Source: an uncultured Gemmatimonadales bacterium (GTDB lineage Bacteria; Gemmatimonadota; Gemmatimonadetes; Gemmatimonadales; GWC2-71-9). From it: a stretch of 64,000 nt of DNA. The stretch is taken from the NCBI GenBank assembly GCA_963730185.1, contig CAVSQW010000012.1:160001-224000 (forward strand), read 5' to 3'. Position numbers and translations under genes: made by a program. Shown piece after piece: positions 1 to 64,000 of this stretch (position 1 is the stretch's first letter; the number at the start of each line of letters is the position of its first letter). Under the pieces are notes generated by a model, which was not told the DNA's origin, made no database searches, and was given only the letters and a program-made list of their open reading frames with translations.

Positions 1-24
1 GGCACCGATTGGGCCAGGCCGGAT

Positions 25-855
25 TCACAGTGCGGACGCGCCGCCCTCGCCCACGGTAAGCACCCGGGTCGTGATCGTCCCGCCGTCGAGGCGGAAGGTC
101 CGGAACCCGGGCGGGCCCGCGAGCAACTTGGGAGTCTGGGACACCTTCGACAGCTGGACCGACGTGGCCGGCGTGGTCAGCACGGTGAAGCCCTCCCGCT
201 GAATCACGGTGTCCGTGTGGACGTGGCCGGCGACGATGGTCCGGGCGCCGGGATGGCGACGGAGGACATCGATCAGCGCCTCGCCGTTCTCGAGCCCCAT
301 GGCATCGATCCAGGCCAACCCCACCGGCCAGGGCGGATGGTGCAGGAAGACCATGGTCGGGCGCTCGGAGTGGCCGTGGAGATCCCGCTGGAGCCACGCC
401 AGCTGGGCCGGCCGAAGGCGGCCCCTGGGCGACCCCGGCACCAGAGTGTCGAGCACCACGAAATGCCAGGAACCGTGGTCGAACGCATAGGACCAGGGCT
501 CGGCCGGATCGGCCACTCCAGTGTCGAGGATCCGGTGAAAGGCGGCCCGGTTGTCGTGGTTGCCCAGGGTCGGATGGATCGGGCACGGGAGCGTCCGGAG
601 CAGATCCACGAGCTCGCGGTAGGAGGGTTCGTACTCCTCAGCCGTCCAGGGGCGGGACGGGTCGAGCAGATCCGGACTGGCCAGATCACCGCCCAGCACG
701 GCGAACGCCGGCCGGGGCTCGAGGGCGTTGACGGCATCGATCACCCGGCGGAGGTTCGCGGCGGGGTCCACCGCCCACCCGTCGGGCTGGTAGGCCCACC
801 GACCGCCCGCCATCAGGTGCAGGTCGGTCAGATGGACGAACGAGAAGGCTCCCAT
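25..855 (-). CDS. Calcineurin-like metallophosphoesterase (CpdA/Icc-like phosphodiesterase)
   Basis: Motifs TDLH, GGDL, GNHD, FLHHPP and GHVH in the canonical order. Confidence 0.85.
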   Translation of the reverse strand: MGAFSFVHLTDLHLMAGGRWAYQPDGWAVDPAANLRRVIDAVNALEPRPAFAVLGGDLASPDLLDPSRPWTAEEYEPSYRELVDLLRTLPCPIHPTLGNHDNRAAFHRILDTGVADPAEPWSYAFDHGSWHFVVLDTLVPGSPRGRLRPAQLAWLQRDLHGHSERPTMVFLHHPPWPVGLAWIDAMGLENGEALIDVLRRHPGARTIVAGHVHTDTVIQREGFTVLTTPATSVQLSKVSQTPKLLAGPPGFRTFRLDGGTITTRVLTVGEGGASAL

Positions 856-996
856 GACCCCGGAAGGTAGCGGCCGCTCCGCCCGCTCGGCAGCGGTCGC
901 CGGACTGGCGATCCGGGTGCATACTTATTCGACCGCGTTGGACGCCCGTCTCCGCGCGGCCGTCCAATCGGTCGCGGATAACCCCCTGGAGAACCC

Positions 997-2322
997 ATGA
1001 CATCGCGCTCCGGTCGATTCTGGTCGGTCTGGAACATGAGCTTCGGCTTCCTTGGCATCCAGTTCGGCTGGGCCCTCCAGATGGCCAACATGAGCGCGAT
1101 CTACGAGTACCTGGGTGCCAAGCCCGACCAGATTCCCATGCTCTGGCTGGCCGCGCCGCTCACCGGCCTCCTGATCCAGCCCCTGATCGGTCACCTGAGC
1201 GACCGAACCTGGCTGCCGCGGCTGGGGCGGCGGCGACCCTACTTCCTGGTAGGCGCCCTCCTCAGCTCGGGCGCCCTCCTCTTGATGCCCCAATCCAGCG
1301 ACGCTCTGGATGGCGGCGGGGCTGCTCTGGATCCTCGACGCCTCCATCAACGTCAGCATGGAGCCGTTCCGGGCCTTCGTGGCCGATCTGCTCCCCGCGG
1401 GCAGCGGACCCGGGGCTTCGCCATGCAAAGCTTCTTCATCGGCTTCGGAGCGGTGGTGGCCTCCGCCCTGCCCTGGATGTTGACCAACTGGTTCGGGGTC
1501 ACGTCCGAGCCCGTCGGACGGCGCGATCCCGCTGACCGTCCGGCTCTCCTTCTACGTTGGCGCGGTGGCCTTCCTCGGGGCGGTGCTCTACACCATCGTC
1601 ACCACCCCGGAACACCCGCCGGAGGACCTGGCTGCGCTTCCGAGCGCGACAAGGCGGCCAGCGCGGGTCCGGGCGCGGCGGTGCCGGGAGATCCTCGAGC
1701 GCCATCCGGCGAGATGCCCCGCACCATGCGCCAGCTGGCGACGGTCCAGGTCAGCACCTGGCTCGGGCTGTTCTGCATGTGGCTCTACTTCCCGGTCGCG
1801 GTGGCCAACAACGTGTTCGGGGCGTCGGAGGTCGGATCGCCCCAATACCAGCGAGGGGTGGAGTGGGCGGGGGTCTGCTTCGGCGCCTACTCGGCGGTCT
1901 GCTTCGTGTTCGCGTTCGCGCTTCCCCCGTTGGCCCGAAAGACCGGACGGAAGGGCACCCACGCCGCCTGTCTGCTGGCCGGCGCGGCGGGCCTCGTCAG
2001 CGTGGCCTTCATCAGCGACTACCGCCTGCTGCTGCTCTCGATGGTGGGGGTCGGGATCGCGTGGGCCAGCACCCTCGTCGATGCCGTACTCGATGCTCGC
2101 CAACGCAATCCCGCCCGAGACCGGACCGGCGTCTACATGGGGATCTTCAACTTCTTCATCGTGATCCCCGAGATCATTGCCTCGCTCGTCTTCGGGTGGG
2201 TCATGTCTCACCTCCTCCACAACAACCGGCTCGACCGCCGTGCTGGCGGGCGGAGTGTTCCTGGCTGCTGGCGGCGCTGCTGGTGTTCCGGGTCGACGAT
2301 CCGGGGGAGGCGCCGGGCATGA
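997..2322 (+). CDS. MFS sugar transporter, maltose/sucrose (SLC45/MalT-like); several frameshifts
   Basis: WNMSFGFLGIQFGWALQMAN, GHLSDRTW..LGRRRPYF and GVYMGIFNFFIVIPEI. Coherent transporter sequence is spread over frames 997.., 1565.. and others. Stop overlaps the next ATG (ATGA at 2319-2322). Confidence 0.8.
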   Translation: MTSRSGRFWSVWNMSFGFLGIQFGWALQMANMSAIYEYLGAKPDQIPMLWLAAPLTGLLIQPLIGHLSDRTWLPRLGRRRPYFLVGALLSSGALLLMPQSSDALDGGGAALDPRRLHQRQHGAVPGLRGRSAPRGQRTRGFAMQSFFIGFGAVVASALPWMLTNWFGVTSEPVGRRDPADRPALLLRWRGGLPRGGALHHRHHPGTPAGGPGCASERDKAASAGPGAAVPGDPRAPSGEMPRTMRQLATVQVSTWLGLFCMWLYFPVAVANNVFGASEVGSPQYQRGVEWAGVCFGAYSAVCFVFAFALPPLARKTGRKGTHAACLLAGAAGLVSVAFISDYRLLLLSMVGVGIAWASTLVDAVLDARQRNPARDRTGVYMGIFNFFIVIPEIIASLVFGWVMSHLLHNNRLDRRAGGRSVPGCWRRCWCSGSTIRGRRRA

Positions 2323-4198
2323 TCCGATTCCTCGCGGCCATCGCGGTGATCGGCCTGGCGGCGCCGGCGGCGGCCCAGAGCGCCGACGGTCGAGAAGGTG
2401 GATCCTCCCGGCTGGTGGCCCGGCTCGACGATCAACCCGGTCCGAGTGCTGATCCGGGGCGACCACCTGGCCGGCGCGCAAGCCCGGTGCCTCCGGGTGG
2501 CAGTGCGGCCGGGTCAGGGTCAACGACGCCGGAACCTACGTCTTCGTCGACGTCACCATCCCCAGCGGCGCCCGGCCCGGGAGCTACCCGTTCCGGTTGG
2601 AGACGCCCGGCGGCTCGGTGGAGGTGCCCTTCTCGCTGGTGGCCCGGCAGCCGGCGGCCGGCCGCTATCAGGGCTTTGGTCCGAACGACGTGATCTACCT
2701 GATCATGCCGGACCGCTTCGCCGACGGTGACCCGTCCAACGACGACCCCGCGGTGTCGAAGGGGCTCTGGAACCGCTCGAAGGCGCGCTTCTACCACGGC
2801 GGTGACCTGGCCGGCATCCGCCAGCGGCTTCCCTACCTCCAGTCGCTCGGGATCACCGCCATCTGGCTCAACCCGATCTACGACAACAACAACGTCCTCA
2901 ACCGGCAGGAGAAGTACGACGGCGAGCCGATCACCGACTACCACGGGTACGGCGCGACCGACTTCTACGCCGTGGACGAGCATTTCGGCAACCTGGCGGA
3001 CGTCCGGTCGCTGGTGGACGAGGCCCATCGGCACGGCATCAAGGTCATCCTGGACATGGTGGCCAACCACACCGGCCCCTACCACCCCTGGGTGACCAAC
3101 TCGCCGACGCCGACCTGGTTCCACGGAACCGCGAGCAAGCACCTGGCCAACGAGTGGCAGGTCTGGACCCTGGCCGATCCCTACAGCACGCCGGCGGTCC
3201 AGCGGTCCACCCTCGACGGCTGGTTCATCGACATCCTTCCGGACCTCGACCAGGACGACCCGGAGGTGGCCCGCTACCTGATCCAGAACACACTCTGGTG
3301 GGTGGCGATGAGCGGGATGGACGGGATCCGCCAGGACACCTGGCCCTACGTGCCGAGGCACTTCTGGCGGTCCTGGATGCAGGCGATCCGGCGGGAGTTT
3401 CCCGCCCTCAAGGTGCTGGGCGAAGTCTCCGATGGTAACCCGGCTCTGGTCTCGTTCTTCGAGGGCGGCCGGACCCAGTTCGACGGGATCGACGACCTGG
3501 TCGACTATCTCTACGACTACCCGCTCTTCTACCCTCTGCGGCGGGCGTTCGGCGAGGGCCGTTCGATCCGCGAGGTCGCGTCGATGCTCTCGCACGACCG
3601 GCTCTATCGCAATCCGACCTCGCTGGTGACGTTCGTGGACCTGCACGACGTCCCCCGCTTCCGGAACGACCGGGGCGCGACCACCGCCGGGCTGGAGCTG
3701 GCCTACACCTTCCTGCTCACCACCCGCGGGATTCCCCTGCTCTACTACGGCGATGAGATCGGACTGCCCGGCGGCGGCGATCCCGACAACCGGCGGGACT
3801 TCCCGGGCGGGTGGGCCGACGATCCGCGGAACGCGTTCGACGCCGGCGGGCGGACCGCGGAGGAAGAGCAGGTCTTCGAGCACGTGAAGCAGCTGCTGGC
3901 CATCCGGGCGGCCCGGCCGGGGCTTCGGGGACGGAAGACCAGGACCCTGGTCGCCGGCGAGCAGACGCTGGTCTACCAGCGGGGCCGAACGGTCGTGGGG
4001 CTCAACAACGACACCACCGCCACGACGGTGCGGATTCCCCTGACCGGGGCTGGGTGCCGACCTCCTCGGCCGCTGCCCCGCCACCCGGCTCGACGGCGAG
4101 GCGACGGTCGCGGATCTGCCCGCCCGCACCGGGTGCATCTTCCCCGTGGCGGCCCGTTCGGGGAGCGACTAATCTTGCAGGCGACGCCTCCGTTCTAA
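2319..4198 (+). CDS. GH13 cyclomaltodextrinase/neopullulanase (SusA-like), secreted; frameshifts near both ends, 3' end uncertain
   Basis: Signal peptide MIRFLAAIAVIG at 2319. N-terminal DPPGWW domain lies in another frame. Main frame has YLIMPDRFADGD, YHGY, DMVANH, GIRQDTWPY, GEV, DLHD and YYGDEIG. Confidence 0.8.
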
Positions 4199-4234
4199 GT
4201 CCTTCGCTCCACCGCGGACACTGCCAGGAGGACC

Positions 4235-5944
4235 GTGCAACAGATCCATCTCGGCGCGATCGACCACGCCATCCTCTTCGTCTACTTCGCCTTCGTGCTG
4301 GGCATCGGCTGGGTGATCCGCCGCTCGGTTCGCCAGAGCGACGACTTCTTCCTGGCCGGCCGCTCGATGCCGGCCTGGATTGCCGGCCTCGCCTTCATCT
4401 CGGCCAACCTCGGCGCCCAGGAAGTGATCGGGATGGCGGCGTCGGGCGCCAAGTACGGAATGATGACGAGTCACTTCTACTGGCTCGGCGCGATCCCGGC
4501 GATGGTGTTCGTCGGCGTCTTCATGATGCCGTTCTACTACGGCTCCCGAGCCCGGTCCGTCCCCGAGTACCTCAAGCTCCGCTTCGACGAGAAGACCCGG
4601 GCATTCAACGCCATCACCTTCGCGGTGATGACGGTGTTCTCCTCCGGGATCTCGATGTACGCGCTCGCCAAGCTGCTGGAGCTGGTGCTCGGGTGGAACT
4701 TCAACACCAGCATCGTGCTCTCGGCCGTGATCGTCCTGAGCTACGTCTTCCTCGGCGGCCTGACATCGGCGATCTACAACGAGGTGCTCCAGTTCTTCCT
4801 GATCGTCACCGGGTTCCTGCCGCTGGTGCTGCTCGGGCTCAAGGACGTCGGGGGGTGGAGCGGGCTGATGGCCAAGCTCCAGGTCGTGTCGACCGACGCC
4901 GGGTTCGCGCCCGGAGCCTGGGCGCACGCCTCGCGGCACCTCGATTCGGCCGCCGCCAACCCGATGGGGGTGGAGTGGTTCGGGTTGGCAATGGGGTTGG
5001 GCTTCGTGCTCTCCTTCGGGTATTGGTGTACCGACTTCCTGGTGGTGCAGCGGGCCATGGCGGCCGACTCGATGGCCGCGGCCCGCCGGACGCCGCTCCT
5101 GGCCGCGCTCCCCAAGATGGTCTTTCCGTTCCTGGTCATCCTCCCGGGCATGATCGCGATCGCGCTCCACGTGACCCGGGGCGCCATGATCCCGCTCGAG
5201 GCCGACGGCACGCCCAACTACAACCTCGCCATCCCGGCCATGCTGGCCCATTACCTCCCCTCAGGGCTGCTGGGGCTCGGGATGACGGCGTTGATGGCAT
5301 CGTTCATGTCCGGGATGGCGGGCAATGTGACCGCCTTCAACACGGTCTGGACGTACGACATCTATCAGTCCTACATCCGGCCGGGCCAGTCCGACCGGCA
5401 CTACCTCCGGATGGGTCACGCGGCGACGGTCTTCGGCATTCTGGCGAGCGTGGTGGCCGCCTACGCGACCACCAAGTTCAACAACATCATGGACCTGCTT
5501 CAGCTGGTCTTCGCGTTCGTCAACGCGCCACTCTTCGCGACCTTCCTGCTGGGCATGTTCTGGCGCCGGACCACCGGACACGGCGCCTTCTTCGGCCTCC
5601 TGCTCGGCACCCTGGCCGCGGCGGTGCACCACGGGCTGGTGCTCCCGCACGGCGCCGTGGTCGGACTCAAGGGCGGCTTCCTGGGCACGGTGGTGCACAC
5701 CTACCCGAGCGAGATGGCGCAGAACTTCTGGACCGCGATCTTCGCCTGGACCACGTGTTTCGTGTCCACCATCGCGATCTCGCTCGTGACCAAGCGCACC
5801 AAGACCGATGCCGAGCTCGGCGGGCTCGTCTACGCCCTCACGCCGCGGGAGGTCACCCACGGGCTGCCCTGGTACCAACGGCCGGCCGTGCTGGCGGTGA
5901 TCGTGCTCGGGCTCACGCTCGTGCTCAACGTGATCTTCTGGTGA
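4235..5944 (+). CDS. Sodium:solute symporter (SSS family, probably sugar)
   Basis: DFFLAGRSMP, SANLGA, SVPEYLKLRF and WCTDFLVVQRAMAA; many TM helices; AGGAGG upstream. Confidence 0.9.
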   Translation: MQQIHLGAIDHAILFVYFAFVLGIGWVIRRSVRQSDDFFLAGRSMPAWIAGLAFISANLGAQEVIGMAASGAKYGMMTSHFYWLGAIPAMVFVGVFMMPFYYGSRARSVPEYLKLRFDEKTRAFNAITFAVMTVFSSGISMYALAKLLELVLGWNFNTSIVLSAVIVLSYVFLGGLTSAIYNEVLQFFLIVTGFLPLVLLGLKDVGGWSGLMAKLQVVSTDAGFAPGAWAHASRHLDSAAANPMGVEWFGLAMGLGFVLSFGYWCTDFLVVQRAMAADSMAAARRTPLLAALPKMVFPFLVILPGMIAIALHVTRGAMIPLEADGTPNYNLAIPAMLAHYLPSGLLGLGMTALMASFMSGMAGNVTAFNTVWTYDIYQSYIRPGQSDRHYLRMGHAATVFGILASVVAAYATTKFNNIMDLLQLVFAFVNAPLFATFLLGMFWRRTTGHGAFFGLLLGTLAAAVHHGLVLPHGAVVGLKGGFLGTVVHTYPSEMAQNFWTAIFAWTTCFVSTIAISLVTKRTKTDAELGGLVYALTPREVTHGLPWYQRPAVLAVIVLGLTLVLNVIFW

Positions 5945-5951
5945 GGGCGCC

Positions 5952-6182
5952 ATGAATCTCGACATTCGGATGCCGATCGGCCTGATGTTCTCGATCGTGG
6001 GCGTCCTGCTGATCGGCTTCGGCCTGGTCTCGGGACCGGCGATCTACGACCGGTCCCTCGGCATCAACGTGAACCTCTGGTGGGGGCTGGTCCTGCTCGG
6101 CTTCGGGCTCCTGATGGCGGGCTTCGCCTTCCGGAGCCGGGGCGCGCGATCCGATCGCGACCCGGCCGACGCGCCGCAGTAG
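5952..6182 (+). CDS. Small two-TM membrane protein accompanying the SSS transporter
   Basis: MNLDIRMPIGLMF...INVNLWWGLVLL; two hydrophobic helices; 7 bp after the SSS stop. Confidence 0.7.
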   Translation: MNLDIRMPIGLMFSIVGVLLIGFGLVSGPAIYDRSLGINVNLWWGLVLLGFGLLMAGFAFRSRGARSDRDPADAPQ

Positions 6183-6219
6183 GGCGCGCCGGCCGGGGAA
6201 TGATCGAAGATGGGAGGAC

Positions 6220-8265
6220 TCAGGGCGCCGGGCGGATCCGGATGGCCTCCCCGCCACCGGGCGCCAGCGCGAGGTGGAGCCGCGTCGCCGAGGTCACCGG
6301 ACGCTTGCTGATCGTGATCGGATACGGGTTGTCGACCCAATCGGCCCCCGGCCCGTCGGCGTAGATCTCCGCGACATACCGCTTGCCCGGCGTCAGGAAG
6401 TCGAGCTTCACGTCGAAGCTCCTTCGTACCTCGTCGGTGATGGCCCCCAGAAACCAGGTCTGGCTGTTCCGGGCTCGCCGGGCCACGACGACGTAGTCTC
6501 CGATCTTCCCGTCGATCACGCGGGTGGTGTCCCAGTCCACCGCCACGTCGCGGATGAACTGGAAGGCCGGCTGCCCCGCGTAGTTCTCGGGCAAATCGGC
6601 CGCCATCTGGAGCGGCGAGTAGATCACCACGTAGAGCGCCAGCTGCTTGGCGAGGGTCGTCCTGACCCGGGGCTCGTCGAGCCGGCGGGCGTGGCCACCA
6701 CTCTTCTCGAGCAGGTCGAAGATCCCCGGCGTGAAGTCCATCGGCCCGGCCAGGAGCCGGGTAAAGAAGAGGTTGATCTCGTGATCCGGCGGATTGCCGC
6801 CGTCGCCGCTCCAGGCGTTGTACTCCTGCCCCCGGGCGCCCTCGCGGCTCATCATGTTGGGGTAGGTCCGTCGCTCGCCGGTGTCGTGCATCGGCTCGTG
6901 GGCGTCGACCGCGATCTCGTGCCGGGCGGCCTCCTCGATCACGTGCCGGTAGTGGCTGACCATGAACTGCGAGTAGTGCGAGTCGCCGTTGCTGGTGAGG
7001 TCGGTGACGTAGCCGGTCTTGATCGCGTGCACCCCCAGCGACTGGTAGAGCGTGTAGGCGCTGTCCATCTGGCGCTCGTAGTTCTCCACCCCGCCCGAGG
7101 TCTCGTTGTGGACGATGAGCTGGACCCCGTGGGCCTTGGCGTACCGGGCCACCTCGGCCAGATCGTAATCCGGATAGGCCTGGGTGAACGAGAAGGCGTT
7201 CCGGTTGGCAATCCAGTCGCCGTCCCACCCCTCGTTCCAGCCCTCCACCAGCACCCCGCCGAACCCGTTCTTGGCGGCGAAGTCGATGTACTTCTTGGCG
7301 TTGGCGGTCGTCGCGCCGTGCTTGGGCCCGGAGCTCCAGGTCATGATGCCGAGATGCATTCCCCACCAGATCCCGACGTATTTCATCGGGTGGATCCAGT
7401 CGGTGCTCGGCAGCACGCTGGGCGGGTTGAGATTGAGGCCCAGCACGGAGGGCGCCAGCTGGGTCGCGCGGTCGGCCAGCTGGACCGTCCGCCACGGCGT
7501 CACGAACGGCGTGTGGCCCCGAACCTTCACGCCGTCGGCCAGCGGCGCCAGGTCGGCGTGCAGGGTGCGGCACTCGCACCGCTCGCCCGCCAGGAACATC
7601 CGGGCATAGTCGACCAGATTGGCCTCGTGGATCACCAGGTAGGTCTTCCCGTCCTGGGTCTCCATGGTCAGCGGGGTCTGGACGCTGTCGATCAGGCTCA
7701 CCGGACTCGACGAGTAGAGCATCTCGGAGCGGTCTTTCCGGGCCCAGTTGGACGGAATCCACCAGGAGCGGGCGTTGTCGGCCAGGGCGAACTCGGTCAG
7801 CTCGCGTGAGATCTCGAACCCGCCGAGGCCGGGTTGCTCCGGCACTTCGTAGCGGAAGCCGATCCCGTCGTCGAAGGCCCGGACCCGGAGGGTGAAGTGA
7901 CGGGCCGGCGCCGCCTTTTCCCGGACGGTCACTGCCAGCTCGTTGTGATGGTCGTGCACTCGTGCCACCTCGCCCCAGGGCTGGGTCCACCACTCGTCGT
8001 GCGAGTCCCGCGCGGTGTCGACGATCGCCAGCCCGTCCCGGAGCGGCGGGGCGTTCCGAAACTCGAAGCCGAGCAGGGAGGGGAGCATCAGGGGACGACC
8101 GTCGCGGGCGAGGCTCCAATAGAGGTGGCCGTCCCGAACCTCGACGGTCACGGCGTTTCGGCCATCGGGCGAGGTGACCCGGGCCTGGGCGCGCGCGGCG
8201 GTAGACCCGGTGAGTGAAATGAGGGCCGCGAGGCCGAGCGGCACGATACGCGGGAGGTTTGACAT
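6220..8265 (-). CDS. GH97 glycoside hydrolase (SusB-like, inverting alpha-glucosidase type)
   Basis: Signal peptide from ATG 8265. Motifs KYVGIWWGMH, VEGWNEGW, HNETSG, IKTGYV, EGARGQEY and GPMDFTPG. The HxET/KxGYV pattern matches the SusB inverting subgroup. Confidence 0.9.
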   Translation of the reverse strand: MSNLPRIVPLGLAALISLTGSTAARAQARVTSPDGRNAVTVEVRDGHLYWSLARDGRPLMLPSLLGFEFRNAPPLRDGLAIVDTARDSHDEWWTQPWGEVARVHDHHNELAVTVREKAAPARHFTLRVRAFDDGIGFRYEVPEQPGLGGFEISRELTEFALADNARSWWIPSNWARKDRSEMLYSSSPVSLIDSVQTPLTMETQDGKTYLVIHEANLVDYARMFLAGERCECRTLHADLAPLADGVKVRGHTPFVTPWRTVQLADRATQLAPSVLGLNLNPPSVLPSTDWIHPMKYVGIWWGMHLGIMTWSSGPKHGATTANAKKYIDFAAKNGFGGVLVEGWNEGWDGDWIANRNAFSFTQAYPDYDLAEVARYAKAHGVQLIVHNETSGGVENYERQMDSAYTLYQSLGVHAIKTGYVTDLTSNGDSHYSQFMVSHYRHVIEEAARHEIAVDAHEPMHDTGERRTYPNMMSREGARGQEYNAWSGDGGNPPDHEINLFFTRLLAGPMDFTPGIFDLLEKSGGHARRLDEPRVRTTLAKQLALYVVIYSPLQMAADLPENYAGQPAFQFIRDVAVDWDTTRVIDGKIGDYVVVARRARNSQTWFLGAITDEVRRSFDVKLDFLTPGKRYVAEIYADGPGADWVDNPYPITISKRPVTSATRLHLALAPGGGEAIRIRPAP

Positions 8266-8303
8266 ACAGCTTCCTCGAGAGAGACGAACGTCGAGCAGTC
8301 CAA

Positions 8304-9443
8304 TCATCGGGCTTGGATAGCCGCGGCGGCCGGGAGGGCGTTGCCCTGGTCATCGAACAGGGCCAGGGACCCGCCGCCCCACACGAACAGCCCGGGCACC
8401 TGAATCGACTCGGGATACCACCAGAGCACGCCGGCGCCCCGGCCATCGGGCACGGACGCCACCGCCGCGACCAGATCGCTGAGGTAGGTCTTCTGGCCGG
8501 CTTTGGTCACCGGCCAGGCCATCGACGCCGGGGAGCCGCCCAGGCCTTCCCAGCCGCCGGCCCGCCACGGATAGGCGGTTTCGACCACCATCACGTCCTT
8601 GCCGAAGCGCTGGGCGGCGGCCCCCAAGTTGGCCGTCAGATCGGCGAGTGAGCGTGCACCGTGCCACCAGGGATAGTAGCTCAGACCGATCAGATCGAAC
8701 GGCACCCCGTAATCGGTCATCTCGTCGAAGAAGGCCCGGGTGCCGGCCAGGCTGCCGCCCTGGGAAAAGTGTAGCATGACGAGGGCCGAGTCGCCCGGCG
8801 GCGTCGCGGAGCGAACCCCCCGGATCCCGGCCTGGAGGAGTCGGGTGCAGCGGACCCACTGGGTCGCCGAATCGCCGCCTGCCCCGCCGATCCGGCCGAG
8901 CGGCCAGAGCAGGCCCGCATCGATCTCGTTCCCGATCTGCACGATGTCGGGCAACGCGCCCGCCTCGGCCAGCCGGGTCAGGACCGAGTCGGTGTAGGTC
9001 TCGACTTCGCGCTCGAGGGCGTCGAAGTCGAGCGCCGCCCACGCGGCGGGAGTGGACTGGTGGCCGGGGTCGGCCCAGGTATCGGAGTAGTGGAGGTCGA
9101 GCAGGAGCCTGGCGCCGGTCGCCTTGACCCGGCCGGCCAGACGGACCGAGTAGTCTAGGTCGTTGACCTGGACCTCGTCCTGGTTGGGATGCACGAACAG
9201 ACGGAGCCGGAACAGGTTGGCGCCGCGCGACCGGAGAATGGCCAAGGCGTCGCCCGGCTGTCCACCGTCGCGAAACTGACCGCCGGCCTGCTCGATCCGC
9301 TCCAGGGCCGACACGTCGGCCCCCGCGAATCGGAGGCTCGGGATCGTCGGCGACGGCGCCGTGGCCTGCCCACCGCACCCCGCCAACAGCAGGATGACCG
9401 CGACGGCTCGGAGGCGGCGCCCCCGACGCCCTGGGATCGACAC
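8304..9443 (-). CDS. GH53 endo-beta-1,4-galactanase, lipoprotein
   Basis: C-terminal part of ORF 8304..11060: lipobox LLAGC, GADVS, RLRLFVHP, LHYSDTWADPG, QIGNEI, SYYPWW and VETAYP. GTG start at 9443 is inferred. Confidence 0.85.
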   Translation of the reverse strand: MSIPGRRGRRLRAVAVILLLAGCGGQATAPSPTIPSLRFAGADVSALERIEQAGGQFRDGGQPGDALAILRSRGANLFRLRLFVHPNQDEVQVNDLDYSVRLAGRVKATGARLLLDLHYSDTWADPGHQSTPAAWAALDFDALEREVETYTDSVLTRLAEAGALPDIVQIGNEIDAGLLWPLGRIGGAGGDSATQWVRCTRLLQAGIRGVRSATPPGDSALVMLHFSQGGSLAGTRAFFDEMTDYGVPFDLIGLSYYPWWHGARSLADLTANLGAAAQRFGKDVMVVETAYPWRAGGWEGLGGSPASMAWPVTKAGQKTYLSDLVAAVASVPDGRGAGVLWWYPESIQVPGLFVWGGGSLALFDDQGNALPAAAAIQAR

Positions 9444-9454
9444 GCCAGGGCCGC

Positions 9455-12127
9455 CTAACGTCGGGGCGAGGGGCGACCCGGCGCCCCGCCGAGCTCCAGC
9501 CGAACCGACTCGACCTCCACCCCGTAGACCCCGCGCCTGGCCGGCGGTCCCGGCTCGGGGCGGAGCGAGAGCTGCAGTCGCTCGAGCTCCGCCGGGCGGA
9601 GGTGATCTCCGGCGCCACCCCGCCCCGCCGCCGGGCCCACCCAGTAGCTCCAATTGCCCGGGAACCCCTGCGGAAGGAGCACCCCCCGGCCGGCCTGGAA
9701 CGCCGCCAGTGGGATGGTTCGTTCGGTCCAGCCGGAATCGACGGTCACGGGCGCGGTCCAGCTGGTCCCGTCGGCCTCCATCAGGGTCAGGTGGAGTGTC
9801 TGGCGAGGGCCAAGGCCGCGAAGCCGGATTCGGACCGCGCCGGCTCGGGCGATCGCGTCGTGGCGGGCCCGGATCCGATCCTCGATCACCAGCGACGCGG
9901 TGTAGTCCGGGGGGCTCCAGCCGTTCGGCGCGACCGGCAGCTCGAGGTGAAAGACCGGCCGGCCGGTGACCTCGGACAAGCCCACCCGGAAGAGACCCAG
10001 CCGACCGGCGTCGCCGATCCGCGTGAAGGCCAGCCGACGCGCATCGGTTCCAGGAGCGAACAGAGTCACCGGGGTGGCCTCGCCGACCATCGTGAGGCTC
10101 CAGGCGGCGCCGTCGTAGTCGTTCCAGGCGCCCGGCCGCTCCGATCGGGCTCCCGGAAAGGTCGTTCCCGTCCCGGCGCGGTAGAGCGTGATCACGAACC
10201 GGTACGGCCCTTCCGCGAGGGTCTCGCCGGGAATGGCAGCCCGGTAGCGATAGCCGCCGGCCGGCGCCATCGGGTATCGTCGGTAGAAGCCGCCGGCCGC
10301 CGGCCGAATCCAGAGCGCGACCGAGTCGGGCGGCTGGTCGTCGACCACCCGCGCGGTGAGCTCGATCGGCCGGCCGGCCAGGAATGCCGGCGCGGCCAGC
10401 GACTCGATCGAGGGTGGCAGTGATTCCACCGGCGGGGGATGGTACTCGGCGAAGCCGATCCGGCCGAGGGTGGCCGGCAGGGTGGCGGGATCGACCGCGC
10501 CGCCGGCGCTCAGGACGTACACGCCGGGTCGGACGGTAAAGCGGCCCCCTTCGGCCCGCTGCTCGGTCGGGTTCCCGGCGGAGATCGGCTGCACCGTGAA
10601 CGAGGGTCCGAGGTCGGGGAGGTCGACCGTCATGCCCCAGGTCCGGCTGATCGCGCGGGTCACGATCTTGTCGGCGTTCGGCGGCTCGAACGGGTCGCGA
10701 ACCGGTACGGCGTCGGGATAGATCTCCAGCCGCCAGAGCCCCGACCGGACCTTGTCGAGGAAATAGATCCCTCGGCCCTCGTAGCCCACCGTGCTCGACG
10801 ATCCGAACCCGGCCACCCGGTCCAGCCGGCGGGGATCGGGTGGCACCGCCCGGGTGGAGCTGGTGTAGAGGAACGCGTCCGGCGCCACCAGCTCGCCGAG
10901 ATCGCCCTGGTACGAGACGTGGAAGTCGCCGAACCTCGTGTTCGCGGGATAGGACCCGTACGACTTCATCCGGGGCAGGCGGCGCATCGCCTCCGCCGCG
11001 ATGATCGCGCTCATCGCCTTTCGCGGGGTGTAGACCAGGTTCAGGTAGTGGGTCTGCCACCCCAGGTTCCGGGAGGCCGTCCGGAGCATGTCGTAGGAGA
11101 ACATCGCCGCGAACTGGGCGCCGACCGACCGGAAGGTCCGGACCATGGCCGGATACATCGTGCCGGTCCGGAGATCAGGGCTGTCGAATTCGTACACGAT
11201 CCGCGGGAGCCGAGCCAGCTCGGGCCGGAGCATGTCGGGGTACCCATCGGTGGTTCGGAGGTAGTTGCCCTGGAGCTCGTGACCGCTGTTGAGCCCGGTC
11301 GGATACCAGCCGAAGGTCACGCCCTGGGCCCGCGACCGGGCGATCGCCTCGCCGATCCGGAAGTCCTGGCTCACGTTGTGGAACACGAGCTTGGTACACC
11401 CGGTGCTCCGGACCGCCTCGGTGAGGGTGTCGATGTAGCGGATCGAGCCGGCCAGGTCCTCCGGGTGATGCCAGGGCTCGTTCACCAACTCGACGAAGAG
11501 GATCGCGGGCTCGTCCTTGAGGGCCACGCCGGTGTAGGGATTGACGTGGTTCAGGATCTGGCGGAGGTAGTTCACCTGAGCCGCGATGGCCTTCGGATCG
11601 GTGCCCATCGGGCCCTTCCCGAAGTGCCGTCCAAAGCCCGGCGCCGACGTGTCGGCGATCGCGTCCGGCCAGTTCGAGCCGTAGAGCTGGATCGGGCTGA
11701 ACAGCAGGTAGATCCCCCGCTCGCGAGCCCGGGCGATCAGATAGTCCAGCAGGTCGAGGTGATCGTTCGCGATCAGGTTGCCCGCGCTGTCGGACGCTTC
11801 CCAGTCTCCCCAGAAGGTGAGCCGGATCCCGTCCCATCCCATCCGGGCGAATTGGGCCATGTCCTCGTCGATCATCTGCCTGCGATCGGCGTGGACGTAG
11901 CCGGCGGCCCGATAGTCCGAGGCGGTGGTCACCACGTAGTTCGCGCCGAGCAGCGAGACCTCGGTGCCGTCGTCCCGCCAGCGAACGACGCCGGTGCTGT
12001 CGAGAAAGACGGCCCGGTCGGCCCGGATGGAGGCGGGCAGGTCGACGGACGGCCGGGTCTGGGCCGACGCCGATCCGGGGCCCGACCAGATCAGGGCCAG
12101 GGCGGCGAGGGCGAGAAGCGGTCGCAT
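9455..12127 (-). CDS. Secreted clan GH-A (GH5-like) glycoside hydrolase with C-terminal CBM-like domain; substrate unknown
   Basis: Signal peptide; HVNPYTG..KDEPAI..ELVNEP (acid/base) and IVYEFD (nucleophile); 890 aa. Confidence 0.65.
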   Translation of the reverse strand: MRPLLALAALALIWSGPGSASAQTRPSVDLPASIRADRAVFLDSTGVVRWRDDGTEVSLLGANYVVTTASDYRAAGYVHADRRQMIDEDMAQFARMGWDGIRLTFWGDWEASDSAGNLIANDHLDLLDYLIARARERGIYLLFSPIQLYGSNWPDAIADTSAPGFGRHFGKGPMGTDPKAIAAQVNYLRQILNHVNPYTGVALKDEPAILFVELVNEPWHHPEDLAGSIRYIDTLTEAVRSTGCTKLVFHNVSQDFRIGEAIARSRAQGVTFGWYPTGLNSGHELQGNYLRTTDGYPDMLRPELARLPRIVYEFDSPDLRTGTMYPAMVRTFRSVGAQFAAMFSYDMLRTASRNLGWQTHYLNLVYTPRKAMSAIIAAEAMRRLPRMKSYGSYPANTRFGDFHVSYQGDLGELVAPDAFLYTSSTRAVPPDPRRLDRVAGFGSSSTVGYEGRGIYFLDKVRSGLWRLEIYPDAVPVRDPFEPPNADKIVTRAISRTWGMTVDLPDLGPSFTVQPISAGNPTEQRAEGGRFTVRPGVYVLSAGGAVDPATLPATLGRIGFAEYHPPPVESLPPSIESLAAPAFLAGRPIELTARVVDDQPPDSVALWIRPAAGGFYRRYPMAPAGGYRYRAAIPGETLAEGPYRFVITLYRAGTGTTFPGARSERPGAWNDYDGAAWSLTMVGEATPVTLFAPGTDARRLAFTRIGDAGRLGLFRVGLSEVTGRPVFHLELPVAPNGWSPPDYTASLVIEDRIRARHDAIARAGAVRIRLRGLGPRQTLHLTLMEADGTSWTAPVTVDSGWTERTIPLAAFQAGRGVLLPQGFPGNWSYWVGPAAGRGGAGDHLRPAELERLQLSLRPEPGPPARRGVYGVEVESVRLELGGAPGRPSPRR

Positions 12128-12135
12128 CGGAGCTC

Positions 12136-14607
12136 CTACCGGGCGGCCGGAACGACCGGGCCCATCTCACCCGGCCCCACCGGGATGGTGATCTGGCCGT
12201 CCCGGAGACCGGGCGCGGTCGCCTTGACCACCAGCCGCCCGGCCCGGCTGGCCCGGAGAATCGCCAGGCCCCGGCCGTTGAAGACGTGACGCCGAGGGGT
12301 CCGGTAGGGGTCGTGGTCGCTCAGGTCGGCGTTGTCGAGGGCCACGAGCTCCCCGCCGGTCGCGGTGACGGTCACCAGATCGGTCGCGGTCGGCACGACC
12401 GTCCCCGCCGCGTCCACCACCTCGAATCGCACCAGGGCCACGTCGCCCGGAGCGGTGGTCAGGGTGTCCCGCTCGGCCACCAGCCGGAGCGCGGCCGGGG
12501 TCCCCGCCGTTCGGACCGAGTCGTGGCAGGCGACGGTGCCGTCGCGGGTCTTGCCCACCGCCTCGAGGAGACCGGGCTCGTACGGCACGTCCCAGGAGAC
12601 GTGGAGATCGTTGGTGGTGGGCCGGACCACCGGAAGGGCATAGGTGTTCCAACCGCCCGACACGCCCTGGGCGGGGAACTCCATCCGCTTCTCGCCGAGC
12701 GAGCGCCCGTTGAGGAACAGCTCGACGACGTTGCAGTTGCTGAACGCCACCACCGGAATCACCTGGCCTTGCCGTCCCGGCCAGTTCCAATGGGGAAAGA
12801 GATGGAGGACCGGCCGGTCGCTCCAGAGGCTCTGATAGAGGTAGTACGAGTCCTTGGGTCGGCCGGTGATGTCGAGCACCCCGGAGCCGAAGCCCTTGAA
12901 CGGCCAGGTGGCCTCGCCCAGATAGTCGACGCCGGTCCACATGAAGTCGCCCGAGAAGTAATCGTGCATGGTGATCCACTTCCAGCGGCGCTCGGCCTGG
13001 GTCATCCCGCTGGCGTAGTTGGCCCGGACCACGGCCGGGTCGTCGCCCAGCGAGTAGCGCTCGTCCCGGCTCTGGAACATGTTGCCGCTCTCGGTGCCGA
13101 CCATCTTCCAGTCGGGATGGGCGTGCCGGTCGGGCTCCGCGAAGATCTCCCGCCGCTCGTGCCACCGGTCCACGTAGTTGTAACCCACCACGTCTTCGGC
13201 GCTCAGGAACTCGGCCGAGGCGGCGTGCCCGTCGGCGGCGATCTGGTCGTTGCCGGTGGTCACCGGGCGGGTGGGGTCTTCGCGATGGAAGATGTCGAGC
13301 AGCCGCTTCAGCACCCGGACGCCGTCCGAGGCCGACTGCTCGCCGATCTCGTTCCCGGCGCTCCAGAGCACGATCGACGGGTGGTTCCGGTCGCGGTGGA
13401 CGAAGTCGACCACGTCGCGCTCCGACCACTCGTCGAAGTAGCGATGATACCCCTCGGGCACCTTCCCGATGGTCCACTCGTCGAACGCCTCGGCCATCAC
13501 CAGGAATCCCATCCGGTCGCAGAGGTCCAGGAACTCCGGCGCCGGCGGATTGTGCGAAGTGCGAATCGCATTGACCCCCATCGCCTTGAGCGCGGCCAGC
13601 CGGGTCTCCCAGATCGCCTCGGGCACCGCCGCCCCGACCGCGCCGCCGTCGTGATGGAGGTTCACCCCGCGGAGCTTGACTCGCCGCCCGTTGAGGAGAA
13701 AGCCGCGATCGGCGTCCCAGGCGATCGACCGGACCCCGAACCGGGTGGCGATCTGGTCGACCGCGCGCGGCCCGTCCAGCACCTCGCTCCGGGCCGTGTA
13801 GCGATCCGGCGTCTCGACCGACCAGAGCCGGGGGTCGGTCAGCTCGACCCGCTGCTCCACCTCGGTCGCTTCGCCCGCGGCCAGAGTGAAGGGCGTCTCG
13901 ATCCGGGCCGCCTCGCGACCGGCGGGATCCTCGATGACGGTCCGCAGCACCCCCCGCCCGGCGGAGCTCCGATGGTTCTCGACCCGGGTGCGGAGCCGCA
14001 CCTCGGCGCCGGCGGAGTCCGCCCGCGGCGTGGTGACATACGCGCCCCAATGACCGACGTGGAGCCGATCGACCGCGGTGAGCCAGACGTGCCGGTAGAT
14101 GCCGCTCCCGGTATACCAGCGCGAGTTCGGCTGGCGCGAGTTGTCCACCCGGACCGCCACGACATTGACCCCGGACACGAGATGATCGGTCACGTCGTAC
14201 CCGAAGCTGGCATAGCCGAAGGGCCGCCGTCCGAGATGATGGCCGTTGATCCAGACGTCGCTGTTCATGTAGACGCCGTCGAACTCGAGCCACACCTCGC
14301 GGTCGCGGCCCCGAGCGCCGTCCGGCAGCCGGAACGCCTTCCGATACCAGCCGATGCCCGACGGGAAGTAACCCATCGACCCACCGCCCGGCGCGGGCTC
14401 GCTGGGGGCGCCCTCGATACTCCAGTCGTGGGGGAGATCCACCCGGCGCCAGCTCCGGTCGTCGAAGCCGGGGCGATCGGCCCCGGCCGGATCGCCCACC
14501 ACGAAGCGCCAACCCGGGTCCATCGCATAGCGCTGGCGCTGAGCCTGACCCGGGACGGTGCCCAGCGAGATGGCCACCGCCACGAGCAGCAGAGTCGAAC
14601 GAACCAT
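12136..14607 (-). CDS. GH2 beta-galactosidase-like glycoside hydrolase, secreted
   Basis: LPHDWSIE, FDGVYMNS, RWYTGSGIYR, RTSHNPP, WSAGNE and WTGVDYLGE. ATG 14607 has a GAAGGAAGG RBS. Confidence 0.9.
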   Translation of the reverse strand: MVRSTLLLVAVAISLGTVPGQAQRQRYAMDPGWRFVVGDPAGADRPGFDDRSWRRVDLPHDWSIEGAPSEPAPGGGSMGYFPSGIGWYRKAFRLPDGARGRDREVWLEFDGVYMNSDVWINGHHLGRRPFGYASFGYDVTDHLVSGVNVVAVRVDNSRQPNSRWYTGSGIYRHVWLTAVDRLHVGHWGAYVTTPRADSAGAEVRLRTRVENHRSSAGRGVLRTVIEDPAGREAARIETPFTLAAGEATEVEQRVELTDPRLWSVETPDRYTARSEVLDGPRAVDQIATRFGVRSIAWDADRGFLLNGRRVKLRGVNLHHDGGAVGAAVPEAIWETRLAALKAMGVNAIRTSHNPPAPEFLDLCDRMGFLVMAEAFDEWTIGKVPEGYHRYFDEWSERDVVDFVHRDRNHPSIVLWSAGNEIGEQSASDGVRVLKRLLDIFHREDPTRPVTTGNDQIAADGHAASAEFLSAEDVVGYNYVDRWHERREIFAEPDRHAHPDWKMVGTESGNMFQSRDERYSLGDDPAVVRANYASGMTQAERRWKWITMHDYFSGDFMWTGVDYLGEATWPFKGFGSGVLDITGRPKDSYYLYQSLWSDRPVLHLFPHWNWPGRQGQVIPVVAFSNCNVVELFLNGRSLGEKRMEFPAQGVSGGWNTYALPVVRPTTNDLHVSWDVPYEPGLLEAVGKTRDGTVACHDSVRTAGTPAALRLVAERDTLTTAPGDVALVRFEVVDAAGTVVPTATDLVTVTATGGELVALDNADLSDHDPYRTPRRHVFNGRGLAILRASRAGRLVVKATAPGLRDGQITIPVGPGEMGPVVPAAR

Positions 14608-14708
14608 CAGGAGCCTTCCTTCGATCGCGAGAGGGCCCGCGGCTGTCGCGGCCGCGGACCGACCACTACATTCCCGGTCCAATCAGTGAATCGGTCTGGG
14701 TAGCGACG

Positions 14709-16076
14709 ATGCGACATCTCCTTCTCAAAACGGCGCTTCCGATCTGCCTCGTGGCGTCGTCGGCCGCCGCGCAATCCACCCCGGCCCTGGCGCCCGACAC
14801 GTCGTGGGTCTCGCGGGCCACGCTCTACGAGGTGTTCGTGCGGGACTTCTCCGCCACCGGCGGCTTCGCGGGCGTGACTCGCGGGCTCGACCGGATCCAG
14901 GCCGCCGGGGCGAACACCATCTGGTTGATGCCGATCTTCCCCGTCGGCGTCAAGAATCGGAAGGATCCGCTCGGTTCGCCCTATTCGGTAGCCGACTATC
15001 GGGCCGTGAATCCGGCCTTCGGCACCGCTGACGAATTCCGGGACCTGGTCCGCGCGGCGCATGCCCGCGGCCTCAAGGTGATCCTCGACTGGGTCCCGAA
15101 CCATACCTCGTGGGATGCCGTGTGGGTTCGCGAGCACCCCGAGTACTACCTCCGCGACTCGGCCGGGAAGATGACCGTGCCCCGGGACGAGAAGGGGAAG
15201 CTCACCGACTGGACCGACGTCGCCCAGCTCGACTACGACAACCCCGGCCTCCGGCACGCCATGATCGACGCCATGCGCTACTGGCTCGACGAGTTCGGGA
15301 TCGACGGGTTTCGGTGCGACGTCGCCGGGTTCGTGCCGGATCGCTTCTGGCGCGAGGCGATTCCGGCGCTTCGCCGCTCCGTCGACCGCCCGATCCTTTT
15401 CCTGGCCGAGTGGGGCGACCTGAAGATGCACCAGGTGGGCTTCGACCTGACCTACGGCTGGGACGCCTACGCCCGGCTCAAGACGGTCTGGAAGGGAGCC
15501 CCGGCCTCGGGCTTCGTCCAGGGCGAGGTCGCCGACGCCCGGGCCATGCCACCCGGCGGGATGCGACTCCGGTTCACGACCAACCACGACGAAACGGCCT
15601 GGGACCAGCCGCCGGTGACGCTGTTCGGCGGCACCGCCGGCGCCCGGGCCGCGTTCGTGGCGATGGCGCTGATGCCGGGCCGGCCGCTGCTCTACGACGG
15701 CCAGGAGATCGAGAGCCCCAAGCAGCTCGGCCTCTTCACCCGGGACCCGATCGACTGGGATCGACCCGGCGCCGCGGTGGCCCGGCGGTTCTACGCCCGG
15801 GTCATGCGCCTGGCCGGCTCCGACGCGGATCTGCTCCGCGGGCCCCTGGCGGCGGTCCAGAGCTCGGCCCCTGACGACGTGATCGCCTACCGTCGAGGCC
15901 GGCTGGTGATCCTGGTGAACGCCCGGAATCACGCGGTTACGCCGTCGGTCTCCGGCGGGTTGGTGGACGGCGCCCGCGATCTGCTGTCGTCTCGGATTCA
16001 GCGAGGCAACGAGGTCGCGCTCCCGCCCTACGGCGCGGTGGTGCTCGAGCCGCCGGCGACCGGTCACCGCCCCTGA
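14709..16076 (+). CDS. GH13 alpha-amylase family protein, secreted
   Basis: Signal peptide; YEVFVRDF, GSPYSVADY, DWVPNH, GFRCDVA, LAEW and TNHDE. Confidence 0.9.
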   Translation: MRHLLLKTALPICLVASSAAAQSTPALAPDTSWVSRATLYEVFVRDFSATGGFAGVTRGLDRIQAAGANTIWLMPIFPVGVKNRKDPLGSPYSVADYRAVNPAFGTADEFRDLVRAAHARGLKVILDWVPNHTSWDAVWVREHPEYYLRDSAGKMTVPRDEKGKLTDWTDVAQLDYDNPGLRHAMIDAMRYWLDEFGIDGFRCDVAGFVPDRFWREAIPALRRSVDRPILFLAEWGDLKMHQVGFDLTYGWDAYARLKTVWKGAPASGFVQGEVADARAMPPGGMRLRFTTNHDETAWDQPPVTLFGGTAGARAAFVAMALMPGRPLLYDGQEIESPKQLGLFTRDPIDWDRPGAAVARRFYARVMRLAGSDADLLRGPLAAVQSSAPDDVIAYRRGRLVILVNARNHAVTPSVSGGLVDGARDLLSSRIQRGNEVALPPYGAVVLEPPATGHRP

Positions 16077-17692
16077 CCGTCAGCGCGGGTCAGGACGAGC
16101 ACGACACTCGCCTTCGGGGCGAGGATTCCTGACCCGGTCACCCCGTCAAGCCGCCCGGCCTCGTCGACCTGCAGCTCGCCTCGAGACCCGTCCATCAGGT
16201 TCCGCGTCTGGTAGCGCCCCGGTCCAAGGGCCTCGGGCGCGGCTCTGACGGCCAGCGCGCCGCTGGCGCCCGGGGCCAGGTTGGCCACCACCAAGACCAG
16301 CTCGTCGTCGGCTCGCCGAAGATACGCGACCACCGATGAATCGCCGGTTGCGAGCGGAACGAGCCGACCGATCCCGAGGGCCGGCTCCGCCTTTCGGAGA
16401 TGGATGAGCCGCCGGTAGAGGTTCAGCAGCGACCCTGGATCGCCGTCCTCGGCCGCCACCGTCGTGGTGAACGAATCGGGCTGGGCGGCCTCCCAAGGCC
16501 TGCCCGAGGTAAACCCCAGGCCGGGCTCCGCCCGCCACTGCATCGGGGTCCGGAGCCGCTCGTCCGGCTTGTCGCCGGTCATCCCGATCTCCTCGCCGTA
16601 GTAGACGAAGGGAAGCCCCGGCAGCGTCAGGAGGATCACGGCTCCCAGCCGGGCGCTGGCCCAGTCGCCGCCGACCGCGGTGAGCGTTCGGGTCTGGTCG
16701 TGATTCCGGAGGAAGGGAGACCAGCGATAGGGCGGCAGGGTGTCCTGGAGCCGGAGAAACCCGGCCAGCAGATCGGTCGCGGAACCCCGCCGGAGCGCGG
16801 CGATCAGCGAGTCGGAGAGCGAGAAGGTGAAGTACGACGTGAGCTGGTCGGGATAGTACGGCAGTAGGGTGTCGATGCTCCCCCAGACCTCGCCGACGGT
16901 ATAGGTCCCCGGCCGGACCGACCGGAGGTGCGCCGCGTACTCTCGGAGAAAGGCGTGGGTGCCCTCGCAGCCCACCTGGCAGTCACCCTCCTCCACCAGA
17001 TACGGCACCGCGTCGAGCCGGAACCCGTCCACTCCCATCTCGGTCAGCCAGAAGGTCGCGATCTTGTTCGCCTCCTCGCGCACCGCCGGGGTGTGGTAGT
17101 CGAGGTCGGGCATGCCCTTCCAGAAGACGCCGTAGTAGTACTCGTCCCGGACCGGCGACTGGTGCCAGGCATCCATGCCCCAAGGCCCCTTGCCGGGCGG
17201 CTCGGGCGCGAAGCGATACCAGGAGCGATAGGGTGAGGTGGTGTCGTGGAGGGCGGCCTGGAACGCCGGCAGCCGGTCCGAGGTGTGGTTCAGCACCATG
17301 TCGACCAGCACCTCGATCCCCCGCCGGTGCGCCTCGGCCACCAGGCGCTTGAAGTCGGCGGCGGTGCCGTAGTCCGGCTCGACCCGGTAATAGTCGCTGA
17401 CGTCGTACCCGTGGTAGCTGGGCGACTCGGCCACCGGCATGAGCCAGAGGCACGACGCCCCGAGGTCGGTCGTCGTGGTCGAATCGCCGTCGTTGAGGTA
17501 ATCGAGGTGGGCGGTGAGCCCGTTCAGATCGCCGATGCCGTCGCCGTCGCTGTCGGCGAAGGAGCGGACGAACACCTCGTAGCAGGTGGCCCCCCGGGTC
17601 CAGGCGAAGTCGGCCGGCGGCGGCCGGTCCCCGGCGCGGCCGCACGCGGCAAGCGCCAACCCCACGGGGAGCCACCGCCGGGCCCGCCTCAT
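16064..17692 (-). CDS. GH13 alpha-amylase family lipoprotein
   Basis: Lipobox LAAC; YEVFVRSFADSDGDGIGD, SYHGYDV, DMVLNH, GFRLDAV, VGEVW and RNHDQ. Confidence 0.9.
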   Translation of the reverse strand: MRRARRWLPVGLALAACGRAGDRPPPADFAWTRGATCYEVFVRSFADSDGDGIGDLNGLTAHLDYLNDGDSTTTTDLGASCLWLMPVAESPSYHGYDVSDYYRVEPDYGTAADFKRLVAEAHRRGIEVLVDMVLNHTSDRLPAFQAALHDTTSPYRSWYRFAPEPPGKGPWGMDAWHQSPVRDEYYYGVFWKGMPDLDYHTPAVREEANKIATFWLTEMGVDGFRLDAVPYLVEEGDCQVGCEGTHAFLREYAAHLRSVRPGTYTVGEVWGSIDTLLPYYPDQLTSYFTFSLSDSLIAALRRGSATDLLAGFLRLQDTLPPYRWSPFLRNHDQTRTLTAVGGDWASARLGAVILLTLPGLPFVYYGEEIGMTGDKPDERLRTPMQWRAEPGLGFTSGRPWEAAQPDSFTTTVAAEDGDPGSLLNLYRRLIHLRKAEPALGIGRLVPLATGDSSVVAYLRRADDELVLVVANLAPGASGALAVRAAPEALGPGRYQTRNLMDGSRGELQVDEAGRLDGVTGSGILAPKASVVLVLTRADGQGR

Positions 17693-19269
17693 CGGCGAGT
17701 CGCCACGTCGACGGCCACCGCCGAGCGCGGCGCCAGGCTGACCGGCACCATCCCGGCGGCATCGACCGTGAGCTCGGTCCCGGCGCAGACCGAGCCCGCC
17801 AGGCCTCCGGTCAAGAGGTCGCAGTAGGCGCCCGGGGCGAGGCTTGTCGCGATCGACGCCGTCAGGGTCGAATCCTCGTTGTTGATCGCCACGAAGCCCT
17901 CGCTGCCCCGGGAAAAGGCGATGGCGTTGCTGCCGTCATCCCACCAGTTCTGGATCGCCGTGCCGGCCACCACGTGCCGGAAGCTCACCATCGTCGGATC
18001 GATGGGTCACGGTGCTCGCAGACCCACTCGCCGGGCACCGCCGTCTCGAGACTCGATCCGCAGACCAGGTCGTTGGTGTTGCCGGCCGCGTCGGACGGCG
18101 GCCCCAGTGAGTTCTGGGTCGGACACGAAAAGACGTAGCTCGAGAGGATCGACGGATAGCCGTACGGCTGGGCGAGCATCCAGACGTTGGCCAGCCGAAA
18201 CACGTTCCCGTTGCGGTAGCTCAGGCCGCAGTCGTGCTGGGTATCGTGGTTCTGGAGAAACACGACCGCTTTGTCGGACGGGATCAGCCCCCAGGCCGTC
18301 TCCGAAAACTGGCTCCCGGGCGGGCCGTTGGGGTCGAGCTGGGAGATGTGCTCGCCGTTCACGCCCCGGAACTTGTTCCCAATCCCGGTGAAGGTGAACT
18401 CGGTGACGTCGGCCGCCCCGCCCGAGGCGTAGCCTTCGCCGAAGTAGTCCCGGGGGCCAAGGGCCTCGCCGGGGCCGGTACTGACCTCCAGGAATACGTA
18501 GGGGATTGGCTTCCCCTCGGCTTCCAAGGTGTCGTTCACGAGCGAGAGAATGTCGTCCAGCTCCACCTGCTGGATGTGCTTGGCGGCATCGATCCGAAAC
18601 CCAGCCACGCCCATCCGGGCCAGCGACACCAGGTAGCCGGCGATCGTCTGCCGGACCGAGGCGAGCCCGGTGTTGAGGTCCGGCAGGGAAAGCAGCTCGC
18701 AGTCCTGCACGTTGGCGGCGTTGGTGTAGTCGTTCACCTGGCACGCCGGATGAAAGTCGGTCGGGGCGTAGAGGCCGGGGTAGTCGTACTTGGAGTAGGC
18801 CGTCCCGTTGCTCCCCACGCCCGGGCTGGGATAGTTGGTCATGTGGTTGATCACCGCGTCGACCAGGATGTCCACCCCGGCGGTCCGGCAGCGGGCGATC
18901 ATGCTCCGAGAACTCGTCTCCGGTCCCGGACCGGCTCCGTTCCACGCTGTAGCTCACCGGCTGGTAGCGTTCGCTCCAGTCGTGGGCCGGGACGATGCTG
19001 TGCTCCTCGGGCGGCGACACCTGGACCGCGCGGAAGCCGGCCGGTCCGAGCACCTGTTCACACTCGGTGGCGATGTCGCTCCACTTCCACTCGAAGAGGT
19101 GGACGACCACGTCGCCGGCGGCCATGTGGCCGCTCGGCCGATAGGCCGGCGCGAGGGTCGGCCGCGGGGTGGGGGGCGTGCTGGGGGGTGGGGTCGGCAG
19201 GGACCCGCTGCCGCAACCCGCCGTGAGCGCGACCAGGCCGGCGACGAGCTTCGGGAACAACGATCGCAT
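17689..19269 (-). CDS. GH13 alpha-amylase of the actinobacterial/animal-like type, lipoprotein; two frameshifts (~18903, ~17990)
   Basis: Three consecutive frames give HLFEWKW..QVSPP..RYQPVSY, then [27 protein letters not shown], then [15 protein letters not shown]. Lipobox LTAGC. Confidence 0.8.
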
Positions 19270-19360
19270 CCGGGAGGAACGACCCGTCAGAGTGGCAGTG
19301 AGCGCCGCCACCCGGAGGATGACGGCGCTCGACTGGATACCAGAACCACGTGCCGCGAGC

Positions 19361-20938
19361 TCAGTAACCCGGATTCTGAACCAGATTCGGGTTGGCCACG
19401 AGCTCGTTGGCCGGCAAGGGATAGAGATCGAGGTGGGCGTCCGTTCCGGTCCCGGCCTGCACGCCGCCCTTCCACTCCCAGATGTAGCTGCTCCCGGTGT
19501 AGAGGCCGTACCGGATCAGGTCGACCCGGCGGTGGCCCTCCCACATCAACTCCCGCCCGCGCTCCTGGAGGATGAACTCCGGGGTCAGCTGCGAATCGGT
19601 GATGTCGCCGGACGCCCCGCCGAAGGCCCGCTCGCGGATCGCGTTGACGTAGGACAGGGCCTGGGCCCGGCTCCCACCGCCTCCCCGGAGGACCGCCTCG
19701 GCGTACATCAGATAGGCGTCGGAAAGGCGGAACATCGGGAAGTCGGTGTCGACGTGGGTCGGGTGCGAGCCGGCCGCACCGGTCGAGGTTACGTTCGCGT
19801 ACTTCCCGAGGGCGATGCCGTCGTTGAAGTTGCTGATGCTGTTGACCGCCACCGACTGGCCGGCCGTGTAGAGGAAGTTGCCGCGCAGGTCGCCGGCGCC
19901 GTAGAGATTGTACGCCTCGGGCTTGAGCCGGATGCCCCACCAGCACCCGTCGATCCCGTAGTCGGTCGCGTTCATGCTGCCGCCGCACGCGGCGTGCACG
20001 ATGAAGGTCATCCCGCCCCAGGTCTGGGTCTTGAGCCCGTCCTGGGTGATCGCGAAGATGATCTCCGGCGAGGTGTTGTTGTCGGCCAGGAACATCCGCC
20101 GCCAGTTCGGATCGAGCGTATAGGGTCCGCCGATCACGGACTGGAGCTCGGTCACGGCCGCCGCGTAGTTGGCGGTGCCGGTGTAGACCTCGGCGTTCAT
20201 GTAGAGCTTGGCCAGGAGCATGTGGGCCGCGACCGTGTTGGCCCGTCCGTAGGTGGCGGCACCGGGCGCCGGGAGATCGCTCGCGACCGCCTGGAGCTCG
20301 CTCACGACGAAGTCGTAGATCTCCTGGCGGGTCGCCTGCTTCGGCGGGGTCGAGCCGAGGGCATCAGTTTCGGTGACCAGGGGGATGCTGCCGAAGAGAT
20401 CGATGCCGTGCCAGTAGCTGAGCGCCCGGAGGAAGCGCGCCTCGGCCCGGTACTGGGTGATCTGGGTCTTGAGGGCCGCGCTGGTCTGGCCTCGCTCGGC
20501 CAGCTTGGCGTCGGTGGTCTGCCGGAGGAACTCGTTGGCCATCCCAATCTGGAAATAGATCCGGTAGTACATCGCCACCACGAACGAGTTGGTGACGGCC
20601 CAGGTCTGGGTGTTCATCTCGGGAAGGCCCACGTCGCCCCACCCGATCACCGCCTCGTCGGTGGGCAGCTCTTCGGCCTCCCAGTACAAGCGGAGATACT
20701 GCGAGAACCCTTCGTCGATGCCCTGAATGTCGGGGCGGCCGGCCGGACCCTGTTCGCCGCTCACCGCCAGGCCCGCGTAGACCTTGGCAATGAAGGCCGT
20801 GTAGGAGCTCGGATCGGTGAAGACGTTGGCCTCGGTCACGGTACTCTTCGGCTCGACCGTGAGGTCGGTGCACGCGGTCACGCCGAGGAGCAACACGCCT
20901 CCGAGCGCCGCGAGCCACTTGCTGGTTCTGGAATTCAT
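19361..20938 (-). CDS. susD: SusD/RagB family glycan-binding outer-membrane lipoprotein (starch SusD-like)
   Basis: Lipobox [56 protein letters not shown] and terminal QNPGY; directly downstream of susC. Confidence 0.92.
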
Positions 20939-20975
20939 ATCGTCATCCCTTCCTGGATGAGTTCCTGGCGACGCA

Positions 20976-23960
20976 TTAGTACCGGAGGCTCAGGCCGCCA
21001 GTGAACGTCCGAGCGCGCGGGTAGATGTTGTTGTCGAGACCGTTGAGGCCGGCCGTCGGATCGACGCCGCTGTAGCCCGTGATCGTGAACGCGTTCTGCA
21101 GAGTCGCGAACACCCGGACCGGCTGCCGTCCGTACTTGAAGGTGTAGCCGACGGACACGTTGTCGAGCCGGAGGAACGAGCCGCTCTCCACGTAGTAGCT
21201 CGAGAGGTACTGGGGCGTCTCGAAGCCGGTCTGGAGCACGGAGGCGTGGAGGTTGTAGGGCGAGGCCCGGGTTACCTCGGAGTAGGTCCCCAGGTTCGAG
21301 GCCACGTTGTTGTAGACGTAAGCGCCCAAATAGGACCGGAGCGTGAAGCTCATGTCGAAGTCGCCGTAGCTCAGATACGACGAGTGGCCGAGGATCCACT
21401 TCGGCGCCGGGTCGTGGAAGGGCACCCGGTCGTCCTGGTTGATCTTGCCGTCGCCGTTCACGTCCTGGTACATGTCCATGTCGTTCGAGGAATAGATCGG
21501 CTTGCCGTTCGCGTCGAGCTTGTGCTTGTAGACGTAGAACGAGTTGACCGGCACGCCCGGCTGCAGGACCTGGATGAAGGTGCCGACGCCGCCGGACACC
21601 AGCCCGGTCAGGATCTGCTGCGTCCCCCCGCCGAACGGGTTGATCGACACCAGCTCATTGGTGTTGTGGGAGATCGAGAAGTTGGTGTTCCAGCTCAGAC
21701 CCTTGCGGGCGCTGCCTTCGAGGATCAGGGCATTGATCCCGAGCTCGACCCCGTGATTCTTCATGCTGCCGATATTGGTGGTGAGGTAGTTCGACAGGTT
21801 GGTGCCCGCGGCCACCGGCACGGTGAAGATCAGGTCGCGGGTGTTCTTGGTGTAGTAGTCGAAGCTGCCGGTGATTCGCTGGTCGAAGAGCCCGAAGTCG
21901 AGCCCGACGTCGTAGGACCGGGTCTCCTCCCACCGGATGTTCGGATCGACCGCGCTCGGCCGGATGGTGGCCACGTAGCCGTTGCCGAACTGGACCTGCG
22001 ACTGGGCGTCGCCCAGCACGTAGGCGGCGTACTGCTGGTAGTTGCCGAACGCCTGGTTGCCGGTCTTGGCCCACGAGGCCCGGAGCTTGAGGTCCGAGAT
22101 CGCGGAGACGTCCTTCATGAAGGACTCCTGCGAGATCCGCCAGCCCGCCGACACCGACGGGAAGGTGCCCCACTGGTGCCCGGTGCCGAACCGGGAGGAG
22201 CCGTCGCGCCGGACGCTGAAGCCGAGCAGGTACCGGTCGTTGTAGTTGTAGTTGACCCGGCCGAAGAAGGAGACCAGCCGGCTCTCCTGAATGTCCTGGA
22301 AGTTTTGGGTCGACCGGGCCGAGACGACGCCGTTGCCGCCCAGGACGTCCGTGGTGAGGCCCGTCGCCTGGTACCAGGGATACTCGGCGTGTGACCACTG
22401 GTACGAATAGCCGCCGGTCACGTCGACGGTGCCGGGGACCAGGTTGAGCGGCGCCCCGTACTTGAGGTAAGTCTCGAGGCCGGTGTTGGATTGGCTCTGG
22501 TTGGCGCGATAGTCGCGGCCGCCCTCACCGCTCTTGAGCTCGCTGTGGAGATCGCTGGGCACGAACGTCTGCCGGTCGGTGCGGGTGACGTCGTACGAGA
22601 GATTCGCGACCGCCCGGAGGCCTTCGATCCGGGGCACCCGGTACTCGGCCTGCACGTTGCCGATGCTCCGGTAGGTGATGCCCCGGTCGCTCGCCAGGTT
22701 CAGGATGGCCACCGGGTTGTCGGCCGACTGGAGGGCGTTGTTGGGCCAGTCGTAATACCCGGTCGTGGTCGCGTTGTCGTAGATCGGCTGGGTCGGCCCC
22801 ATCTGGGCCGCGTTCGAGAGCACCCCGCCTGGCGTGAACAGGTCCTTGGCCCGCGACCCCTTGAGGTAGGCGCGGACGTCCAGCCGGTTGTGGAACAGGC
22901 GCTGTGCCAAGTTGGCGCCGAGTGAAACCCGTTCCGTCGTGGTGCCTTTGAGAATGCCGTCCTGCTTGAGATAGCCGCCCGAGAGCCGCCAGCTCATCTG
23001 GTCGTCGGCCCCCGAGACCGCCAGGTTGTGCTCCTGGCCGAAGGCCGTCCGGTCCACCTGGCCGAACCAGTCGGTGTTGGCCGTCCCGAGCTGGCTCACG
23101 TTCTGGGGAGCGTACTGCTGGACCGCGGTCTTGAACTGCACCGCGGTCAGCATCGAGGGCAGCCGGGTGACCGAGGAGCTCGAGAACGTGCTGCTGTACT
23201 CGAGCTGCGTGCCCTTCTTGCCCGATTTGGTCTGGATCAGCACCACTCCGTTGGCCGCGTTGGATCCGTAGATCGCCGCGGCCGAGGCGTCCTTCAACAC
23301 CGTGATGTTCTCGATGTCGTTCGGATTGAGGAAGTTGAGCGGGTTCCGGCCGGCCGAGAGGCCGCCGCCGGCACCGGTCCCCACCGGCACGCCGTCGATC
23401 ACGAAGAGCGGATCACTGCTGGCGTTGACCGAGGTCGGGCCCCGGATCCGGATCGAGACCCCACCGCCGGGCTCGTTGTTGTCGACCACCTGAACGCCGG
23501 CGACCTTGCTCTTGATCAGCTCTTCAGGACTGATGACCCGGCCCTTGTTGAATTCATTGGCGGTCACCTGGGTCACGGCGCCGGTGATGTTGCCGGCCCG
23601 CTGCTCGCCATAGCCGGTCACCACGATCTCGGCCAGGTTCACGGCCCGCGCCGTCAGCGTCACGTCGACGTCGACGGTCTGCCCCGCGGCCACGGTCACG
23701 GACCGGGCGGCCGGCGTGTAGCCGATCAGGACCACCCGCAATGTCCCGGTGCCGGGCTCGACGTCGGACAGCACGTACTGACCGTCCTCACGGGTTTCGG
23801 TTCGGTGGGATCCGAACGAGACGGTGACGCCTGCCAGCGGTCGAGCAACCGAGTCGGTCGTGACTCGCCCCCGGATGGTGCCCGTCGGCGCTTGTGCGGC
23901 CATCGGTGCGACCCATCCGAGGGTGAGGAGCACGCCGATGCCATACCGGAGCGGTCTCAT
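20976..23960 (-). CDS. susC: SusC/RagA family TonB-dependent outer-membrane transporter
   Basis: N-terminal carboxypeptidase-regulatory-like domain; VVTGYG, NPNDIENITVLKDASAAAIYGSNAANGV, RRDGSSRF, WEET and YPRARTF; terminal aromatic residue. ATG at 23960. Confidence 0.93.
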   Translation of the reverse strand: MRPLRYGIGVLLTLGWVAPMAAQAPTGTIRGRVTTDSVARPLAGVTVSFGSHRTETREDGQYVLSDVEPGTGTLRVVLIGYTPAARSVTVAAGQTVDVDVTLTARAVNLAEIVVTGYGEQRAGNITGAVTQVTANEFNKGRVISPEELIKSKVAGVQVVDNNEPGGGVSIRIRGPTSVNASSDPLFVIDGVPVGTGAGGGLSAGRNPLNFLNPNDIENITVLKDASAAAIYGSNAANGVVLIQTKSGKKGTQLEYSSTFSSSSVTRLPSMLTAVQFKTAVQQYAPQNVSQLGTANTDWFGQVDRTAFGQEHNLAVSGADDQMSWRLSGGYLKQDGILKGTTTERVSLGANLAQRLFHNRLDVRAYLKGSRAKDLFTPGGVLSNAAQMGPTQPIYDNATTTGYYDWPNNALQSADNPVAILNLASDRGITYRSIGNVQAEYRVPRIEGLRAVANLSYDVTRTDRQTFVPSDLHSELKSGEGGRDYRANQSQSNTGLETYLKYGAPLNLVPGTVDVTGGYSYQWSHAEYPWYQATGLTTDVLGGNGVVSARSTQNFQDIQESRLVSFFGRVNYNYNDRYLLGFSVRRDGSSRFGTGHQWGTFPSVSAGWRISQESFMKDVSAISDLKLRASWAKTGNQAFGNYQQYAAYVLGDAQSQVQFGNGYVATIRPSAVDPNIRWEETRSYDVGLDFGLFDQRITGSFDYYTKNTRDLIFTVPVAAGTNLSNYLTTNIGSMKNHGVELGINALILEGSARKGLSWNTNFSISHNTNELVSINPFGGGTQQILTGLVSGGVGTFIQVLQPGVPVNSFYVYKHKLDANGKPIYSSNDMDMYQDVNGDGKINQDDRVPFHDPAPKWILGHSSYLSYGDFDMSFTLRSYLGAYVYNNVASNLGTYSEVTRASPYNLHASVLQTGFETPQYLSSYYVESGSFLRLDNVSVGYTFKYGRQPVRVFATLQNAFTITGYSGVDPTAGLNGLDNNIYPRARTFTGGLSLRY

Positions 23961-24144
23961 ATGCCTCTCGATGCGAGTTAGAAGGGGAAGCTTGCGACGA
24001 AGGGCGGCGCGGGGATATGAACCCAGTGTGAAGATTCCTAGTGGAACTGACACGCGCCGACTCCGCAAGGCACCGCAGACGTGACGAGACCTTCGCTAAC
24101 GGGTCGTAGCGCGATCGTCGCCGGGGGGTTACTTGATCGTCAAG

Positions 24145-24173
24145 AGTATGGATTCCGGAGCGGAATCCGTCAA
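24145..24173 (-). promoter_or_regulatory. Candidate sigma70 promoter for the susC operon with an overlapping palindromic operator
   Basis: On the minus strand, TTGACG (24173-24168), N17, CATACT (24150-24145). A perfect inverted repeat GGATTCCG-gag-CGGAATCC (24150-24168) fills the spacer. Confidence 0.55.
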
Positions 24174-24328
24174 GAGAGGGCGCCCGGCATCTCGTCGAGG
24201 AATGGGCCGGACGCGAGCGTGGCCCTGGCAGGCCCGAGGCGAGGTTTGGCCTCCTGCTGCGAGAGCCACGCCGCCCTATTATTATCGCCCGGCCAGTCCC
24301 CGATTCCTCTGGACCACACTCGGACCCC

Positions 24329-25819
24329 ATGACCTTCCCCCGATCGGCGGGCATCCTGCTCCATCCCACCTCCCTGCCGGGACGGGACGGGATCGGCGAC
24401 CTGGGCCCGGAAGCGCACGCCTTCGTCTCGTTTCTGGCCGGGACCGGCATGACCATCTGGCAGGTGCTGCCCCTCGGTCCGACCGGTTATGGCGACTCGC
24501 CCTACCAGTGCTTCTCCGCCTTCGCGGGGAGCCCGCTGCTGATCCACGTCCCCGACGGGGGGGGCGATTTCCCGGCCGCCGCGGTCGACTACGGCCGGGT
24601 CATTCCCCACAAGCAGGCCCTCCTCCGCCGGGCCACGGCGGCCTTGGTCCCCGACGAGAGCTACCGCGCCTTCGTCGCCGGCCAGGCCTGGTGGCTCGAG
24701 GACTACGCCCTGTTCATGGCGCTCAAGCAGGCCCATGGCGGCGTTGCCTGGCCGGAGTGGGAACCCGGCGCGGCGCTCCGTCAGCCCGACGCCCTGGACC
24801 GGTGGCGCGAGCGCCTGGCCAGCGAGATCGAGCACTTCCGGCGCGAACAGGCCCTCTTCCATTCGCAGTTCCAGGCGCTCCGGCAGGCCTGCCGGGAGCG
24901 CGGCATCCGGTTGATGGGCGACGTCCCCATCTACGTAGCGCACGACTCGGCCGACGTCTGGGCCAATCCTTCCCTTTTCAAGCTCGACGAGGGGGGACGA
25001 CCTCTGGTACAGGCCGGCGTGCCGCCCGACTACTTCAGCGCGACCGGCCAACTCTGGGGCAACCCGATCTACGATTGGGATGCCATCCGGTCCGATGGGT
25101 ACGCCTGGTGGATCCGGCGAATGCGGAGCGCGCTGGCGACGTTCGACCTGGTCCGGGTCGATCACTTCCGCGGCTTCGAAGCGTTCTGGGAAGTGCCGGG
25201 CGACGAACCGACTGCCGTGAACGGCCGCTGGGTCGACGGCCCGGGCGCCGACCTCTTCGACGCCATCACCGAGGCCCTCGGGCCCCTCCCCATCGTGGCC
25301 GAGAACCTCGGGGTGATCACCCCGGCGGTCGAAGCGCTTCGCGAGCGGTTCGGCTACCCCGGAATGAGCATCCTCCAGTTCGCCTTCGGCGCCGACCGCC
25401 AGGCCAACACCTTCCTCCCCCACACCTACCCCCGGGAGCGGGTGGTCTACACCGGCACCCACGACAACGACACCACCGTCGGCTGGTGGACCTCCACCGG
25501 CGCCGGCGACTCGACCCGAAGCGCCGACGATGTCGCCCGGGAACACGAGCACGCCTTGGCCTACCTCGCCGCCGACGGGCGCGAGATGAACTGGACCCTG
25601 ATCCGGGCGGCGCTCGCCTCCGTCGCCAACACCGCCCTGATCCCGATGCAGGACGTGCTCGGCCTCGGCAGCGAAGCCCGCATGAACCTGCCCGGGCGGC
25701 AGGCCGGGAACTGGGCCTTCCGCTTCTCCTGGGATCAAGTCACCCCCGAGATCGCGGCCCGGCTTCAGGAGATGGTAGACCTCTACGACCGGCGGCCGCC
25801 GCCCGACCAGACCACTTGA
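24329..25819 (+). CDS. malQ: 4-alpha-glucanotransferase (amylomaltase, GH77)
   Basis: RSAGILLHPTSLPG, WQVLPLGPTGYGDSPYQ, GVPPDYFSATGQLWGNP, RVDHFRGF, AENLG, YTGTHDNDT and RMNLPG. Confidence 0.95.
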   Translation: MTFPRSAGILLHPTSLPGRDGIGDLGPEAHAFVSFLAGTGMTIWQVLPLGPTGYGDSPYQCFSAFAGSPLLIHVPDGGGDFPAAAVDYGRVIPHKQALLRRATAALVPDESYRAFVAGQAWWLEDYALFMALKQAHGGVAWPEWEPGAALRQPDALDRWRERLASEIEHFRREQALFHSQFQALRQACRERGIRLMGDVPIYVAHDSADVWANPSLFKLDEGGRPLVQAGVPPDYFSATGQLWGNPIYDWDAIRSDGYAWWIRRMRSALATFDLVRVDHFRGFEAFWEVPGDEPTAVNGRWVDGPGADLFDAITEALGPLPIVAENLGVITPAVEALRERFGYPGMSILQFAFGADRQANTFLPHTYPRERVVYTGTHDNDTTVGWWTSTGAGDSTRSADDVAREHEHALAYLAADGREMNWTLIRAALASVANTALIPMQDVLGLGSEARMNLPGRQAGNWAFRFSWDQVTPEIAARLQEMVDLYDRRPPPDQTT

Positions 25820-25873
25820 CGGTCACACCTGGCGCCGTACCGGGAACCCGGTGTCGGCGGGCTCACCGGCGTG

Positions 25874-26056
25874 GAGCCAGCATCTGATCACAGCAGCAGG
25901 CAACAACCACAAACCACAAACCACAACAGTCTTACCGCCGAGAGCGCGGAGGACGCAGAGGGAACGAACCTCCGCTCCGCGTCCTCCGCGACCTCTGCGG
26001 TAGAGCTGTTGTTGTTGGTTGTTGGTTGTTGGCTGGTGGTGGTGGTGGTGTGGCTC
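25874..26056. repeat. Long imperfect inverted repeat (REP-like hairpin) with short tandem-repeat arms
   Basis: CGCGGAGGACGCAGAG (25945-25960) pairs with CTCCGCGTCCTCCGCG (25975-25990). Pairing continues outward through TACCGC/GCGGTA and ACAACAG/CTGTTGT into (AAACCAC)n and (TGTTGGT)n arms. Confidence 0.75.
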
Positions 26057-26175
26057 GAGCTTCCCGGCCAACGGCGGCGGCGAGCACGGCGCGTCGGTCG
26101 AGCCTGGAGACACTCGTCGCCTTGACCCGATCAAACAGCCGTTTTATACATCTGTTTCAGCGACGGAGGCTCCCC

Positions 26176-27126
26176 GTGTCCCGCAAGGTCGTCTTCCTGG
26201 TCGTCGTGCTCGCCCTCGCGGGCACCGCGGCCTATTCCCTCTTTCGGCCGCCGCCGGCGGAGCTGCTGCTCACCGGAATCGTCACCACCAACGACGTGAT
26301 CGTGAGCCCCCAGGTCGGCGGCCAGGTGAGCCAGCTCCTGGTCGCCGAAGGCGACTCGGTCGGCAAGGGGCAGCTGATGGCGCTCCTGGCGCCGGCCGAG
26401 CTGAGCGCCGACCGGAGCTATTTCACCCACACCGCGGAGGCGTCGACCGCCGAGGTGAGCGCCAGCGAGGCGTCGCTCGCCGCCGCGATCGCCCAGCAGG
26501 CCGAGGCAGTCGCCACCCGCGACAACACCCGTCAGATCCTCGAACGCGACTCCGCCTTGGCTCGGACCGGCGGGATCACGACCGAGGCGTTCGACGCCGC
26601 CCGGACCGCCTACACCGTCGCGGAAGCCCGGGTCAACGCAGCGGGCACCCAGGTCGCCGCCGCCCGGAGCGCCATCGCCTCCACCAAGCAGCAGCGCGAT
26701 GCGGCCCAAGCTCAGGCCGCCAAGGCGGCCGTTCGGCTCGGCTACACGGAAATCACCGCGCCGGTGGCCGGGATCGTCGACGTTCGGGCGACCCGGGTCG
26801 GCGAGGTGGTGGCCGCCGGGCAGCCGATCGTGACCCTGATCGACCCCGACGACCTCTGGGTCCGGGCCGACGTCGAGGAGTCGTACATCGACCGGATTCG
26901 GTTGGGCGACTCGCTGACCGTCCGGCTTCCTTCCGGAGCGACCCGGCGCGGGACGGTCTTCTACCGGGGCGTCGACGCCGACTTCGCGACCCAACGCGAC
27001 GTGAGCCGGACCAAGCGGGACATCAAGACCTTCGAGATCCGGCTCCGGGTGGACAACCGCGACCGCCGCCTCGCGGTCGGGATGACCGCGACGGTGGTGC
27101 TCCCCCTGCCTCCGGCCGCCTCGTGA
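26176..27126 (+). CDS. HlyD-family periplasmic adaptor (YbhG-like)
   Basis: N-terminal TM; lipoyl halves (VAEGDSVGKGQ, ITAPVAGIV..GEVVAAG); coiled coil; DFATQRD. GTG start after GGAGG. Confidence 0.85.
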   Translation: MSRKVVFLVVVLALAGTAAYSLFRPPPAELLLTGIVTTNDVIVSPQVGGQVSQLLVAEGDSVGKGQLMALLAPAELSADRSYFTHTAEASTAEVSASEASLAAAIAQQAEAVATRDNTRQILERDSALARTGGITTEAFDAARTAYTVAEARVNAAGTQVAAARSAIASTKQQRDAAQAQAAKAAVRLGYTEITAPVAGIVDVRATRVGEVVAAGQPIVTLIDPDDLWVRADVEESYIDRIRLGDSLTVRLPSGATRRGTVFYRGVDADFATQRDVSRTKRDIKTFEIRLRVDNRDRRLAVGMTATVVLPLPPAAS

Positions 27127-28116
27127 GCGCGATCGAGGTCCGCGAGCTGACCCGGCGGTTCGGCACCTTCACCGCCGTCGACGGGATTTCGTTCGCCGTC
27201 GCCGAAGGTGAGGTCTTCGGGCTCCTCGGCCCGAACGGTGCCGGCAAGTCGACCCTGATCCGGATGCTGACCACGCTCCTTCAGCCGACCTCCGGCACCG
27301 CGATGGTGGGCGGCTTCGACGTGGTCCGGGAGGCCGACCGGGTCCGCCGGGTCATCGGGGTGATTCCCCAGGCGCTCACCAGCGACCTCGATCTCACGGT
27401 CGAGGAGAACCTCCTGATCTTTACCAAGCTCTATGGGGTACCGCGGGAGCGTCGCCGCGGGCTGATCGCGATGCTGCTCGACGCGGTGGAGCTGTCCAAA
27501 TGGGCCGACAAGCCGGTCAAGCAGCTCTCGGGCGGGATGCGCCGCCGGGTGGAGATCGCCCGGGGGCTGGTGCACGAGCCGCAGCATTCTCTTCCTCGAC
27601 GAACCCACCACGGGTCTCGACCCGGTTTCCCGGACGGCGGTCTGGGAGATGCTCCGCAAGCTCAAGGCGGCCCACGAGCTGACCGTGCTCCTCACCACCC
27701 ATTACATGGACGAGGCCGACCGGCTCTGTGACCGGGTGGCGATCGTCGACCACGGGCACCTGTTGGCCCTCGACTCGCCCCTGACCCTCAAGGCGGCCAT
27801 CCCGGGCGAAAACACCCTCGAGGCCAGCTTCGTGAATCCCCCGGCCGACTGGCGGGCCCGGCTGGAGGCGCTGCCGGGGGTGGAGCGGGTGGAAGGGGAG
27901 GGACCGGCCTTCCGACTCCTCTCGCGAAGCGGGCCCGAAACCACCACCGCCCTGATCGGCGCGGCCGCGTCGGCTCGGGTCACGGTCCAGACGCTCCAGG
28001 TCAAGAGCACCACGCTCGACGACGTGTTCGTCCACTACACCGGCCACGACCTCCGGGACGGGCTCCAGGAACCCAACCCGCTCGAGCGGGGACCGCTCGC
28101 CGCGCGGCGGCGGTAG
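27123..28116 (+). CDS. ABC transporter ATP-binding protein (DrrA-like); one frameshift near 27585
   Basis: GPNGAGKST and LSGGMRRR, then a frame change to LFLDEPTTGLDP and TTHYMDEAD. Confidence 0.85.
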
Positions 28117-28125
28117 GGGCCGGCC

Positions 28126-29241
28126 ATGGAACGGATGTGGGCGATCGTGGAGCGCGACCTCCGCCGGTTCCGGCGGAGCCCGGCGCTGATCGTGGTATCG
28201 CTCCTTTTCCCGATCGTGCAGCTGGTGGTGCTCGGCTACGCCTTCGGCGGGCACGTCAAGGACCTCCGGGTGGCGCTGGTAGACCAAGATGGCGGGGTGC
28301 CCGCCGTCCAGATCCAGGCTCTCGGCAACGCGATCGCCGCCAACGCCCGGACCTTCACCTTCGTCCGCTACGGCGACCAGGGTCAGGCGCTCACCGCCCT
28401 CCGGAACGGGCGGGTCAATGGCGTCCTCACCATTCCGCCCGGGTTCTCCCGCCGGGTGCTGGCCGGCGAGTCGCCCCGGGTGGCGATGATCGAGGACAAC
28501 GCCGACAACTTCGTGGCGGCGACGCTGACCGGCTCGATGGCAGGACTGGTCCAGGCGTACGACCGGCGCGGACCGAGCACCCGGCGGCTGGGGACCCAAC
28601 CGGTCCTGGACGTGGTCGAGCTCTACCCTTATGTGCCCTACATCCAGTACCTGCTGCCGGGCTCGGTGGTGATGTCGATCTTCATGATGGTGATGATCGG
28701 CGGCGGGATCATCTTCATCGACGACAAGGCCCGGGGCCTGCACGAGGGCTATCTGGTCACCCCGGTCACCCGGTTCGAGCTGATCCTGGGCTTCAACATC
28801 GCCGGCGCGATCAAGGCGATCCTGGCGGGCTCGGTGCTGACCGTGATCGGGGCGCTCATCGCCGGGATCCCGCATCCCTTCGACCCGCTCCGGCTGGCCC
28901 GGGTGTCGCTGGTCATCATGGTGGGTTCGGTGGCGCTGGTGAGCATGATGTTCCTGGTCATGGTCCGGATGAGCGACCCCCTGCTCCCCCGGGCGATCTT
29001 CGGCGTCCTCAACACGCTGCTCTTCTTCCCGAGCGGCGCCGTCTACCCGCCGCAGGGCTTTCCGGGCTGGATGCGGGCCATCGCGAGGGTCGATCCGTTC
29101 ACCTACATCGTGCACGCCCTGAAGAGCCTGCTCCTCAAGAACTCCGGGTTGGCGGCGATCGGAGGAGACCTCGCCTATCTCGCCCTGTTCGCGACGGTGA
29201 CCATGACCGCGGCCACACTCCTCTTCAAGCGCGAGCTGTGA
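28126..29241 (+). CDS. ABC-2 type transporter permease
   Basis: N-terminal TM, extracytoplasmic loop and five C-terminal TMs; YLVTPV, FPSGAVYP and DPFTY. Confidence 0.88.
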   Translation: MERMWAIVERDLRRFRRSPALIVVSLLFPIVQLVVLGYAFGGHVKDLRVALVDQDGGVPAVQIQALGNAIAANARTFTFVRYGDQGQALTALRNGRVNGVLTIPPGFSRRVLAGESPRVAMIEDNADNFVAATLTGSMAGLVQAYDRRGPSTRRLGTQPVLDVVELYPYVPYIQYLLPGSVVMSIFMMVMIGGGIIFIDDKARGLHEGYLVTPVTRFELILGFNIAGAIKAILAGSVLTVIGALIAGIPHPFDPLRLARVSLVIMVGSVALVSMMFLVMVRMSDPLLPRAIFGVLNTLLFFPSGAVYPPQGFPGWMRAIARVDPFTYIVHALKSLLLKNSGLAAIGGDLAYLALFATVTMTAATLLFKREL

Positions 29242-29927
29242 GCCGAGCCCGGACGACCCGCGCCCGGGGGCGGGCGTCTCCGCCCCGCGCCGAGGGCGAT
29301 ACCCGGCGGCGGTTGATCGCGTCCGCCCGGGAGCGCTTCGCCGAGGACGGATTCTGGGCCGCGTCGGTCCGCGACATCTGCCGGGCGGCCGGGGCCAACG
29401 TCGCCGCGGTGAACTACCACTTCGGTGACAAGCTCGGGCTCTATCGCGAGGTGGTGACCGAGGCCCTCGCGGCGGTGGGCGACCTCGACCCGACCATCGA
29501 CGCTCCACCCGGGAGCTCCGCCGCCGACCGGATCCGGCACTACGTCCGGAGCTACCTGCCCCGGATCGCCAAGCCGGACGAGAAGATCCTCTCGGCCCAG
29601 CGGCTCATGACCCACGAGCTCGAGACGCCGACGCCGCTCGCCCCCTGGATCGCCGAGCGGGTCATCGTCCCCCGGCTCACCTACCTGGCCCAAGCGGTGG
29701 CCGAGCTACTCGGCTGTCCCGTCTCGGACCCCCGGGTGGACCGGTGCGTGATGAGTCTCCAGGCCCAGTGCCTCTTCCATCGGCCGAACCGGTTCGCTCG
29801 CGCCGCGCTGCCCGAGCGCGACGCGGCGATGCGGGCGGACCTGGACGCGGCGGTAGATCACGTCGTGGCGTTCACGCTGGCCGGCATCGCTCGGCTCGCG
29901 ACCACGCCTCCGAGCGACCCCCAGTAG
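29238..29927 (+). CDS. TetR family regulator (CecR/YbiH-like C-terminal domain)
   Basis: HTH RLIASARERFAEDGF..SVRDICRAAGANVAAVNYHFGDKLGLY; C-terminal HVVAFTLAGI; GTGA overlap with the permease stop. Confidence 0.85.
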   Translation: MSRARTTRARGRASPPRAEGDTRRRLIASARERFAEDGFWAASVRDICRAAGANVAAVNYHFGDKLGLYREVVTEALAAVGDLDPTIDAPPGSSAADRIRHYVRSYLPRIAKPDEKILSAQRLMTHELETPTPLAPWIAERVIVPRLTYLAQAVAELLGCPVSDPRVDRCVMSLQAQCLFHRPNRFARAALPERDAAMRADLDAAVDHVVAFTLAGIARLATTPPSDPQ

Positions 29928-29967
29928 CCGAGCGGAGAGCGGGCGCCGGTCGACCGGGACTGGATTA

Positions 29968-29989
29968 AATATTAGCTCTCACTTATATT
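29968..29989. promoter_or_regulatory. AT-rich imperfect palindrome, candidate ArsR operator
   Basis: AATATTAG-ctctca-CTTATATT (7/8 dyad) in a GC-rich background, 27 bp upstream of the SRPBCC-ArsR pair. Confidence 0.5.
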
Positions 29990-30016
29990 GAACTCGACCT
30001 TCACTTCCGAGCGGCA

Positions 30017-30673
30017 ATGACTCGACCCGTCGACGTCGCCCGTCATCTCGGCGCGGTGACCCGCACCGTGACCCGAACGGACCGGGACGGCAAGCCCGCC
30101 CGCGTCGTCATCGCCGTCCGGGAGTTCCCGTCCGACCCCGACGACGTCTGGGACGCGATCACCAGCGTCGAGCGGATCCCCCGCTGGTTTCTCCCCGTCG
30201 CCGGGGACCTCCGCCTGGGCGGGCGGTTTCAGCTCGAGGGCAACGCCGGCGGCCGGATCTTGGTCTGCGACCGGCCCCGGCATCTGGGACTCACGTGGGA
30301 GGGCGGCGGGCAGACCTCGTGGGTGGACGTGCGCCTGACGCCACTGAAGCCCGAGCGGACCCGGCTCGAATTGGAGCACGTGGCCCACGTCCCGGATGAG
30401 CTCTGGGACCAGTTCGGGCCGGGCGCGGTGGGGGTCGGCTGGGAGTCGGGCCTGATGGGGCTGGCCGAGTACCTGTCCGGAACGCCGGCCGTTACCCCGG
30501 CCGAGGGAATGGCCTGGCTCGGCACCGACGAGGGACGCCGGTTCCTTCGCGGGTCGAGCGACGCGTGGCGCGACGCGTCCATCCGGCATGGGACCCTGGC
30601 CGAGGCCGCGCGCGCCGCCGCCGAACGGACCTACGCCGCCTACACCGGCACCGGCGAGGCCGCCGATTCCTGA
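30017..30673 (+). CDS. SRPBCC/AHSA1-like ligand-binding protein
   Basis: DVWDAITSVERIPRWF..GDLRLGGRFQLEGNAGG, RTRLELEH and GPGAVGVGW. Confidence 0.85.
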   Translation: MTRPVDVARHLGAVTRTVTRTDRDGKPARVVIAVREFPSDPDDVWDAITSVERIPRWFLPVAGDLRLGGRFQLEGNAGGRILVCDRPRHLGLTWEGGGQTSWVDVRLTPLKPERTRLELEHVAHVPDELWDQFGPGAVGVGWESGLMGLAEYLSGTPAVTPAEGMAWLGTDEGRRFLRGSSDAWRDASIRHGTLAEAARAAAERTYAAYTGTGEAADS

Positions 30674-31017
30674 TGCACGCCTTCGACATCCTGGGCAATC
30701 CGGTCCGGCGCCGGATCCTCGAGCTCCTGGCGGGTGGAGAGCTCGCCTCCGGCGACGTGGTCACGGCCGTGCAGGCGGAGTTCGGGATCACCCAACCGGC
30801 GGTGTCGCAACACCTCAAGATCCTTCGGGAGAGCGGGTTCGCCAGCGTGCGGACCGAGGGTACCCGCCGTCTCTATCTGGTCGACACCTCACCGCTCGCG
30901 GAGGTGGACCGGTGGCTGGACGGGATCCGGGCGATGTGGGAGCGGCGGCTCGATGCCCTCGCGACCGAGATCGTGCGGGGCAAGCGGAAAGGGAAGGCCC
31001 GAGGGCTCGTGAAGTAG
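30673..31017 (+). CDS. ArsR/SmtB family transcriptional regulator
   Basis: FDILGNPVRRRILELL..ITQPAVSQHLKILRESG..EGTRRLY; TGATG overlap with the upstream gene. Confidence 0.9.
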   Translation: MHAFDILGNPVRRRILELLAGGELASGDVVTAVQAEFGITQPAVSQHLKILRESGFASVRTEGTRRLYLVDTSPLAEVDRWLDGIRAMWERRLDALATEIVRGKRKGKARGLVK

Positions 31018-31044
31018 TGGAGGTGAATCCGCCAGGAGATCGTC

Positions 31045-32172
31045 ATGACCACATCCGGCTCAGTCCACCTCAGCCGCCGCACGGTGCTTGCCGCCGCCGC
31101 GGCCACGCTGGTCACGTCGCCCCTCGAGCGGCTGGCCGGTCGTCGCGCGGCCGGGCGTTTGGTGGTCGATGGGCTCGACACCTCGGTGGTCAACGACGGG
31201 TTCCTGGACCTCGTCAGGCAGGGAGGCGCCGACTGCGTCCATAAGACACTCTACCGTCTCGACTCCTTCACCGAGCTTCACCAGTTCGTGTCCCGGCGCT
31301 CGGAGAGAGCCGTGGTCGCGACGACGGTCGCCGAAATCCGCGCCGCCCGGTCGGGAGGCAAGATCGCGTTCGTGCTGGGGGTCCAGGCGGCCGGCGGCGC
31401 CTACGGCAACGGCCTGGACGAGGCGATGGACCAGGCGCCGCTCGGAAGCCTCGCGCTACTCGGCCCCGCGCTCGACCGCTACTACGAGCAGGGCCTCCGG
31501 ATCCAGGGCCTCTGCTACAACGGCTACAATGTCTTCGGCAGCGGCTGCCTCGACCACACGGTCCCGCTCACCCGGGCCGGGCGCCGCCTGGTAGAGGAGA
31601 TCCACCGGCGCCGGATCCTGCTCGATGTCGGCGGCCACACCGGTGAGCGGACCAGCCTCGACGCGATCGAGCTCTCGCCCGGGACGCCAGTCGTCGTGAC
31701 CCATACGAACTTCGCGTCCCTCAATCCCAACATCCGCTGCATTTCGGACCGTCTGGCGGAGCGAGTCGCCGCCACGGGAGGCGTGATCGGCCTCACCGCC
31801 GTAAGCGACTTCCTGATGCGGAGCGCCCAAGTGGCGAAGCGCGACGGACCGACCAGCCCCCTGGCCAGCTTGGACCGGCTGCTCGACGACTTCGACTACG
31901 GCAGGCGCCTGGTCGGGGCCGAGCACCTGGGCCTCGGCCCGGACTTCCTCTGGGGCCAGGGAGAGGTCTCGGTCGATCCGCGGGATGCCGCCACCTTCAC
32001 GCCCGACGCCCTGAGTGCGGGGCCGGTCCGGACCGTCGCCGGGTTCGAGGACATCTCGAAGCTGGGGAACCTCGTGGCCGGGCTCCGGCGACGGGGGTGG
32101 AGCGAGACGGAGCTCGACCAGGTGCTGGGCGGGAGCTGGCTTCGGGTCTACCAGGCAGCCTGGGGCGAGTGA
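31045..32172 (+). CDS. Membrane dipeptidase (M19)-like amidohydrolase with Tat signal
   Basis: SRRTVL Tat motif; GLCYN, LTRAGRRLV, DVGGH, THTN..R, GLGPDF and GGSWLRV. Confidence 0.75.
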   Translation: MTTSGSVHLSRRTVLAAAAATLVTSPLERLAGRRAAGRLVVDGLDTSVVNDGFLDLVRQGGADCVHKTLYRLDSFTELHQFVSRRSERAVVATTVAEIRAARSGGKIAFVLGVQAAGGAYGNGLDEAMDQAPLGSLALLGPALDRYYEQGLRIQGLCYNGYNVFGSGCLDHTVPLTRAGRRLVEEIHRRRILLDVGGHTGERTSLDAIELSPGTPVVVTHTNFASLNPNIRCISDRLAERVAATGGVIGLTAVSDFLMRSAQVAKRDGPTSPLASLDRLLDDFDYGRRLVGAEHLGLGPDFLWGQGEVSVDPRDAATFTPDALSAGPVRTVAGFEDISKLGNLVAGLRRRGWSETELDQVLGGSWLRVYQAAWGE

Positions 32173-32282
32173 GCACCGATCCCCCGCCCGCCGGCTGGCC
32201 CCGCGGCCGATTCGGCGATATCGTAGGCTACGTCCGCGTCGGCGGGCGACTTACCCCGCACATCGGTTCGAGGAGGTTGGCG

Positions 32283-32789
32283 ATGCGTTCGGCGACGATC
32301 GTAGGCGTGGCACTGGTGCTGGCAGCTTGTCAGGCGAAGGAGACGGCCGAGCAGGCTCAGGCTCGGATGGCCACCGAGTCGGCGGCGGCCAAGACCGCGA
32401 TCGAGGCGGTCAACGCCGAGTTCACGAGCCACATGAATCAGGGTCACGCCAGCGTGGTGGCCGGATACTACACCGACGACGCGGTCTTCATGGGGCCCAA
32501 CGAGCCGGCCGCGAACGGCAAGGCTGCCGTCCAGGCCGCGGTCGAGGGGCTGGTGACGATGAAGCCTCAGCTGACCCTGACGACCGCGTCGGTCACCGCC
32601 AACGGGCCTCTCGCGGTCGAGCGAGGCACCTACGTCATGACGCTGACGCCGCCGGGCGCGCCCGCCGCCGTTGCCGACACCGGCAAGTACCTGGTCCACT
32701 GGCGCCAAGTCGACGGCAAGTGGCTCCTGGCAGAGGACATCTTCAACAGCGACCTCCCGCCCGCGCCCGCCCCGCCCCCGGCCAAGTAG
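32283..32789 (+). CDS. NTF2-like/DUF4440 (SnoaL-like) lipoprotein
   Basis: Lipobox LAAC; YTDDAVFMGP and GKYLVHWRQVDGKW..DIFNSD; GGAGG RBS. Confidence 0.8.
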   Translation: MRSATIVGVALVLAACQAKETAEQAQARMATESAAAKTAIEAVNAEFTSHMNQGHASVVAGYYTDDAVFMGPNEPAANGKAAVQAAVEGLVTMKPQLTLTTASVTANGPLAVERGTYVMTLTPPGAPAAVADTGKYLVHWRQVDGKWLLAEDIFNSDLPPAPAPPPAK

Positions 32790-32813
32790 CGCCCTGCCGA
32801 ACGGGTCCGCCGG

Positions 32814-33284
32814 TCAGCAGACGGCCCCGTTCGGCAGGGCGGAGACCCAGAGATAGAGACTGTCGCCGGCGAAGCCGGTCAGCGGGGTCACACTGGGCGG
32901 ACGGTGGCAGAATCCCCGGGTATCGGGATTGACGCCGCCCGCCTGGAAGGAAACGTGGTAGGCCCAGTCGGCCTCGACCTGGAAAGAGCCGGTCGCCACC
33001 GCGACCTCGTGGCCGGCCTGGTCGCGGGCGACGGCGCGGAGCACCACGGTCTGGCCAGGCGAAGCCTCGAAGGAAGGAAACGACTCGGGCTGACTCGGCG
33101 ACGCGCCGGACGTCCCGACCCGCGTTAGATGCAGGGAGCCGGCGTCGACCGTCAGCTCGGCCGTCGCGGTGGAGAGGGTCGGGGCATAGCCCAGGAAATC
33201 CACCCCGATGGATACGCTCCCACCGGAATCGGCCATCCCGCAGCCCGCAAGCCCCAGCGTCAGCACCAGCCATCCCTTGGTCAT
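32814..33284 (-). CDS. Hypothetical lipoprotein
   Basis: MTKGWLVLTLGLAGC lipobox; beta-rich mature part with two C-terminal Cys. Confidence 0.55.
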   Translation of the reverse strand: MTKGWLVLTLGLAGCGMADSGGSVSIGVDFLGYAPTLSTATAELTVDAGSLHLTRVGTSGASPSQPESFPSFEASPGQTVVLRAVARDQAGHEVAVATGSFQVEADWAYHVSFQAGGVNPDTRGFCHRPPSVTPLTGFAGDSLYLWVSALPNGAVC

Positions 33285-33342
33285 CTCGGTAGGATATGCC
33301 GGGTCAGGAAGGCCCGCCGTGATCCGGATCACACCGGGCCGC

Positions 33343-33540
33343 CTACCCCTTCCAGATCGCGGCGTCGATGATCGACCAGAGGTGGACCAGCCATCCCAGC
33401 AAGAAGATCCAGAGAACGGCCGCCAGCGCGAACATGATGGCGGCCTTGATCCACCGCCCCTGGATCAGCTGGCCCAGACCGGGAATGAAGAAGCTGGCGA
33501 GCGCGGCGATGACGTTGCCGGTGGAGCCGGCTCCAGACAT
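33343..33540 (-). CDS. Small membrane protein (TM2-like, SFFIPGLGQ motif)
   Basis: 65 aa, ASFFIPGLGQLIQGR followed by two TM helices; GAGG RBS. Confidence 0.75.
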   Translation of the reverse strand: MSGAGSTGNVIAALASFFIPGLGQLIQGRWIKAAIMFALAAVLWIFLLGWLVHLWSIIDAAIWKG

Positions 33541-33604
33541 GACGACCTCTCGAGCGGTGGAATCGAGAAGATACGTCGGCGAGCGGGGAGGGTCGACCGC
33601 CCCC

Positions 33605-34759
33605 TCAGGAGCCCCCCGCGCGGCCGGGCCGGGCCCCGCCGGTCGGCAGCCAGTCACAGCCGCGGTCGTCGATCAGATAGGAATGGAGCACGGTCCGGAG
33701 CCGCCCGTCGCCGCCCACGGTCCGGGGCAGGAAGTACAACGTGTCGCCCCGGAAGAACGGGGCGATCATCTCGTCCGAGCCGATCGGCGCCAGGCCGTCG
33801 ACGCAGGCTCGGCTCAGGTCCGCCGAGATCAGGCTCACCCAGTACCGGAGGTTCGAGAGAAGGAGCCGGCCGCCGCCGGACGCCGGCGAGACCAGCGAGT
33901 CCAACCGCGCCTCGGCATCGAGGTGGACGACGACATAGTCGCCGCTCGACTGCCGATGAACCGCCATGGCGAGTGACTGCACGTAGTGAAACGACGTCAG
34001 GTGGGCGAGCGAGTCGGCCAGCCCCTGAGGCACCCCCTTCCGACGCCGGGCCGGCAGCGCGACCGTGCCCTCGATCCGGCCGGCCCGGTCCAGGAGGTAG
34101 AGGGGCGCCTCGGCGGGAAAGAGCGCGAGCCACCCCTCGTCGCGCCGGGCGATCGACGGCTCTCCCTGCGAGTACGCCGCCATGACCTCGTGGAAGACGG
34201 GTGGCACGTCGCCCCACGACCAGACGCTGTCGGTCGCCGGCACCCATGAGGTGAACGGGGTCGGGCTCAGCTTGCCGGGCATCACCACCGTGTCGGCCCG
34301 GAGCCGCCACTGCTGGTCGGGGAAGAACGGCCGAACGATCACCTCGCGTCTGAGCCGGCCGTCGTCGAGTCCGAACACCACGATTCTGGCCCGGCGAGCG
34401 TCGACCGCGGCCACCAGAGAGTCGCCCGGCGGAACGAGGATGGTCGAAATCCGGACGAACTCGCCGGGACCATTGCCCAGCCGGCCCATGACCCGGACCA
34501 ACCCTCCCGAACGGTCGAATTGGAGAATGGAGGTGCCGGTCTCGATCAGGAGATCGCCCCGACCGGTCAAGGCCTGGGTACGGAGCGCCAGGAAGGACTC
34601 GAGGCTGTCCGGCTCGGCCAGGACGAGCGAGTCCAGGGCACGGACGGCCGGCCCGGCACCCGAGCGACCGCCGCACGCCGCGGCGAGGGCCACCCCCAGG
34701 AGAGCGAACCACCGACCGACGCGGCGGTCCCGGGACCGCCCGCGTCGGGTCCCGATCAT
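33605..34759 (-). CDS. 6-bladed beta-propeller-like lipoprotein
   Basis: Lipobox LAAAC; GRLGNGPGEF motif; ATG overlaps the stop of the upstream gene. Confidence 0.65.
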   Translation of the reverse strand: MIGTRRGRSRDRRVGRWFALLGVALAAACGGRSGAGPAVRALDSLVLAEPDSLESFLALRTQALTGRGDLLIETGTSILQFDRSGGLVRVMGRLGNGPGEFVRISTILVPPGDSLVAAVDARRARIVVFGLDDGRLRREVIVRPFFPDQQWRLRADTVVMPGKLSPTPFTSWVPATDSVWSWGDVPPVFHEVMAAYSQGEPSIARRDEGWLALFPAEAPLYLLDRAGRIEGTVALPARRRKGVPQGLADSLAHLTSFHYVQSLAMAVHRQSSGDYVVVHLDAEARLDSLVSPASGGGRLLLSNLRYWVSLISADLSRACVDGLAPIGSDEMIAPFFRGDTLYFLPRTVGGDGRLRTVLHSYLIDDRGCDWLPTGGARPGRAGGS

Positions 34760-35076
34760 CAGACCGGGGTCACGACCGGCGAATCGTCGGGCAGCGCCCG
34801 GCCGGCGTCGGACGATGCCGGGGTCGCCGGGCGCGCCAGCCGCCGCTCCGCGAAGTCGAGCCGCTCCTCCACCTCGATCAGCTCGGCCCGAAGCCGCTCG
34901 ACCTCCCCGGTGAGCTCGGCGGCCCGCCCCCGGTTGATGTGCCCCTTGAGCCAGCTGATCGCGGCCCGGCCGAGGGGTGTGACCGACAGGAGCGTGATGC
35001 CGAGCGCGCCGACGATCCAGGGAATGAGCAGGTTGATCGAGTGGTTGATCCACCAGTTGATCTGATCCGGATTCAT
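34759..35076 (-). CDS. Hypothetical membrane protein with coiled coil (EERLDFAER motif)
   Basis: One TM segment, then LRAELIEVEERLDFAERRL; AGGAGGAAGG RBS. Confidence 0.65.
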   Translation of the reverse strand: MNPDQINWWINHSINLLIPWIVGALGITLLSVTPLGRAAISWLKGHINRGRAAELTGEVERLRAELIEVEERLDFAERRLARPATPASSDAGRALPDDSPVVTPV

Positions 35077-35257
35077 TGCCTTCCTCCTCGTCCGGGGTCC
35101 CGGCGTCTGCTCCTCAGCGAATGTAGAAGGGTTCCGCCACGCGAGGCCCTCGCCGAAAACCGAGGTCGGGCCACGAGGTTGAAGATGGGAAGTGCGGTCG
35201 CTCGGCGCCACGCACCCAGCCGACCGGCAACCGAGAGATCCACTGGTTGGCGGCGGC

Positions 35258-35285
35258 TTGTATTTCGGGGTTTGTTCGGTATCTT
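35258..35285 (+). promoter_or_regulatory. Candidate promoter with a LexA-like direct repeat
   Basis: TTGTAT-N16-TATCTT enclosing TTTC-N7-GTTC (35263-35277), upstream of the repair-type radical SAM gene. Confidence 0.4.
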
Positions 35286-35316
35286 GAGATCCCGCCCCAC
35301 CGGAGCACGATCCACG

Positions 35317-36594
35317 ATGAAGCGCCCCGCCGACCTCGAAGCCAAGGTCTCGCTCCTGATGTCGCTTGCCCAGGACGATCGCGAGGGGCTTCCGGGCGCC
35401 CGGCCGTCGCCCCCCCGGCTCCGGAACGCGAACCGGGCCGGCGTCCTCGGTCCGGCCACCATCCGCCAGGTTCGGCCGGCCGGCGGTCCGGCGACCTCAC
35501 TGCTCCGGATCTTGATGACGAACGCGTGCAGCTTCAACTGTCACTACTGCCCGATGCGGCGCGACCGGAATCTGCCTCGGACTCTCCTCAAGCCGGAGGA
35601 GCTGGTCCGGGTCTTCATCGGCGCGCTGGAGCGCGGGTGGTGCTCGGGACTCTTCATCACGACCGGGATTCCGGGCCGTCCGACCAAGGTGATGGACGAC
35701 CTGATCGCGGTCCTGGAGCTGCTCCGCGAGCGGCACCGTTTCCGGGGTTACGTCCACACCAAGATCGTGCCGGGCGGCGATGCCGCGCAGGTGGAGCGTC
35801 TGACGTCGCTGGCCTCCCGGGTGTCGGTCAACGTCGAGGCACCCTGCGGCCGGCACCTGGCCCGGATCGCCCCCGAGAAGCGCCTGGACACCACGCTCGA
35901 GACCTTCGAGCAGGCGCGGGCGCTGGTCAACCACACCCGCCGGGCGGAGCGGGCCGGCCGGCCCCGCGATCTGCTGCATCCCGGCGGCGTGGCGGGCATG
36001 ACGATGCAGTTCGTGGTGGGCGCGACGCCCGACAGCGACCGGGCCATCATGGACAAGGTCACCGAGCTCAACCGGGCGGGCGGGGTCCACCACACCCACT
36101 TCAGCGCCTTTCGGCCGATCCGCGACACACCGATGGAGCAGGTCCCGGCCACGCCGGCTCTCCGGGAGCATCGCCTCTATCAGGTGGACCACCTGGTTCG
36201 CGACTACGGCTTCGCTCCGACCGAGATCCCATACGATGCTCGCGGGAACGTGCCGCTGGCCCGCGACCCCAAGATCACCTGGGCCCTGGCCGAGCCCGAT
36301 CGGTTCCCGGTCGAGCTCAGGACGGCGGGCTACGACGAACTGGTTCGGGTGCCCGGTATCGGGCCGGGAACGGCGCGACGGATCGTGGCCGAGCGCCGAA
36401 CGACCACCATTCGGGGGCTGAACGACCTGAAACGGCTCGGGGCCAAGACCAATCGGGCCGCCGGATTCCTCACCATCGGTGGCCGGCGGCTCCAGCACGA
36501 GCGCTGGGCCGAGCAGCTCGGATTTTGGAGCCCGGAGGAGGAGGCGGGAGCCCCGCAGCTCCTCTACGAGGTGAGTCCCGGCACGTTCCGCTGA
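35317..36594 (+). CDS. Putative DNA modification/repair radical SAM protein with C-terminal HhH (TIGR03916-like)
   Basis: LLRILMTNACSFNCHYC (CxxxCxxC), GLFITTG, TMQFVVGA, REHRLYQVD, DPKITWAL and RVPGIGP (HhH). Confidence 0.85.
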   Translation: MKRPADLEAKVSLLMSLAQDDREGLPGARPSPPRLRNANRAGVLGPATIRQVRPAGGPATSLLRILMTNACSFNCHYCPMRRDRNLPRTLLKPEELVRVFIGALERGWCSGLFITTGIPGRPTKVMDDLIAVLELLRERHRFRGYVHTKIVPGGDAAQVERLTSLASRVSVNVEAPCGRHLARIAPEKRLDTTLETFEQARALVNHTRRAERAGRPRDLLHPGGVAGMTMQFVVGATPDSDRAIMDKVTELNRAGGVHHTHFSAFRPIRDTPMEQVPATPALREHRLYQVDHLVRDYGFAPTEIPYDARGNVPLARDPKITWALAEPDRFPVELRTAGYDELVRVPGIGPGTARRIVAERRTTTIRGLNDLKRLGAKTNRAAGFLTIGGRRLQHERWAEQLGFWSPEEEAGAPQLLYEVSPGTFR

Positions 36595-36766
36595 CGCCGG
36601 ACGGATTCCGCCGCACCGGGCAAAGGCTTAGACTGGCTCGGTCCTGTCAAGCCGACCAGCCCTTGGGAGCGCGGGTGGTCCTCGGGACGACGCGTGAGCC
36701 TCCCGGATGGTTGACTCCGAAGGCCTCCGAGCGGAGGTTGCCCAACCCCGTGACCGCCGAGCGTCA

Positions 36767-38122
36767 ATGAAGAGTTCCACAATCGGGATCGCCATCGTTG
36801 GGCTGGCCCTGGTTGGGCCGGTCTCCGTCGCCGGAGCGCAGCAGGCGTCGATGGGGGAGTTCCCGTTGCCGATGGGCGAGCCCCGTTCGACGCCGCACGC
36901 CGGTTTCATGACGTCAGCCGGCGGTTGGCAGATCCGCGTCCACGGGTTCGCCTTCCTTGGGACGACCTCGGCGACCGGGCCTCGAGGCGAGAGCCACTCC
37001 CTGACGCCGAGCATGGCATCGGTCGCAGCGATGCGGCCGCTCGGACGAGGCCGCCTCAGTCTCCGCCTCGGCGTGAGCGCCGACCCCACGATGGGGGCGA
37101 GAGGCTACCCGCTCCTGCTCCAGACCGGAGAGACGGCCGACGGTCTCACCCCGCTTCACGATCGCCAGCACCCGCACGACCTCCTGACCGAGCTGGGTCT
37201 GGCGTACCGTCAGCAGGTCGGGGATTCGCTCGACGGATTTCTCTATCTGGCGGCCGTCGGTCAGCCGGCCTTCGGTCCGGTGGCGTTCATGCATCGGGCC
37301 TCCGGCCGCGAGCTGCCCGAGGCGCCGCTCGGCCACCACCTCCAGGACGCAACCCACATCACCAACGGCGTGCTCCGCTTCGGCGTCGTGAGCCGCGGTA
37401 TCGTCACCCTCGAAGCCTCGCTTTTCAACGGGCGGGAGCCGGACCCGGACCGTTGGACGCCCGACCCGATCCGGCTCGACTCCTATTCGCTTCGGGCCCT
37501 GGTGAACCTGAAGGCGGATTGGGCCCTGCAGGCGAGTGTGGCGCACGTCGCCCAGCCGGAGCGGCTCCACCCGACCATCGACGAGACCCGGCTGTCGTTT
37601 TCGGCCACCTACAACCGCCCGCTTCGGAGCGGCAACTGGCAGACCACCTTCGCTTGGGGCCGGAACCTCACCATGCGGCGGATCATTCCGTTCACCGAGG
37701 CGCGGGCGATCTTCCCCGCCCCGGTGCTGGCGCACTACCTCGCGCTGGCCGAGCTTACGGGGCTGCCGGCCGACTCACTGGACCTGGTCTTTCCGAGCCA
37801 GCCGACCTCGGGATTGCTCCTGGAAAGCGCACTCGAGACGGGTCCGGCGATCGTGACGGCTCGGGCCGAGTATCTGGGCAAGCGAGAGATCTTCGACCCG
37901 ACCGACCTTCGGCACAGCGAGCTCTTCCACGTCGGCAAGGTCTCGGCGGGGGCGATGTGGCAGGTGGAGCTCAGTTCGCAGCTGTCGCTCGGCGTGGGAG
38001 CCGAGGGGAGCCTTCATGTCGTCCCAACGTCGATCCAGCCGGACTATGGGACGATGCCGCTATCGGGGCAGCTCTTTGCCCGGCTCCGGATTCGGACTCG
38101 GATGCAGGGAGACGGCCACTGA
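36767..38122 (+). CDS. Hypothetical secreted/outer-membrane beta-barrel-like protein (DRQHPHD motif)
   Basis: Signal peptide; GYPLLLQTGET, DRQHPHDL, GPVAFMHR, HHLQDATHI and FNGREPD; alternating beta-strand pattern at the C-terminus. Confidence 0.65.
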   Translation: MKSSTIGIAIVGLALVGPVSVAGAQQASMGEFPLPMGEPRSTPHAGFMTSAGGWQIRVHGFAFLGTTSATGPRGESHSLTPSMASVAAMRPLGRGRLSLRLGVSADPTMGARGYPLLLQTGETADGLTPLHDRQHPHDLLTELGLAYRQQVGDSLDGFLYLAAVGQPAFGPVAFMHRASGRELPEAPLGHHLQDATHITNGVLRFGVVSRGIVTLEASLFNGREPDPDRWTPDPIRLDSYSLRALVNLKADWALQASVAHVAQPERLHPTIDETRLSFSATYNRPLRSGNWQTTFAWGRNLTMRRIIPFTEARAIFPAPVLAHYLALAELTGLPADSLDLVFPSQPTSGLLLESALETGPAIVTARAEYLGKREIFDPTDLRHSELFHVGKVSAGAMWQVELSSQLSLGVGAEGSLHVVPTSIQPDYGTMPLSGQLFARLRIRTRMQGDGH

Positions 38123-38146
38123 ACCGGCGCGGAAACGGATGTGGCG

Positions 38147-39412
38147 TCAGCGCCGATCGACCACCACCCTCCCGCCCTTCATGACCCACCGGACCCCGCC
38201 GATCACGACGTCGATGTCGGCCGTCGGATCGCCGTCCACCGCCACGATGTCGGCATAATAGCCGGGCGCCACCCGGCCGAGGTCGCTCTCGTGGCCGAGG
38301 AGCGCGGCACCGACCGTGGTCGCGGAGGCGAGCGCCTGGACCGGCGTCATCCCGGCCTTCACGAACCACTCCAGCTCGCGGGTGTTCTCGCCGAAACCGG
38401 TGAAGACGGCATCCGAGCCCATCGCGATCTTGACGCCGGCCCGGAACGCCTTCTGGAGGGTGACGAAGTTGCGCTGGACGTAGTCCTGGAGCCGGTCGAC
38501 CACGGCCTGGCTGTACCCATACTCGTCGCGGTGGGCGACGTAATAGCGGTTGTGGTCGACGGTGGGCACGTAGACCGTGCCTCGCCGGACCATCTCGGCG
38601 ATGGTGGCGTCGTCCAGGTCGGTGGCGTGCTCGACCGACTCGGCCCCCGCCCGGACCGCGTCGCGGGCGCCGTCCGGCCCGTAGGAATGGATGGCGATCC
38701 GCTTCCCGGCCCGGTGGGCCACGTCCGCGGCCGCCTTCATCTCCTCATACGAGAAGGTCTGAAAGCCGGAGACGTCCTGATCGCTCCCGGTGGAGCCGTA
38801 CATCTTGACCCAGTCGGCGCCGGCCCCGATCTGCTCCCGCGCCACCCGCATGACCTCGGCCACGCCATCGGCCCGGCCGGGATCGGGCCGGGTCACGCCC
38901 GGCGGCGGTGCGGCCCGGCTGATGTGGAGACCGTAGCCCGCGACGAACATCCGCGGCCCGGGAATGGCGCCCCGCTCGATCAGCGCCTTGAGCGCCAGGT
39001 CGGTGTACTGCCACGACCCGAGGTCGCGCACCGTGGTGACGCCGGTTTCGAGGGTCGTCCGGGCGTTCTCCTGAGCCAGGAACACCGTGACCGGCGCGCC
39101 GAGGCTGCCGAGCTGGCTCCAGGGACGGGTGCCCGGGGTCCGGTCCCAGTAATACGACATGTGGGTGTGGACGTCGATCATTCCCGGGATGCCGGTGTAA
39201 CGGCGGAGATCGATCACCGTTGCGCCGGGCGGCACCGCGCCGTCGCCCGAGCCCACCGTGGCGATTCGCTCGCCGTCCACGACCACCACGGCGTCGGCCG
39301 TGACCGCCCCGGTACCATCCACCAGGCGACCGAACCGGATCGCGGTGACCTGGGCGGCGACCGGCGGCGCCGTCAGAACGGCCAGCGCGACCGCGAGCGC
39401 TCGGCGGGTCAT
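38147..39412 (-). CDS. Secreted metal-dependent amidohydrolase (Xaa-Pro dipeptidase-like)
   Basis: PGMIDVHTH, GVTTVRDLG, GADWVK, HSYG, SVEH, GSDA and GYYADIVAVDGDP. ATG 39412 overlaps the mmsA stop. Confidence 0.85.
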   Translation of the reverse strand: MTRRALAVALAVLTAPPVAAQVTAIRFGRLVDGTGAVTADAVVVVDGERIATVGSGDGAVPPGATVIDLRRYTGIPGMIDVHTHMSYYWDRTPGTRPWSQLGSLGAPVTVFLAQENARTTLETGVTTVRDLGSWQYTDLALKALIERGAIPGPRMFVAGYGLHISRAAPPPGVTRPDPGRADGVAEVMRVAREQIGAGADWVKMYGSTGSDQDVSGFQTFSYEEMKAAADVAHRAGKRIAIHSYGPDGARDAVRAGAESVEHATDLDDATIAEMVRRGTVYVPTVDHNRYYVAHRDEYGYSQAVVDRLQDYVQRNFVTLQKAFRAGVKIAMGSDAVFTGFGENTRELEWFVKAGMTPVQALASATTVGAALLGHESDLGRVAPGYYADIVAVDGDPTADIDVVIGGVRWVMKGGRVVVDRR

Positions 39413-40863
39413 GACATCCAGTTGGTGCCCGCCTCGCGGGCCCACTTGATGGTGGTCTTCCGGCTTCGGGTCCAGAACTCGATCGAGCCCCGGCCGGTCA
39501 CGTCGCCCACGCCGAACTTGGACTCGTTCCACCCGCCGAACGAGAAGGGCTCCCGGGGCACCGGGACGCCCACGTTGACGCCCACCATCCCGGCGTGGAC
39601 CCGGGACGCCACGTAGCGCGCGACCCCGCCCCGCTCGGTGTAGACCGACGCGGCGTTGCCGTAAGGCGAGCGATTCTCGACCTCGATCGCGCGGTCGACG
39701 TCGGGCACCCGGACGATCGCCAAGACCGGTCCGAACACCTCGTCCTGCGCGATCCGCATGTCGGGGCTGACGTGATCGACGATCGTGGGACCGACGTAGT
39801 AGCCCTGCTCCCGGCCGGGCACGTGAGCCTTCCGCCCGTCGAGGATGACCGTGGCGCCGGCCGCTTCGGCTTCGTCGATGTAGCCGATGATCCGGTCGCG
39901 CGCCTCGGCCGAGATGACCGGTCCGAGGGTCTGGCCGGGAACGAGGGCCTTGGCGATCTCCACCATCCGGGCGACGATCGGATCGACGTCGTCGACCGCG
40001 ACCATCACCGACGCCGCCATGCAGCGCTGGCCGGCGCAGCCCGCCATCGACGCCACGATGTTGCCGGCCGCCATTTCCCGGTCGGCGTCGGGCAGCACGA
40101 TCAGATGGTTCTTGGCTCCACCTAACGCCAGACAACGCTTCAGGTTCTGGGTTGCCCGGCGGTAGACCACCTTGGCCGTCCGGGTCGAGCCGACGAAGCT
40201 GATCGCCTCGATCCCGGGATGGTCGCAGATGGCCTCGACCGCTTCGCGGCCGCCGTGGACCACGTTGAACACCCCCTTCGGGAGCCCCGCCTCCTCCAGG
40301 AGCTCGCCGATCCGGACGGCCGAGAGCGGCACCAGCTCCGAGGGCTTGAGGACCATCGCGTTGCCTAACGCGATGGCGTTCGGAATGGTCCAGTGGGGCA
40401 CCATGTTCGGGAAGTTGAACGGGGTGATCGACGCCACCACCCCGAGTGCCAGGCGGTCGATCCGGCAGTCCACGCCCCGGCTCACCTCGAGGATCTCGCC
40501 CGGCGCCGTCTGCGGCAGGGCGCAGGCGAATTCGACCACCTCGATCGCCTTCTCCACTTCCGCCCGGGCCTCGGACTCGATCTTTCCGTTCTCCTCCGTC
40601 ACCAACGCGGCGAGCTCGGGGAGATGGCGCTCGAGCAGCGTCTTGTAGCGGTAGAAGACCTGGACCCGCTCCTTGATCGGGAGCGCGGACCAGTCGGGGA
40701 ACGCCGCCTTGGCCACCTGCACGGCCCGGTCGACCTCGGCGGAGCCGCCGAGGGGCACTTGGGAGATGACCTCGCCGACTCCGGGATCGAAGACGTCGAG
40801 GACGGCGGCCCCGCCGGAAATCGGCTGGCCCCCGATATAGTGCGAAACGGCAGGATATCTCAT
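39409..40863 (-). CDS. mmsA: CoA-acylating methylmalonate/malonate-semialdehyde dehydrogenase
   Basis: ITPFNFP, KPSE, SFVGST, LGGAKNH, AGQRCMA, EVFGP, GVNVGVPVP and FSFGGW. The start could alternatively be GTG 40896. Confidence 0.9.
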   Translation of the reverse strand: MRYPAVSHYIGGQPISGGAAVLDVFDPGVGEVISQVPLGGSAEVDRAVQVAKAAFPDWSALPIKERVQVFYRYKTLLERHLPELAALVTEENGKIESEARAEVEKAIEVVEFACALPQTAPGEILEVSRGVDCRIDRLALGVVASITPFNFPNMVPHWTIPNAIALGNAMVLKPSELVPLSAVRIGELLEEAGLPKGVFNVVHGGREAVEAICDHPGIEAISFVGSTRTAKVVYRRATQNLKRCLALGGAKNHLIVLPDADREMAAGNIVASMAGCAGQRCMAASVMVAVDDVDPIVARMVEIAKALVPGQTLGPVISAEARDRIIGYIDEAEAAGATVILDGRKAHVPGREQGYYVGPTIVDHVSPDMRIAQDEVFGPVLAIVRVPDVDRAIEVENRSPYGNAASVYTERGGVARYVASRVHAGMVGVNVGVPVPREPFSFGGWNESKFGVGDVTGRGSIEFWTRSRKTTIKWAREAGTNWMS

Positions 40864-40977
40864 TGGCGTCGGGGTAGTTGGCTCCTCAAAGTGCACTGCC
40901 GACCCGGGCGGGCGCCAGCCGGGCCCGGCCGGCTCGCGCCAACCTCGCCGATCGGCAGTAGCTTCTCTCCCAGAGCC

Positions 40978-41613
40978 CTACCGCTCGCGCCGCCGCCCGG
41001 CCGGGCGGGGTCGGGCGCCGCGCCCGGCGCGCGGGACCAGGGTCGTCATCGCCGCGAGCACCTCGTCGAACGAGGGCATGGCGCCGACCACCGGCGTCAT
41101 GGTGGCCACCTCGAATCCGGGGCCGGGATCGAGGACGTGACGGCCGTCCGCCCTGAGCCGGGCGACGTTCCGGCACACGGCCGGCTGGGCCCACATGGCA
41201 GGATTCATCGCGGGCACGAAGAGCACCGGGCACGAGGCCGCCAGGATGGCGGCCGTCGGTCCGTCGTCGGCCAGGCCGTGCGCCGCGCGAGCCAGCAAGT
41301 TGGCGGTGGCGGGAAGCGCCACCACCAGATCGGCCCCGGCGACCGCTTCGACATGAGGCACCAGGAGATCGGCGGGCGCGTCGAAGAGGTCGAGCACCGG
41401 CTCGAGCCCGGTGACGACCCGGACGGCGTACGGCGTGACGAACCGGCGGGCGGCGGCCGAGAGGAAGACCCGCACGGTCGGCGCGAAGGTACGCCGCACC
41501 AGGAAGAGAAAAGCCGGCAACATGACGGCCGCGACGGCGCCCGACGCCGCCACGACCACCGACTCGCAGACCTTCGCCTCGGGAAGCGGATCGGGCGGGG
41601 ACTTTCTGGGCAT
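40978..41613 (-). CDS. Stand-alone HFCD flavoprotein, LanD/EpiD/MrsD-type peptidyl-cysteine decarboxylase
   Basis: SGAVAA, catalytic PHV, PATANLLARAAHG and PAMNPAMW. The clamp reads GFEVAT (like EpiD FEIS and MrsD FEIAT) and lacks the LACG Cys of PPC decarboxylases. No CoaB domain. Confidence 0.8.
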   Translation of the reverse strand: MPRKSPPDPLPEAKVCESVVVAASGAVAAVMLPAFLFLVRRTFAPTVRVFLSAAARRFVTPYAVRVVTGLEPVLDLFDAPADLLVPHVEAVAGADLVVALPATANLLARAAHGLADDGPTAAILAASCPVLFVPAMNPAMWAQPAVCRNVARLRADGRHVLDPGPGFEVATMTPVVGAMPSFDEVLAAMTTLVPRAGRGARPRPAGRRRER

Positions 41614-41665
41614 GGGCGGCTCGGAGCGGAGTGAGCCCCAATCTAACGATCGAGCGAGGTGAGCG

Positions 41666-43088
41666 ATGCTGGGAATCCCGTACCCGACCCGCCGGCTCAG
41701 GGCCCGTCACCACCACCAGCTGCTCGTCCGGTTCCGCGACGAGGCGATCGAGAGCGCCGGCAGTCGCATTCTCGCGCGCGAGCATCCCGGCCTGGCGCTC
41801 TTGCACCAGCACGATCGGGCGGGAAGGCTCCGGCGCTTCGTCTCACTGCATCCCCGGGTGCAGTGCGATCTCTCGGCCGATCGCGGCGCCCGGGTGACCG
41901 GCGGGTTCCAAGCCGCGGCGCGCTTCCACCGCCGCGAGGACCTGCTGGGTCACCACGCCCGGGCCTTCCTGGTGGAAGTCGAGTCGAGGACCGCAGACGC
42001 CGTGAGCGACCTCCGGCGAGCCCTGGCGGCCGACCCGAACGTGGAGCACGTGGAGATCGCTCCGATGCGATATCTCTGGGCGGCGCCACCGACGCGCGCG
42101 CCGGACGGGCTTCCCCCGACCCGCCATTGGAACCTGGACCGGATCCACTTCTGGGCCGCCGTCAACCGGAAGGGCTTCAAGAACGCGGACGGGATTCCGG
42201 TGGCGGTGCTCGACTCGGGCGTCCAGACCGACCACCCGGCGCTTCGTCATTCCGTCCACCGCTACATCGTCTCGCGGCACGCCGCGCCGGGACTGGGGCG
42301 CCACGACCTGATCGGCCACGGGACCCACGTGTCGGGCATCATCGCGGCCCGCCGGCGCCGCGCCATGGACCCCCGGGGAATCTGCCAGTGCGACCTCCGG
42401 GTCTGGAAGATCTTCGACGACGAGCCGAGCTACGACGACCAGATCAAGGTCTTCTATTACACCGTGGACATGGCGCTCTACCTCCAGGCGATGGTGGACT
42501 GCCTCCTTCAGCGGGTGAAGGTGATCAACCTGAGCCTCGGTGGACCGGCCAAGCCGGGGCGAAAGAGCCAGGAGCGGATCCTGTACGACGACCTCATCGC
42601 CCAGGGAGCCACCCTGGTGGCCGCGATGGGCAACGCGCGGGCGGCGGGGAGCCCGCCGTCGTATCCGGCCGCGCTGCCGGGGGTGGTGGCGGTCGGGGCC
42701 GTGGGCCTCGACGATCGGGTGGCGCCCTTCTCGAGCCGGGGGCGGCACATCGCGCTCGCGGCGCCGGGGGTCTCGATCTGGTCGACCTTGCCCAACTACG
42801 CCGGGCAAATCGGCTTCCACCCCCGGCGCGGGGTCCGGGGCACCCCCGGGTCGGGGCGGCGATGCCCAGGAACACCGGGGGAGACGCCTGGCCCGGCACG
42901 TCGATGGCGACCCGCACGTGACCGCCGCCGCCGCGCTGCTCCTGGCCAATCGAGGCACCATGAGCGGTTCCGACGTTCGCCAGGCCTTGATGAAGAGCGC
43001 GGGACCGCTGGCCGGCATGAAGCGGAGCCGCTGGACCCCCGATCACGGCGCCGGCATGCTCGATCTCGCCAAGCTGCTCGCCCCCTGA
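41666..43088 (+). CDS. S8 subtilisin-like protease without signal peptide (candidate RiPP leader peptidase); two frameshifts near 42860 and 42912
   Basis: VAVLDSG (Asp), GHGTHVSG (His), AAMGN (oxyanion Asn). GTSMAT and PHVTAAAALL (Ser) are recovered across the frame changes. Confidence 0.8.
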
Positions 43089-43122
43089 CTCCAATCCCGC
43101 CGCATCGACCCGGAGTGATCCC

Positions 43123-44623
43123 TTGAGCGCTCCCCAGAAGCCAACCGTCCCGGTCCCGCAGGGCATGCTGTCCGATCTCGATCCGCTCGCGACCCCCGGC
43201 CCGAAGAAGACGGTGGTGGTGCTCGGGGCGGGGCTGGCCGGGCTCTCCGCCGCCTACCAGCTGGTGCGAGCCGGCCACCAGGTCACCGTCGTCGAGGCGC
43301 GCGACCGGGTGGGAGGGCGGATCGAGACCATCCGGACGCCGTTCACGGACGGCCAGTACGCGGAAGCGGGCGCCCTGTTCCTTCCGGCGCACCATCCGCT
43401 CACGATGGGATATGCCCAGCAGTTCAAGCTGCCGCTGGTCACGATCTCAACCTCCAAGGATCCCTGCCTCTGGTACGTGAACGGAGCCCGGATCGCGAAC
43501 CCGACCGACCCCGCCGCGGCCTGGCCGTTCCCGCTCTGGCCCGAGGAACAGAGGGGCGGAATCATCGGGATGATGACCCAGTACGTGCTCGGGCCGGTCG
43601 GGTCGGTCGGCGATCCGCGAGCCGCCGGATGGCCGCCGGCGACCGTGGCCCAGTACGACACCATGTCGCTCTGGGAGCTGCTCCGCTCCCGCGGGGCGTC
43701 ACCGGGCGCGATCAGCATCGTCCGCCGGGGTTACCTCGACCTCTCGGGCGACGGCATCGAAGCCTGCTCGGCGCTGGCCATCCTCCGCGACCTGGCCTCG
43801 CAGAGTGGCGGGATGCCGCCCCACCACCGGATCAAGCCGCCCCCCAACCCGGACGCCGACGATCCCTTGCTCGAGCACAGCATCACCGGCGGGAACGACG
43901 CCTTGCCTCGCGCCTTCGCGGCCCAGCCCGAGCTGGCGGGCAAGATCACCTTGAGCACACCGATCGCCCGGCTCGAAGCCGGCGCCGGCGGCCGGGTGGC
44001 CTGCGTGGCCGCCGACGGCCGGCGGTTCGAGGGCGATCAGGTGATCTGCACCATTCCCTTCTCGGTCCTTCGCACCCTGGACCTGGCCGTGCCCCTCTCC
44101 GACGCCAAGCGCCGGGCGATCGCCCGGCTGGAGCACACGTCCGTAACCCGCACCTTCCTGCAGTGTTCGCGTCGGCTCTGGCGGGAGCGGCAGATGCCGT
44201 GGGTGGCGAACACCGACCTCGACGTGATGTGGCTCAACGAACCGACCGCCGATCAGACCGGCACCCCCGGGATCCTCGAGTCGTTTGCGGCCGGGCCGGC
44301 CGCCCGCCGGTTCGCCGCGATGGCCGAGGCCGACCGGCACCAAGCGGTGGCGGAGGAGATGGATCAGCGTCTATCCCGGGGTCAAGGCGCTGATGCAATG
44401 CGGCGCCTCGAAGTGCTGGGACCAGGATCCCTGGGCCCGAGGCGATTACTGCTGGTTCCTGCCCGGCGACATGCGGGCCCTGGGACCGACCTTGCCGGCG
44501 GCGGAAGGAAACGTGCACTTCGCCGGGGACCACACGTCGGTGATGCCGGGATGGATTCAGGGCGCGTTCGAGAGCGGACACCGGGCGGCGCAGGAGGTCA
44601 ACGCCGCCCCGGCCGGGTCGTGA
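43123..44623 (+). CDS. Flavin monoamine oxidase / L-amino-acid oxidase family protein; one frameshift near 44368
   Basis: GAGLAGL..EARDRVGGR and AEAGA. The C-terminal WDQDPWARG..HFAGDHTS..WIQGAFESG is in frame 44285..44623. Confidence 0.8.
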
Positions 44624-44630
44624 CGGCGGG

Positions 44631-46016
44631 TCAGTCGGCCGGAGTTCCCAGGAGGAACTCGCCCACCGGCGACTCCGCTTCGTAGCGGGTTCCGATGGCC
44701 TCGAGCAGGAGATCGGCCGGGCCCGAGCCGAGGGCGCAGGGCGCCAGGTTCATGGCGGTGGCGACGAGGTACATGGTCTGGAGCAGCACCCCGACGTCCT
44801 TGAGGACCACCGCGTAGGTGATGCCTTCGTATTTCCAGGACACCCGGCGAAAGCGAGCGGTCAGGACCAGCAGCACCTGGTGTTCGTGGGTCCCGTACTC
44901 GCCCACGTTCACGTGGGCGAGTAGCCGGCGGACCAGCGACGGGTGGCCCAGCGACTCGAGCCCGTGCCGGCCCGGGTCGTAGTGGTAGATCCCCCGAGCC
45001 AGCCCGCGGCACCGGTTCACGGCAAGGTAGATCTCCAGCTCGTAGCAGGCGCCGCCGCCGGGATAGGGCCGGCGGCTGGCCGGATAGAGGAGCTCCTTGC
45101 CGTCGGCGGGGATCGCGGTGTCGAGCCGGGCCGCGCGATGGAGGAACTCGCCTAGCATGTCGCGATCGATCGCGCGACGGGCGTGGCGGCGCCGACTCCG
45201 TCGCGCCTCGAGGACCTCGGTGAAGGAACGGTCGCGACGGCGAAGTCGGGCCAGGTCGGCTCGGGGCAGCGCGATGAAGGCGCCGGCCGCCGGTGGACGG
45301 GTGACTGGCGCGGGCGCCACGTCGCGGAAGGGATAGGTGGCGCCGGTCGGACCGTCGCGGCGGCCGGGCCGGCTCCGGGCGTGAAAGAGGAGATCCACCG
45401 GGCTCCACCCTACCAGATCGGGATCGAGCGCCTCGGCCGCCCTTCCTTCCGGGCACCGGCTCACCAGCTCGGCCGCGGCCAGCAGCTGGACCAGCTCGCC
45501 CGCGACGCGAACGCTCACGCCGGCCGCCGCCGCCAGCTCGGCGACGGTGCCGGGCCGGCTCAGATGCGACACCAGCGCCATGCCCGCCGGCGTGGGCAGC
45601 TCCACTCGAAGGCCGGAGCGCGGGGTCTCGAGCGACCAGCCATCGTCGCGCCGGGTCAGGACGGCGAAGCGGGAGAGCACCATCGGGCCGTCGAGCGGCG
45701 GAGCCGGCGCCACCGGCGCGCCGGCCATCGGGGTGAGCCGAGCCAGCACCCGACGCCGGTGCCGGAGACTGACCACGACGGCGCCGGCCCGGCGGAGCCG
45801 ATGCAGGAAGTGGATCCAGGCCGCCAGCGCGATCGGATCATCGGCGGCTCGCGCCGCCGCCAGCTCGGCCTCGGAGCCGCCGACCGCCAGAACGCGCAAC
45901 GCGCGCCGGACCCCCTGGTCCGGCGCGCGCCACGTGACCGTACGACGGCCCGATCGGACTGCGACGGCCCGCGGCGTCTCGATCGCTCGAGTGCCGGAGG
46001 CCAGTGTGAAGATCAG
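44631..46016 (-). CDS. SagB/McbC-type FMN-dependent azoline dehydrogenase
   Basis: Nitroreductase motifs RRSRR, RPYPGGGACYELEIY, GIYHYDP, catalytic WKY and QTMYLVATAMNLAPCALG. Start uncertain; placed at the CTG overlapping the precursor stop. Confidence 0.85.
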   Translation of the reverse strand: MIFTLASGTRAIETPRAVAVRSGRRTVTWRAPDQGVRRALRVLAVGGSEAELAAARAADDPIALAAWIHFLHRLRRAGAVVVSLRHRRRVLARLTPMAGAPVAPAPPLDGPMVLSRFAVLTRRDDGWSLETPRSGLRVELPTPAGMALVSHLSRPGTVAELAAAAGVSVRVAGELVQLLAAAELVSRCPEGRAAEALDPDLVGWSPVDLLFHARSRPGRRDGPTGATYPFRDVAPAPVTRPPAAGAFIALPRADLARLRRRDRSFTEVLEARRSRRRHARRAIDRDMLGEFLHRAARLDTAIPADGKELLYPASRRPYPGGGACYELEIYLAVNRCRGLARGIYHYDPGRHGLESLGHPSLVRRLLAHVNVGEYGTHEHQVLLVLTARFRRVSWKYEGITYAVVLKDVGVLLQTMYLVATAMNLAPCALGSGPADLLLEAIGTRYEAESPVGEFLLGTPAD

Positions 46017-46378
46017 CAGACGAGTGTCGCGGTGAACTGCGCCGCGAGCTTTCGGTGGCTCCCCTTGTTCGACTCGCGAATCCCGCGGGGCTTGGGCGGC
46101 ACCACCAGATGGTAGTGGCCCTTCCCTTCCTCGTGAATGTGCACCTTGGCGCCGGGCGGCAAGGTGATGCCTTCCTCCTTGAGCACCTTCTTGGGGTTGG
46201 CCTTGACCCGCTTCCGGTATTCCGGATCGCCCCACATCCCGGCGATGAACCGAGCGTAGCGCTTCTGGTCGCGCGGGGAGCTCTTCTTCGCCTTCTTCGC
46301 GGTCGACCGCTTGGCCGAGGCCTTTCTGGCCGGCCGCTTCGCGGTCTTCTTTGCCGACTTTCTAGTCGTCTTTTTCAT
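46013..46378 (-). CDS. NHLP (nitrile hydratase-like leader) RiPP precursor, 121 aa, with basic N-terminal tail and C-terminal ...AQFTATLVC
   Basis: ATG 46378 with AAGGAG 7 nt upstream. NHLP-like RFIAGMWGDPEYRKRVKANPKKVLKEEGITLPPGAKVHIHEE..HLVVPPKP. Lies between YcaO and SagB. Confidence 0.85.
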   Translation of the reverse strand: MKKTTRKSAKKTAKRPARKASAKRSTAKKAKKSSPRDQKRYARFIAGMWGDPEYRKRVKANPKKVLKEEGITLPPGAKVHIHEEGKGHYHLVVPPKPRGIRESNKGSHRKLAAQFTATLVC

Positions 46379-46439
46379 CCGCCCGCTCCTTGCTGTATGA
46401 GTTGAAGAGCTACGGCATGCGACGGGACCGACGCCGGGG

Positions 46440-46468
46440 GATATAGGCGCATTGCGGATGCGGCGCAA
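46440..46468 (-). promoter_or_regulatory. Candidate internal sigma70 promoter for the precursor gene
   Basis: On the minus strand, TTGCGC (46468-46463), N17, TATATC (46445-46440), starting 2 bp after the YcaO stop. Confidence 0.5.
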
Positions 46469-46470
46469 GC

Positions 46471-48681
46471 TCAGACGAAGAGCGGCACCGGGTTGAGTAA
46501 CCGCTCCGCGCTCCGTCGACGCCGGTGGCCGAGCCGCACCGGCACGTCGTAGAGACGGCCGGCGCCGAACCGGGCCCAGAAGTGACGGAGCCCCGGTACG
46601 ATCGCCTTGACGACGGGGACCCCGATGTCGGGACGGGTCTGATCGAGGACCAACAGATCGAGTCCGAGCCGCTCGAGCCGCGCCCGACAGGTGCTCAGGT
46701 CGGCCGCGACGCCGCCGCGTGCCAGCGCCAACGAAGTCGGCAACCCAACCCGCCGACCCGGGCGAGGCGAGAGGTGGGGATGCTCGCGAAGGACGGCGTG
46801 CCGGAGCCAACGACCGACCGCGCTCCGCGCCGCTCCAGGCTCGCGGTCCAACTCGAGCGCGGCGGCCAGGAGCTGCCCCATCTCGGCGAGGCTCCGGCGG
46901 AGGGCGACCGCCGGGTCGAGATGGGCGCCCATCCCGAACACGATCCGATCGGCGCCTCGCCCGTTCTCACCCGACAGCGCGACGTAGGTCGGAACGCCAA
47001 CGTCGCTGGTGGCGTCCAGCACCCAGATCCGGCGACCCAGGGTCCGGTACGCGGCGATGAGCCCTCGCACCCAGGGATCGTCGATCCGACCGAGATCCAC
47101 GCCCGGCAGCCGAAGTCGGTTGTACCACCAGATTGCCACGCCATCGCGCTCGATCAGCTCGAGCAGCCCCGCCAGCACCGCGTCTTCGAAAGTCTCGCCA
47201 GCGGCACAGCCGTTGGAGTCAGCCCAGCCGAAGCCGTCGGGCGCGGCCTCCGGATGGCCGAAATAGAGGAGCGCCGTCGGCAGGTAGCGAGGAGCCCGGC
47301 GGGTAAGCGACCAGACCGGGGTCCAGTCGAGGACCGACTCGGGGTCGAACGGCGTGGGCACCCGCGCGGTCGGACCCACGCGCGCGTTCCATCGGCGGCG
47401 GCCGCGATACTGCGCCGGGCTGAAGAGGAGACACTCGTTGGGATGGATGGCGCGATCGCCCAGGGCGCGGAACGTGCTTCGGATCCGGGGCTCGTCGCCT
47501 TGGAACACGCCCGAGTAGCGCTCGATCGCCTCGGCCATGGCGCTGGCCCGCGCTTCCGCGTCGGTGGTTCCCTTCCCGCCGCACTGCATTCGGAGATCGA
47601 CCGACCGCCAGCCGGTTCCGCCCCAGACCCGGGCGCTGTTGGCGCCGGCGGCGTAGGCGTGGACGCCCAACCCGGCCCCGACCTCGAGCGGCGCAAGGTC
47701 CCGGATCACGCCGGTCACGTCATCGACCAGCGCGTCGTGCCGGGCCACGAACACCTCCGGCGGGTCCCGGCGCCGGCCGGTGCCCCAGGACCGGAGCCGC
47801 GGCGCGATGCGAGCGGCGCTCAGGGGGGGCGCGACCCCGACCCGTTCGGCGTAGAGGCCGGCGTCGCCGCAGGCCGGGCATTGCGGCCGGCGGTCCACCC
47901 GATGGCGGCGCACGGACGCGTCGACGAGATCGAAGGTCAGCAGGTGGCGGCTCAGCAGCCCGCCGTCGCCCGTGGCCCACCGCTCGAGCTGCACCGCGAA
48001 GAGACCGATCGCCGCCCGAAGCGAGGCGCCGGTCCACCCGCGGGGCACCGGCCGGTCGCCGGCCTCGATTCGCTCGTCGTCGCGATTGCGGCGCACCCGA
48101 TGGGCCAGGCATTCCCAACAGGCCGTCTCTCCGGGACGAAAGACCGGTCCGAGCCAGGCCACCGTGCCCGTGGCCGCCAGCGGAACCCAGGAGCGCCCGG
48201 TCGTGAGCGCCCGGCGATTATGGGCCGCGAGGCGATCGTCCAGGTAGTCGTCCACGGCCACCAGGTCGAGCGCCGTGGCCCGCTGCCCGACCCGGATCCC
48301 GGCGGCCGCCAGCGCCTTCCGGTACCGGGCTCGTCCAGCCCGGGACCAGAACCGAAGGGTAACCCGGCACGGCACCGCCGCCGCCGACCCGGCGGCGTCG
48401 CGGAACACCTCGGCGGGGCCGACCATCCGTCCCTCCCGGAGATAGCCTCCCGCCTCGAGCCGGATCAGGGCGTAGTACACCTCGGCCGGATCGAAGCGGT
48501 CGGCCAGGCGGTCCACGATCCGGTCGACGGAGCGCCGACCGTCGAGCAGGGGGACCAGGGCGGCGTGGACCGCGCCGTGCCAGACCGCGCTCTCACGCTC
48601 CGACCTGAGCACGACCCGGTCGGGCGCGACCACCCGGGCCCGGAAGCGCGGGGCGAGCCGGGGATGCCGAACCGCCGTCAC
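46471..48681 (-). CDS. Fused RRE/E1-like-YcaO cyclodehydratase (TOMM C-D fusion)
   Basis: N-terminal RRE-like region; GPVFRPGETACWECL..RRPQCPAC (Zn site); GKGTT..AEAIERYS, DSNGCAAG..ELIERD and VPGLRHFW..GRLYDVP; Pro-rich C-terminus NPVPLFV typical of azoline-forming YcaO. Confidence 0.92.
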   Translation of the reverse strand: MTAVRHPRLAPRFRARVVAPDRVVLRSERESAVWHGAVHAALVPLLDGRRSVDRIVDRLADRFDPAEVYYALIRLEAGGYLREGRMVGPAEVFRDAAGSAAAVPCRVTLRFWSRAGRARYRKALAAAGIRVGQRATALDLVAVDDYLDDRLAAHNRRALTTGRSWVPLAATGTVAWLGPVFRPGETACWECLAHRVRRNRDDERIEAGDRPVPRGWTGASLRAAIGLFAVQLERWATGDGGLLSRHLLTFDLVDASVRRHRVDRRPQCPACGDAGLYAERVGVAPPLSAARIAPRLRSWGTGRRRDPPEVFVARHDALVDDVTGVIRDLAPLEVGAGLGVHAYAAGANSARVWGGTGWRSVDLRMQCGGKGTTDAEARASAMAEAIERYSGVFQGDEPRIRSTFRALGDRAIHPNECLLFSPAQYRGRRRWNARVGPTARVPTPFDPESVLDWTPVWSLTRRAPRYLPTALLYFGHPEAAPDGFGWADSNGCAAGETFEDAVLAGLLELIERDGVAIWWYNRLRLPGVDLGRIDDPWVRGLIAAYRTLGRRIWVLDATSDVGVPTYVALSGENGRGADRIVFGMGAHLDPAVALRRSLAEMGQLLAAALELDREPGAARSAVGRWLRHAVLREHPHLSPRPGRRVGLPTSLALARGGVAADLSTCRARLERLGLDLLVLDQTRPDIGVPVVKAIVPGLRHFWARFGAGRLYDVPVRLGHRRRRSAERLLNPVPLFV

Positions 48682-51317
48682 CTCGCGACGCTGGTCTGGA
48701 ACGGCACGTCGAGCCGGGGGTCGTCGCGGATGGCGGCGAACGCCGGGTGGGCTCGGAACCAGGCTGGCGAGAGGGTGGAGGGGACGCTCGGCACCGCCCT
48801 GATCTGGTCGATCGCGCCGGCCCGATCGCCGAGGATCAGATCGATCTCGGCCTGCTGGACGACCCAGGCCACCCCCTGGACCGCATCGCGCGCGACCGGC
48901 TGGATCGTCATCGCCGCCTGGCCTTCCTCCATGGCCCGGGCTGAGTCGCCCTCCACGGCGTACACCAGGCCGAGGTCGGCGTGATAGGCCGGCGATCCCT
49001 GATAGACATCGTGACGGGGAAGCAGCACCGCGCGCGACGAATCGAAGTACGGCCGGGCCCGGTCGGGCTGCCCCTTCCAGCGATAGTACTCGCCCTTCGC
49101 CAGGTAGAAGGCCGCGGAGTCTACCGGCAGATGGGCCAGCGAGAGACGCTCGAAGGCACCACCCAACTGCCGGTCCAGGAAGGCCAGGTGCCAGCGAAGT
49201 CGCGGGATCAGGGCCACGAACAGCGCGGTGGTGTCCGAGTGCGCCACCGCCTCGTGCATCGCTTCGTGCGCCTTGGCGGTGTCGCCATCCCGGGCCATGG
49301 CCAGGTGCGACAGCGAGTGGTAGGCCGCCACGAAGCCCGGCGCCAGGCTCGCGGCCCGCCGGTACGACTCCTCCGCCGCGTCGTACTGGCGGAGCATCTG
49401 TTCGGTCGCGCCGACTTCCATGGCGTAAGCGGGCGAGAGCGGATCGAGCTGGGCCGCCCGCTTGGCATAGTCGAGCGACTGCTCCACCTGGCCGCGCCGG
49501 CGGACCACCGAGCCCATCAGCCAGAGCAGCTCGCTGTTGTTCGGCTGGGCCGACTTCGCCTCCGAGAACTCCACCAGGGCCCGGGCCAAGTCGCCCTGCA
49601 CCCAGTAGTAGAGATAGCCGCGGGCCAATCGCGCCTCGGCGGCGGTGGAATCGAGCGCCAAGGCATGATCCACCGCCTGGCTCGCCAGCCGCTGCCGCTC
49701 CGGCGAGCGGTCGAAGAGGTAGAAGTACATCGACTGGAGCTCGCCCAGCTTGGCGAACGCGTCGAGAAAGGTCGGATCCAGGGTCGTGGCCCGGGAGAAC
49801 TCCGCGATCGCCTGGCGCATCGGGCCTTCGGCGTAGCGCTGGTTGTCGAGCGCCTCGCCCCGGAGGAAGGCCTCGTAGGCGGACATGTCGTGGGTGAGCG
49901 CCGTCTGCCGGGTGGCCCGCTCGGAGCCGACCAGGCGGACGTTGAGCTGGGCGGCCACCTGCTCCGCGATCGAGGCCTGCACTTTGAAGATCTCGCCCGG
50001 GGCGAGCGCCACGGTGTAGCTCTGGGTCCAGAGATCGTGGCCGTCGCTCACCTGGACCAGGTGAGGCACGACCCGGACCTCGCCGGAGCCGTCCGGGTGC
50101 CGCTCGGTCTGGACCGATCCGGTCAGCACGTACCCGACCCCGAGCTCCTGTCCGACCTCCCGAAGGGAGCGATCGCGGCCGGCAAAGTGGGCGGCGCTGG
50201 CCCGGGAGATGGTGCCGAGCCCGTTGATGCTCCCGATCCGGCTGGTGATCTCGTCGGTGAGCCCGTCGGCGAAGTGCTGGTCGTCCGGCGTGCCCAGGTT
50301 CTCGAGCGGCAGGACCGCGATCATCGGCGTGGCCTCGACCGCGGGCCGGGCGGGGCGAAGCAGGATGTAGCCGGCTCCGCCCCCCAGCACCACCAGGGCC
50401 CCCGCGGCGAGGAGCCAGCGGCGTCCCAAGCTCCGGCCGGCCGCCGGCGGGGCCGCGACCTCGACCGTGACCGGCCCGGCGGACGCCCGGGCCAGGGCGT
50501 CGGCGAACTCGAGCGCCGACTCGTAGCGGTCGGCCGGCACCTTGGCCATCGCCTTCTCGAGCACGCCCTGCACGGCCGTCGGGATCGCGCTCCGCACGGT
50601 GCGGACGCTCGGCACCGGATCCAGCGAGTGCCGGGCCAGCACGGCCATCGCCGACGGACCGCGAAACGGCGGCTCGCCGACCAGCATCTCGTAGGTCACG
50701 CAGCCCAGGCTGTAGACGTCGCTTCGGGCGTCGATCTGATCGACGCTGCTGGCCTGCTCCGGACTCATGTACTCGGGCGTGCCGATCGCCACGCCGGTTT
50801 GCGTCATCCGGTCGCCGCCGGCGGCCGAGACCGCCTTGGCGATCCCGAAGTCGGTGACGACCGCGGTCCCGCCGCTCAGGAGGATGTTCTCCGGCTTGAT
50901 GTCGCGATGGATCAGACCCTGGCCGTGCGCGTGGCTCAGCGCCAAGGCCACCTCGCGAGTGATCCGGCTGGTCTCGTCGAGCGTCAACGGACCGGTCCGG
51001 GCCAGCCGTTCGCGCAGGGTCTCGCCTTCGACGAACGGCATCACGTAGTAGAGGAGCCCTTGGGACTCGCCCGACTCGAAGAGCGGGACGATGTGCGGGT
51101 GCTGGAGTCCGGCGGCGATGCTGATCTCCCGGGCGAACCGGTCGGGCCCAAGCGCCGCCGCCAGCTCGGGCCGGAGCACCTTGACCGCCACCCGTCGGCC
51201 GAGGCGGACGTCCTCGGCGAGGTAGACGGTCGCCATCCCGCCGCGGCCGAGCTCGCGCTCGACCCGGTAGCGCCCGCTCAGGGCCTCGGTGACGCGGGTC
51301 TGGGCGTCGGACGACAT
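48678..51317 (-). CDS. Hanks-type Ser/Thr protein kinase with TM segment, TolB-N-like domain and TPR repeats
   Basis: LGRGGMATVY, VAVKVL, HRDIKPEN, DFG and GTPEYMSPEQ; IAVLPLENL..FADGLTDEI; TPRs. Stop overlaps the YcaO GTG. Confidence 0.92.
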   Translation of the reverse strand: MSSDAQTRVTEALSGRYRVERELGRGGMATVYLAEDVRLGRRVAVKVLRPELAAALGPDRFAREISIAAGLQHPHIVPLFESGESQGLLYYVMPFVEGETLRERLARTGPLTLDETSRITREVALALSHAHGQGLIHRDIKPENILLSGGTAVVTDFGIAKAVSAAGGDRMTQTGVAIGTPEYMSPEQASSVDQIDARSDVYSLGCVTYEMLVGEPPFRGPSAMAVLARHSLDPVPSVRTVRSAIPTAVQGVLEKAMAKVPADRYESALEFADALARASAGPVTVEVAAPPAAGRSLGRRWLLAAGALVVLGGGAGYILLRPARPAVEATPMIAVLPLENLGTPDDQHFADGLTDEITSRIGSINGLGTISRASAAHFAGRDRSLREVGQELGVGYVLTGSVQTERHPDGSGEVRVVPHLVQVSDGHDLWTQSYTVALAPGEIFKVQASIAEQVAAQLNVRLVGSERATRQTALTHDMSAYEAFLRGEALDNQRYAEGPMRQAIAEFSRATTLDPTFLDAFAKLGELQSMYFYLFDRSPERQRLASQAVDHALALDSTAAEARLARGYLYYWVQGDLARALVEFSEAKSAQPNNSELLWLMGSVVRRRGQVEQSLDYAKRAAQLDPLSPAYAMEVGATEQMLRQYDAAEESYRRAASLAPGFVAAYHSLSHLAMARDGDTAKAHEAMHEAVAHSDTTALFVALIPRLRWHLAFLDRQLGGAFERLSLAHLPVDSAAFYLAKGEYYRWKGQPDRARPYFDSSRAVLLPRHDVYQGSPAYHADLGLVYAVEGDSARAMEEGQAAMTIQPVARDAVQGVAWVVQQAEIDLILGDRAGAIDQIRAVPSVPSTLSPAWFRAHPAFAAIRDDPRLDVPFQTSVAR

Positions 51318-51320
51318 CGG

Positions 51321-54300
51321 TCAGGGCACCGCCGAGCGGCTGGGCACGATCACGTATTCGATCCCGAGCCGCCGGGCCAGGGCGTTGATCGCTCCCAGGT
51401 TCTCGTCGAGCAGGCGCCGGAGCTCACCCAGGTCACCATCGAGCTCCTTCCCCTGCTCGGCGAACACCTCCCGCATCCCCTGGGTCGGCGCGCCGTCGCC
51501 CTCGAGGGCCCAGGAGTAGAGCGGCACCAGCCGCGAGTAGAGCTGCGTGCCCCCCTTCATCGCCAGGATGTCGTAGGTCACTTCCGCAGCCGGGTTGTGC
51601 ATCCGGCTCTCGAGCGAATCGAGCCGGACGATCAGGTCGGCCCCCTGCTTGACCAGCTCCTTGGCCGCCGCGTTGTCGGCCAGGGTCTCGTTCCGGGCCT
51701 CGAGCTCGGCCCGCACCTCGCGGAGCCGCTCGACGCCGTCGGCGAGTCGGTTCAGCGCATCGCGGAGCTCCCGCGCGAAGGCCAGCTGCGCGGCCCGCGT
51801 CTCGGCCGTGACCTCCACCCGGGGGTCGGGCTTGACCGTGACCGTGACCGACCGGGACACGCTGTCGGTGGAGAGACGCAGGGTATAGACGCCCGGGAGG
51901 GCCGAGGCGCGATCGGCGGGGTCGCCGGTGTCGATCATGCCGTTCTTGATCCGCTGGGCGCCTTCGACTCGGAGGTCCCACGCCACCCGCTGGAGGCCGG
52001 GATCGGTCTTGAGCTCGGGCTTGGGCTCCTCCTCGTACTCGCTGTAGCCGACCTTGGGCTTGGCCACGCTGCTCAGGGTGCGGATCACCCGACCGGTCGG
52101 GTCGAGCACCTCGAGCTTGAGCTCGCCCTTGGGCTGATCCTTCAGGTAGTAGGTGAGCAGGGCGCCGTAGGGCGGGTTGTCTCCGGCCGGGCCGTTACCG
52201 GCCCGCTCCCGGAGCCGCCACTGGATCGCCTCCCGAGGCGCGAACAAGTGCATCGGCTCGGCGGCCAGGGCGGGCGACCACTCGCGGATCGGGGTCAGGT
52301 CGTCGAGGATCCAGAGCCCCCGGCCGTGGGTGGCGAGCACCAGGTCGGGACCCTTCACCACCAGATCGTGCACGGCGACGGTCGGCAGGTTGAGCTTGAG
52401 GGGGAGCCAGGTGGCGCCGCCGTCGGCCGAGAACATCACCCCCCGCTCGGTCCCGAGATAGAGGAGCCCGCGCTTGGCCGGGTCCTCCCGGACGGCGTGA
52501 AGGTAGACGTCCTTCGGGAGGCCGCCGTCGAGCCGCTTCCAGCTGGCGCCGTAGTCGGTGGTCCGGTAGAGGTAGGGGCGCATGTCGTCGAGCCGGTGGG
52601 CGTCGACCACCACGTAGGCGGTGGCGGCGTCGAACGGCGAGGGCTCGATCAGGCTGACGGTGCCCCACTCGGGGAAGCCCGGCATCGCCCCGGTCACGTT
52701 CTTCCAGCTGGCGCCGCCATCCCGGGTTACGTGAACCAAGCCGTCGTCGCTCCCCGCCCAGATCAGCCCCTTTTGCGCCGGCGACTCGGCCACGGCGAAG
52801 ATGGTCCCGTAGAACTCGACCCCGGTATTGTCGCCGGTGATCGGGCCGCCGGCCCACTGCTGCTTGGACTTGTCGTTCCGGGTCAGGTCGCCGCTGATGG
52901 CGGTCCAGGTCTGGCCGCCGTCGGCGGTGCGGAAGAGCACGTTGCTGCCGTGGTAGATCACGTTCGGGTCGAACGGCGAGGCGGCGATCGGCGCCGTCCA
53001 CTGGAACCGGTACTTGGCGTCCTCGGCTCCGTGCCCGCTCGGGTTCTCGGGATAGGCCGAGACGTTCCGGGCCTGGCCGGTCCGGTCGTCGTAGCGGGTG
53101 ATGATCCCCAGGTACTCGCCGGCGAACACGATGTTCGGATCGTCGGCCCGGGCGACGATGTATCCGGCCTCGCCGCCGCCCACGCCCCGCCAGAGGGCGT
53201 TCGTGATCCCGCCCCGGCGGAGGCTGTTGCTGGGCCCCTCGGTGGTTCCGATGTCCTGGAGCGCACAGGCCACCTGGTAGGGCACCCGGTTGTCCGCCAT
53301 CACGTGATAGCACTGGCCGATCGGGAGCGGAGGCATCAGCCAGGTTTCGCCGCCGTTCACCGAGATCGGGGCCCCGCCGTCGTTGGCGACGATGATCCGG
53401 CGGGGGTCGAGCGGGTCGATCCAGACGTCGTGGTTGTCGCCGTGGGGGACGTTCTCGACGAAGGTGAGCGTCTGACCGCCATCGATGGTCTTGACCATCG
53501 GGACCTGAGGGAACCAGACCACGTCGGGGTTCTTCGGATCGACGGTCAGGGTCGAGTAGTACCAGGCCCGTTGGCGGACCTTGTGCGACCGGTTGATCCG
53601 GGTCCAGGAGTCGCCGCCATCGTCGGAGCGGAAGAGGCCGCCGCTGTCGGCCTCGATCAGGGCGTAGACCCGTCGCCCGTCGGACGGCGCCACGGCCACG
53701 CCCACCTTGCCCCAGATGCCGTCCGGCAGCCCGCCCCCGGTGAGCTTCTTCCAGGTGTCGCCGCCGTCTCGGGAGAGATAGAGGCCGCTGCCGGGGCCGC
53801 CGCTCTTCAGGTCCCAGGGACTCCGCTTGGCCTCCCAGAACCCGGCGAAGACGATGTTCGGATTGGACGGGTCGAGCGCCACGTCCGAGGCGCCGGTGCT
53901 GTCGTTCTCGAACAGCACTTGTTGCCAGGTCTTGCCGCCGTCCTTGGTGCGGTAAACCCCGCGCTCGTGATTGGGCCCGAAGGCGTGGCCGAGCACCGCC
54001 GCGAAGGCGACGTCGGGGTTGGTCGGATCCACGACCATCGTCCCGATCTGCCCCTCCTGCTTCCACACGTGGGTCCAGGTCTTCCCGGCGTCGGTGGACT
54101 TGTAGATCCCGTTCCCGGCGGCCACGTTGCCGCGAATGTTGGCCTCACCGGAGCCGACGTAGACCACGTTCGGGTTGGACCGCGCCACCGCGATCGACCC
54201 GATCGACGAGATCGGCTGGTCGTCCCAGACCGACTTCCAGGTCTGGCCGCCGTCGGTGGTCTTCCAGACACCGCCCGAGGCGCTCGCGGCGTAGTAGGTG

Positions 54301-54491
54301 GTGGGATCGCCGGCCACACCCGCCACCCGACTTACCCGCCCACCCCAGTAGGGGCCCACCAGCCGATACGACAGTCCCTTGAAGGCCGCCGGCTGCTCCG
54401 GCGGAGGAGCAGGGACGGGCGATTTGGCTTGCGCGACGAGCAGGCTGGGAACGAAGAGACACGCGACGACGAGTGACGGACGGCGGATCAT
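51321..54491 (-). CDS. Secreted BNR/Asp-box (VPS10/sortilin-like) beta-propeller glycosyl hydrolase-like protein
   Basis: Signal peptide from ATG 54491; GPYWGGRV; repeated S/TxDGGxTW boxes; RFQWTAP and THGRGLWILDD; C-terminal coiled coil. Confidence 0.85.
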   Translation of the reverse strand: MIRRPSLVVACLFVPSLLVAQAKSPVPAPPPEQPAAFKGLSYRLVGPYWGGRVSRVAGVAGDPTTYYAASASGGVWKTTDGGQTWKSVWDDQPISSIGSIAVARSNPNVVYVGSGEANIRGNVAAGNGIYKSTDAGKTWTHVWKQEGQIGTMVVDPTNPDVAFAAVLGHAFGPNHERGVYRTKDGGKTWQQVLFENDSTGASDVALDPSNPNIVFAGFWEAKRSPWDLKSGGPGSGLYLSRDGGDTWKKLTGGGLPDGIWGKVGVAVAPSDGRRVYALIEADSGGLFRSDDGGDSWTRINRSHKVRQRAWYYSTLTVDPKNPDVVWFPQVPMVKTIDGGQTLTFVENVPHGDNHDVWIDPLDPRRIIVANDGGAPISVNGGETWLMPPLPIGQCYHVMADNRVPYQVACALQDIGTTEGPSNSLRRGGITNALWRGVGGGEAGYIVARADDPNIVFAGEYLGIITRYDDRTGQARNVSAYPENPSGHGAEDAKYRFQWTAPIAASPFDPNVIYHGSNVLFRTADGGQTWTAISGDLTRNDKSKQQWAGGPITGDNTGVEFYGTIFAVAESPAQKGLIWAGSDDGLVHVTRDGGASWKNVTGAMPGFPEWGTVSLIEPSPFDAATAYVVVDAHRLDDMRPYLYRTTDYGASWKRLDGGLPKDVYLHAVREDPAKRGLLYLGTERGVMFSADGGATWLPLKLNLPTVAVHDLVVKGPDLVLATHGRGLWILDDLTPIREWSPALAAEPMHLFAPREAIQWRLRERAGNGPAGDNPPYGALLTYYLKDQPKGELKLEVLDPTGRVIRTLSSVAKPKVGYSEYEEEPKPELKTDPGLQRVAWDLRVEGAQRIKNGMIDTGDPADRASALPGVYTLRLSTDSVSRSVTVTVKPDPRVEVTAETRAAQLAFARELRDALNRLADGVERLREVRAELEARNETLADNAAAKELVKQGADLIVRLDSLESRMHNPAAEVTYDILAMKGGTQLYSRLVPLYSWALEGDGAPTQGMREVFAEQGKELDGDLGELRRLLDENLGAINALARRLGIEYVIVPSRSAVP

Positions 54492-54691
54492 GAGCGCTGG
54501 CCTCGCAAGTGAAGCTCCAGCCATGGATTGACGAGCTGGGATGTGATAGGCGCGCCGGGCGCGCGGAGGGAATATACCGGATGGTCGCGTGGGGCATGGG
54601 CCGCTTCGCCGGCGGGCTCCCCGACTCTGGCCGGAGGGGTCGGCTGAGCCAGCCTGCGACGCCGGCTAGTCGCCCCGCATCCAGGCCGAAT

Positions 54692-55400
54692 ATGCCCAGG
54701 CGCGCCCCCGTCGTTGCCGCGACCCTCGCCCTCCTCGTGCTGGCCGCCCGGCCGCCGGCCTCGGCCGCCCAGGCCATTGGGGAGCGCCGACTCGCCCACC
54801 CGGACGCGGTCTTCCCCGAGCCCTTCTCCCTCATTCGGGGTCTGCGCGAACTGTCCGACGGCCGGGTCCTGGTCGCGGACTGGATCGACGAGCGGGTCGC
54901 CGTCGTCGATTTCGCCCGGGGCACCGCCACCACCATCGGGCGGACCGGCCGGGGTCCGGCGGAATACCGGCTGCCGTCGAGGCTGATCGCCCTTCCCGCC
55001 GACACCACGCTCCTGATCGACGAAGGCAACCAGCGTCTGACGCTGATCGGTCCTGATCTCAAGATCGGCGCTGCGCTCGGGCGTCCCCAGGACGCCTGGT
55101 CGGTGGCCCCGGACGGCGCCCTGCTGCTGCTCCGCTCGCTCGACTACCACCTGGAGCGAAAGGGCCCCGGCGGATCGCGATCGGGCCAATCGAACCCCTA
55201 CCCGACTCGGGCGGTCTCCGACGCCGACAAGACTTGGTTCGTCCGTCGCTTTCTCGCCACCAGTGCAATGAGCGGCCGGGGAGGCGACGGCGGCATGGGA
55301 CACACGCCGAGCGAGTTGCAGACCGCGGAAGCCGTGGCGCGAATCGTCCGGACCAACGAGTTCGCGCCAGAACTCGCTCGAGCGTTATCGGCTCTGAAAC
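54692..55400 (+). pseudogene. Secreted beta-propeller (NHL-like) protein, apparently internally deleted or truncated
   Basis: Signal peptide; RELSDGRVLVAD, IGRTGRGPAEY and DAWSVAPDG..DYHLE. Protein-like sequence fades near EFAPE, and the frame runs on to 55834 inside the next gene. Confidence 0.4.
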
Positions 55401-55460
55401 CGCCCCACCCAGGCGATCGTCGGGTGAGGAACACCGCTCTCTCGCCGACGACGAGTCCCA

Positions 55461-56000
55461 ATGCACTTTGTCACTCTATTGCTCATCTGGCTCGCGATGG
55501 CACCGACCGTCGGGGTCCAACGGCCGGCGCCGCCCGCCTGTGCCGACGACCCTGCGTTCCATCGGCTGGACTTCTGGCTCGGCAGCTGGCTCGTGACCAG
55601 CGGCGGCCAGCAGGTCGGCACCAACCGGATCGAAGCAGTGCTCTCCGGCTGCGCCGTTACCGAGTCTTGGCGCGCGGCCGACGGGAGCGAAGGCCGGAGC
55701 CTCTTCTACTATCTCCCGTCGGCCAAGCAATGGCGCCAGGTGTGGGTCACCGGTGCCGCCACGGTGCCGGGCGGGGTCAAGGAAAAGCGGATGATCGCCA
55801 CCTTGCCGGACGGCTCGGTCCGGTTCCAAGGTGAGATTGGCCTGCCCGACGGACGGAGCTACCTGGACCGGACGACGCTCACCCCCCTGCCCGACGGCCG
55901 GGTCCGCCAGCTGATCGAGGTGTCGCATGACGGCACGGCGTGGAAGGTGGGGTTCGACGCGATCTACACCCGGGCCAACGGCGCGACGCCGCCCGGCTGA
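55461..56000 (+). CDS. Hypothetical secreted protein (DUF1579-like beta-barrel)
   Basis: Signal peptide; C..DFWLGSW, GCAVTESW, WRQVWV and VRQLIEVSHDG.W..GFDAIY. Confidence 0.7.
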   Translation: MHFVTLLLIWLAMAPTVGVQRPAPPACADDPAFHRLDFWLGSWLVTSGGQQVGTNRIEAVLSGCAVTESWRAADGSEGRSLFYYLPSAKQWRQVWVTGAATVPGGVKEKRMIATLPDGSVRFQGEIGLPDGRSYLDRTTLTPLPDGRVRQLIEVSHDGTAWKVGFDAIYTRANGATPPG

Positions 56001-56080
56001 ACCTCAGGACCGCTCGGGGCGGGCGTCGGGGAGCCGACGCCGGGTCAGGCGGAACGAGGCGTCGCGGAGTCGGTGCCGGG

Positions 56081-56941
<861 letters not shown>

Positions 56942-56955
56942 GGGGTCGACTCCCG

Positions 56956-59757
56956 TCAGCCGAGGTTACGGCGGTGGAGGGCTTCCTGGACCACCCGGAG
57001 CGCGCCCGGCCGGACGCGAAAGCCCGGCCGGATCGGATCGGGCTCGATGATCTCCCGGGCCAGCAGATCGTCGAGCTCGGCCCGGCTCGCGGCTCGGGTC
57101 CACTGGAAAACCGTGGCGTGCTCGTCCGCGGTCAGGCTGCCGTGCTGCATGATGGCCACCAGAGTGAAGAGGTCGTCCTGGTCCATCCCGGCGATCACCG
57201 CGCCGATATCCGGCGCCGAGATGGCTTTCATCACCAGGGTGCCCGCCTCGACGGCCTCGATCTGTCCCAGCCAGATCTCGAAGGCGGTCCGGAACACGCC
57301 GGCGGATTCCCGGGCCAGCCGGGCGAAGAAGATCTCCTCGGGGTCGCCGGCCCGTTTGAGCCGGCGGCGCAGGGCCGCCCCGATCGAGCGGTCGGCCAGG
57401 GCCGGCGTGAACCGGAGCCGGAGTCCCGAGAGGTTGTGCCGGACCAGGATGGCCTGGCGGATCGCGGCCGCCGGTGTCATCGCGACGTCGATCCGGTGGG
57501 AGAAGAGGTCGCCCAGCCGGACCGCCGCGTCGAGCAGCCGGAACGCCTGCTGGTTGGTCACCAGGACCCAGAGCGTGCTCCCCGAGGTGGCGGCGATGAT
57601 CCGCTCCAGCTCCCGGACGCCGTCGAACCCGCCCACCGAACGGAGGAAGGCCCGTTCCATCTCCTCCAACACCAGCACCCGGCGGGTGCCGCTCATCTCC
57701 GCTTCGAGCCGGGCCGGATCGCCCACCCCGAGGAGCTCGGCCAGAAACGAGCGCACCCCCGCCGGCGATGCCAGCCGACCGTTGAGCTCACCCCGGACCA
57801 CGTCGAGCCCGGCGAGCGGCCGCTGGAGAGCGCAGTTGATCAGGCTGGTCTTGCCGCTCCCCCGCTCGCCCACCACCAGGATCGCGACCGGCCGGTCGGC
57901 CTCCCAGAGCGTTCGGGCCTCGGCCAGGGCCCGCATCTCCAGGTCGCGACCCACCAGAAAGCGGGGATCGTCCACCGCGTCGATCCGGAACAGCCGGCGA
58001 TAGATGGCCGGAAGCTCCTTCTCGCGCGGGTCGAGGATGAACTCGCGGGGCAGATAGGCCCGCCGGACGACGTCGGTCGCCTCGCCGGTCTCCTCGGGCA
58101 TCCACTCGATCGCGATCAGAAAGCGGCGATAGAGGGCGCCCAGCCCCTGGCGCCCGAGCCGGAGACCCTGCCTCGCCCCCGCGACCACCGCCGCCGTCCC
58201 GGCCACGACGGCCTGCCGGAGCCCCAGCCGGCCCAGGTGCGCGAACACGCCGAGCCGGCTCCGGCTCAGCAGGAGTCGGTTCTCGTGGAAGAGCCCGGCC
58301 AGCGTCCTGGCGATCCGCTCCCGCTCGCCGACCAGCTCCGCCGGCACGGTTTGCCGCTCCACCTCGAGGAGGGAGCGGGCATTCTCCAGCGCCTCGCGGG
58401 CCACCGACGCATCGGGGGCGTCCGACGCGCCCCGGTCCACGCCGGCGCCGAATTCCACCACCTGCCGGGCCCGCTCGATCTGCTGGAGCAGGCTCACGTC
58501 GACCGCCTCGGCGTCGGTGAACAACCGTTCCAGCCCGGCCCGCCCGGCCTCGTCGAAGGCCTCGCGGGCCATCCGCCGGGGCTCGAGCACCCGCCAGGGG
58601 ATCTTCCGGAACGGCGCTTCCTCGAGCCGACGGAGGACCCGGACCTCGGCCGGCATCGCGTCGACCAGCGAGTTGGCGCCCGACGCCAGGTCGTTCAGGC
58701 GGCTCAGCGCCGGCACCACTTCGGGCACCGGCCGGGGTGGGGTCTGGTCGTCACCGGCCAGCGAGGCGCGGAGCCACCCCAGGAAGGCATCCATCCCCTC
58801 GAGCAGACCCCGTCGCTCCGTCTCGAGCGCGCCCGCGGCCCGCTCGCCCTGCGCCAGCATCCCGCGCTCCAGCTGGTCGATCGCGGCCTCCAGCCGAAGC
58901 TCCGCCTCGACCGACCCGAGTTGGGCCGACCAGTGCTCGAAGTGACGGGTTCGATCCGACCGCTTGGCGCGGGGTGTCCGGCCCCAGGCCACCGCGACCG
59001 CGATCCGCCGCTCGACCACGCCGGCCACCATCCGGCACCAGTCGCCCAAGTCGCCCAGCGCCGCGGCGACCTCCCGATCGAGCTCCTCGAGAGTCGGGAT
59101 CGGCTCGCCCTCGATGGGACGAATCGTAGGCTCGCGCACCCCGGCGTCGAGCCCGTCGCGGACCCGATCCCAGTGTCGCCGCACCAGCTGCGCGGCCCGG
59201 GTGAACGCCATCGCGCACCGATCCTCGACGTCGAGCTGGCGGGGCTCCGAGCGGTGAAGTCCATCGGCGACCAACGCCTGGAGAGCCACCGAGCGGGGCG
59301 CCTTCCGCCAGCCGACCACTCGTCCGCTCAATCCCCGGAGTGCCGGCGGGGTCAGGACGCCTCCCACCTCGGGTCCGCGGGTCATGAGTCGGGTGGGAAG
59401 CCGCCGGATCAGGTCGTCCAGGCCCCGGTGATAGCCCTCCATGGCGAGAATCGTCCGGCGGAGCGGACCGAGGCGCTCCCAGCGGGCGACCGCCTCCTGG
59501 AACGCCCGGCGGCTGGCATCCTCCCGCTCCCGGATGAACCGGGCGAGGACCGAGCCCGTCCCGTCGGCGGTCGGGGCCGGCGCCGCCTGCTGCTCCTCCA
59601 GAATCAGCCGGAGGCGCCGCCAGCTCTCCGCCAGCTCGCGCTCGAGCAGGGCATGCAGGGAGCCGAGCCCGGCGGTGAACTGCGACCACTCGCGGGCGAA
59701 CTCCGACGGGGACGGCGGGGTCTCGGACGAATCGGCCATCGACTCCGGGAGGGTCAT
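56956..59757 (-). CDS. Large helical protein with C-terminal P-loop (AAA/STAND-like) ATPase
   Basis: FLVGR, Walker [10 protein letters not shown] and Walker B VLVLEEME; probable winged-helix end; ~600-aa helical N-terminus. Confidence 0.7.
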
Positions 59758-59768
59758 GGGGTCGGAAG

Positions 59769-61115
59769 CTATGGGCGGGAGCGAGCCGGCTCAACCTGGC
59801 GGCGCCCGGTCGAGGTTTCGTCCTTGACGACCCGGCCACCCTGCATCACGAACGGGATCGACGCCAACCGATCCAGGTCGGCCCAGTCCGATCCTGGAAC
59901 GGCGACCAGGTCCGCCAGCTTGCCCGGCGCGATCGACCCCACTCGCTCGGCCCAGCCCATCAGCCGGGCCGCCTCGATCGTGGCCGATCGAATGGCCTGC
60001 ATCGGCGTCATGCCGTACCGAACCATGTAAGGGAGCTGGCGGGCGTTCCAGCCGTGGGGATAGACACCGGCGTCGGTCCCGTACGCGATCTTGAGGCCCG
60101 CCTGGACCGCCTTCCGGAAGGCTTCCCGCTGGGTCTCGGTCGTCTCGTCGTTCTTACGGAGCGTCTCAGCCGGCCAGCCGTCGCGCCGGCCCTGCGCGGC
60201 GATGTAGTCGCCGTTGTAGATGTCGGCCACCAGCCAGGTGCCGTGGGCCTTCATCGAGGCGATGCCGGCGTCGTCGAGAAGCGAGCCGTGCTCGATGGCC
60301 CGAACCCCGGCCCGGACGGCGTTCGCGATGCCCTCGGCGCCGTGCGCGTGGGCGGTGACGTAGGTGCCCCGCGCCGCGGCGACCTCGACCGCCGCGCGGA
60401 TCTCCGCCTCGGTGAGCTCCGGCTCGCCCGGCTCGGTGCCGACGGTGAGCACCGCGCCGGTGGCGATGACCTTGATGAAGTCGGCCCCGCCGTCGAGGAT
60501 CGCCGCGACTCGCTCGCGGGTCTCGGCCGGATTCCGCACCACGCCGAACCGCATCTCCGCCGGCACCGCGACGGTGGTGTCGCCCGTGACTTCGCCGCCC
60601 CCGCCCGGCACGGTGACGTAGGCCCCGGCCACGCTCATTCGTGGTCCGGGCACGAGCCCTTTGTCGATCGCGTTCCGGAGCGCCACGTCGATGAAGGCCC
60701 GGTAGGTGCCGACGTCGCGCACCGTGGTGAACCCGGCCATCAGGGTGGCCCGGGCGTTGGCCGCGCCGAGCAGCGCGTCGTCCGCGGCGGAGGCGTGGAG
60801 GGGCGCCAGCGGGTCGGCCGCCTGAATGTCGCCGACCAGATGGGTGTGGACGTCGATCAGACCGGGATACACCGTCGCCCCGGAGAGATCGATGACCCGG
60901 GCCCCGGCCGGCGGCGCGGCCGAGCCGGGGAGCACGGCCGTGATCCGCTCGCCCCGGACCACGATCCACCGATCGGACAGTACCCGGCCCTGCTCCACAT
61001 CGACCAACCGGCCGGCCCGGAGCGCGACCACTTGAGCCCGGGCCGGCCGGGCCACCAGGAGGGCCGCGAGCGCCAGGCCGAGTCGGGGGACGAGGACGTG
61101 GAGCGGGGCGGGCAT
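59769..61115 (-). CDS. Secreted metal-dependent amidohydrolase (Xaa-Pro dipeptidase-like)
   Basis: PGLIDVHTH, GFTTVRDVG, GADFIKVIATG, AHAHG, IEHG, GTDAGVYPHG and GKLADLVAV. Confidence 0.88.
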   Translation of the reverse strand: MPAPLHVLVPRLGLALAALLVARPARAQVVALRAGRLVDVEQGRVLSDRWIVVRGERITAVLPGSAAPPAGARVIDLSGATVYPGLIDVHTHLVGDIQAADPLAPLHASAADDALLGAANARATLMAGFTTVRDVGTYRAFIDVALRNAIDKGLVPGPRMSVAGAYVTVPGGGGEVTGDTTVAVPAEMRFGVVRNPAETRERVAAILDGGADFIKVIATGAVLTVGTEPGEPELTEAEIRAAVEVAAARGTYVTAHAHGAEGIANAVRAGVRAIEHGSLLDDAGIASMKAHGTWLVADIYNGDYIAAQGRRDGWPAETLRKNDETTETQREAFRKAVQAGLKIAYGTDAGVYPHGWNARQLPYMVRYGMTPMQAIRSATIEAARLMGWAERVGSIAPGKLADLVAVPGSDWADLDRLASIPFVMQGGRVVKDETSTGRRQVEPARSRP

Positions 61116-61132
61116 CGCGCGCCAGCCGACGC

Positions 61133-62002
61133 CTAACGTCGGAGCAGAGGGCGGGTCAGGCAGGTCGGGCCGCCCTCCGCCTTGAACGAGATCTCCCGCC
61201 CCCGATAGGTCCTGACCCGGCAGCCGGCCGCTTCCAGCAAAGCCCGGGTCGCCGGGTTCTCCTCCAGCATGAGGCAGTCCCGCGGCCCCAGCGCCAGCAC
61301 GTTGCTGGCCTGGGTCGGAAACTCGTCGAGCGGGACCGGCACCAGCCCAACGCCCCGGTGCCGAAGCTCCTGGTGAAACGGAACCGGCAGGAGATCGAGG
61401 CGGACCACGGCGAGATCCTCGTCGAGCAGGCTGATCAGCGACTTGAGGTGGAGACAGGCATCGGGACCATCGCCGTACGGGAGCGGGACCGGCAGGATCG
61501 CGACCTCCGGGCCCAGGAGCTCGCCCAGCTGGCGGACCCCTTCGGCGTTGGTCCGGAAGCCGAGCCCCACGGCCAAGGTGTGCTCGTCGAGCCAGAGCGT
61601 ATCCCCCGCTTCGAGACTCGCGGCGCCCCCGAGCCGACCCAGGACCGCGACCCCGGCCGACTCGAGGGCGACACCCAGGGCCTCCGGCTCGGGCGCCCGA
61701 AGCGGCTTGCCCATCCGGAGCAGGACCGCGCCGCGATCGGTGATCAGGGCCGGATCGTAGACGTAGATGGCATCCGCCAGCCCCGCCAGCGGCGCGTCGT
61801 GGCGGACCACCTCGGCGCCCGCCTCCTCCAGCACGGCCACGAGCGCGTCGTGCTCCCGCCGGGCCCGCTCGAGGTCGGGCCGGCCGCGGTAGTGCCAGGC
61901 GAGCGGGTCGGCCGCCCCGAAGGCTTCGTCGGGGCGGCGGACCAGCACCCGGCGGAGCGGCAGGTACTCGCTCTGCCCTCCGTAGCCGGCCTCGCCGGTC
62001 AT
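61133..62002 (-). CDS. Amidinotransferase/arginine deiminase/DDAH family protein
   Basis: C-terminal part of ORF 61133..63784: DAIYVYDP, LEAGD, RTNAEG, CLHLKS and GGPTCLTRPL (catalytic Cys). ATG 62002 overlaps the upstream stop. Confidence 0.85.
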   Translation of the reverse strand: MTGEAGYGGQSEYLPLRRVLVRRPDEAFGAADPLAWHYRGRPDLERARREHDALVAVLEEAGAEVVRHDAPLAGLADAIYVYDPALITDRGAVLLRMGKPLRAPEPEALGVALESAGVAVLGRLGGAASLEAGDTLWLDEHTLAVGLGFRTNAEGVRQLGELLGPEVAILPVPLPYGDGPDACLHLKSLISLLDEDLAVVRLDLLPVPFHQELRHRGVGLVPVPLDEFPTQASNVLALGPRDCLMLEENPATRALLEAAGCRVRTYRGREISFKAEGGPTCLTRPLLRR

Positions 62003-64000
62003 CGGTCCTCCCGGGCCAGAGCCTCGAACCGCGCCTTGGCCGCCCTCATCTGAGCCAGCACCCGATCCCGCTCGGCCGGACTGTTCCAGCCGGGATGGGC
62101 ACTGGCCGCCTGCTCCAGCCGGTCGATCCAGGCGATGAAGTACCGGGCGTCGGCGGCCGAGCGGATCGGCCGGTCGCCGAGGGTGAGGTAGATCGGACTG
62201 GTGGTGGCGAAGGGGTAGAGATCGAGGGTCGGGTGCTGGGAATGCCGAGAGAAGGCCCGCAGAGTGAACCAGGCGCTCTCGGTGATCGGCAACGAAAAGC
62301 GGGCGTCCGCCCGGGTCCCGCCGCCCTCGACCGGGATCGACTTCACCACCCGTCCGTTGCTCACGATCTGGAGCGAGTCGACCGCCACGACGGACCGCAT
62401 CCAGACCGTGGCGGCGAGCGTCGTGGCAGCGGGCAGGTGCAGGCTGTCGCCCGGATCGAGATTGCCGAGGGTCAAGCCCAAGAGCGGGCCGTTGGTGGCA
62501 AAGGTATGGCCGGCCCGCAGGGCGTCGAGCCACTCGTGGTAGTCGAGCCGGGACCCGCTCTTCACGAACACCCGCCCCAGGCCGACCGGTCCCCGGAGCG
62601 AAGCGAAGTTGGCCATCGCGTCGGTCCCGGCCCCGGTCGGCATCCGGATCCCGGTGTTGAGCAGCCGGTACCAGACGGTGGCGGTGGAGAAGTGGTCGCT
62701 GAAGCCGACCACCTCGATGTAGTCCACCTTGCCCAGGGCGGCGTCGACCGGAAATTCGTCGGTGAGCGGCTCGCTCGACGCCGGGTCGGGCACGCTCTCG
62801 AACGGATGCACGTACCCCGAGAGGCCGCCCTGATCGTGAGTCAAGTCGGCGATCGCGGCGTTGGTGGGATAGAGGCTCGCCGCCGCCGTATTCACGTAGC
62901 CGGCGTAGTTGGGCTGCATGAAATACCGGGTCAGGCCGATCTGGCCGGTGTGCCCCCAGTACGAGGTGTGGTACTCCTCGTCGTGCTTGATCAGGGTCCG
63001 GCCCGGCACCGAGACCGGGTCGAGCCGCCCGCTGAAGTACCCGATGTCGGGGATCCGGGCCTCCTTGTTGACCACCAGATTCTCCACTACGTGGAGATCC
63101 TCGGCCTCGGCCTGGAGGCGAAGGTGGGCCGGGGTGTTCCGGTAGGTCCCGCCGTAGTTCATGTGGACGTGGAGGTCGCCGCTCCACCAGCCCTGGGCCG
63201 GCAGGTTGGCCAGCCGGGTCAGGGCGAAGGTGCGGCGCACCGGCGTGTCGGTCACGGTGAGGGTATCGACCTGGCGGGCATACTCGTAGCCCTTGGTCGC
63301 CTCGACGACGTAGCGGCCCGGGGGCAGGTCCACTCGCGCCTGGCGGACGACGTCGAAGTAGGTGAACTCGTAGCGGCGCTCGGTCCGGTCGAACCCGTCG
63401 TCGGCGGACATCCAGGCATCGCGCGGCCCGTACGCCCGGCCGCCCAGCGCCATCACCGAGACCCGCGCCGTGGCGCCCTGCCCCAACGAATCGGTGACCG
63501 TGAGGTCGAGCGTTTGCCGGGGGCGCTTCCAGTGAAGCCCGGTCGGCTCGACCGGGGTGATCGCGCCCCCGGGAACCTGGATGATCCGGAGCGCGGTGTT
63601 GCCGCCTTCGTTGGTCACGTAGACGATCCGGGTGCCGTCCGGCGACCACCGGGGGGCGGTGTTGTCGAAGTCGCCGTAGGTCAGCTCGAACGGGTCGCCG
63701 CCCTCGCTGGTCATCAGGAAGAGCTGGTTCCACTGGCGGCCCAGATAGGAGCTGTAGACGACCCGCTTGCCGTCGCGAGACCAATCGGGCCGGGCCTTCC
63801 AGGTCGTCTCCTCGTACCAGATCTGGTGGAGCTCGGCCCCGGGCCGGGCCTCCATCCGCCAGAACCCGCCGGTGCCCCAGATCCGGCCCCGGTTGGACAC
63901 CAGGATCAGCTCCTTCCCATCGGGCGACCAGGTGGGCGAGAGATAGTGATCCCAGGGGCTGTAGTAGTAGCGGGGCAGCTTGCTGTCGACGTCCGGCGTG
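61999..64000 (-). CDS. TolB/PD40-repeat plus PHP metallohydrolase (CehA/McbA-like); 5' end outside the window
   Basis: PTWSPDGK, PDWSRDGK and PRWSPDG repeats; GDLHVH, YWGH, YVHP, GTDA and GHTFATNGP. The frame stays open to the window edge. Confidence 0.8.
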   Translation of the reverse strand, partial: TPDVDSKLPRYYYSPWDHYLSPTWSPDGKELILVSNRGRIWGTGGFWRMEARPGAELHQIWYEETTWKARPDWSRDGKRVVYSSYLGRQWNQLFLMTSEGGDPFELTYGDFDNTAPRWSPDGTRIVYVTNEGGNTALRIIQVPGGAITPVEPTGLHWKRPRQTLDLTVTDSLGQGATARVSVMALGGRAYGPRDAWMSADDGFDRTERRYEFTYFDVVRQARVDLPPGRYVVEATKGYEYARQVDTLTVTDTPVRRTFALTRLANLPAQGWWSGDLHVHMNYGGTYRNTPAHLRLQAEAEDLHVVENLVVNKEARIPDIGYFSGRLDPVSVPGRTLIKHDEEYHTSYWGHTGQIGLTRYFMQPNYAGYVNTAAASLYPTNAAIADLTHDQGGLSGYVHPFESVPDPASSEPLTDEFPVDAALGKVDYIEVVGFSDHFSTATVWYRLLNTGIRMPTGAGTDAMANFASLRGPVGLGRVFVKSGSRLDYHEWLDALRAGHTFATNGPLLGLTLGNLDPGDSLHLPAATTLAATVWMRSVVAVDSLQIVSNGRVVKSIPVEGGGTRADARFSLPITESAWFTLRAFSRHSQHPTLDLYPFATTSPIYLTLGDRPIRSAADARYFIAWIDRLEQAASAHPGWNSPAERDRVLAQMRAAKARFEALAREDR

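Follow-up and report, generated by a model that had tools for sequence, protein, structure and literature searches.

A proposed thiazole cap in a rare NHLP-leader azole peptide cluster that pairs a LanD-type decarboxylase with a YcaO cyclodehydratase

A LanD-type (HFCD) decarboxylase gene grouped with an azole-forming YcaO/SagB pair in an uncultured Gemmatimonadales bacterium raises the question of which peptide such a set of enzymes would make. The locus lies in the window, the stretch of 64,000 nucleotides analysed here, where the six genes called by the first-pass annotation were recovered at the same coordinates and strands, in the order LanD/HFCD(-), S8(+), amine oxidase(+), SagB(-), precursor(-) and YcaO(-). 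Pfam and TIGRFAM profile scores and the measured intergenic distances (52, 34, 7, -4 and 92 bases, in that order) confirm that they are adjacent with short gaps or overlaps, and they have a seventh member in a membrane Ser/Thr kinase gene that shares 4 bases with the start of YcaO. By sequence, the cluster is a peptide-modifying one of a small family composed of kinase, YcaO, NHLP precursor, SagB, amine oxidase and S8 protease. The earlier view that the enzyme set fits no RiPP class that can be named is upheld, since no NHLP azole cluster of this type turned up in the literature searched. ESM Atlas matches for the cluster proteins return family-level names only, and a promoter and terminator scan of the cluster gives matches at chance level.

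The cyclodehydratase (46471..48681, minus strand) is a fused RRE-E1-YcaO protein of the LynD/TruD/MusD type, ending in NPVPLFV, with 342 bits to PF02624, 273 to TIGR03604 (cut-off 219) and 114 to TIGR03882; it matches LynD (E 2e-153) as well as TruD and MusD, its gene is single-copy in the genome, and the YcaO tree gives no clear placement for it. The SagB/ThcOx-type FMN azoline oxidase (461 aa; 44631..46016, minus strand) is recognised by TIGR03605 (148.3 bits, cut-off 78.4), PF22767 and PF00881 and matches CyaGox (5lq4) with E 3e-52. Its expected start holds no ATG, GTG or TTG, and the likely start codon is a CTG that overlaps the precursor stop codon; a relative's contig runs across the SagB/precursor junction without a gap. 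The kinase gene (48678..51317, minus strand) extends beyond the interval of the first-pass annotation and, by Pfam, encodes a Ser/Thr kinase, a transmembrane helix (residues 302-320) and TPRs. It lies no more than 1.6 kb from YcaO in 16 of 20 related loci, against 2.5% of random intervals of the window genome, and this co-inherited membrane protein may sense the peptide product. A role of the kinase as Ser/Thr dehydratase was dismissed on its architecture.

The NHLP precursor (46013..46378, minus strand; 121 aa) has a Lys/Arg-rich N-terminal tail and scores 31.2 bits against PF02979 (cut-off 27.2) and 40.3 bits against TIGR03793 (E 2e-10), under the cut-off of 50.9. It terminates in KLAAQFTATLVC, with the stop codon directly after the Cys; the earlier description of this end, a terminal Cys with Ser/Thr nearby, holds for the Cys and for two Thr and fails for Ser, which does not occur within the last 12 residues. 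The predicted core FTATLVC (residues 115-121; 46016..46036, minus strand) follows the junction motif LAAQ, the putative cleavage site, which is present in 4/4 S8 loci and 0/12 other aligned loci, counted on the same sequences from which the motif was derived. Two further cluster members carry an identical precursor C-terminus; no other NHLP was found in the window genome, and the precursor homologue search returned its own cluster only.

Between these genes and the HFCD lie the two plus-strand genes. The subtilisin-type S8 protease (41666..43088; PF00082, 91.3 bits), the predicted leader peptidase, has a prodomain, no signal peptide and the motifs VLDSG, GHGTH, AMGN and GTSMA, and it scores far under the threshold for the PatA/G protease of cyanobactins (TIGR03895, 21 bits versus a cut-off of 421). 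The flavin amine oxidase (43123..44623; PF01593, 156.9 bits, matched in two frames) has the LAAO/MAO fold, and its orthologues, whose nearest solved structures are L-amino acid oxidases, adjoin SagB in 7 other loci. In line with the earlier note, S8, amine oxidase and SagB recur with this YcaO type in related loci, and the retention of a LAAO-fold oxidase in 8 of 12 SagB loci hints at a second, undescribed tailoring step. An order-level S8 search matched 1 of 380 other genomes, in an already-known cluster, and yielded no new one; two weaker matches (L246, L247) have no RiPP genes in their stretch. The S8 gene contains two frame breaks in the assembly, near 42842 and 42910, and the amine oxidase gene one, near 44368, and these three frameshifts would suit a decaying cluster in which both genes are pseudogenes. 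This is extremely improbable: contigs about 95-97% alike from three other runs, derived from near-identical strains, carry a frame-restoring difference at all three places, the amine oxidase break is missing in contigs of runs X1 and X2, and the orthologues of both genes are whole, those of S8 being intact in the sister loci L243-L245.

The HFCD (40978..41613, minus strand; 211 aa; PF02441, 73.7 bits) is a stand-alone flavoprotein with the His and PxMN motifs, lacking both a CoaB domain and an N-terminal RRE-like domain. Its closest solved relatives are SpaF (7cfu, 115 bits) and TvaF (6jls, 83), followed by CoaBC (6tgv, 79). In the tree it falls outside CoaBC (SH-aLRT 99), in keeping with the earlier assignment to the LanD type and not to CoaC, and also outside a clade of N-extended HFCDs (SH-aLRT 95 in a quick tree), so that the window HFCD appears to have been gained separately. 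Neither CoaBC nor CoaB was found in the window genome, which is 82% complete, and the match to the linaridin CypD family reaches only 24 of 215 bits (NF033753). The catalytic Cys of the substrate clamp is missing; since the CoaBC of relatives lacks it as well, its absence was dropped as an argument against CoaC. The gene lies at the cluster edge and is transcribed away from S8, its codon-position GC is in line with the rest of the cluster, and the downstream MMSDH gene has another neighbour in 3/3 same-genus genomes with a match, which places the HFCD outside an MMSDH operon.

The comparison of loci links the HFCD to the last cysteine. The sisters L243, L244 and L245 have the order kinase-YcaO-NHLP-SagB-oxidase-S8, identical to that of the window cluster, with no HFCD in the stretch and no extra stand-alone HFCD found in their genomes, and their precursors end in QITIPF, QITIPL and QFTIPL, respectively (pattern Q-[FI]-T-I-P-[LF], no Cys), whereas the window cluster has an added HFCD and the end Q-FTATLVC. 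These sisters act as a natural control with like genes and neither decarboxylase nor cysteine, a comparison that amounts to one gain event. Moreover, six other loci combine the same YcaO type with an N-extended HFCD and have no SagB in the stretch, so that part of the co-occurrence proposed earlier as a check, that of HFCD, YcaO and a Cys-terminated NHLP, is found in six further loci. In these minimal loci the last Cys is the sole Ser/Thr/Cys of the final six residues in 6/7 precursors; YcaO and HFCD would therefore have to share it, the HFCD being the only oxidant encoded. The window cluster stands apart from this minimal cassette, as its HFCD has no RRE-like N-extension and groups separately and SagB is present; the N-extension itself is modelled from single sequence with low confidence (pLDDT 57), and the fold searches with whole HFCD proteins cover the flavoprotein domain only. 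Among 20 related loci, which are not independent, a Cys-terminal precursor occurs in 7/7 with HFCD and 3/13 without (Fisher p 0.003). The last Cys needs no HFCD, since Cys-terminal loci without one exist, including L232 and L233 (ICKISC) and L234 (ICKFFC) in the same genus and many loci in other phyla.

From the genes, their families, order and co-occurrence, and from the peptide ends, we infer the chemical steps, the cut site and the product. Cys121 would be oxidised and decarboxylated by the HFCD to an enethiol (-46 Da); YcaO, its RRE gripping the NHLP leader, would cyclodehydrate this enethiol onto the Val120 carbonyl (-18), giving a ring already at the thiazole oxidation level, and would also close Thr116 and Thr118 to methyloxazolines. 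SagB would then oxidise both Thr-derived rings, and S8 would cleave after Gln114. A last step, less certain than the others and less likely than not, would be the conversion by the amine oxidase of the freed Phe amine, adjoining the first oxazole, to a ketone. The product would be Phe-methyloxazole-Ala-methyloxazole-Leu-Val-thiazole without a C-terminal carboxyl, a proposal to which we give about an even chance; within its small family, the window cluster alone has an HFCD and a Cys end. The earlier suggestion of a short azole peptide with a decarboxylated C-terminus is kept as the best reading, while its enethiol or AviMeCys end gives way to a descarboxy thiazole, which fits the comparative loci better. 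The literature searched offers no example of an enethiol as YcaO substrate, nor of an HFCD and YcaO pairing that makes a C-terminal thiazole. To our knowledge, HFCD enzymes in RiPPs are known solely as the first step toward AviCys rings; capture of the enethiol by YcaO, if it occurs, would be a new fate for the HFCD product and a metal-free, two-enzyme route for capping a peptide with a thiazole.

The window HFCD lacks the RRE-like domain carried by its N-extended counterparts, lies at the edge and is transcribed away from S8, all of which speaks against the thiazole reading; the first two points also suit an HFCD that is a bystander, either an orphan or, with no CoaBC found in the genome, a CoA-pathway enzyme. 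The six conserved genes would then yield an azole peptide with a thiazole-4-carboxylic acid end, like the ICKISC clusters, same-genus SagB clusters with Cys-ended precursors and no HFCD. MprC favours Cys, according to the accessible text of PMC12455567, and in a cluster that has SagB the YcaO could reach Cys121 ahead of the HFCD and lead to this same thiazole-4-carboxylate. Such a bystander is unlikely, though to be taken seriously, as the HFCD lies outside CoaBC and closest to SpaF/TvaF with no CoaB partner found, a gap of 52 bases separates it from the beginning of S8, the nearest sisters lack both HFCD and Cys, and the genome offers no second NHLP. The order of the two reactions may also be reversed, with YcaO forming a thiazoline-4-carboxylate that the HFCD decarboxylates oxidatively to the same thiazole, a role that BotCYP and LynB7 fill with other cofactors. 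Within the accessible text of PMC11350588, the described descarboxy thiazole routes all pass through a carboxythiazoline, but the HFCD mechanism needs a free thiol, which adds to flavin C4a, and SagB, where present, would oxidise the thiazoline first; the reversed order is hence a very improbable one.

The remaining alternatives keep the decarboxylation of Cys121 and differ in what follows. If YcaO left the end open, the peptide would carry an enethiol or its thiol or aldehyde breakdown product, possibly a protease-inhibitor warhead; this is established HFCD chemistry, with TvaF alone yielding enethiol, thiol, aldehyde and alcohol, but an enethiol is unstable unless trapped (10.1101/2020.08.21.260521), which disfavours the free enethiol considered earlier, and the YcaO of the six minimal loci would be left without a substrate, making an open end distinctly unlikely. 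An AviMeCys ring, in which the enethiol attacks Thr116 or Thr118 after dehydration by the kinase and an unknown lyase or by an enzyme encoded elsewhere, is suggested by the closeness of the HFCD to thioamitide SpaF/TvaF and by Thr118 lying three residues ahead of the Cys, with a mass shift (-64) identical to that of the thiazole. The ring is nonetheless very unlikely because the cluster encodes no Ser/Thr dehydratase: it holds no TvaC/D-type lyase, thioamitide kinase-lyase pair, LanB/LanC, LanM or LanKC, and in the 82% complete genome no HopA1-type lyase (PF17914), TfuA or LanB was found (the LanB control matched nowhere), the sole LanC-like gene being on another contig. Moreover, the kinase belongs to the membrane-bound Hanks type and also occurs in clusters without HFCD, and in the minimal loci the region near the precursor end has no Ser/Thr.

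A double-Gly leader end and a C39 peptidase-transporter are typical of azole proteusins. The window cluster has the NHLP leader, the fused RRE-E1-YcaO and the FMN oxidase of that group, with azoles predicted in the product, but the precursor lacks the double-Gly end and the sole C39 match in the genome is on another contig; S8, amine oxidase, HFCD, membrane kinase and a seven-residue core are particular to the window cluster when compared with MprC/MprD/MprE and nostatin A NstC/NstD, as far as the accessible text describes them (PMC12455567, PMC11583998). Linear cyanobactins (aeruginosamide, virenamide, muscoride) share the YcaO type and a subtilisin protease and, in the accessible text of PMC7551963, also the short core, N-terminal Phe and C-terminal thiazole of the predicted product; the window cluster differs by its NHLP leader and by the lack of a follower and of a prenyl- or methyltransferase, and aeruginosamides retain a carboxylate or ester where the predicted product has no C-terminal carboxyl. 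Thioamitides (SpaF; TvaF with TvaC/D/E and TfuA-YcaO) have the most similar HFCD and likewise combine HFCD and YcaO in one cluster, whereas the window YcaO is of the fused azoline type, with neither TfuA nor a kinase-lyase dehydratase found. Bottromycin (BotCYP) and lyngbyapeptin/barbamide (LynB7) carry a C-terminal descarboxy thiazole like the predicted end group, made on a carboxythiazoline by a P450 and a di-iron enzyme, respectively, while the window candidate is a flavin HFCD (PMC11350588, accessible text). Azolemycin is an azole RiPP whose flavoenzyme AzmF, in the available description, forms an oxime and is a monooxygenase, unlike the LAAO/MAO-fold window oxidase. AzmF reportedly acts on the N-terminal amine.

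A wider reading, speculative and on the whole unlikely, is that of a receptor-coupled micro-peptide RiPP family in one bacterial order, in which the HFCD-YcaO descarboxy thiazole cap would have been recruited twice, a LAAO-fold enzyme would form an N-terminal alpha-keto-oxazole and the cluster's own membrane kinase would read the seven-residue signal, with two reactions new to RiPP chemistry. The tiny cores ease testing in E. coli. The host group consists of poorly cultured soil bacteria and the gene cluster is rare: SagB and HFCD occur in one cluster in the window's species only among all loci compared. When the alignment of N-extended HFCDs was run against 2 of 64 parts of a metagenome collection, 0 of 80 loci among the matches listed had YcaO; these matches are other HFCD-family genes and say nothing on the pairing. 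Lastly, a phylum search with the same alignment gave CoaBC-size matches in 262 of 401 genomes and 1 of the extended type, a tally that includes the unpublished genomes G057 and G097, used in no other count.

All six genes proposed in the first-pass annotation are present in the cluster (40978..51317), on the strands given there and in families matched by profile searches: the LanD-type Cys decarboxylase (HFCD, -), the S8 protease (+), the amine oxidase (+), SagB (-), the NHLP precursor (-) and YcaO (-). Its description of them as tightly packed is borne out by spacings of 52 bases (HFCD/S8, divergent), 34 (S8/oxidase), 7 (oxidase/SagB, convergent), -4 (overlapping SagB and precursor) and 92 (precursor/YcaO). 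YcaO is a fused RRE-E1-YcaO of the LynD, TruD and MusD kind, and the nearest relative of SagB is CyaGox; no other YcaO and no other NHLP was found in the 5.27 Mb, 82% complete genome. The window assembly breaks the frame twice in S8 and once in the oxidase. Relative to the window, contigs of near-identical strains from three other sequencing runs (X1, X2, X3; ~95-97% alike, contig depths 2-5) have one extra base behind 42842 (X1, X3) and behind 42910 (X1, X2, X3), and one base fewer at 44368 (X1, X2); since each difference restores the frame, the three breaks are most likely assembly errors.

The cluster family is real and rare. A one-genome-per-species scan gave 431 YcaO relatives, and among the 80 kept HFCD adjoins YcaO in four, all titled Gemmatimonadota or Gemmatimonadales. 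Searches by phylum, family and genus added further loci, and the set analysed comprises 20 distinct loci from the window's order-level group, window included; eight from other families or phyla are left out of the count. Type A loci (12/20) have SagB, accompanied in 8 of the 12 by the amine oxidase. As to whether the HFCD, S8 and oxidase recur with YcaO/SagB elsewhere, S8, oxidase and SagB occur together in four type A loci, namely the window and its sisters L243, L244 and L245, with identical gene order and orientation, and HFCD occurs with YcaO in 7/20 loci. In type B loci (L038, L043, L050, L069, L115, L231), YcaO is accompanied by a short NHLP and by an HFCD of ~290 residues in convergent orientation, with SagB absent from the fetched stretch; two loci belong to neither type. 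Whole S8 orthologues were found in 3/300 family genomes searched and the long HFCD in 3/400 genomes searched, the latter forming about 50 protein clusters in the protein collection. Two type B loci carry a peptidase C25-family gene, a candidate leader peptidase, between YcaO and the kinase (L038:8373-9818, L069:8320-9795), and in L243 a radical SAM-like gene with the look, by eye, of a RiPP maturase lies beyond S8, where the window has HFCD (10007-12622).

A kinase-membrane helix-TPR gene (-), absent from the first-pass annotation, shares four bases with the start of YcaO. The kinase is inherited together with the cluster, as it is found no more than 1.6 kb from YcaO in 16/20 loci (17/20 at up to 1.8 kb; two of the exceptions fall at contig ends) and groups by subtype: a FastTree tree unites the window kinase with its L243 and L244 counterparts (0.87) and puts the kinases of other cluster subtypes in separate groups. 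The window genome has 49 such kinases, and 2.5% of its random intervals have one that near. At G000:C7:593799-640765, about ten near-identical Ser/Thr kinase genes stand in tandem.

The precursor has 121 residues, an NHLP fold region and the C-terminal end KLAAQFTATLVC; 16 of its first 33 residues are Lys/Arg, forming a histone-like tail (46280-46378, -). The L245 precursor has its basic stretch ahead of the core, and the representatives P0191, P0237 and P0247 have basic tails at the end. A motif ahead of the core, [VILM]-x-[PA]-[QM]-[FLI]-[TC], is found in 4/4 S8 loci and 0/13 other aligned precursors (12 loci), as well as in 4/52 representatives (shuffle mean 0.03), although it was derived from these same sequences. 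Subtilisin has P4, P2 and P1 preferences, and since the motif fits them, S8 is predicted to cut after Gln114, leaving the core FTATLVC (residues 115-121). The closest representative precursor, P0132, ends KVALMFTSPVIC and is likely another Cys-ended member. Repeated cassettes (P-x-L-C-S; PFPMCS) in the precursors at L035:12076-12582, L119:8359-8685 and L113:1034-1456 suggest several tiny cores in each. At L012:12150-12480 an in-frame stop, which may be an error, a pseudogene or readthrough, separates the NHLP leader from a Cys-bearing core (EDL*NPDTHPNLCCTF).

Unlike its three sisters, the window has both HFCD and a terminal Cys. The sister precursors end QPQITIPF, QPQITIPL and GPQFTIPL, with one Thr and no Cys; their stretches contain no HFCD, and searching their genomes (77-94% complete) turned up no additional stand-alone HFCD. 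All seven type B precursors end in Cys, which in 6/7 is the sole Ser/Thr/Cys among the last six residues. Cys-ended precursors occur in 7/7 HFCD loci vs 3/13 without HFCD (p 0.003), the loci reflecting about two gains, not seven. That HFCD is a bystander in the cluster is unlikely; in favour of it, the same-genus L232, L233 and L234 end in Cys with SagB and without HFCD, as do many HFCD-free loci of other phyla and 5/52 short NHLP representatives. Judged from sequence, the window copy of the cluster has the terminal Cys and, along with it, a decarboxylase that was acquired separately.

The best solved relatives of the window HFCD are, in order, SpaF and TvaF, a CoaBC, MrsD and EpiD. On the question of whether it clusters with CoaC, a quick maximum-likelihood analysis of 131 domains places it outside CoaBC (SH-aLRT 99) and outside the long-HFCD clade (95), among other stand-alone enzymes; its acquisition appears separate from that of the type B HFCDs. 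Long HFCDs have an N-terminal domain of three strands and three helices (predicted structure, pLDDT about 90), termed RRE-like from a weak alignment to the YcaO RRE (probability 30%, E 0.0006), which the window HFCD lacks. Sequence motifs would allow a role in CoA synthesis, since the CoaBC of relatives also lack the catalytic Cys and neither CoaBC nor CoaB was found in the 82% complete genome; its position in the tree and the lack of a CoaB partner speak against such a role. In 3/3 same-genus genomes with a match (five searched), the adjoining gene, MMSDH, sits beside a different neighbour. CoaBC of the phylum (L207-L220) lack the substrate-clamp Cys that many others have, and HFCD-methyltransferase fusions of ~490 residues (P0328, P0333, P0337, P0340 and kin) group as sister to the long HFCDs.

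A descarboxy thiazole made by HFCD and YcaO in either order is slightly favoured, and one made by HFCD and then YcaO has about an even chance. Type B constrains the mechanism because its two enzymes, YcaO and HFCD, have a single residue between them and the loci encode no oxidase. An HFCD converts a free thiol to an enethiol, losing CO2 and two H (PMC11350588), and the enethiol decays if untrapped (10.1101/2020.08.21.260521). On chemical grounds, YcaO could cyclodehydrate an N-acyl enethiol to an aromatic thiazole without a subsequent oxidation step, and the window SagB would still be needed for Thr116 and Thr118. The AviMeCys end also raised by the first-pass annotation is unlikely: it requires Thr dehydration, and no dehydrating lyase, TfuA or LanB was found in the 82% complete genome, whose sole LanC-like gene lies elsewhere. 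The closest relatives of the oxidase orthologues are L-amino acid oxidases (LAAO), and 8/8 have Phe at the position of the Arg in LAAO's ELGAMRIP; because this Arg binds the substrate carboxylate, the replacement would suit an amine without one, for example that of Phe115 linked to an oxazole, whose oxidation would yield an alpha-keto-oxazole. This oxidase step is the weakest of the proposed pathway.

The cluster would work like azole proteusins (MprC/MprD, nostatin) and has a core of cyanobactin size. It lacks the double-Gly/C39 trait of the former and PatA/G of the latter, and falls outside the thioamitides, lanthipeptides and linaridins. A 2015 survey reports NHLP families without PatA/G-like proteases, its main text mentioning neither decarboxylase nor amine oxidase (PMC4603692), and described descarboxy thiazoles arise via a P450 or di-iron enzyme (PMC11350588). 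In the literature searched, with most subscription journals outside its scope, no report was found of an HFCD paired with an azole YcaO or of an amine oxidase paired with an azole RiPP. In many other genomes of the class (L090-L110), YcaO occurs with LCCCW/LCCCG precursors and a 430-residue protein fused to NHLP. These loci resemble the sponge srp clusters.
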